DNA of 63,094 bases, the filler included, from Sluysia triapertura (taxonomy: Eukaryota): the NCBI GenBank assembly GCA_046118255.1. It is 5 parts of 5 records of this genome, joined end to end, with 100 filler letters (N's around TTAATTAATTAA, not from the genome) between each part and the next. Parts side by side here need not be neighbours in the genome. Positions count along the whole stretch, not along the records: positions 46,695 to 63,094 come from JBJNIA010204927.1; 4 more parts are not named here. One strand, written 5' to 3'. This document shows, one piece after another, positions 1 to 63,094 of this stretch. How positions within the stretch are numbered: the first letter of the stretch is position 1; each line of letters begins with the position of its first letter. The translations under genes were made by a program, and so were the position numbers. The notes below the pieces were generated by a model that did no database searches, was not told where the DNA came from, and saw nothing but the letters and a program-made list of their open reading frames with translations.

Positions 1-24658: not shown

Positions 24659-25848
24659 ATAAAATTGCAAATGTTAACATAATTCAACTTTTTAATCATA
24701 AAGTTGTATACGGCCATCAAATTTATTATGTCAAACTACAATACAACTCAAATACCTAACTCCCAAAAATGAAAACACTTGTTGCAGAATATGCTGTGTC
24801 ATGTCAACACCGTAGTGTAAAAGGTGTTCAAATGCGCTGTTAGAGTTGAGAAAATATGTATTAGTTTGTATTTGTTTTTTTTTGCTCAAATAAACTAGTG
24901 TTTATAAAATTTTATCGAATGTATAGAAAATGGTCCACAGAAAATATCGACAAGATAGCATATGTTGTTTGAGTCACGGTCCACATGATAATTGTGGTAA
25001 TTGTTACTATTTCGAGTGCATTAAACCGACTCGATTTTATTGGAAATTTAATTGTTTTTCACATGGCTCTGTAAACTCAAAAGAAGATTAACATCATTGT
25101 GAATCATGAAGTGAATTCTAGTACCAAATGTTAGAATGACTTTCTGATATTTGAGGGCTTACATAATCCTTAACCTTTTTATTTCGTGTGTCTTTCGTCT
25201 GGAAAGGTAATTAATCTTAATTTTTATCCGTACTTAAATTCATAATATGATCTGTTTGGGTGTTTGATTTATCCTTAGTTCTTATACTTCTCTGAAATAT
25301 GCGTAAGTATTTTTAGGCTCGATTTAAAGCTGACTTTAACGAAATAATAATAACATAACAATAAATTATTAAACAAGCAATATAAAAAGTAATAAAACAT
25401 ATCGAGTTTATCTTTAAATGTGTAACTTGTGATGTGTACTAGTGGTACTAAATCATAGATATTATTAAAACACAAATTAATGTTAAAAAAATTTAACATT
25501 AATAAAACTAATAATAATTAACATTAAAAAAATCGCAATATCTAACACAACAAAATTTATTTATCGAATTCATTATTATTATTGTAACTAAACATCTTGG
25601 CAATTTTATTGTTCCCATTCTTATACTAATATATGATACATAACTAATACTTGGAACCAGAATGAGATTAGAAATTTATAGATAAATGCATGATAAAGGC
25701 GATTATTAACAACGGAAACAAACTACCTATTTCAAAGATTTATGCTCTAATAGCGACGTTAAAAATCGTATAATAAATAAAAACGATACAATATAACATT
25801 GTAGACTTTTTTATCATGTGTTTCTATGTACTAACATCAACTGACGTC

Positions 25849-26062
25849 CAGACTTCTTCTAAGTCTTTGAAATTTAGCTTTTGCCTCTTTAAATATGTAG
25901 CAAGTTCAAATATTAATTTATACTATAAAAGTCCTTAATCTATACTATCAATTCAAATCTCTTTATAAAATTTTTAACTTTAATTTACAATTTCACTTTA
26001 AACTTAACTGGAGGTATGAGTTAAAATACTCGTCCTTGCTGTTCAGGATAGAAGTGCTTAAT
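25849..26062. repeat. Dispersed repeat with a highly conserved ~60-nt core (second copy 59101-59343)
   Basis: cttaactggaggtatgagttaa(a/t)atactcgtccttg(c/t)tgtt(c/t)aggatagaagtgcttaat is nearly identical on two contigs. Confidence 0.85.
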
Positions 26063-26726
26063 CATTGTTTCGTTACACTCTAATTAACGTTCAAAGGTAG
26101 TATTTTATAAGTTGGATTCAACAGTGGCACCATTCTAAGTAATCTTTAAAACAAAACACTAATACTCAAAATTATTTATTAATTTTTTAATAAAGAGATA
26201 AATTTATATATATTATATATATTTATTATAAAGCAAAATGAAACTTTAAAATTTCCAGAATAAAATAAAACAATAATTACTTACTAAATCAACCAAAATT
26301 AATACACCGATGTTCAATAAGAGTTTTTCTTCAAGATTCGATAATAGAATTTTTTTCTAGGTTCAATAACAGAATTCTTCACGGTTCAATAATGAAGTTT
26401 CTCAGCAATACAATCTATCCTCTCATTTTCAAAATCTCTCTGTTTTTATTTTATCTTGTCCCTCCTTTTATACCTTATTTGCTCAATATAAATCCAATAA
26501 TTCTATAATTTTGCAAAATTAAATCCAATTCTATAATGTTGTAAATTCCAATAATATAATTATATAATCAAATAGTCAATTCTATATTAATTCAGTAAAT
26601 AATTCTATAAAATTAAATCCAATGTTGTAAATTCCAATTCTATAATAGTCGATTCTGTATTAATTCAATAACATACACATAAATTAATTCAGTAATTAGC
26701 ATATACACATAATTCAATGAATGCAA

Positions 26727-26774
<48 letters not shown>
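26727..26774. repeat. (AAT)n microsatellite, preceded by degenerate aatccaattctataat repeats (26490-26660)
   Basis: Directly visible. Confidence 0.9.
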
Positions 26775-26775
<1 letters not shown>

Positions 26776-27408
26776 GCAGTTTAATCACTATTATTTTACT
26801 CTATTCTGAAAAATTGAATTTATTAATTAAAATATTACAAATATTACTTATAATTTGAAATTACAGTTTTACTTATAATTTAATATAGATATTAAAATTT
26901 ACATACATTCATTTTACAATTTAAGATAATTTACATTTTTAATTTGCATTAGTTTACAATTACAATAATAACTACTACTATAATGTCAAAATTATGAAAT
27001 ATTTAAGAAAAAAGCAAAGTTCTTTCTGTTTCAGAAATACTATGGTGAATGATTTACCATAAGCGCTTTTGAGTACTTTCGCGGTAGATATGAGCGCAAT
27101 ATAAATTAATATATTATTATTATTATTATTAGCTACGATAGTTTAATTCAATCATAAAACCTCATTTAAAATCACAATTATTTTAACGAATATTTTAAAT
27201 AATCCGATAAACTACAACTTTATAAAAAATTAAAAGCAATACACTTTTGCAAGAAAATAATATTTCTCCTTTTTCTCTGTAAGTTTTTATTTATCAAGTT
27301 TAGTAAAACAGGAGTAAATGTTACAGACCCGCAATACGTGAAATATAAACCGAATCTGCCTAAATTATTTAACTATTTTGCTGGAAAAAGTATCCCAGCA
27401 ATATGTTA

Positions 27409-27468
27409 ATGAACTGACTGAGACCCGTATTTGAGATCCATCGCAGTGTTTCCACTGAATTATCAGCG
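27409..27468 (-). mobile_element. Highly decayed tRNA-core element, copy 5
   Basis: Reverse complement reads gctgataattcagtgg..ctcagtcagttca, matching both ends of the family core. Confidence 0.55.
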
Positions 27469-30400
27469 ATTTATTTTCATTAGAGTTCATTATACGATTT
27501 TTTAATTCGTCCTTTTTGAGGTTATACAAAAACGAATACTTTTATTATCGTTTATTAAATAATTTAATTACAAAATTATTTTTCTGATAGCCCAAAATTG
27601 TGTCGCGTTATGTAATAAAAATTTAGGATTTCAGATGATATACATCAGACGTTACTTAAAATTGTGATAATAAAAACAATTAATTCACGTGATAATAACT
27701 TAACAAATAGTTTCAATATGTTAATTTTATACATACATTTCAATTCATATTCATTGCGGAAAATGCTTGAGATTGTTTTTAATAAATGCAAAATAATAAA
27801 TATTTCATAACATATTAAAATAAATCAAAATAAAACAGCAATATTTTATTAAAAACTTTTGAATAAAAATAATATATATACATACAAATTTCACAGCCTT
27901 TCGATGCTAGGAATAGATATACTGTTTAGAAATATTTACAAAAAGGCACAATGGAATGTCAGAATACCAAAAAATCAATACTGCTTTACATATTCAAACT
28001 TAATGTATAACATAACATTAATAAAAATAACTTACTTTGTTTTATATAACTCAAATCATTGAATGATTTAATGTCAAAGAGTTCTATATTTATACTCAAT
28101 CAATATTAGTATTTTATAGAAATTAAAATCTATTTGAAATAATATACACGTATGTATACAAACTATTTATTCATTGATTATATTGCAATTCAATCAATAT
28201 AATTTAATAATTTAGTTGTATGAACTATTCAGAAATTGTTAATTTGTGTATGATTTATAGAAACTCATATTTTTGTTTCTGAGTTCAGTCACATTTATTC
28301 ACCACGTATCTAACTGGACGGTTTGGTTTTATCTGTAATTGATAAAGTTGTGCTATCAAGTTTTAGTACATACGCATTTCATTGCTAATTTATAGCAATG
28401 TTTACAATTTGTGTAAAACAAATTTGAATATATACAACTTAATAAATATAAAAACCAAGTATTTTTTATTATTGTAATACATGTAACTACAATTTATGAT
28501 TAAATGCAGTTTTAATTACAATTATAAAAATTCAAATTATAAATTTATTTTAATTAATTTTGATCACAAAATTATTAAATTAAAATAGTAGTTTTTCAGT
28601 TCATTTTATTATGTAAAACTAAAGCTACTATTTGAACTAGAATTTAGACAAATTTTTAAACAATTCAAATTTATTAATTTTAAATAATGCTTCATTTCAG
28701 TTTAAATTGTACTAACTTTCTCAATAAATGTGTGTGGTGTGTGTGATTTATTAATTTTATATCTTACTGGAAAGAAAAGGAAAACAATTTTTGTGGATCG
28801 TGGGTGTTATCAACGTTATAATATTATAATTATGAAAAAAATCGCTTTAAACTAATTATTTGTATCCATTTGTGTCACAACATTTATGTTTTTAGTAATG
28901 TTTTTTAAAATTTTTGGAAGAAAAATTAGGAAATGAAAAGTAAATAAAATGAAAATAATAAGATCATATTAGGTTAAACTAAACAAATTATAAATTATAA
29001 AAGTCGAAAGAATCATCAAAATTTTTAAAAATTAAGTATGATAATAGAAACTCGAGCATTAAAACTAAACTTTTGAATAAATTCTAATTTTGAACTTTAT
29101 ATGATGAAGTGCGTTTTCTTTAATGATAAAACTTTATGGGTTCTCGTTATACCAAAATATGTTACTTTATTCTATGAAAAAGTTATCAATATTCAAATTC
29201 TATATTTTTTGTGTAGTAATTTATACACTTTATCTTAGCGCATAATTTAAATAAATGTATTTGTTATAATCTAGATTAATTTATTTTATTTTCTGTTGAA
29301 TATTAAAATGTATATTTAAAATTACATTTGTTGAGTATTAAAATGAGTATTTATAATTATATCGAAATTTATCAAATAAAATCTTTTTGTAAATAAAATT
29401 AAATATAAAATTTAAAATTAATTTTATAAATAAAATATTAATTAATTTTGATATAAAATATTAATTAATAATTGTAATAAATTAATAAAAATTGTTTAAA
29501 TAAGATAATTTGTAAATAATTTGCTTTATAATAAGAAAAATAATGGCTGCAGCAAAACTTACTATAAATAGTAAATTTTCAATATGGACAAAGTAAAGTT
29601 TTTCTAATTTAACAGTTTAGATTTTCAAAAGTAATTAGATTTCAACAAGATAAGCACAATTATTACAAGGGCATAATATTTGATCGATGAGCATAGCTAT
29701 TCAGTCTACAAATTTAATTCAATGATAAAAGCGTAAGCTTATTTTTATAAGTTTGAACACGCTTTTCTGTTAAGGGGAAGAGTTCAAATCCCACTAAAAA
29801 TATTATTAATTGAACGCTAGATCTTGCAGGCTAGCTTAAAATATTCTAAACTCATTACAACATGAAGAATTCGTACTGCAATGGTTTATATGCTAAAATG
29901 TTAAAACCTACACTTGCAAAATGAATCTGAAGATGAGTTCGCCTAATAGAAAACGACTTAAATCTGGACGAAGTCGGTCTATTAGGATTTTATCTAAAAG
30001 CTTAAGAATGTCTAGTAAGAAGGTATTTCAAAATTGTCCATAATCTCAAGCAAATGCGTGAAAAGTGTTTCGAATTTATTATGACTGAAAATTAAACTAG
30101 CAGAGTTATGGTCTAGTTTTCTAAAATAAATTGAGCCAGCCGTTTATGGTCCAGCGGGTAAATCAAAAGTATATTTTAAAGATTTTAAATGTTAAATTAA
30201 CTTTTTTAAGGTCTAATAAAAATAACTCAATAATTTATTAATAATAGAGAGATAACTAATTATCTTTTATTAATTATACATAGAACTTAAAACGCTTTCT
30301 ACATTTAATGATTGTTCATGCATCTATTTGATAAATTTAATTGAATAGGCGTTTTTTGAGTAAAGAGAATTAAAGAGTTTTGATTTGAGTCATATTACGT

Positions 30401-32170
30401 AAAGAATTTTGTTTTGATTAAGTTTTAATTGTTATTTAACTCATTTTGTAGTGCAAATATTGTAAATGTATGAAAAATTATGAAAAAGCAATTTGTAAAT
30501 ATTATAAATTTTATGAAAAAGCAATTAATTATATTTGAATTTTATGCAAAAATAAATGTAAAAACAATTAGTTTTATTAAGATTTTAGTAAAAACTTAAT
30601 AATTTATCTCATAATTTATTTTTCAAATTATTTAAATCAAATTATTTATATTAGAAACTTTACAATATTCATCTAGCGGAAATATACATTTATAAAATAT
30701 TTATTTTAAATAATCGTCGACTGAAAATCCGAAATTTATTTATTTAATAAAAGGATCCTCGAAAACATAAATAAAATTGAATTCAACGTAAATGTCACTC
30801 AAAAATATGACTTTAAAAAAATTGTAACAGTTCGTAAAAACTCATTTTTTGGAGAAAATTAAGGACTTCGTAATTTCTTAGTTTTGTGGAGAAAATTTTC
30901 GGCATCAATATACCAACAAAAGATATATATAGTCGTCAATTTCTGGAAATATAACGGATGAAACTTTTATCATTACATTTTCGAAACTCATGCATTCGCC
31001 TGAGTCAAAATCTGCTTTAAATTTTACTAATTATTAATTTTATATATTTATTTGATAATATAATTCTTATACATACATATTCACTTTGTATCGAACCATT
31101 TTTTATTCATAATATTTCGTTTTATTATATAATTTTTATCAAAATAATTAATTAGAAGTATTCCCCAAACTTTATAAAACAATAAAAAGATAAGCTTGAG
31201 TAAATTTAAGAGTTGATTAAATAATTTTTAGGATTTCAAGTGATTAATTGTTGATTATTCCAAAGAAAATTAAGTGATCGAAACTCTCATTATTGTAAGG
31301 TATAAGGAATTCTTTCGTAGTTTTTGACATCCTGTGAATACGTAATATATCACAGGCAGACCCAAAACATTTTGTTAATATCATAATTGTTTCAGACTTA
31401 GAAACAATTGTTGAACAGTAGAATATAGATTATAATACTATATAACGTGGTTAATTATTACCGTTAACAGTATATACATTGATTATTAAATGCTTAATCT
31501 TGTATTAGAAAATAAGTGCAACCAGTGAATAATTTTATCTTTAAAAAATTCTAGCAATAGATATAAACCATTCTTGTTGGGTGAACTGATTATTTTGTAA
31601 GTGTAAGATTAAGTTGAAATTAACCTTTCATAAAGAAAACACTTGCATTTCTAAATTAATCTTACTATATTTAATTAATTTGAAATTTTATTTTATTTAT
31701 TAATTTTTAATTTGTAATAATATTAATAATAATGATAGTAATAATAATCTATATAATAAAGTAATTTCGCTTGTTTTAATACACTCGAAAAATTGACCAT
31801 CCACATTGAAGGAAATACAACAGTGTAGAAATAAGTGTTAAATATAGATCTAATTACAAATTATTGTTAAGAAGTTAGTATTAAAATTTTTATTTGATTG
31901 TGAATCTGTTAAATCACTTTAAACATTCTATTTGTTGAATTATCTTGAAAACAATTTGGCTACAGAAATACTTGTTGATACAATTCAACATAATAACATT
32001 TGTCCACTAGAAATGATAAAGTTAACCAGTTAAATAACCATATTATTCAAAACTTTTCTGGAAAATTATCTAAAGCAAAAAATTTTAGTGAGGTCTTTAG
32101 ATTAATTGCAAAATTAACAAAACTAATGTAAACAAATTTTAGAAATAACATTTAAAGCCTTAACTCTTAA

Positions 32171-32387
32171 CACTAGATTTACCAAACCAGTCATTTTGAC
32201 TGGTTTGATTAAAAATTACTTAAATTTCTATATAAATTTGTATATTTATTTTAAAAACCAATATTTGACTTTTACCACACAAACTAGATGCACTAATTTC
32301 GCAAGTGTTTTTATTTTCTTGTTAATTAAATAATATTCAAAAAAATAATATTCAAATAGGTATGGAAAATTCCTGGTAAATCTAGTG
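32171..32387. mobile_element. piggyBac-type MITE (217 bp)
   Basis: TTAA-CACTAGATTTACCA ... TGGTAAATCTAGTG-TTAA, with a subterminal palindrome aaaccagtca-ttt-tgactggttt. Confidence 0.9.
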
Positions 32388-33073
32388 TTAAATTAAATGA
32401 TTTATCAAACAATCTAGGATTACATCTTTTTAAAACGATGAAAAATTTTAATAACAAGTTAGCCAAACACAAAATCAACTTTATTTTATAAAAGATCAAC
32501 AAAATAAAAATAACATTACATTCAAATAGGATAACATTTTCACTTTTTTTTGTTTTTTCTTAAATATAAAACACAGAGTTTTTATGATCTTTTGTTAGGT
32601 TATTTACTATATTAAGATAATGATTAATTATTTCCTGACATAAATCAATTTTTCTAAGAACGCTAAGTTTTAAATATGATATGCAATTCGATAAATTGTT
32701 TTTATGTATTGCATCATCAGTATTAAAATGTACACTACAATTTTCATGTATTTTCATAAATTATTACTGATTTTTTAGTCGCCTTAAATATCATTAATTA
32801 ATTAATAATTTTTATATTTATTTTTATAATTGCAGGTTTTACGGTATTGCTATTATTATTAGTGACTGTGATGGCCGGGTTATGGTTGTGTCGGTAAATG
32901 ATTCGAAATATGAAGTTTTATGATTTGAATTCAAAATGGACTTAAGGTCTTTACAAATAACAAATAATGTAGTTAAGGAATTATTATTAAAAGAAATTAT
33001 ACGATTAATTCTAAAATCAGAACAATAAAAAGTAATTCTTTTATTTGGAGGGTGAACTACACAAGTTGAATTT

Positions 33074-34260
33074 TTAAAAATGATAACTTACAAAATTGTG
33101 AATTCGAAAAGACCACTCCATGTAATGCGCGATATAGCACGATGTGTAGCTAGGGGAACGGTTTAACAAAGCATTTGATTCAGCATGCATATAATTTGTT
33201 GTATAAGTAGCATCTCGTGCGTACGACTCGTAATCTTCGTCGGTATCATCATGATCTCCATGCTCATAACCAAACTCATTCTGAATTCTACAAGTACGCA
33301 TCCTGCATAACCAAGGTTTAGTATTGTTTTCAAATCTAGATTCACATTTTATTGTACCTAACTCATTAGGAGTTTCGCAAGACCTGAATTTAGTGTTTGC
33401 ACACTTTTTACTATATTTACAATTTAGAAACTATATTTTTTGTTTTAGAGTTATAACACGCCCATATAATCTCTTTGCTATTTAATTCATGATCATTAAT
33501 GTCCTTATCTTTTATATCATTATCAAAATTATACTTATATTTATCACATTAACACTAACGCCACCATCACCTTTATCATCTTCATCATTATTGTTAATAT
33601 CATCATCATCATCTCCTCATAATCATTATCATTAATAGACAAAGTAAGGGATCTAAAAGAATTTAAATTCAGTATTATAGAAACAGTGATGAAAGATGAA
33701 AACTCATCAATTGATTTGATTTTGTAACAATCACCATGTTTTCTTTCATTGATCATTTTTTTGAAAATTTTAAATAAAAGTAAATGATGTGTCGTCGTTT
33801 CACATGTATTTTCTTCTTGAACTAGATTCACCGCATTAAAGTCAGAACCAAGTCCAAATCCAGAAGATACACTGTAGTTGTGCCTTCCATTTAGGAATAT
33901 TGCGATCACATTATATTCATCTTCAATTTCCATGGAATGCAATTCAGTATTTAGTTTTGATTTCGACCTGTCATCGATTTCTTTCATCAAACGTTCGTCC
34001 ATATTTTGCAACAAATTCACGAAATTAACTCGAAAATCTTTCCACAAGCTTAGTTGCATTGGATTTTCCTGGTTGAAAATAGCCTTTAAAATATGGTTAC
34101 GTTTTACTTGTTCAATAAAATTATCGTTATCATCATCATCGTTAATCTTCTCATAATCGTTGTTATCGATAGAAGAAGTAATAAATTTAAAAGAATTTCC
34201 ATTCAATTATAAATTCAGCATTGCAGAAATAGTGATAACTTATGAAAACGCACTATATGA
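33074..34260 (-). pseudogene. Orphan acidic protein gene, decayed, with an internal duplication
   Basis: ORFs 33544-34206 (220 aa) and 33074-33301. A repeated segment reads ITISAMLNL*LNGNSFKFITSSIDNNDYE versus ITVSIILNLNSFRSLTLSINDNDYE. Confidence 0.45.
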
Positions 34261-34783
34261 TTTTTACAATAAACTTTAAAATTAACTTTTTAATCGTAAA
34301 ATAATATTTAAACAAAAAATATAATTTTGAAACACCACAAAAAGCACAGTAATAAAATATAAATGAAGAAATATAAAATAAAAACTAGTGTACATTGGTG
34401 CCAATTGGCTAGTAATAGTAAGTCTTCAAAATTAATATTTTCTTTTTTTTTAATTTTCTTTTCTTATCTTTTATTTTATTAGGACAACTTTACTTATGCT
34501 TTCTTTGGATATTTCAAACATTTGAAGACATTTCATGCGATATATTCATTAAATATTGAACTTAGCTTGGAAATAAATATTTCGATAAAAGGAATAAAAA
34601 ATGTTTCGGTGGTTATCCGCGGAGCTAAACATGATAACTTATAATAATAGTTTATTATAATAGTTTATGTGTTGAAGATTTTTTATTTTTGAGTCTTGTA
34701 ATTTATGTGTGTAGGGAACTCGTCATACGGTATCCATCATAACTCATCTCATAAAGTTCAACACAACTCATCATTTAAAAACG

Positions 34784-34883
34784 NNNNNNNNNNNNNNNNN
34801 NNNNNNNNNNNNNNNNNNNNNNNNNNNTTAATTAATTAANNNNNNNNNNNNNNNNNNNNNNNNNNNNNNNNNNNNNNNNNNNN
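34784..34883. other. Artificial contig spacer
   Basis: 44N-TTAATTAATTAA-44N. Confidence 0.99.
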
Positions 34884-37800
34884 TCTCTTTTAATAATTTT
34901 TTAAATATAATAATAATAAAATTTATTTAAATTAATTAATTAACTAATTTTTTACATTTAACTAAATTTTATAATATTTTTATAATTTAAATTATTTTTA
35001 AAAAGTATAAAATTTATGTACACTCTTACAGTATACATACACAACGTATTCACAAGCATACAGAATGTCAGAAATTTAAGTCTTTTATTTGAAAAGTCAT
35101 ATAAATAGTGCTATTGAGAGTTACTACATGTACCTAAATAGAGTTAGTTATTTGCTATAAAAAGTAACTGAGAAAATGATGGTCAGTGGTATCACGGTAA
35201 AAAGAATACACTTGGTTAGTGAAGTTTGATACTGGCTGAATATTTATTACAACCTCTAAAATCATTTAAAATCGTTAATTTCCAAAAAAGAAATCGAAAA
35301 TTCCAGATTTTTCGAGAAATTCTATTGATTGTGATTGATGATTGGGTGATGACTATTACATATACTGGCCAGAACCAGAATTTAGTAACACAAATAAATG
35401 CAGGTATAACCCAATCATAAAAAAATTATGCATTCTCGATACAGTGACGCAATAATTCAGTCTTTGTCCAAACAATCTTTATGGTGACGTTATATTTCAC
35501 AATCGATATTTCGGATAAGCAGATTAATTCCATTCGACTTTAATTTTTATTTTTCATATTACTGGTAAATTGTTTCTTTTAAGGTAATTTTATCTCTAGG
35601 AGTTAAAAGTCATTTTTATTAACTGAATGTTTATCTCCTACTTATTAAGGGTTAATCTTTGTCACAAAAATTAAATCCCTAATAAAGCTTAATTATAAAA
35701 TCCTTAATTTATTATTATTGTTTCTTTTTCGATTTATTCAAGTTTATATCTTGAAATTTTGATAAACTTAGTAATAAATTTTATTGTATTTAGATTAATT
35801 AATTGAGAACAGTTTGGTTTATAATATTAACATTCAATTAGTAATTAATTAAAATAAAAATCTTCAGATTCTGACACTTGAAGTTGAAAATCACTTAATT
35901 TTGAAAGATTAAAGTGATTTTATAGTAATTATTGTCAATTTTTTGTTATAGGAACCCCCAATCTAAGTCATAAGTCTTTTACTGTAATTGGACCATGCTC
36001 ACAAATATTTTTCTGTAGGTTAGGCATTAAGAAAGTCACAGCATTATTATTATTATTATTAGAAAATTGTAAAATTATTATGGTTTATTGATTCCATGGT
36101 CTGATATAGTTCTGTTATCGATGTAGGTACCGATACTGATAATGGTAATTAATGAAATCGTTATTATTGAAAATAACCAACATTTGGAATTATGATATTA
36201 ATGATTCTGTTTATTTGCTACATACTTGTAAATTGGTAAATATAATATATTAAATGATAATAGTTCTATTGTACAGAATTCATAATACAATAACAACTTC
36301 CGTTTTAATATAATTTTTGTGTTTCTTATCTGAAGTTTGCATATAGAAATTTTATCATTTAAAGGTGTATCACAAGATTTAAAAATGATATAAAAACTAA
36401 ATCAATTCAATTTTCATATATTTTATAAAGCATTTATCCAATAAAATTTATCCAATTTTAACTTACATAAAATTGATAAATAGACTTGTACAGATAATTA
36501 GAATCGATTTTTTATCTTAATTAAAATACAAATTACATATAAAATGTTTTTACATTTTTAAAATATAATAAAAATTATTTTATTTATTTAAAATTTAATA
36601 TTTAAATAATAAACCCCCATACAAATAAATAATCTATATATTTATTATTTTATGTAAAAAAATTTATAAATTATAAAATTACAATGCAACGAAAATATAA
36701 TTTTGAATAAATTTAAAATACAATAAGTACTAAAACTAAAAATTTCTTAGAAACAAAAATAAACACTTCAAATGTCCCAACATTAAAATTAATTAGTAAG
36801 TTACAAAGATTACAAATCATGGGGTGGCGTCGAAAGAAAGAAAAAAATAATTTTAGTAAAATAAAAATGAAGAAATGAATTTTAATACGGAAATAAATGC
36901 GTATAGATGAATATTTTAACTATGATTAGTCAATACAAAATCATCAGAAAATTAAATAATATATTGATAAAATTGGTATATACCGTATTATATAGCCTGC
37001 ATTTTAAAAATCAACTTTTTTTAATATAACCCGTACACATATATAAAAAAATCTTTAATATCATCAAATAAATTTAAATTTAATTACAATTTAAAGTTTT
37101 CTCTTTAAATTATATTGTTTTTGGTTGTAGACAGCATTAGATTCATTGGAAAATTAATATTTCTTTAGAATCAATAAAATAAATTTCTAAACTATTGATG
37201 TATAACCCGCACCACAAAAATACACTTTTTTCACTGTGTAAATTTTTGTGAATAACGTTTGAATGTGGAATGCTGTCAAAATTGAAATAGCATATATTTT
37301 TGAATGGAGATATTTATCATACAAAGTAAAACTTATTATTGAGCAAAATCAACTTTTAATTAATTACAGAATATTGAATTGTTTGTGCTTAGAATGATGA
37401 AGATATGATGAATTGAAGATATGATAATTTCTATGAGATAGGAGAATCTAGAGATGAGTTTTTTTGAGAATAAGAACCTTAAACATTGTTTCATTGGAAA
37501 AACTTAAAATCAATTAAATTAAAAATTAAATTCATTATTTGTATGTATGTTAAAAATAATGATGATTGTTACTTTAATGCGATAATTATTTAAGTAAAAA
37601 TAAATCGAGTAGGGTAAAAGAAAATAATAGATGGTCATTAATCAAACTTTGTATTCCGTATCTATTAAAGTTACTTACCAAATGAATGTTAATTTGTGTT
37701 TTAATTTTCAGAGAATGTGTGAGAGAATTTTTGATTGTAAAACTGAGGAATGATTGGATGATGAAAAAGTATAAGTGAATACTTAAACGTTTCATAACAC

Positions 37801-37908
37801 GTAATAATTGTGACATAGAGAATATTATTAAGAATAAAACTTATTGTGATTTACTGTGTTTGAATTTAAAGTTAACAGAGAGTTAAGCTGAAATATTTAA
37901 GACACAAC

Positions 37909-37911
<3 letters not shown>

Positions 37912-37958
<47 letters not shown>
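37912..37958. repeat. (AAT)n microsatellite
   Basis: Directly visible. Confidence 0.95.
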
Positions 37959-37961
<3 letters not shown>

Positions 37962-39259
37962 TTGCAAACTCTTTTATATTTTATAATTTTTACAGTTGAA
38001 AAAATGTAAGGGTGTGAGAATACTTGTAAATTCTTACATGAAATTAAATGTTTAAGTTTATGAAATGTGACCATCTCACAAATGCATTACTACAATAAGT
38101 TATTAATAAGCTATTACTGCGCTAATATGAAATGAAACAGTAAATTCAAAATTTTATCTATATTTATTCAACATGTGGAATTCATTCCAATGAATTGATT
38201 TTAAAATCATTAAAGTACACAACCAAAAAAATTACAAAATCATTAAAAGTACAAAATCATAAAAAGAAATTATTTCATCGTACTAACATCATTGTTTAAT
38301 TAAAGACCAAATGTTATTTGTAAAACATGTCTACAATGTCCAATTTAAACAGCACCATATGTTCTTTATCGATCATTACGTATGGTACCACCTCAGTTTT
38401 CTATAAAAATGCAAACTCAAAATGTACATTATATAATTAATACTTTAAAATGAAATCAACAATTTATGTCTTGCTTGGATGTTTATTAATATTTACATGT
38501 AGGTATATTAATTGATTGTGAATATTATAATTACTTTTGTTTAGTTATTTATGAATTGGAAAGTGCCGAAAATCAACATGATGAAGGTTATATTTAAAAT
38601 TAAAATTAAACATTTTTCCAATATTTTTAAACATTATAAATTTGTACATATAAAGCCATTATTGAATAAAACTGTAATTCATATTAATTTTTAATTTATA
38701 TAATAAATAATTAATTATAATGACCTTTAGTATATATATTTCTAATGTAAACGTTATATTACTCGCTTCAGTATTAAAATTAATTGCTAAATAATTAGCA
38801 AATCTTAAATGATATATTGCATAAAATGATATCATTAAGATGTATAATGACATTAATAAAAAATAGTTTCGAAATGTGTTTAGAAAACAGTAATAATTTT
38901 AAAATATTAGTTTTTTGAAATATGTTTGCATTATAAACCAATCTACAATTCCAGATGATGCAAATAATGAAGGTGTACAAAGAAAGAAAAGATGTATAAG
39001 TATTGGAGGTCATATGTAAGTTTTAGTTTTATATTTTATGATATAATTTTACTATTGAAATTTTTTAAAATATTAAATGTATTCAGAGGTGTTGGATTTA
39101 ATCCATTTGATTACAAACGAAAGAAGTAATGACAAAGGAGATGACAAATTTGATGAATAAATAGACTTAAAATTTTGTTTTGAAATACAATAAATTTACA
39201 GAAATACTGTTGTATTATTTATAATACAAATAAGCAAAATACAATATTTTTATGCAATC

Positions 39260-39448
39260 TGTTAGACTTCGTAAAATGGACTGACTGGGGATCGAACCCA
39301 GGACCATTGTCTGCGCAGTCCGACTGCTCTACCACTGAGCTATCAGCCCCGTCTAACAATTTCATTTTTAATATATTCAACTATACTACTTGGCACTTTT
39401 TAGGCCTTTTACCCCAACACTATCATTATTCTAAATGGTACCTCAACA
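39260..39448 (-). mobile_element. tRNA-core element, copy 3 (best preserved; core 39277-39349)
   Basis: Reverse complement GGGCTGA-TA-GCTC AGTGGTA GAGC..CTGGG TTCGATC CCCAG-TCAGTCC-A has intact acceptor, D and T arms and A/B boxes, but a poorly paired anticodon arm. It is bounded by TGTTG(A/G)GGTA and GTCTAACA. Confidence 0.8.
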
Positions 39449-39739
39449 GAAGTTTAATTTCTTCGTTAAATCTAATTTCTTACTACTTTCTAAAATATAT
39501 TTCCATCATCATCATCATATACTAACATCGTTGATCTAGATAAGCAGGATTTCGATTAGTGCAATAAGTGATTATATGATGAGGATGATGGCATAACTGA
39601 TGAATGTATCCTTCGAAAATTTATGTATATTGACGATATTCTTTTAACTGTTTTCTAATCAACGAATTTGCTGTTTGGTTTCTATTTTATGTATACTTTT
39701 TGAACATGCATACTGTTCGTTACAAATATAATTGTATAA

Positions 39740-40030
39740 TAAGTGATACAAAGTGATGGGTTGAACATTATAAACATTGTTGGAATAAGAATCAGGAAAA
39801 TGAAAACATATATAATGATCTTTACAGCTAAAGAATAATTTGGAGTTCCAAAGACCTGCATAAGGATTTGAAAAATTATGGAAGCTTGAGATTGACTTGG
39901 AAAACCTTAGAAGCATTAAAGCACCTTTGAACATTTGAACCTTTATATCAATAAAGACCTTATTAACGTTTATACATTCTTGAAACATGGATAAGCATTT
40001 GGGATACTTTAGTAACTTTATAAAGTATAT
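39740..40030. repeat. Copy of the unclassified ~300 bp dispersed repeat
   Basis: Collinear with 8310-8553 and 10510-10794. Confidence 0.75.
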
Positions 40031-40429
40031 AAAATCTTTAAAATATTTGACAAATAAAATCATTGTGATTAGTACTAAGGATAAATCTGGTATGGTAATA
40101 ATTAACATAAATAGTAGAAAAGGGAATCATGGAGGTGAAGGCGAAAGCATCTGGAACCTTCCGAATGCTTTATAAACTACTAAATAACTTTAACTAAATA
40201 AATAAAACCTTTAAATATAAAATAAGAATAAGTCAAAAAGTAGATTAATTAATTAAAATCTTGATTAATTTAAATACGAAAACATACGTTTTTGTGAATA
40301 ACTTTTGAAATTGTGTCTGTATTTGTTTTAAAAAACTGAGTTCATACAAGGAAAGCCTTAATATTGAGCAAAGTCAAATTTTAATTAATTCTTAATTATG
40401 GAATGATGAATTTTTAATACTCAAAATGA

Positions 40430-41365
40430 TGGGTCTTTTATACTTTTTATTTTATAAATTATCAATTAAAACTCAAAAACTAAATAAATTCAAAATCGCG
40501 ATATATCACAAGATTACAACAAATATTCTTTATAAGAATAATAATATAAATTATTCTTTATGATAATAACAAAACAAATTATTCTTTAATAATAAAACAT
40601 TTATGTTTATCAACTTCAAAATTACAAATCTTTTAATATTAACAAACCAAAACCAGGAATGACACAACCTATTTAAATTTAAACACCTTTATTAATAGAA
40701 TGTAATCAGTAATGAACACGTTACTAACCCTTGTTCTTATTTTATAAAACTGGTTTATTTTATCCAATTGCTAAAGAAATAGCTTCAACTTCACCGTTAT
40801 CCACTGATGAATTGAAGCAGCTAGAAAGTTTTGTTATCTTAACTCTAACTCTTGTCTCTGTCGTTTTTAATTCTAATGTTTTTTGCAAAATTGTAACTGC
40901 TTATAGGAATTTTATGATAATTAGGGAAATTAAAATCAGAAATTGAACAAGACGGAAATTTTACTGATTAAATTTCGACAGCAGCTTCCGTCTTTATTTA
41001 ACTTCATTATCATTTTATTTATCTAAAAATAATGGGATATGTGGTAAATAATTCCCTTCTTTTTTGAATGTGATATAATTAAAATTTAAAATCATTATTA
41101 TATTAATAACGTAATTTTCCAACTTAATTTAACCATAAAATTAATGAAATAATAAATTTACTTCTTATAGGAATCTTTTACATAATACATTGTGTCACCC
41201 CTACTTGTGATTTGTCATTAAAGAATAATTCTTTGTATTGTTTTTATAAAGAAGATTTTAGTTGTAATCTTTGATATAAAGAATATATCGACATTTGAAT
41301 TTATTTAGTTGTTGAGTTCTAACTTATTAATTTGGGAAAATAAAAGTATTAAAAGACACCATAAA
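40430..41365. repeat. Inverted pair of a dispersed AT-rich repeat (arms ~40430-40675 and ~41165-41365)
   Basis: gtctttta..aactcaa(a/c)aactaaataaattcaaa..aagattacaac is found in opposite orientation in the two arms. Confidence 0.7.
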
Positions 41366-41956
41366 TATAATGAGTTGAATATGAGATGATTGCTATTAAA
41401 GAGTACAATCCAGAAGTGAGTTTGAAATGTTTGTAGAGTGGTTTGTTTGAGAATAAGAAGTTAAAATCATTTTCCATAAGGAAATTTGATGTGAAAAACC
41501 AAAAATCTATAATTTCTTAAAACTAAATTCATTATTTTTTTAATGTTATTAACAATAATAATGATAGTTATATTAATGTGAGAATTAATTTAAGTAAAAG
41601 TATATTGCGTAGAGTATAGGAAAATAATAAGTAATCGTAAATCAATTTTTTGTGTTTTGTAAGTAATAAAGTTTGACAGTCTGTACCATATAACTGTCAA
41701 AGTTATTATTGTCATATTAATTCTCAATGGATGTTGCAGTGATTTGTACGATATTAATTTGGGAATGATTCGATGATGAGAAATATAAAAGGAGTACTTG
41801 AGAACAAAATAACAATTAGTAATGTAGGTGAGATCACGTTTCAAGTAATATTATTTTGCATTGTGTTGGGAAATCTATTTTCATTATTAAGGGTTAAGCG
41901 TGAATAATAGTTAATATTCACCTTTGGTTTCTTGGGATATATTATTTTGTCCTTAT

Positions 41957-42112
41957 TATTAGACTTCGTAAAATTGACTGACCAGGGATCGAACCAGAGA
42001 CCTCTAACTGCAGTGTTCGATGCTGTACCACTGAGCTATCAGCCCCGTCTAACAATTTTATATTATTATATACAAATACACTAAATGGCACTTTAGGCCT
42101 TTTACCCCAACA
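41957..42112 (-). mobile_element. tRNA-core element, copy 4
   Basis: tattagacttcgtaaaa..ccactgagctatcagccccgtctaacaat..tggcactttaggccttttaccccaaca. Confidence 0.8.
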
Positions 42113-43177
42113 ATATTATTGTAAACATTGTTGTTATTTTTGAGATCTAGTCATTTTTATTATTGTATTTGATTTTGTAATTATTAAATTATTGTGCTGC
42201 TATTAATATAAAAAAATATTAAAATAAAAGAAATGTGATAATTTATACTTGATCTAGTGAATATTGAAATTACTGAGATTCTATTTAAACAAAGTGAACT
42301 GATATTGATTTATTGTTATTAATAATTTCAAAGTCGCAACAGATACATCACACAAATAATATGTGAATTTCAAATAAAACTAGAAATATTTGAAATACAA
42401 CATTAATGTCACAAGCAAAAGCCAAACTAAAACCGAAACTTCCATTATAAAAACATGCTATAAACATTATAGTTTTTTATCTAAACATTAAATGAAAAAA
42501 TCGTTAAAAATCAATAATTTTTAATCCAATTAAAAGTTACATACACATACAATACTTATATATATGATTAGTAATTTAAGTCTTTATAAAAATCAATTAT
42601 AAAATCAAAGTATAATATATAATATATAAGTACAATAATATATAAAAAAGATAACAAACAAAAATACATAAACACAAAAATTCCCCCGCGCCCGCAACCT
42701 TACACCGATTAGAATTAAAAAAACCGCTTAGAAAAATATTTATAAATCCACATAATATCTATATTGATTTTGATTAATGTGAAATAATAATGATGATGAT
42801 ATTCGACAATAGATAAATATTACTTTCCTAATGAAACGCGCGCTAACAAACCAAAATGAAAAATAGCACACATTTTTTAAAAATAAAACAACGTTAAATG
42901 AAACATTAAAACAAATCGAAAATAAATTAATAATAATAATAAACCGAAAAAACAAATAAAAATAAAAACCCTAGCTTACATTTCTAAATTGATTTGATGA
43001 AGCACGCAATTAAAAATAAAATTTAAATATTACATATTTTTTGCGAAAAAAGTCGAATAAAAAATTCAAAACAAATATTGTAAACATCTGTTCTTCTACC
43101 GGAAATAAAACAAACATTATGCTCAATAGTTTGAAACAAAATTCATTACGTTTATATCAGGTCATGTATATCGGATG

Positions 43178-43212
<35 letters not shown>

Positions 43213-43308
43213 GTATTACTCGTAAAACTCAAAAATGTAATAAAAATGACTTATCAAATGAAAAAATTAAATTACCAATAGAATAAGTATTATATGAAAT
43301 CATCCAAT

Positions 43309-43517
43309 TAGAAATCAATACGATGGGCAATAATTTTTAGGTCTGTTTCTTGCGAATCGACTTTGTCGAATACAGAAATTGTAGTTTTGTCTACCGGGAC
43401 AGCAATATTAATTTTCAATTCTTGCAATTGTAATTGGTTATTGACTAGCCAATCAGTGAGTGTGTTCGATGATTTCACAGGAATTATTTCAATTTGTCGA
43501 TTTGCAATTTCGGAATC
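43309..43517 (-). CDS. Possible terminal exon of an unknown gene or pseudogene
   Basis: TTTAG acceptor followed by an open frame SEIANRQIEIIPVKSSNTLTDWLVNNQLQLQELKINIAVPVDK..IAHRIDF*. Confidence 0.35.
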
Positions 43518-44706
43518 TAAACAAACCGTCCATAAATTATCAAATTATATCTAAATAAAATAATGTTCGACTGTGAGACATTTTATTCCACATGAATCGA
43601 CCCAGTGTGCTACTTCTCGGAACGCTATCAATTGTAGAAATTCGTTTTAGTCAACCAATTTAAGTAATATCGGTTGTATATGAAAACGCACCTCAAATTT
43701 TTAGTACATGAATGGGCAGAAAAAATTTTCTACTCCACGTGTGCGCATACATAGAGAACAAAAAATTCATTTCGTCATTTGTACATTATTGCTAAATTTC
43801 ATATCCAATTACATTCGAAATTTATACATGTCTTCTCTGCCTTGTGTCAATATTAAAAACCAAAGTGGTAGAGAAAATTAAAAATGATTTCGTGTCGCAT
43901 CTATAATTGGATAATTAAGTGATATTAAAAATCCTAGAGATCAAACTGTAATAGATTATTTAGCGCGCCAAACGGTACAAAAATTACATTTAATTTCAAA
44001 TGCATCACTTATTTTAAACAAAGTATTAATTAAGCCTAATAAAGTCAAACATATTAAACAATTAATTTCGACTGTGTCGCCACAAAATAAAAAATAGAAT
44101 AAGATCCACATTTGTGCAGATACAATAAACATATAAATCAAGAACTACAAATATTATTTTCCAATTAACATCACATCCGAATTTAATAAAATACTCATTC
44201 TAACCAATCAAATTAAACCAAGGGGTCAGTTTACTACATAAGCATTTTAAATAATATTCGTGTTACAACTTAAAAATGGTTTAAATAACAAAGAGTAATC
44301 AGAAACTAATTGAGAAATAAATAGAGAAAATTGGCTAAACATCCATACTATAAGATCTGATCTATTATAGAATCATTATAGAAATAAATCGGTTAAAGCG
44401 AGATTAATCTTATAAGATGAGAATTAAATAATTATTGGCTATAAATTCTGAACAGAGAAATATAGTATATAAACAACATCATTGTAGTAATGTTAAAATG
44501 TAAAATGCAATTAAAAAGAATAAGTTGAAATTACAGGAATATTATACGCAAACTCATACCGAATTTAGCACTTTCATTTCTGACAAGCTCGAGATGAGTC
44601 CGAATTACTAACGATAACTTATAGTCATTAACCATGTGTGTGAAATTCATTATCAAATTTTGAATGTATAATCAATTACAGTTAAAACAAATAAATATTA
44701 TTTATA

Positions 44707-44921
44707 TTATTTCCTTGTACAATGCCAATAATAACCTTCTTCTATTTTCAACCAATTTTTGCGTCCTTTTACAATATTGTCCAATATCTTCACATCGTGT
44801 TCCCAGCCAGGTAAAACATAATATCGAGCACGTACTCGAGAGAAAAATGCTTCTGTCACACGACTGCTTGATACATTACCGTCTGAATCTACAGGCAAAA
44901 CAACTAGTTCCATGTAGTAAC
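44707..44921 (-). CDS. Exon encoding a TDP-43 N-terminal-domain-like fold (gene or pseudogene)
   Basis: After a TTTTTCTAG acceptor, ELVVLPVDSDGNVSSSRVTEAFFSRVRARY aligns without gaps to TDP-43 [30 protein letters not shown]; it continues VKILDNIV..W versus VRLVEGIL..W. Confidence 0.6.
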
Positions 44922-45897
44922 CTAGAAAAATAAAATAATTTAAATAAACTGACAATTGATAAAATAAAATATTTATATTTAGAACTACAATTTTGTTTTA
45001 GCTAATCACGACTATGTTCCAACTTGTAACAAATCAGATTTCCTCAAAATGGAGGTTGTTAATATGATTTTACAGTGTTTTGCTAACTTGCAATGAATAA
45101 TAATATTATATTATAATAATAATAAATGTAGGATTAAATAAATTATGTAGAAAAGAATTTAAAATTGAATACAGCTTAAAAATGTTCGTATCATTACCAC
45201 ATACAACACAAACAACGATCAAAGTACCATCCAAAAAGCACCATTATTACACACCGAGCATAAGAAAAAATACTGTTTCAACCGATGACAGAGAAAGAAT
45301 GATCCAAAAAACACTTGAAGTATATATTCTACGGTAATATACGGTAAACCATACCAAAAGGCTAGATTTATTAGTGTCTCTGTACACTCTTGATTCACTT
45401 TTGTTAATATTTGCTCTTTCATTTCGAGCATAAGTTTAGATCTTCTATCACCTCCACATTTTCCCGGTGTACTATTGGATATCTTTTACCAGAAAATGCT
45501 TGGTTACATGAACAGATGTTATAATGGGGAAGTTTTATATTTTAAGTTGATTTTAACTTAAATTCTTTTTATATAATTTATTCAATTATTTAATTGAACT
45601 AAGCTTATATAATAATTCTGACAATAAATCAGTCGATATACGGTTTTTGTTGAATGGCCAGTCGAAGCTTCTAATTATAATTGTTTATAAATTTTAAATA
45701 GTAGTAACGATTTTCGAAGTCATGCTTCGTCGTCAGTGTGATCCTTTCCAAATTAATTAATATTAAAATATTCAATTTAATTTCAAAATAAAATAAATTT
45801 TCTATATTTATCGTGGATTATATACACATTACAGGATTCAATAGAAATATTTTCGTGTAGTCTGTGGTTATTAATATGATTTTCGACAAAGTTAATT

Positions 45898-46491
45898 TTA
45901 TGAGCATCAGTAAGTGGAGATTTAGCATGAATTCAGCCTCACAACTATTTTTTAATATTCTTCATACTGTTGTTTTATTGTAGTTTAGCTCTAAATCTGA
46001 CATTATGAGTTGTAGACAACGTTGTATTTTTCGCATACATTATTAAACTCCTTTTCTGGCGATTAGAAAGTACCCCATTGTTATTTATAACTATTATCCA
46101 AATAATTGGATATCGCATGTCTTGATCTGTTAAAACTTTTGGCAATACTTGCATTACTTTCCCTTTTTTGAGTTAAATAATATAATAGATGCCTGGAAAG
46201 ACTGAAATAAAAAATGTAAATACATTGATTAATTCGATGACAAAAAGGTGTGTAGGAGTATTGAAAATACTCAGGAATATCATTAGAATACTAATTTTGT
46301 ACAATATGTTTTATAGTCTCTTAAATAAAAAGTTTGTATAATGCGTATAATTTATTTGTAAAATTGGAAACTATAAATAAGTAATAGTTTATTCGTATTT
46401 TATTTATTAAATAGTATTGTTAATTTGTTATAAATTGTGTTTGTATATATAGCAAAAATAGGAGGTTGTCATATACTTTTGAAACAGGGTG
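45898..46491. mobile_element. Rearranged copy of the Tc3-like element at 3619-4867
   Basis: 45900-46145 is the reverse complement of ~3833-4076, while 46188-46345 is direct to ~4541-4690. It ends in the TIR ..tatacttttgaaacagggtg. Confidence 0.85.
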
Positions 46492-46519
46492 AATGTAATT
46501 GTTTTTTAATACTCTAGGG

Positions 46520-46550
46520 CAGTGATTCTCAACCAATGTGCCGCCGAATT
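46520..46550 (+). mobile_element. Possible hAT-Charlie terminus
   Basis: CAGTGATTCTCAACC preceded by ctctaggg (NTCTAGAN-like target site). Confidence 0.4.
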
Positions 46551-46594
46551 TTAGTCTTATGATTATGTTCACATTTGTATTCTATTCTAGTCCA

Positions 46595-46694
46595 NNNNNN
46601 NNNNNNNNNNNNNNNNNNNNNNNNNNNNNNNNNNNNNNTTAATTAATTAANNNNNNNNNNNNNNNNNNNNNNNNNNNNNNNNNNNNNNNNNNNN
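46595..46694. other. Artificial contig spacer
   Basis: 44N-TTAATTAATTAA-44N. Confidence 0.99.
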
Positions 46695-47221
46695 TATGAA
46701 TTAAGAGATTGTGACTTATTTAAATTATAATATGTTTATGTGAGGTGTAAGGGATGTTTCTGCTGTGTATGCTACCAGTTAAGTTAGGCAGGACACTACA
46801 GTCAATACTTGGAAATTCCAGCATACGTAACAATGAGAGAACAATTACAGGACGCATGGAAGCGAGCAGGTCTTCAAAGTAAATACACACACGATAAGAC
46901 AGCAAAAGAACATACATTTAAAATATGTGACGAAATACTTATAGACTATCCAATATCCAATCTCCGAAATTAAAGGGCCACATCTAATAACGAGAGTTAC
47001 AGATACAAATGTGCTCGTTAAAGATCCTAATAAAATTAACTCTGAAACTTTTGAGCGCACGTCAACAGATGCAAGATTGCACCAAAAGAGTAATATAATC
47101 TAAGAAACAGAAAAGTACAAAAATCGAGATTGAAAGTTAAGCCGATGCACTACGACATAAACAAGTAATATTTATAATACAACCTCATAGAGATGACTTA
47201 ACTCACATAATGCAAAATGTA

Positions 47222-47523
47222 CGATTTAATGGGCAGTGGGTTAGAGCAATTATGGATACCGATGCTACTATATCAGTATTTCATAAAAACTTTATAAATC
47301 GATAAATTTATAAATTTATAAATCGACCAAGAACAGTAACATATAGCTTAAATCAAACTCCAATTAACATCAGCGGAACAGTACTATGTACATAGAAATA
47401 TTAGGACAATATGTGCATATTTTAGTAAATGTTTGGGACAGCAGTCCATATGAAGACATGGTCATTCACAGCAAATATGGTTTCATAAAAGTACCACCGG
47501 GATCAAATATAATTATACCGTAA
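47222..47523 (+). pseudogene. Retropepsin (LTR-element aspartic protease) remnant
   Basis: FNGQWVRAIMDTDATISVFH (D-T-G-A motif with G to D), then INISGTV..ILGQYV..SPYE; contains stops and frameshifts. Confidence 0.7.
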
Positions 47524-47582
47524 TTAATAGTTCCCTATAGTTGGCGATGAACTAACAGTATATCAAATGCCAATTTCAAATC

Positions 47583-48683
47583 CGTCCTTACAGTTCCAGA
47601 ATTACCATTACATCTACACTCAATTTGTCAGATGTATCATGGGGATCGCCACCAGCAATTACATCGGAAGAAAGTTCGGACTCATCAGGAATTGGTTCCG
47701 AAGTTCAAGGCACAATAATGATAATGGCTAATGAGAATAGTTTCCATAGGAATTGTTTTAAGAAAATAATTTATTGCTTATATGAATTAATTAAGTTTTT
47801 CCTATCACTAATAACCAACACTATAGCGACAGAAACAGATGAAGAATACAAGAATATGAACATCGCTATAAATCATGACAGAGAACGGAAAATAATGATC
47901 ACCGATATTTACAAACAATATTGGAAATTCGAATTTGTTTCTAAGAAAATGATTTTGCAACATGAGTTTGAGATTTATTGTATTTATTTAAAGCCGTTAC
48001 ATCATATAGACGGCAATCCACATTGTTTACATTATGGTTATAGGCCAATGCTAATATCTTTCTCTTTGGAATATGATTCTCAGAATGCCTCGAAGACTAT
48101 TTTAATACGATATAAAATAAGAACTAAGCCATTTATTTTTCAACAATCACCGACATATTATATTAGGACTAAATTGTATGTTTCTCGGCAATCGTGAACG
48201 TTAATAGAATCTCCAATGACCACTTATCGTTACCTCGGAAATGTCGTACGTATCCATAATCGATTGTACAATAACACATTATTAATTGCTTACGAACTAA
48301 TTGACGGTTTACGTTACGGAATGATATTGCCTAACGATACTATCCGCTTATATCATATTCCGAAAAATGTTTATCAAATTTTGGATATTAAGAGAAACAG
48401 AATTACATAGTTCAAATGGATTTTGGAAAAAATATCAGATATCATGATGTGCAAGTACCAATCAGAGAAATACGAAAATGACTCGGACACGGAATCAGAA
48501 AAAAGTTTAAGATCAATAACAACTTTGCGAATGTCTTATAATATGAACACGAATATAAGTTCAATCGCTACAAATATAAGTATGAGTTTAAGTAGGGAAA
48601 ATATTGAATGTCCAGCCATAATGAAATCTAACAATAATTTTATCATAACTATTAATTACATCTTAATAATAATTCTCTCGTAA
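47583..48683 (+). pseudogene. One ~365-codon orphan reading frame broken by two stop codons
   Basis: ORFs 47625, 48216 and 48423 are in the same frame, separated only by TGA 48195-48197 and TAG 48408-48410. Confidence 0.6.
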
Positions 48684-49024
48684 CGTTAATAATCAACTTT
48701 ATTATCCCAAAATTCTACTTATTAATTAGGTATAGAGCCCATTTTTCATATAAATTTTAACACATATTATATGCAATAGTTCTGCCATTCAGTGTGGGTC
48801 ATATGTGATATTAAAATCACGAGGATTAATATAAAAATAGTAAGGATTGTGTAATTGACTGTATGTGATGGTTTACCATACATTTTGAGTCATACACTAA
48901 CGTAAACTATACATTTATTCTTAAGTTTTAGGATTTTTAAGCTTTAAAATTTTTAATTTACATTACTAGTATTACGGAATTATTTATTATCTTATTATAT
49001 ATTTTTTATTTTTAGTACAAATTT

Positions 49025-49360
49025 ATGTCTTATTCAACCTGTGCTATCTGCCTTAGATCAATTCGGAATTACTACGCCAGAACATCACCATGCTTCCACC
49101 GTTTTCATTTTTCCTGTTTGTACAATCTCTTTAATACGTCCTTATCACCCTTACCTTATTGTCCTTTGTGTAGGGCTAATATTGTTGAACGTGTTATCTA
49201 TTTCAAACGTGTATTTCATAGGTCTATTTACCGTGTATTTACCATAAAGTACATAACTAGTCCTTCTGAAGAACCAGGTACTGACATTTACCAGCCTACT
49301 GCAAATAAAATAAAAAGAAATCTTAGTAAAAAGGATGGGTTAGGCCTCCTCCAATCATGA
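49025..49360 (+). CDS. RING-H2 (C3H2C3) zinc-finger protein, putative E3 ligase
   Basis: CAIC-x13-CFH-x2-H-x2-C-x14-CPLCR. A basic tail (QKRNRRRRQLK) in another frame runs to 49500. Confidence 0.85.
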   Translation: MSYSTCAICLRSIRNYYARTSPCFHRFHFSCLYNLFNTSLSPLPYCPLCRANIVERVIYFKRVFHRSIYRVFTIKYITSPSEEPGTDIYQPTANKIKRNLSKKDGLGLLQS

Positions 49361-49679
49361 TTCCGAACCTTACAAAATCTCAGAAGAGAAATAGGCGTAG
49401 ACGCCAACTCAAACATTTTTACAAATTACAAGAAGCTAATAAAAATAATGTTTCTAAGATGATTAATCCATTCTTAAAGAAAAGGCAAACAATTACCTAA
49501 AATCGTATAATTTAAAAGTATATAAATAAAGAAAACTTTTGTAATTAATTAATTATTATCTAACTTTAGTTTTGAAGCTATTGTATCCTTTCACCTTATA
49601 CAATTTTATTTTATAAATTATCTATTACTTCAGTAACACGCAAACAAAAATCTTAAACCAAGAGTAAAATTTTTACGTA

Positions 49680-50791
49680 TATATTTGATGACACGAGAAC
49701 ATCACGCCTGCTTTTTTCCCTGATCTGTATCTACCCCTAACAGCTTAAAATCCGAATTGGACATTAATCTCGCCACACATATCTTTGCTCTTACTCCCGA
49801 TAAATCTCAAATCTCATTAAGTGGACTACCTAATTTTCCTGATACTACAAATCTTTATATGTAGTAGAGAACCGCGGTGTCATCGAACTGATCCTCCTCG
49901 ACAACGGCAATATTGTGATCGAAGCTGCGGAATATCCCAATTCGGAATATTTTCAATGCCAACTATAAACTACCAGTCTTTTCTGCCAAATTTTTATAAA
50001 CAAAATTCGTTTAATTTGGAACGATTGAACAATGGCGTTTCTTTCACACATGCCCATGTCCCCTTACGATGAAGATCGTTTGATTTTTGTGGCTTATTCT
50101 TACGCGTTTGATTTCTTAAACCGGCCACATATCATACAACTGTCTTGCGTTCGTTATTGCTAGCAATTCCATTCAGATACTAATATTAAGCCGCGTTTGC
50201 GAAAACTATGTCCGTGATATCCAAGGTTTCAAAGATACAGATATTCTCGAAGCAAAGGACATTGATGATATCCTTGTTTCATCATCAAAATGAGTCATTA
50301 ATTTGACCAACCATAATCTTTTGTCTTACACCACTACAAATCCTATTTTGCGGGGCCGTCAAACCTTTCGTCTTCTTTATCCAGTTCCGCCAAAAATGGC
50401 TTCTCCCGTATGGCCTTTGAACTCATTTTACTTCTTGACTTAATCAGAACGAAGGACACTTCATTTATTTCTAATTGTTCTCCTCCTCCTCTTTTTCTAA
50501 TGTTCTCGTGGCAACTAATACATCAATCAATGCTAAAACTTCATCAATCGGATTGTCATCCTTTACTAATCAACCATGTCAGAAACCTTCAGCGTTCTGA
50601 CCAGGTCGATCAGTGATTGAACTGCTCATCGCCAAACCCAAATCGTATTCAGCTAAACGAACAAGTCAAAAGGAGGATCATCATCATCCGCCATCTCGTT
50701 CTTCTGTTCGGACTGATTTTGCATAAAACGATGTGGACTTAGATGATATTGACTTGGATGATATCGATTTAGACGACAATGATTTTTGTTA
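49680..50791 (+). pseudogene. Decayed member of an unknown protein family ('ORF-X'), with an acidic C-terminus
   Basis: NLTNHNLLSYTTTNPILRGRQTFRLLY / SRMAFELILLLDLIRTKDTSFIS, homologous to 52330-54390(-); ends DDVDLDDIDLDDIDLDDNDFC*. Confidence 0.65.
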
Positions 50792-50806
50792 ATTTTTTTG
50801 AGATTC

Positions 50807-51558
50807 GGGACAAATATTCCCTGATGGGGAAGTAATTGTAAATAATATTAATGTCAATATCAATATTTATGATAATTGTAAATAATATGTATTAAATTAA
50901 TATCTATGTATTAAAAATATAAAAACGTTTGTAAATAAGTATTTTAATAATAATATTTGTAAATAAAATTTAATCATTGTATTTTAATTAGAAAAAAATA
51001 ATATTTAACATAATTTAATATTTTTGTATAAAGTACCGAAATTCATAAATCTGACTCACATTTTTATGCTTATTTTTACATTTATTTTATCTATCTAGAA
51101 AATATTTATGCTTATTTTATGATTTAAAAATAATTTATTGAAAATTCATTGAAATTTTCATGATTAATTATTAATTTATAATTTTATAATTTACAAAAAC
51201 TTATATTTGTGTTGAAATAAAAAGAGATAAAGAAGGTCGGAGACACAAGTGATATATTGATTACGAATTACTGGAAAACATTGTACTAACTCGGTTATTT
51301 TTATCTGTGTCGGTGTTATACCGTGTGATCTAAATTACGAAATTGAAGAGGATTGATTTGGAAATTATTCGATAAAAAATATCGTACAAGGATTCACCAC
51401 AAATATTCAATTTATTTATTATATGTAAAAACAAAGTAAGCTAATATTTATTAAGATTACGCTTCAATAGGTAGCGTCAAAATCTTACTTAAAATCTCAA
51501 TATTTTAAATCCAAGTATTATACCTGGATTAACTTATTACTAAAATCATCCTACAACA
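50807..51558 (+). mobile_element. Putative polypurine tract plus 3' LTR (TGTAAATA from 50837; end uncertain)
   Basis: gggacaaatattccctgatggggaagtaat-TGT directly after ORF-X; candidate end ..catcctacaaca. Confidence 0.5.
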
Positions 51559-51802
51559 ATAAAGAAGTTAATTCTTTAAGTATAACGTTTTATCATTGTT
51601 ATTATAATATCTTATTTGTGTTTTATATTGTTGATAATTGTGTTACACTTTTGTACGGAATAAATTTAATTATTTTGAATTTGTTATTATTGTCGTTAAA
51701 ATACTAAAGTTTCAAGATTTTTTGATTAAAGTTGTAATTATAATTGATAATAACTTTTAAATTAATTATATAAGAATTTCCCGTTGAAATAAATAAAAAC
51801 AT

Positions 51803-52148
51803 TGTAGGAAGTCTCCAGTTAGAATAATAAAATTTACGATTAGTATATAAAAACTTTCTGTTTAAATCGAAATTACTTAAGTCGCAGTGTAAACCTTATA
51901 AAAGCATTTAGCTTAAGTCAAAAGATTGTAGGAGTATATTTTGCAAGAAAACTCTACGCTGCTTAATAAACATAAGGTGTATTGATTTTTAGGAAAAAAC
52001 TGTTATATTGTTAAGGGAACTTTGATTGTCAAATTCTATAGCTATGTCTACTACAGACGAACCTGTTTAATTTCATAATTGTTTACAAGATAAAATAAAA
52101 TCTTAACAACCTCAACAAATATTTCCCCGCACAGGAAGATTTGTTCCT
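51803..52148 (-). mobile_element. Putative polypurine tract plus 3' LTR of the oppositely oriented element (TGTTGAGG at 52117 to ..TTCCTACA at 51803)
   Basis: Reverse complement aggaacaaatcttcctgtgcggggaaatatt-TGT, homologous to the junction at 50807-50839. Confidence 0.5.
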
Positions 52149-52329
52149 ACAAATCAATAGTAATAAAAACTTAAAAAATGTAGAATAGCAAATATATGTA
52201 ATACAAAATTACTATATAAATATATAAAATATCAGGATAAAAAATTAAAACGTAAAACATAATAAACAAAAACTATAAAAATATGAAAGCCCTATTGATC
52301 AAGAATGTTGATAAATTATAATATTACTA

Positions 52330-54385
52330 ATCAGCATAATATATCATTTGAGTCAATGGTTCTGGGGAGCTGCAGGCGTAGGAGTCGATGTAAAGTTGAT
52401 CTATAATTGTGTATATGAACAGTTAGATTGATAAACAGCAGATTCAGCAGACATCGAATCACTGTAGTGTCATATTGGGATGACTGTTGGACCAAATAGA
52501 TTGGGATGTGGCAAAGAACTCGAAGAGAGCAATGAAGGATCCTTACTTTTTAAGAAATCAAACAAGACAACTAATTCAGAGGCTAATCTAATGGTGTTAA
52601 AAAGCGACAGAGAGAAATACAGAAGTTTCAGAATCTGTCGCGCTCGAGCCAGAATGTCCATGATAGGCAATGATAACAAATTGTGGTTTTTAAGATTTAA
52701 CAGTGAGATTAGGATTTAAAGAAAGCAAGTTTTGGTAAGGGTTTATGATTTGAAAAGAGTTTATTATAATTAAAATGGATTGAATTAAAGTTTATAAAAT
52801 TATCATTTATATCATGTATATACTTCATAGAACCTATTCTTATTTGATAAAAAGTTCCTTTACAATAAGAGATAATTCTTATGAAATCTTTACTTATATT
52901 ATTAGCAACATTTTTATTGTAAGTGAAACACTTATGAATTCCACAAAATTTGACTTTAAATAAATTATATAAAAGGCTCAACAACATATAAGTATATTCT
53001 AAACTTTTATTAAATGTAAAAGCTAAGATTATTATATTTGATAGTGTATCCTGATGTACCCCAATCCGCCGCGCTCCAAAAGAATCATCTTTCTAATTTC
53101 TCGTTTATGAACCTTGAATTTAATTTGTTTTTCTAAAAGATAAATTTTGTACAACTTTGGAGATTGTGGAGGTGAACACGTAATTTTAGGACTAGATTTA
53201 ATTTTTGATATCGATTGTGTCTTTAAGATAATTCTAAGCATACAGATGATCTAATTGTAAGAAGATTTACTTACTAAATATACATCATGATTAGAAATTA
53301 ATGGTACAATAATGGGATCACTAATAAGAACGACTTGATAAGTATTTATAACAGATATTAGAGTAAGATTAGCTAAACGATCCGTAATATTTTCTTTAGT
53401 TGTACTACTTCGAATATCAACTATACAGACGGCTTTATTTTGTTGATTTACTTTACTCGATTTAACTGAATAAATCAAATCATACAAACTATTAGACACA
53501 ACACTCTGCTGAATCGCATAAGTGACTCGAACCAAACTAAACTTTAATTTATTAATTTTAGGATCCTCCTTTACTAAAAATAACGGTAATTCTAAACCGG
53601 ACTCTTTAAAAATTACAGGTAAAACAATAAGGTCTATTAAGAATTTTATTTGTACACGATATATTATTAGATAATTTTGTGATCTTAAATCAATTACATT
53701 TATTGATTTAATTTCGTTCAATACTTTTAAAGATTTTGTTCTATACAATAAAGCTAAATCGTATAACTTTAAGCTTAAAATGGGTACTAGACGTTTACAA
53801 ATCTTGAAATAATACTTAATAATGAATATGACGAATTAACAACAGCATTATCATAAATAATTCTCAGTTGTTGCCATTATTCATTCGTTGATGAAGACTC
53901 AATCGTAATATCATCATTTTCATTCGGATAAAATCCTACTAATAACTTTAAGATTTTATTATCTTGTGAAAATTCGTTCCATGACAACTCTGTAATAGGA
54001 CTAACAATTTGAAATTAATCATGAAGAAATTTCCTATATTTATCAATTAACTTTGAATTGCAAACATTAATGATTCGACTGGATTCATTTTCTGTATTAT
54101 TTTTGTCATCTGCATCGATAAAATTATCATAACTAGGCCGACAAGGACAATGAATACCAATGTTTAATAATAAACTTGTTTGTGTTTGCTTGTAATTTAG
54201 TTTTATTTCAGATAATTTTTTAATTGAAAGATCGTTATTTCTATTATGTTCCAGTTATTCGATACGAGTTTTTCTTAAATCTCTCATCTGTTCGACGTTA
54301 ACACGAATATCCGAATTGTCACTGTAGACACGACGAAAATTTGAAGTTTTCGTTTTGCAACATTGTCCGCATACAAAAAGATACT
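52330..54385 (-). pseudogene. Long (~680 codon) decayed ORF-X family gene
   Basis: Near-continuous minus-strand reading (ORFs 53251, 53032, 52709 and 52470, plus 53800-54380 with scattered TAA stops). It includes NLKNHNLLSLPIMDILARARQILKLLY..IRLASELVVLFDFLKSKDPSLLS. Confidence 0.65.
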
Positions 54386-54451
54386 AATAAAAATAATGAT
54401 TTTTATTTTGTAAAAAATTACTTTCTTTCAGATGATGACCAGTGATTAGTT

Positions 54452-54599
54452 ATCCAACCAGAATTCTCTATCTGTAAAGTATTAAACTTCATTCTGGTTG
54501 GATGGCCAGTAATATGCATGGAATTGGCAAACTAACTGTAGTGAGTGATTAGCCATCATCAGTGTTGACCGTGATGAAGAATGTCAACACTGGTTATGG
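54452..54599 (-). other. Twin-hairpin element, copy B
   Basis: atccaaccagaat (54452-54464) / attctggttggat (54491-54503), and ccatcatcagtgttgac (54553-54569) / gtcaacactggttatgg (54583-54599). Confidence 0.85.
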
Positions 54600-56467
54600 T
54601 AGTAACAATTTATAATGCTTGAAAATAATTACTGAATTTTTATGTGATTAAAATGATAACTTGATAATCATAATAACAATAACAATATTGCTATTATTAT
54701 TATTAACGAAAAAAGAAAAATGCATAAACCTCTTATCTTTTACTTATACAAGATCTTTCTGTGGTTTTCTTCAATTTTTAAACATATTTTAAATATATTC
54801 TAATAAATTTAATTGTACTTAAACTAAAAATCTTTGTGTAAAAGTTTTTATGGTTATTAATTTACATAAATTGCTGAATTCTTTAAAGCTATACACGATC
54901 TTCCTTTTGAAACTAATAATCTTTGAGTACAGAATAGTTTGAATGAATTTATATGTGTGATTAACGTTTTAAGGTATGATAGTATTTCTTATGCAATGCA
55001 GAGAAATGCAGAACACTAGAATGAACTTTTAGATATTGACTTATGTCTTTGTGTGAGAGTAATATTTGAATATTGGAAGATCGTGATTAAAAGACCTATT
55101 GAGAAGAGTGTAATTTGGTAAACGTGAAAAGGTAAACTATAATACAATTCTTGGTATATTTGAAATATTATTGTGCAATGTATTATGTGATTTGTTTATT
55201 TGTTGTTTTTGAATGGTATTGTATTGTGTTGTTGGTGACGATGCAATGACATATGCTGAATTTAGGTGTTGTAATTGATTCGAAGGTGTAAAGTAGATAA
55301 TTTCAAATGAGGATATTATTTAGTTATTATGGATTTCGAGTTACATGTTTTTGATAGATTTGTCGGTGTAAGTTGATGGTATTAGATGTAACTGTGGTTT
55401 GTATATTATGAGATTGCGAATATGGCTTAGTTTAGGCAAATGAACTGTTTTGTAAGTGTGTAGGAGGTAAGTGTGTGAATATCAAAGTGTTGAAGGTTTA
55501 ATTAATTATAAAGGTTATCCACTACACAAGTAAATACTGACGAGTTTTATTTCCTTTGAACTCAATAAGTTTCCTTCCGACAACTCATGAATATCCTTCA
55601 AGAAATTACGGATCCTTATTCTAAGACGTATGCGAAATTCCGTATGAAACGGTCAAGAATAAGGCATACAAACCATTTGAATGATATGCGGTTTGTCCCT
55701 CACATCAATGGCATGATAAAGGCGACGAAGATGAGCTTCTCTTCGTCCTTGTATGGAGAGTTTTTCTATGTTTATCATTTCAATATTAAGAAAATTTTTG
55801 ATAATGTTGATATTAACTATTTGTAGGTTAACTCTTTCCTTAAAATAATCAACAGTTAACTCAGGAATAATGCCTTTAACAAGATTTATAAAATTTAATC
55901 CAAACAATATAACTAAATTAACGAATGTTGTTATATTTATCAAAAAACAACCAAAATAAAATAAAAGTTGAAATAATAGGAGTAAACGTACGAATCAGAA
56001 TATACGTAAATACGGAGATATTCAGAAATTTTGAAATTAGCTACCTTTAAACTGAATATTACGAATGTCATTTGTACTAGGAAAAGTGCATAAGTAATAA
56101 GCGTTTGTACGAAGTTAAATTTTGGTAGATTATGTGTTACAACGTCAGTGATACATGAATTTTGACAGATACTGATCACATATCGTAGATCACCACTGTT
56201 ATTGAAATATGAATGTAAAATATTATTGTGGTTTTCAATGACTATAAAATAACTTAATAACTAATATAAATAGCGCAGATTGACGAATATCATTATAACG
56301 AATAAGTAGCAGAAATAATAAGAAATATATGCATAAAGATGAACATAGACACATACAAAGAGAAACAGCAAAACAAACATTATAACAATAGATATAAACA
56401 ATGTAACGACAATAGTTATCATAACAACAATCAGAATTATCGTCACGATAATGTCTATTATTATTGT

Positions 56468-56468
56468 G

Positions 56469-56524
<56 letters not shown>
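56468..56524. repeat. (AAT)n microsatellite
   Basis: Directly visible. Confidence 0.95.
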
Positions 56525-56525
<1 letters not shown>

Positions 56526-59100
56526 GTAAAATTATAGTGAGTATAAATTATTATGACTGTGTGTTTTGAATATATCAAGTAATCTATCAAATAAATATAT
56601 CAAATAAATAAATATTTTATTTATGTATGAAGTGTTGATTTGTGATGAAATGTTTGTGATATGTTGATTTAGAGTTCACGACAAAGGGGGCTCATGAGAA
56701 TAGGACATTCCAGGGGATACAGATTGAGCTGGCTCCGAAAAAAGAAGAGCAATAGAGCAATGAAACTCCTGCGCCTCAATGACTACTTTACAATTCCGAT
56801 GCAATTTTGTTAGGTACATAGAAGACAGCGAGTAAACTCTCTACAATCAGCTAAACTTTACACACAGAGTCAAAAGTACGATCTGTAAAGCATTACCGAT
56901 GATTAGCATTTTTTCTGAAAGTATGAGTCGATTAGTTTGCTCTGAGTACACAAATAACTTGGAAAGCAGGCGAGGTTAACTTCAAAAGTTGCAAATTGAT
57001 CGATATTCGTATAAAACATATGAATTTGAGGATTGTTCGTATCTATGTTATGAATTTGGTAATGATAATAGATTATTGTATTTATAAATTAAATTACATT
57101 TTTTGTTAACGGGAATATTTTATTACCATCGTAGTTAAATTACATTATAAAATTAATCATACCAAACTTATAAGTTAAACATTTGTACAAAACATTTAGA
57201 AACAACTTTAAAGAAATTTTATTATGATTAGTAGACACAAAACTATAATACGAGCCATTTATATTAACTAATACATCCTGAACATATTGGGAAAATATAA
57301 TTATTAGACACAGAAGAAAAATCACAATAGAAAACTAGAATAAAATATAAAAGATTAGAATAACATACCTTATGAGTCAGTGCTCATCTTTATATTAATT
57401 AAACGTAGTTCCCGTTTAACTTGTACACAATCTCTTTTGTGAAATCATTGTTTAATAAGTCACTGTATGTTACGATCATCGGTGTACCATGAAACGCAAT
57501 ATTGACAGTAACATGGGCGTAAAAATGAATTACTAAAAACATTATTGTTACTTCAGGATTAGTTCGAACACTTATATTATCTCTTTGTAGTCTAAGTAAA
57601 TAAACAATTGTTAATTTGTCCTGTTGGAGAAACAAAAGTATTGAACTTGTGGATTTACAAAATGTAATCTAAAACCATTTAACTCGATTTTTGAAATTTC
57701 GATATTATAATTATTTCTAAAAATATACTAAACTATGATCATAATGAAATTATTATGAATTAGAGATCAAATTGCTCAATGTATCAATACTTTGATGTAA
57801 CAAGGCTTCAGTGTTAATTTCAAATACTTCAAGAATTAAATCCAGCTTTAATTTCAAAATACAGGCAGCTCTAGTATAATTGCTTGTTTTCGTGACAATT
57901 ATCAATAATTTGTTTTGTTACAGAAACATGCAAATTTTTCTCAGTGTTGCGCCTTTCCAAAGCTTCAAGTCGAATTCGATGTTCAAAACAAATTAAAAAA
58001 TCAAAAAATTTTTTTACAATGAGCGTTTGAAATAATACTAGATACTGTAAAATTATTAAGATGGGTACTAAATAAAGCCACTTTTGAATATACAGCTTGA
58101 GGATTTATGAATTATCGAATTGATCAGGATTTGAATGACATTGTTGTAAAAAGTTATGATTCAGAAAATTTACTTAATCCAGAAAATTGAATTAGAAATA
58201 AGCATTAAATGAACTAATGCTCTGAAATATCAAATAGTACTTCACACTTTGTTTGTAGAACTTGTTAATTGATCTGTTAGATAAAAAAAGTTAGATAGGA
58301 AGTTAAGGAGATGTGAAAATGAATGAGAAAGAGTTATAAAAGAAAGTTAGTGGAATTGAAGGTGTTTAATGGAAAGTTCATTTAGTTTTATTTTTATATT
58401 TTAAAATGTAAGTTTAGTAAATTTTGATGTGATTTATATGTTGTGGTGGTCAACCTCTCGTTAAAATTTAAATAATAATTCCAATTACATCATTACACTC
58501 ATTAACATTTTACATTATTACCTTTTCATAATTCACCAAATCCTTTTTTTATTGTACATTTTTTTAGATCCATTAAAACCATTTTTTATACTTCACAACA
58601 TTTTAAATTCACAATTTTAACACAATCATACTTACATTCAAAACCATCAATGTACACATAAAAATTCATTTATAACATTTTATTCATTATCCAATAACAT
58701 TAGAACCACAATTACATCTTAAATTATCATTGAAAACACGAAAATTAATTCAAAGCATTACAAATTTACGATCCTTCAACACTCAATCATTAACACCTTG
58801 AAAAAAATGTAACGCACACTTCAAAACCAATCTAAGCATTTTTATACAAATAAAATTTCAACTCATTTCATACGTAAGACAGAATATAAGCAAAAGAAAG
58901 TTTATGTTATTAAAGAGATTAAAAGAAATTAAGTTTATGCATTGTGATTTTATTTTCTTTATTTATATTATTATTAAGTATCATTATTTACTTTTATTAT
59001 TATTATTTTATCGCATATGTTATTATTATTGTTACTAGAATTAATTTTAGTGTAATAATTTTTTGTGTCTAAATGTTTGTTTAATGTAAAATTTTGTTTC

Positions 59101-59343
59101 GACTTTTTCTAAGTCTTTGAAATCTTATACGTTGTCTTTTTTTAATTTTATTTTATTAAGTCTTTATCAAATTTAACTGTCTATTTTATACTTTTTTATA
59201 CTCTAAAAATCCTAGCTCTATATTATTAATTCAAATCTCTATTTATAATTATTCTGAACTTTAATTTACAATATCACTTTAACCTTAACTGGAGGTATGA
59301 GTTAATATACTCGTCCTTGTTGTTTAGGATAGAAGTGCTTAAT
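59101..59343. repeat. Second copy of the 25849-26062 repeat
   Basis: gactt(c/t)ttctaagtctttgaaat and the near-identical ~60-nt core at 59284-59343. Confidence 0.85.
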
Positions 59344-60388
59344 AATTTACCGATAATAAATACGCAATTATGCACTAATTAACACTCTAATATAGGTATT
59401 TAAATTTCAACCCAATTATAATTTCTTACAACTTAATGACTTATTTTCAATACACTCTATTTAATTCCTGGGTTCTACTCTCCCAAATAAAAATTAAGGT
59501 AACGAACATATACTTTATTTATAAATCGAAATAAATCAAAAAAAATTTAATAATATATAAATTTCCAATAATAATAATAATGTTGGTATTTATAAAAGGC
59601 AATGAATAAAAAAAACTTACACGATGTCTGAATGGAGCTGTCTGCAATATTCAAATCTAATTATTCATAGCATAACTACAGAACAATAAACATAATATTC
59701 GAATAAGATTGACTGTAGAACAAATGAGATGACATAGTAACGTACTATTCAAATCGAATAATTAACTTCACTAAAAAGATTGGTTCACCAAATTTTTGTT
59801 TTCCTTTTATACTATTTTACGCAATTTTACAATAATAATAATACAATCAATAATAAATTTATAACATAATTTTTTCATTAACAAATCTATCAATAATAAT
59901 ATAACATAATAAATTTATACAACTTAATTTTCTTATGCAATTATAATGCATAATTTTTTACCTACAATAATATAAGAATAATGTTAAATATTACTATTCA
60001 TTGCTTTTTAAAATTAGATTATGTTACATTATCATCATCGTCATTAGCATTGCACAAATGACATTTTTAATTACAATTTTGATATAATTGCTGTTACTAC
60101 CACTATCCATATTGCAGTGATATCAGTCTTTCGAGTTGTATGAATTATTAACTGTCATCACTGACAATCACTATCAGTGCAACTTGTGTCGTCGTACATT
60201 ACTTACTGGCTATCCAATCAACATTGATATCATAAAGCGTTTCTCTAAAACTAAAAGAAATTTTATTGGTCTTTTTATTTAAAGAATTTAATCGACTCAC
60301 ATTTTATTAATATATAAAACTAGTTTTAAAAATTTAGTTACATTAAAAAATAAATAATTTTTATTTAAAAAGAGATAACATTTACGAC

Positions 60389-61345
60389 ATGGCTAATAAA
60401 TTTTGGAATGGTCCTCATTATCTAGAATGTTCATTTAATAAACAAAATGTTTTAAAAAATCATCATAATTATATTGATAAATCAGTTAATGTAAACGAAT
60501 GCAAATATTTCAAAAAATTTTTTGATGATATAAACTTTTTATTCGATAATCAGTTAAGGGTTCAACTACAAGTTTCATCGACATCAGTGATGTATTTTAA
60601 AATATCCCATACAATGTATTCTGTAAAGTGCAATAATTCATGGCTACTAGCGCCCATAACTTTATTCTTAGTACCTAACAGTAAAGAGTTCAATCTGATC
60701 CCTCAAAGAAATTTTCTCATACTGGCTACAACGTTAACTGTAAAATTGTACAGGTACGTACACAAGAGTATAATCAATTTGCATTAGATGAAGAAATCAT
60801 TAGTATGCATAACATTTTATTAGATGATAATTGTAAGTAAGGTAGATGTATCACAAACTACCAATCACTCTGAGAAAGAAGTTGTTGAATCTATGTTTCC
60901 AGTTGATGAGGTTATAATAATTTTAAATACAAGATTAGCAGCAGACATGATAAAGCTAGTAATGATAACACAACTGAGTGTGTTAAGATTCTACAATAAA
61001 GCTATTTTAATGAATGACACAAGAGTAATTGGAAACATCTTGAATATAAAAATATATATGATAACTGTTCCTTTCCATGCTTACGATGAAGTCACGAATA
61101 TTAGTCTATTATATTTTCCAATCACTATTCCCAGAAACATTGATGATATTAACTTTAGCACGATCACAAGCAATTCATCAAAAACCATGTCAATGAACAA
61201 TTTTAATCCAATGCAAGTAATTAAGGATCCAATGGAAATTTTACAATGTCCACTTCAATCCAGCGATACCGGACTATGCATCAAAGCTGATTCAGCCTAC
61301 AAATATTACCTCACTGTTTATCAAATAAGTCGGTGTCGGGGCTGA
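60389..61345 (+). pseudogene. Orphan reading frame (ORFs 60389-60787 and 60824-61345, same frame, two stops between)
   Basis: In-frame ORFs downstream of a degenerate twin-hairpin copy (60090-60225); no family recognised. Confidence 0.45.
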
Positions 61346-63027
61346 TATATCGTTATATAATAATCATCAGGAACGTATAAAAAAGCTAATTGAATCAGTA
61401 CTTGCCAGTATTTCAACCAACACCACATTTCTATGATGAAGTCAAAGACAAAACATTAAAATAATTAGGAATTTTTATATTCACTTATCGACTAATCTTG
61501 ATATTTTTTGTTTTAGGATACTACAATCCGATGAAGACATGGTGATGTATAAGAAATGGAGTACGCCCTATAATCATCATAACATTGTTGTTAATTTTAA
61601 ATTTTTCTTAAATAAATATAATTCAATGTCTATATTGTTTCTTATTAAAGCTCAAAAATTAAAATTCAAATTACTAAAATTAAAGAAAAGGATTAATACA
61701 ATTTATATAGAAGATAAAATTTTCACAGTTAATATAAAAGACAAAATTGTTTATAATAAAAATCTTCATATTGTCGACTCCAACAATATAATCCTACATA
61801 TGTTATGAAGATATGCGTATTGGTGTGTTGTGGGATATTAAAATTTTATGAGGAAAAAAACAATAAAAGAAATACATATAGATATATAATACTACGAAAT
61901 TGTCTAAGTTTTCTTTTTATATTGTAATTACAAATTCAAACATTTTTACAATATGTTTTAAGAAAGTTTTATTGTCTCTTCTTCTTAAGGAAAGGGTTCA
62001 GTGTTTTAGGCATTTGTACTTTATAAAAACACTTAAGTTGGCATCGACGCCTAGCGAGTTTTTGCTATTTAGAATGACCAGGTGTAATAATAGGATCTGG
62101 CCGTTGCAATATGTGTGCATCAGTTGATTGCATCTAACTGCTTTTGGCTGAATAATGTTGACTGATGCGTTGGGTTCTAACACGTTTAAAGGTTCTTCGA
62201 TGGAATCGAAAGAGGAAACATAAGTAATTTCGAAATTATAAAAATGACGAAGTTTTTGTCGATAAAAAATTTCACACCTAATTTTTTGGGCTCAGAACAT
62301 CAGACAAGAAGGTGTAGGTGCAGATTTAAAGAGGAAAGACAAACACCGGAAATGAAATCGGTGAAATATACGATTGCATAAAATTCTTAATTGTTCTCAA
62401 ACAGATAGAACGGAGAATTTCATTATACCAGCAACTCTTATGAATTCAGTCAGGAAAACTAAACTAAATAAAAAAGTATAAGTTAATATACTTAATAACT
62501 AACATAACTTATATAGGTTAGTTTTATATTTATTATAAAATTATATATCTACATCATTATTTGTCAGCGAAAGTATTGTCCGTAATGAATGGGGATTAGC
62601 CACCGCACATGGTCAAATATCGTTTGGGGAATACACTTAAGGTTAGACTTTTAAAGGTAGATGATTGTTAAAAGTCAATAGACACTAAGTTCTATGAAGC
62701 TGTGTTAAAAAGTTAAGGCTAAGAAAAATGAAAAGGAATACTAAAATATAACTGTGAAAAAATCTCGTTCACGCATAAGATATAAAATATTTTCTTTTTT
62801 CATTATTGTATGAGTACATTTATATACTAATTCATAATTCAGACGTTAGTAGTTTTTAATTTATTTTTTATTTGTTTTATAATTAATCTTTATTTATTTT
62901 TATTTTAGGTAAAGTCAAAATTCGGAAATGAGTGAGTTTTTAATTAATTTTTTTTATTTTATAATTAATCTGTATTTGTTTTCTATTTAAGTAAGACATT
63001 TAGAATACGTTTTAATTAATATTTTGC

Positions 63028-63094
<67 letters not shown>
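63028..63094. repeat. (ATT)n microsatellite
   Basis: Directly visible. Confidence 0.95.

Follow-up and report, generated by a model that had tools for sequence, protein, structure and literature searches.

Probable convergent 3' ends of Ty3/Gypsy-type LTR elements in Sluysia triapertura, with accessory genes and a retropepsin-like domain downstream of the integrase

Several Ty3/Gypsy lineages carry additional open reading frames (ORFs) in the interval from pol to the 3' LTR, among them the plant elements with aORF-3S/3R (PMC7264820), Retand (PMC11963269), and the bdelloid elements Juno, Vesta and TelKA with their ORF3 (PMC5408684), as far as the available text of these papers goes. The S. triapertura locus described here resembles them in its GPY/F-type integrase C-terminus followed by family-specific ORFs, a polypurine tract (PPT) and an LTR, and in the occurrence of decayed or non-autonomous derivatives. 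It differs in the presence of a retropepsin-like domain after the integrase and of at least three extra genes, two of which (ORF-X, over its searched N-terminal third, and an orphan frame) match nothing; the word RING has no occurrence in the available text of PMC5408684 and PMC6338049.

A second point of comparison is the giant planarian Gypsy element Burro/GYPSM1, which the accessible part of PMC6431247 describes as a single ORF of ~4,900 amino acids in the order Gag-(extras)-Env-PR-dUTPase-RT-RH-IN, with MATH, BIR, BCL2 and ankyrin extras. Compared by description only, Burro and our locus share thousands of copies, accessory ORFs, decayed fragments, a low-GC genome, and ubiquitin-related extras, which in Burro include a RING-type AIR1 motif. 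Unlike the present arrangement, no protease after the integrase is mentioned for Burro in that part of the paper, and the scanned ORFs of the visible 3' part of our elements gave no match to the BIR, MATH, BCL2, ankyrin or Env components. An innexin search aimed at the host taxon had no match at E<=1e-5. Pol domain order is among the most stable traits in LTR retroelement classification. The accessible text of PMC2774666 lists few exceptions to it, among them the Gmr1-like Gypsy elements, which likewise have a moved pol domain; their integrase lies downstream of the protease, whereas here it lies upstream of the protease-like domain. The closest sequence relatives found are two metagenome loci (L001 and L002), which share the motif order and an integrase C-terminus that is ~32% identical. 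Unlike the plus-strand unit, they continue after the integrase with a long ORF whose C-terminal stretch is hydrophobic, and have no protease, RING or ORF-X match.

Within the window (the whole stretch of 63,094 nucleotides that was analysed), the locus probably represents two dead, tail-to-tail 3' ends that belong to diverged subfamilies within a single Ty3/Gypsy-type LTR group, each with a 3' accessory cassette between pol and the PPT/3' LTR (Table 1). The plus unit reads integrase C-terminus, retropepsin-like domain, orphan ORF, RING-H2, ORF-X, PPT and TGT/LTR, and the cassette order from RING-H2 to ORF-X is common to the plus and minus copies. In the literature covered, this order from integrase to LTR appears novel; accessory ORFs after the integrase or inside LTRs are already known. 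An earlier note on this DNA had recognized the 3' termini of LTR elements and their accessory genes, which is borne out here. It had also proposed a family without polymerase or integrase in which accessory genes replaced pol, and this is wrong, given an integrase C-terminus at 46794-47090 of the plus unit. LARD and TR-GAG are names for non-autonomous LTR elements that lack both reverse transcriptase (RT) and integrase between their LTRs; the integrase remnant sets this locus apart from them. The headline of a new pol-free family thus falls, and the locus itself is dead.

Table 1. Positions along the window of the features assigned to the two elements and their inserts
Feature	Position	Strand	Remarks
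Assembly gap	46595..46694	.	44 N, 12-base spacer, 44 N; removes 5' part of plus element
Decayed Ty3/Gypsy integrase C-terminus	46794..47168	+	post-core helix, GPY/F-SH3 module, basic tail; successive frames (frameshifted)
Decayed retropepsin-like domain	47141..47490	+	Pfam matches below cut-off on 47141-47302; downstream of integrase
Orphan frame	47556..48683	+	375 codons long, with 2 in-frame stops; start probably near 47720
RING-H2 accessory gene	49016..49490	+	eight metal ligands all present, basic C-terminal tail; broken after 49357
ORF-X, plus copy	49670..50790	+	frameshifted, acidic C-terminal tail; start approximate
Pre-PPT motif, polypurine tract, TGT	50807..50839	+	LTR start at 50837
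Probable truncated 3' LTR of plus element	50837..51450	+	position behind PPT, multi-copy depth; approximate end
Start of minus-element 3' LTR	51800..52117	-	colinear with the initial 300 bp of insert Y
Pre-PPT motif, polypurine tract, TGT of minus element	52115..52148	-	homologous to plus junction
ORF-X, minus copy, C-terminal part	52314..52715	-	z 6.2 and 6.5
Insert Y, 2796-bp solo-LTR-like unit	52731..55526	+	flanked by the 5-bp target duplication CAAGT; ends ..ACA; splits ORF-X
ORF-X, minus copy, N-terminal aligned part	55548..55759	-	z 13.8, 7.0 and 4.6; may reach about 56150
Insert Z, TGT..ACA unit	58442..61798	-	5-bp target duplication TATGT; Y homologue, opposite orientation
Decayed RING gene of minus element	61975..62367	-	homologous to plus RING-H2

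The integrase assignment, contrary to the claim that no integrase motif is visible, follows from the alignment of 46794-47090 to the metagenome locus L001 (tblastn E 7e-11, 32% over 88 columns), in which both Integrase_H2C2 and rve are present. Two integrase blocks beat 300/300 shuffles; a third (47055-47168) is not above shuffles by itself. The C-terminal GPY/F module of a DDE integrase is thus represented by its alignment to an integrase with H2C2 and rve domains, the core having been removed by the gap. Look-alikes in the Atlas include the clusters MLVIN_C (23% of members) and SH3_Tf2-1 (13%). Pfam, PDB and a word-index search gave no match to the piece, which was detected only by the Atlas look-alikes and the search of metagenome loci. 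The L001 integrase had 0 matches in viral contigs, and two further loci (L003 and L004) were set aside as chance (23-residue matches, high GC).

No RT, RNase H, gag, PBS, 5' LTR or target site duplication (TSD) of either main element was seen in the window, where the 5' end of the plus element is cut by the gap and that of the minus element by the window end at 63094. Because the gap ends 100 bp upstream of the integrase piece, RT is unseen here rather than demonstrated absent; the remaining pol domains of the plus element would fall within the contig gap or farther upstream. With gag, RT and RNase H placed there, the family would therefore have moved by ordinary reverse transcription, with PPT-primed plus-strand synthesis and integrase insertion generating 5-bp duplications.

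The retropepsin remnant reported previously corresponds to a retropepsin-like piece at 47141-47302 that matches three related Pfam families (Asp_protease_2, gag-asp_proteas and RVP), with E values of 0.014-0.054 that are all below the Pfam gathering cut-offs; no relevant PDB match was found. Its catalytic D-T/S-G and ILG motifs are decayed in the window copy, and DT- and ILG-type motifs were recognized by eye in sister contigs, several of which span the integrase-protease adjacency with both domains in one frame (read by hand). Six protease matches of 17-19 residues in viral contigs (L005-L010) were attributed to chance, as the DT motif is absent, and a dUTPase-like domain or RT start after the protease was rejected with no Pfam match in three frames. 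Titles and abstract starts in the openly accessible literature covered held nothing on a protease after integrase. The post-integrase domain may be an additional protease, or a relocated one, with a role in polyprotein processing. A tentative but quite possible interpretation is a very abundant animal Gypsy lineage with an undescribed pol order, in which a working retropepsin lies in frame behind the integrase (RT-RH-IN-PR or IN-PR-RT), accompanied by a conserved multi-gene 3' cassette (a RING-H2 E3 ligase and two protein families without relatives) and by ~2.8-kb LTRs with antisense genes, as in complex retroviruses. Were a protease to lie behind the integrase in a high-copy family, this would count as a further exception to pol order and would prompt the question of how such a polyprotein matures.

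All parts of the locus are repeated in the organism's contigs. Relative to a depth of 14-20 for single-copy contigs, summed depth, which is no true copy number, is 45,000-117,000 at integrase and protease sites, ~8,000 across the orphan, 117-233 for the RING sites, 162-377 across ORF-X, and 11922 over 36 contigs at 50816 in the plus junction. The ~20-fold drop just after the protease (59,719 at 47235 to 2,660 at 47652) indicates that most integrase-protease copies continue differently or in more diverged form. This drop, together with the missing RT after the protease in the plus copy and the deletion variants among sister contigs (joints 46957>47747, 47941>48803 and 48923>49338, one contig each), could point to a permuted pol, a modified form of the earlier note's idea, in which an abundant master family ordered integrase-protease-RT-RNase H gave rise to a non-autonomous branch with orphan, RING and ORF-X in place of RT-RNase H. 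We consider this unlikely: the depth drop may only mean lower conservation, the nearest relatives L001 and L002 have the usual layout of integrase followed by ORF3, and an integrase directly before protease is absent from the five integrase positions given in the accessible text of PMC2774666. Somewhat less probable still is a chimera, whereby template switching or an old nested insertion and deletion fused an integrase end to the protease region of another element and the product was passively amplified with a functionless downstream protease. The locus is indeed a nest of insertions and deletions and the window copy is heavily broken, but several sister contigs have the same adjacency, with both domains in one frame and catalytic-type and ILG-type motifs (by hand), and the depths to either side are similar in magnitude (45,532 at 47091; 59,719 at 47235).

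A very improbable reading dispenses with an LTR retroelement altogether and sees a DNA element of the Maverick/Ginger kind, or an endogenous segment of a DNA virus, that has cargo genes and an integrase resembling that of Gypsy. GPY-type integrases occur in elements of this kind. Orphan ORFs without relatives would also suit this reading, as would the expansion of Mavericks in Dugesia noted in the accessible part of 10.64898/2025.12.11.693146. Against it stand the PPT-TGT junctions and the retropepsin-like domain, the TG..CA units that show 5-bp duplications and lack long terminal inverted repeats, and the absence of any polB, ATPase or capsid match in the ORFs scanned.

Within the two Ty3/Gypsy-type 3' ends that we favor, the presence of the RING-H2 gene in the plus unit is confirmed by Pfam zf-RING_2 at 49016-49357 (E 3e-9, 37.4 bits, cut-off 27.3), by a C3H2C3 pattern with eight visible ligands, and by PDB matches to RING E3 ligases from E 5e-5. 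The plus and minus RING genes match each other (phmmer E 2.4e-6 and 5e-6; nhmmer E 8.7e-10), and the minus unit is accordingly bigger than first described, with its RING at 62367-61975 and its ORF-X split by a 2.8-kb insert. Viral RING proteins degrade host silencing or restriction factors; by analogy, the element's RING protein may be an E3 ligase that degrades such a factor.

ORF-X homology between the copies comprises five colinear blocks (z 4.6-13.8; plus-copy span 50059-50500). A homologous long ORF had been placed just upstream of each junction; the homology stands, whereas on the minus side only the C-terminal part (52715-52314) is adjacent and the N-terminal part lies beyond the insert. 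In blocks picked by protein similarity, mismatches between the plus and minus copies at the three codon positions number 58/39/94 over 149 codons and different codons are used at 45/77 identical residues, consistent with coding constraint. ORF-X behaves as a repeated element gene, with no sign of an intron-containing host family. A query of 122 residues (49864-50229, the N-terminal third of about 370 codons in total) had 0 matches in 1.84 billion representatives, and Pfam and PHROGs were blank. The orphan frame of ~365 codons in the earlier note is likewise real (375 codons at 47556-48680, with 2 in-frame stops). It has no relatives among 1023 candidates at E<=0.01, no usable Atlas match for residues 57-213, and no Pfam or PHROGs match; its AF2 single-sequence pLDDT was 35, too low for a usable fold. 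Homology of the orphan to minus-unit frames at 56600-58440 was rejected. Neither the orphan nor ORF-X, with their broken frames and unusable folds, matches an env family, and env is placed before pol in flatworm elements (accessible text of PMC13524379), a part outside the visible sequence here. Most likely, ORF-X encodes a protein other than envelope, with a regulatory or counter-defence role, that selection has maintained. If retained under selection across subfamilies only ~45-50% identical in protein, a RING ligase and ORF-X would be invertebrate candidates, open to testing, for genes by which transposons counter silencing.

Each cassette ends at a PPT that adjoins a TG-starting 3' LTR, as in Ty3/Gypsy elements. 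Homology links the two junctions, 50807-50839 (+) and 52148-52115 (-), to each other (local score 40 vs 22.1+-3.7, 0/200 shuffles); the hairpins also ascribed to them fold no better than shuffled sequence (z -0.38 and -1.13, with 64/200 and 25/200 shuffles folding equally well), so a functional hairpin is unsupported. The junction pattern had 0 matches in metagenomes. By contig depth, the sequences after the PPTs are multi-copy, as an LTR reading expects, but homology between them is not demonstrable (score 97 vs 98.5, 53/100 shuffles; first 200 bp, 8/200), and the plus 3' LTR has no partner LTR or significant homologue within the window. The minus LTR instead matches the terminus of insert Y (score 87, 0/200 shuffles; z 5), a match that is one of 30 comparisons in AT-rich DNA and was not recovered by nhmmer.

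The ORFs at 52750-54600, once taken as cargo of the minus unit, belong to the nested solo-LTR-like insert Y, whose boundary is also marked by a step in contig depth. The minus copy was later invaded by two related elements, which left TSD-flanked units of 2.8-3.4 kb, and inserts Y and Z may be solo LTRs left by LTR-LTR recombination. Y and Z are homologous (128 vs 80.6+-9.7, 0/200 shuffles). TSDs with such ends are frequent by chance in control regions (87/200 for the Y type, 10/60 for the Z type), and those of Y and Z carry weight only in combination with the interrupted ORF-X and the homology of the two inserts; the Z region holds a second candidate TSD pair. An origin of Y and Z as LINE 3' ends was dropped because of the TG..CA ends and TSDs. 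A third ORF-X copy at 53092-52712 found no support, and an insert Y ORF had no viral relative and an AF2 pLDDT of 34. Insert Y contains decayed opposite-strand ORFs (53254-53835, 54018-54470 and 52712-53092) as well as, near 54470-54600, a segment with paired CCAAT boxes, and insert Z contains ORFs at 60347-61342 and a 490-bp repeat at 59085-59572. One 10-mer occurs exactly 3 times in the 63 kb, once each in Y, in Z and in a third unit.

The element in the window carries an integrase module together with a polypurine tract (PPT) and LTR start, two of the features by which Ty3/Gypsy membership is judged, and its mode of action is that of a Ty3/Gypsy LTR retrotransposon to which accessory genes have been added. 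The earlier note had proposed an LTR-like family devoid of reverse transcriptase (RT) and integrase; this is not so, as frames in the plus unit read as a Gypsy integrase C-terminus. Pfam, PDB and a word-index search all missed this piece. In the Atlas, its natural 61-residue frame has 30 look-alikes (top score 0.96; recognition value just below the tool's threshold), including MLVIN_C and SH3_Tf2-1 clusters, annotated on a minority of members. A metagenome scan with the piece recovered four loci, of which two Gypsy elements, L001 and L002, align to residues 7-79 of its X-read form (E 7e-11 and 2e-10); L001 encodes Integrase_H2C2 (E 3e-14) and rve (E 2e-11) directly upstream of the matched segment. 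Of the three frame pieces, two outscore 300/300 shuffles, and the third, for which 38-41/300 shuffles were as good, is nonetheless in register. An N-gap (46595-46694) ends the contig ~100 bp upstream of the integrase, so nothing can be concluded from the lack of RT and RNase H. In both L001 (1475-3049) and L002, the integrase is followed by an unnamed ~520-aa ORF that has no Pfam match and whose C-terminal part includes a hydrophobic stretch.

Principal features of the window
Feature	Position	Strand	Remark
Integrase C-terminus	46794-47168	+	interrupted by frameshifts
Orphan frame	47556-48683	+	375 codons, two stops
RING-H2	49016-49490	+	Pfam E 3e-9
ORF-X, plus copy	~49670-50790	+	without intron
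Plus junction	50807-50839	+	PPT and TGT
Minus junction	52148-52115	-	PPT and TGT
ORF-X, minus copy, C-terminal part	52715-52314	-	homology blocks; junction follows
Insert Y	52731-55526		2796 bp; CAAGT bounds both sides; coincides with ORF-X break
ORF-X, minus copy, N-terminal aligned part	55759-55548	-	homology blocks
Insert Z	58442-61798		between RING and ORF-X; ends TGT..ACA; TATGT duplication
RING homologue, minus unit	62367-61975	-	homology to plus RING
Unit W, third of Y/Z type	21900-24700	+	C/A-rich end cut by gap at 21899
Innexin gene, strongly diverged	20288-21539	+	Pfam E 1e-13 and 1e-12
ArfGAP frame (GIT-like by eye), host gene	11183-11872	+	E 9e-11
P-loop helicase-like exon, host gene	3166-3627	-	
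D/K/H/Y-rich tandem-repeat frame	9761-10500	-	10-residue repeats, 30-bp unit

A retropepsin-like domain lies downstream of the integrase in the plus unit. The retropepsin match noted earlier is present, if weak (Pfam E 0.014-0.054, below cut-off), and sister contigs from the public sequencing run X1 span the adjacency, with the joint in two contigs and in one more table row. On manual reading, these contigs carry both domains in one frame with protease-type motifs that are decayed in the window copy. We favour the reading in which the C-terminal protease is extra or relocated and RT lies upstream. Less likely is a master family with the permuted order IN-PR-RT, of which the window copy would be an RT-less branch; in its favour, sequencing depth falls 20-fold after the protease, and no RT follows the protease in the window copy. 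An amplified chimera of integrase end and protease is a further, less likely candidate. Among the five integrase positions given in PMC2774666, none is directly before the protease, and our literature search, conducted outside Repbase and subscription papers, found no integrase-before-protease order. The planarian Burro elements, described in PMC6431247, PMC11410931 and PMC8532177 as giant elements in high copy number with many extras related to ubiquitin and apoptosis, are given there the order PR-dUTPase-RT-RH-IN, whereas the protease-like domain in the window comes after the integrase. Additional ORFs in sense or antisense orientation between pol and the 3' LTR are well documented (PMC7264820, PMC11963269 and PMC5408684), and in env-bearing elements of flatworms env lies before pol (PMC13524379).

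Downstream, both junctions are present and homologous (score 40 vs 22.1+-3.7; 0/200 shuffles as good), and a fuzzy pattern derived from both matches only these sites in the whole window, which has ~25% GC and an animal host; the hairpins attributed to them fold no better than shuffles. RING-H2 and the orphan frame are confirmed, as is ORF-X homology between units, in five colinear blocks (z 4.6-13.8); none was found in the first 400 bp of ORF-X. Mismatches by codon position 1/2/3 number 58/39/94 over 149 codons, counts biased by the choice of blocks for protein similarity. Database searches returned no relatives of the orphan or of the 122 ORF-X residues searched, and single-sequence structure predictions were unusable. 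When the two ORF-X copies are aligned, a stop falls on the same codon in each (50158-50163 and 55653-55655; TAG vs TGA), probably by independent mutation. At 47713-47725, the frame after the protease closes with three stops overlapping the probable orphan start (TAATG). Stop-restart coupling in some viruses uses a stop/start overlap of this kind.

Of the homologous ORF in the minus unit, only the C-terminal part lies just upstream of the junction as proposed, and the unit reaches well beyond the bounds first drawn for it. Patterns resembling target-site duplications (TSDs) often arise by chance in similar-size control regions (87/200 for Y type, 10/60 for Z type), and the Z region holds a second candidate pair. 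The case for Y and Z as inserts is therefore a joint one, built on the interruption of ORF-X, a terminal motif common to both, homology between Y and Z (128 vs 80.6+-9.7, 0/200 shuffles; CCAAT-box segment 1/200) and a 10-mer with three occurrences in the window, one each in Y, Z and W. The first 300 bp of Y and the minus post-PPT sequence align with their termini in register (0/200 shuffles, as in no other of 30 comparisons; z 5), a match missed by nhmmer. We infer that Y and Z are solo LTRs left by related elements and that their U3 regions carry ORFs on the opposite strand; the ORFs at 52750-54470 belong to Y and are not cargo of the minus unit. The sequences behind the two PPTs show no match to one another and the PPTs lie only 1.28 kb apart, so both 3' LTRs are probably truncated. 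Unit W carries the 10-mer at 22188, paired CCAAT boxes at 22563-22611 and orphan ORFs (22798-24655) without Pfam matches. Between RING and ORF-X, a low-copy stretch (56150-58440, minus strand) holds further decayed frames (58104-57399 and ~57100-56650) with no database match; it may be additional cargo carried by that subfamily, or else a further insertion.

X1 contigs, from a run that contains 64% of sampled window words and may be the source sample, were mapped to 46695-63000 at 80% likeness. Depth is 14-20 for contigs that match the window exactly. Summed depth, which is not copy number and is inflated in AT-rich bins, is 117,322 at 46926, 45,532 at 47091, 59,719 at 47235 and 2,660 at 47652. 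It is ~8,000 across the orphan, while RING sites have 117-233 and ORF-X has 162-377; the PPT motif has 11,922, the sequence that follows it 272-550, and Y 450-17,650. In order of magnitude, these values point to integrase-protease ends in the thousands, orphans in the hundreds and about ten close RING/ORF-X copies.

To the observed anatomy, homology, repetition and nesting, established Gypsy biology would add reverse transcription with plus-strand priming at the PPT, integrase insertion giving 5-bp duplications, and solo-LTR formation. More speculatively, the RING protein, for which PDB gives cellular and herpesviral RING ligases as the top matches, is a candidate E3 ligase that would target silencing or restriction factors of the host; ORF-X may be a conserved non-envelope regulator and the trailing protease a putative polyprotein-processing enzyme.

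Elsewhere in the window, the innexin gene has no close database relative and, by eye, is interrupted near 20790-20865 by a single short GT-AG intron. Its motifs, together with the low GC, make a triclad flatworm a tentative guess for the host. A tRNA-derived SINE-like family occurs at 17722, 16900-17054, 39239-39427 and 41937-42120, and ARAGORN calls a tRNA-like gene (39277-39349) in one copy. One repeat that looks Tc1/mariner-like by eye is present in two decayed copies, at 3620-4867 and 45765-46490, and beside the gap, at ~46520, is what we take to be a hAT-like terminal motif.

Follow-up and report, generated by a model that had tools for sequence, protein, structure and literature searches.

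Extra open reading frames of animal LTR retrotransposons mostly encode env proteins or captured enzymes. The planarian Burro group carries RING, BIR, BCL2 and MATH cargo together with accessory ORFs (PMC6431247), and LTR elements of rotifers carry varied ORF3s (PMC5408684). The env gene of flatworm errantiviruses is given in PMC13524379 as gB-type in the order gag-env-pol.

The window analysed here, namely the whole stretch of 63,094 nucleotides including filler, contains an innexin gene, and its host is therefore taken to be an animal. There are three homologous decayed copies (A, B and C) of one protein-coding family, ORF-X, in this window. With a probability of about 0.62, we consider ORF-X to be a decayed accessory gene that Ty3/gypsy-type LTR retrotransposons carry in their 3' region, with a soluble product that probably acted on the host cell for the element. 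The features are as follows.

46788..47100, +, putative Ty3/gypsy integrase C-terminal-tail-like piece (by-eye resemblance), cut upstream by the N block 46595-46694
47141..47440, +, broken aspartic-protease-like piece (Pfam, below cut-off)
47556..48680, +, orphan ORF, nearly open, upstream of the RING gene
49016..49488, +, RING-finger gene (Pfam zf-RING_2, E 3e-9), directly upstream of A
49688..50792, +, ORF-X copy A, ~365 codons with several stops and frame changes and an acidic tail at its end; start uncertain
50059..50350, +, central part of A, to which copy C is homologous
50270..50487, +, C-terminal helical core of A, homologous to B (tblastx, shuffles, codon pattern)
50807..50838, +, end motif after A
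50837..52117, no strand, AT-rich spacer with multi-copy cover, read as two facing 3' LTRs
52116..52147, -, end motif after B
52330..54392, -, long ORF of copy B, ~690 codons and broken; limits approximate
52509..52715, -, C-terminal core of B (tblastx, shuffles)
53254..53835, -, 194-codon open stretch in B, with an internal repeat ~91 residues apart
54449-54504 and 54552-54600, no strand, two hairpins between C and B (folding z-scores)
55439..55759, -, aligned part of ORF-X copy C, tandem upstream of B

Copies of ORF-X and their constraint

The original prediction quoted core peptides at 50300-50470 (+) and 52530-52695 (-), both of which we confirmed in the sequence, and took them for two divergent paralogues. 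Their homology is upheld by the frameshift-aware alignment against shuffled controls that had been suggested as a check: A (50270-50487, +) and B (52715-52509, -) align with a local score of 105, which none of 60 codon shuffles reached (39.8 +/- 4.8, maximum 57). Also, tblastx aligns the two in blocks 50294-50380/52703-52617 (48% of 29 residues) and 50407-50487/52589-52509 (44% of 27), with a pairwise E of 1e-9. The count has to be revised to three, and the copies, lying in multi-copy DNA with an end motif after A and B that is reminiscent of an LTR-retrotransposon 3' end, are not free-standing host paralogues. The third copy, C (55759-55439, -), had been overlooked; it is homologous to the middle of A (50059-50350) with a score of 129, as high as none of 26 shuffles (maximum 54), and a tblastx E of 7e-7. 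When B and C were aligned directly, 17 of 23 shuffles scored as high, so this match lacks significance, as do those of C with the core of A (22/60) and of B (21/60); B and C are thus connected only via A. Small profiles detected no further ORF-X copy in the window.

Upstream of the A-B core, where three weaker matches had been listed, the best score is 33, with 41 of 60 shuffles as high. The pairing of LERLNNGVSF with LERGGLGY is not reproduced, the best upstream alignment setting LERGG of B against ILLDNG of A and not against LERLNNG, and the FCG/FCG pair is lost as well, the FCG of A lying in a different frame from that conserved with copy C. In the pair YVRDIQ/YIHDIN, the match of B's YIHDIN alone is not significant; YVRDIQ aligns with FLKDIH of C and so gains indirect support.

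All copies are broken by stops and frame changes, which had also escaped the first reading. The longest stop-free stretch covers 99 of the 368 codons spanned by A, 194 of 687 in B and 113 of 543 in C, and the broken ORF of C probably spans about 56260-54630. The N-terminal part of B has no detectable likeness to A; the internal repeat of B (53751-53680 versus 53478-53407) scores 64, reached by 0 of 2000 shuffles of halves that were picked after seeing the self-hit.

Past purifying selection on the protein, as had been proposed, is supported by the codon-position pattern and the frame openness between copies. A and B agree at 32, 42 and 18 first, second and third positions over 56 codons (57, 75 and 32%), and A and C at 18, 23 and 12 over 34 codons; 15 of the 26 residues identical between A and B are encoded by different codons. 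Among the ORF-X copies, pS is 0.72 versus a pN of 0.37, and the aligned blocks have no stop in the ORF-X frame versus 3-11 in the other five frames. Constraint among close copies is hinted at by the listed variant sites of sequencing run X1 in 49724-49861, 4/4 of which, in this sole such stretch, fall at third codon positions; the fractions in other stretches are 1/3, 1/7, 4/9, 2/7 and 1/1. Alternatively, ORF-X might be a lineage-specific host gene or fragment passively captured by mobile cassettes, with its constraint dating from the host gene and its copies having only decayed since. We regard this as unlikely: it would fit with the breakage of every copy, the unrelated N-terminal halves of A and B and the lack of codon bias at most variant sites, but not with the third-position sites in 49724-49861.

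Searches for relatives of ORF-X

ORF-X had been called an unrecognised family with no recognised domain, and no search returned a homologue; the lack of any host gene match again argues against passive capture. Among 5.8 billion proteins, P0002 (a 275-residue piece of B) gave 0/749 candidates and the core alignment 0/1,564 among longer proteins, and HMMER, run with P0002 against 1.84 billion representatives, gave 0 matches; such billion-scale blanks are weak, given that the innexin of the window, a known family, likewise gave 0/190, and they concern P0002 and the core alignment only. No ORF-X piece exceeded the cut-off in Pfam, PHROGs or NCBIfam; DUF6775, Cohesin_HEAT, HSM3_C and two unknown PHROGs came up below it and were set aside. 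None matched in the PDB sequence search.

Several candidate identities were weighed. CFAP115 (E 0.009) was built on three weak repeats, none significant singly. A PlsB N-domain was suggested for 53254-53835 by an Atlas feature score of 0.91 (148/256 shared features) and was rejected, the stretch matching no Pfam profile at E 1, PlsB_N and Acyltransferase included, and nothing in the PDB at E 10. Resemblances seen by eye to movement proteins, kinase subdomain IV, CARD, BH1, EF-hand and motifs of non-LTR RT were unsupported by scans. VAYSYAFD of A is reminiscent of ExoII, one of the acidic motifs ExoI, ExoII and ExoIII of DEDD exonucleases; the pieces, which are short and broken, gave no match in Pfam, NCBIfam or the PDB. 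In the Atlas search the ORF-X core found only unnamed clusters (0.82), and the structure models were uninformative, with a pLDDT of 34.6 and, for an 81-residue piece of the B core, one long helix with a pTM of 0.39.

An env identity for 54600-56000 was dropped, this region being copy C. Neither an F-type nor a gB-type errantivirus env was recognised, with no Pfam env match, and the hydrophobicity scan showed A and B to lack a strong segment, while near the end of C it picked up one of low complexity, at 54736. In IMG/VR, nothing was found for B; one lead there is a 30% match to a hydrophobic stretch, another a single motif match in a 40-kb contig. That ORF-X derives from a non-retroviral virus, whether this was integrated in the genome or its gene was captured by the retroelement, seems the least probable of the origins weighed here. 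Large DNA viruses commonly have intron-less orphan genes beside a RING gene, and this counts for a viral origin. So does the capture of viral genes by LTR elements, documented in PMC5408684; a viral origin is countered by the blanks for P0002 among the 1.84 billion representatives, for ORF-X in PHROGs and, apart from the weak hydrophobic match, in IMG/VR, and by the lack of a viral hallmark gene in the pieces scanned.

The end motif and its two putative elements

A and B are followed, 350 and 392 nt from their cores, by the same motif: a conserved 20 nt, a purine run and TGT, the latter at 50837 for A and opening TGTTGAG from 52117 for B. When the 33-mer of A was compared with both window strands (~126,000 positions), the best match was that after the core of B (23.5 bits; next 13.8), and a GGGG purine run followed by TGT occurs at only 3 sites in the window, 2 of which are these end motifs. 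The motif may be a typical gypsy pre-PPT motif. A purine run and then TGT, the arrangement expected of a polypurine tract before a TG-starting 3' LTR, stand after both A and B, although the runs are short and followed by 2-4 non-purine-rich bases. TGTTGAG of B fits the LTR start consensus TGTTRNR, and TGTAAAT of A matches 6/7 of TGTNANR (PMC3601003). Judging from the sequence, the shared motif likely marks where two Ty3/gypsy-type elements, arranged tail to tail, have their polypurine tract and the start of their 3' LTR. The G+C content falls from 38.8% in copy A to 19.5% directly downstream, the two sides of the spacer having 19.5% and 23.4%; its inner ends have many candidates (51555 or 51647 for the A side, 51597 for the B side).

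The end motif was not found after copy C, and self-blastn of the window revealed no second LTR copy, element 1 being cut by the N block and element 2 having no 5' part. The two hits of a pattern scan built from both motif copies are circular; end-motif scans of metagenome contigs gave 0 hits, and a literature search on the motif gave nothing relevant among the matches listed.

In run X1, 7,111 contigs were placed on 46700-58000 (701 on 49600-52800), most under 95% alike, as in a dispersed multi-copy family. Exact contigs were identical to the window over 49496-49936, 49908-50323 and 50353-50846. Summed depth, which reflects one run of contigs, perhaps made from the same sample as the assembly, and should not be read as a copy number, is maximal at the end motif (about 11,900 vs 15-21 for exact contigs), and among the three copies the contigs pile up deepest at the region of C. 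At the motif of A, 31-33 related contigs vary at the same two places. A single diverged contig has the core, tail and motif of A in that order, two contigs jump from within ORF-X to the motif, and loose contig ends just past it agree poorly (0.64). Past the motif, at A as well as at B, the sequence is repeated too, in bins of 75-1,380 vs 15-21.

These features bear on a further reading, in which DNA transposons or non-autonomous cassettes end in the motif as their terminal sequence and ORF-X either travels as cargo or belongs to an unknown transposase system. The motif is far commoner than its neighbouring sequence, what follows it varies, and RT and a 5' LTR were not seen, as this reading would have it; we nonetheless judge it very unlikely, in that the repeated DNA which follows the motif at A and B starts with an LTR-like TGT, and that no inverted motif copy was found opening either element.

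Upstream of A, the protease-like piece, orphan ORF and RING gene are multi-copy in run X1, with joints in other copies from 46957 to 47747, 47941 to 48803 and 48923 to 49338. The piece at 46788-47100 resembles, by eye, the Ty3/gypsy integrase C-terminal tail, and had no relevant profile match, including in Pfam and NCBIfam. The protease-like piece is sub-threshold for Pfam Asp_protease_2 (E 0.005) and gag-asp_proteas (E 0.016); its position after a putative integrase tail departs from the usual gypsy order, in which pol is PR-RT-RH-IN. The orphan ORF, over 47556-48560, had no family match in Pfam, PHROGs or NCBIfam, and RT, RNase H, integrase core and gag were not detected by Pfam in the pieces scanned. 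After a frame change, the RING gene continues into a basic arginine-rich tail that bears a weak, sub-threshold resemblance to Pfam REV (E 0.005). Its paralogue at 62499-61975 in the same window is followed by no ORF-X (6/15 shuffles as high). The hairpins between C and B have z-scores on the two strands of -3.5 and -3.7 for the first and -2.5 and -2.3 for the second; Rfam had no match there, its two snoRNA matches being at chance level.

A and B would then be the last genes of two related, tail-to-tail elements. Element 1 (+) would comprise the integrase-tail-like piece, protease-like piece, orphan ORF, RING gene, A and motif, and element 2 (-) copy C, the two hairpins, copy B and motif, its 5' part missing. 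A RING gene without ORF-X and hairpins preceding B would also suit a passively captured host gene, but copies only about 45% alike occupy one and the same position ahead of a shared end motif.

Proposed role and comparison with known systems

As an accessory gene, ORF-X would be copied along with the element through reverse transcription and, like the ORF3s of rotifers, expressed from a separate or spliced RNA. Its product could be an intracellular regulator raising element transcription or blunting host silencing, beside the RING E3 ligase; this function, suggested by the position, the RING neighbour, the lack of membrane segments and the acidic tail of A, is tentative and rather doubtful. 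More speculative, and unlikely, is a flatworm-type gypsy lineage with a multi-gene 3' accessory region resembling that of complex retroviruses, in which ORF-X has a new fold and an anti-silencing or transactivating role against the piRNA system. In addition to ORF-X, which would have been duplicated and diversified across element families, this region would hold a further protease-like gene, an orphan gene, a RING ligase whose arginine-rich tail is Rev-like, and hairpin RNAs. According to PMC8532177, planarian gypsy-type elements are repressed by PIWI and prone to reactivation; an element-borne counter-silencing factor would thus be testable by RNAi. A conserved family with no relatives known, in the same place in elements whose copies are only about 45% alike, would point to an element-encoded function not yet described, and passive cargo only would mean ordinary transposon debris.

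In terms of known systems, ORF-X resembles the third ORF that env-carrying errantiviruses have, in most animals, between pol and the 3' LTR, but differs from their env, as described in PMC13524379, in having no Pfam env match or clear membrane anchor. Orphan extra ORFs are also found in LTR elements such as Ogre and other plant Ty3/gypsy elements, as cited in PMC6431247 and PMC5408684; those hosts are plants, and the likeness is one of description, not sequence. The bdelloid rotifer elements Juno, Vesta and TelKA have a family-specific third ORF beyond gag/pol that is not necessarily env; PMC5408684 describes it as encoding env, GDSL esterase, DEDDy exonuclease, coiled-coil or TM proteins, none of which ORF-X matches, and here, unlike in rotifers, several genes stand in a row with ORF-X tandemly duplicated. 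According to PMC6431247, the cargo of Burro lies in or upstream of the gag-pol polyprotein and matches BIR, BCL2, MATH, ankyrin and env, whereas the present cargo is apparently made up of separate ORFs on the 3' side, and ORF-X has no Pfam match to any of these domains; no region like the giant Burro ORF1 polyprotein (gag, MATH, BCL2, BIR, env, pol) occurs in the window. With Burro and GYPSM1, the giant gypsy-like elements of planarians, as described in that paper, the locus would nonetheless share an invertebrate gypsy-type nature, a high number of copies, additional coding capacity with RING-type cargo and accessory ORFs and, as in some species, decayed copies.

Likeness and constraint among the copies of ORF-X

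Both peptides quoted in the original prediction of an unrecognised protein family, ORF-X, were found in their places, and the two regions carrying them are homologous. When 48900-50900, around copy A (+), was compared with 52100-54500, around copy B (-), by tblastx, two blocks were hit at E 1e-9, with no further match below E 0.16. A frameshift-aware alignment joins both blocks (A 50270-50487 with B 52715-52509) at a score of 105, versus 39.8 +/- 4.8 (maximum 57) in 60 codon shuffles. Identity at codon positions 1/2/3 was 32/42/18 over 56 ungapped codons (position 2 vs 3, Fisher P 1e-5), albeit in blocks chosen by protein likeness, a choice that itself favours such a pattern, and 15 of the 26 identical residues have different codons. 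The ORF-X frame alone is without stops in these blocks; pS is 0.72 and pN 0.37, with synonymous sites saturated, so that a corrected dN/dS cannot be given. Such a codon pattern would not be expected from neutral DNA divergence, in line with the purifying selection on the protein that had been proposed. The weaker upstream matches between A and B, in turn, did not hold: their best score of 33 was equalled or beaten in 41/60 shuffles. Likewise, the best score downstream of the cores was 32 (reached by 20/60 shuffles), and that between the region upstream in A and the far N-terminus of B was 38 (17/30).

When the regions upstream of both cores were compared, furthermore, the middle of A was found to match 55715-55614 (-) at E 7e-7, and a longer alignment (A 50059-50350 with 55759-55439) scored 129, which none of 26 shuffles reached (maximum 54). 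The divergent paralogues therefore number three rather than two, the third being copy C. In a 34-codon A-C block, identity by codon position was 18/23/12, 8 of the 14 identical residues have different codons, and a stop codon is shared at one aligned place, 50161 (+) / 55655 (-), with differing codons. This alignment fixes the coding frame of A there, so that the FCG formerly read in A is out of frame, whereas YVRDIQ is aligned with FLKDIH of C, even though the A-B match in which it had been cited fails against shuffles. B and C are linked through A, because neither B vs C (17/23 shuffles as high) nor the cores of A and B vs C (22/60 and 21/60) showed significant likeness. No fourth copy was found in the window with small profiles. 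The N-terminal part of B has an internal repeat about 91 residues apart (0/2000 shuffles, the halves having been picked after the match was seen).

A, B and C are all broken. Exact contigs of the sequencing run X1 match the letters of A gap-free over three stretches, so the breaks in A are not assembly errors; related contigs have small indel differences within A and B, and hence the breaks differ between copies. Overall, ORF-X is real, constrained, unrecognised and decayed.

Searches for relatives

The absence of a recognised domain was borne out for the ORF-X pieces sent to Pfam, PHROGs, NCBIfam and PDB, none of which gave a match above cut-off. Protein-sequence searches with P0002, a 275-residue piece of B (53880-53056), hit no relative, nor did the A-B core alignment in a protein search or PDB; the middle of A and copy C were compared with family libraries, PDB and IMG/VR alone. 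Structure models of the pieces were uninformative, and neither A nor B showed a strong membrane segment in a hydrophobicity scan. PlsB_N was proposed for B by the feature-based Atlas (0.91, 148/256 features) and was rejected, as Pfam and PDB lent it no support. No description of ORF-X was found in the literature, although searching by name would not reveal an orphan ORF; Repbase, the original Burro paper and supplements may already annotate it.

The host-type genes of the window, whose G+C is 20-30%, are listed below with the neighbour of A.

Genes and gene pieces around ORF-X and elsewhere in the window
49016-49488 (+): RING gene upstream of A; Pfam E 3e-9
20288-21542 (+): divergent innexin gene, open in two parts; Pfam E 1e-13 and 1e-12
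11183-11875 (+): ArfGAP piece, host-type; Pfam E 9e-11
3163-3627 (-): P-loop helicase-like piece, host-type; Pfam scan
56679-56840 (-): MnmA/TRMU-like end, host-type; by eye, Pfam without match

The innexin and the ArfGAP and helicase-like pieces show the host to be an invertebrate animal. The second innexin stretch likewise drew a blank in the word-based protein search, and the lineage is therefore poorly covered.

Other repeats were noticed. A tRNA-like unit whose anticodon loop is unusual (39277-39349, -) lies within a dispersed repeat related to sequences near 16940-17047, 17705-17857 and 41959-42120. The stretch 12341-12667 (-), without Pfam match, has a motif that makes it look like a non-LTR retrotransposon's restriction-like endonuclease end. 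Related repeats occupy 45894-46490 and 3620-4867, the former resembling a Tc1 transposase remnant by eye (Pfam without match). A tandem array at 10040-10451 has 15/30/60-nt units, its minus strand open for an Asp/Lys/Tyr-rich repeat. The N blocks at 10795, 21800, 34784 and 46595 all read 44 N, 12 bases, 44 N.

Flanks, end motif and contig depth

The tail of the RING gene (49342-49488, +) is arginine-rich and weakly HIV Rev-like (Pfam REV E 0.005, below cut-off), a match that may be compositional. A broken paralogue with the same basic tail lies at 62499-61975 (-; score 176, 0/30 shuffles), with no ORF-X 3' of it. Upstream of A there are also an orphan ORF and a protease-like piece (Pfam E 0.005, below cut-off); another piece resembles an integrase tail by eye, a likeness that no tool supported. 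An N block (46595-46694) interrupts this sequence, and X1 joints in other copies link the upstream modules. Upstream of B are two hairpins, with copy C beyond them; a 5' LTR did not turn up.

Aligning the DNA 3' of both ORFs revealed a common block of about 33 nt ending with a purine run and then TGT (50807-50838, +; 52116-52147, -). When A's copy was scanned on both strands (~126,000 sites), the best other site was that after B (23.5 bits; next 13.8). The TG lies 350 nt (A) and 392 nt (B) after the cores, and after A the G+C falls from 38.8% to 19.5%. The window has three sites at which TGT follows a GGGG purine run; two are these end motifs, and the third (42707-42675, -) is only 16/33 alike to the motif. 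We take the upstream half of the motif to be a typical gypsy motif, for which a literature search gave no confirmation. Four TGTAAATA words, which resemble a forkhead site, lie in 50837-50965 (+), the first 130 nt past the motif, of 11 on the window's plus strand. One deep contig joins 57613 and 51588 via 21 other letters, so that a repeat may begin or end close to 51588. The putative LTR start at B fits the LTR 5' consensus TGTTRNR, given in an extract of PMC3601003 together with stems between the LTR start and the DNA upstream of the polypurine tract, a tract whose role a portion of PMC10886601 describes. Both motifs fold as such stems, but not better than shuffles (z 0.24, -0.89).

Depth and contigs come from X1, the single public run containing the stretch and perhaps the assembly's own sample. 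At 46700-58000 there were 7,111 contigs, of which 5,188 fell below 95% likeness. Summed depth, which is not a copy number, was 15-21 for exact contigs, 20-730 in bins of A, 25-47 in the B core, 1,500-2,800 in the N-terminal part of B, 5,600-20,000 in the C region and ~11,900 at the end motif after A. Repeated DNA follows the motif at A as well as at B, and loose contig ends just past the motif agree poorly. One diverged contig holds the A core, tail and end motif in that order, and two jump from within ORF-X to the motif; the pattern fits many LTR families with a common tract and differing LTRs. Among the 40 of 1,265 and 40 of 265 variant rows listed, places were tallied where the frame was clear, leaving out breaks and unclear frames (49722, 49956-50161, 50399): third positions made up 4/4 of listed places in 49724-49861 and 1/3, 1/7, 4/9, 2/7 and 1/1 in the other stretches, a pattern of mostly neutral decay.

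ORF-X as a probable accessory gene

Most likely, with a probability of roughly 0.6, ORF-X is an accessory gene of LTR retrotransposons. Two related gypsy-type elements would lie tail to tail, their 3' LTRs facing within 50837-52117, and ORF-X would be the last gene of both, copied whenever they are. The encoded protein would be soluble and might regulate element expression or host silencing, as suggested by the position of ORF-X, the RING neighbour and the acidic tail of A. The main alternative, that mobile cassettes passively captured a host gene, appears rather unlikely. For the accessory-gene reading, Ty3/gypsy membership is likely rather than established, because neither pol nor a pair of LTRs was detected.

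Extra genes are on record in the excerpted parts of three papers: RING, BIR, BCL2 and MATH domains plus accessory ORFs in planarian Burro elements (PMC6431247), env, GDSL, DEDDy and other ORF3s in rotifer LTR elements (PMC5408684), and a gB-type env, in the order gag-env-pol, in flatworm errantiviruses (PMC13524379). As far as these excerpts go, the ORF-X elements would work like Burro, rotifer and other extra-ORF elements.
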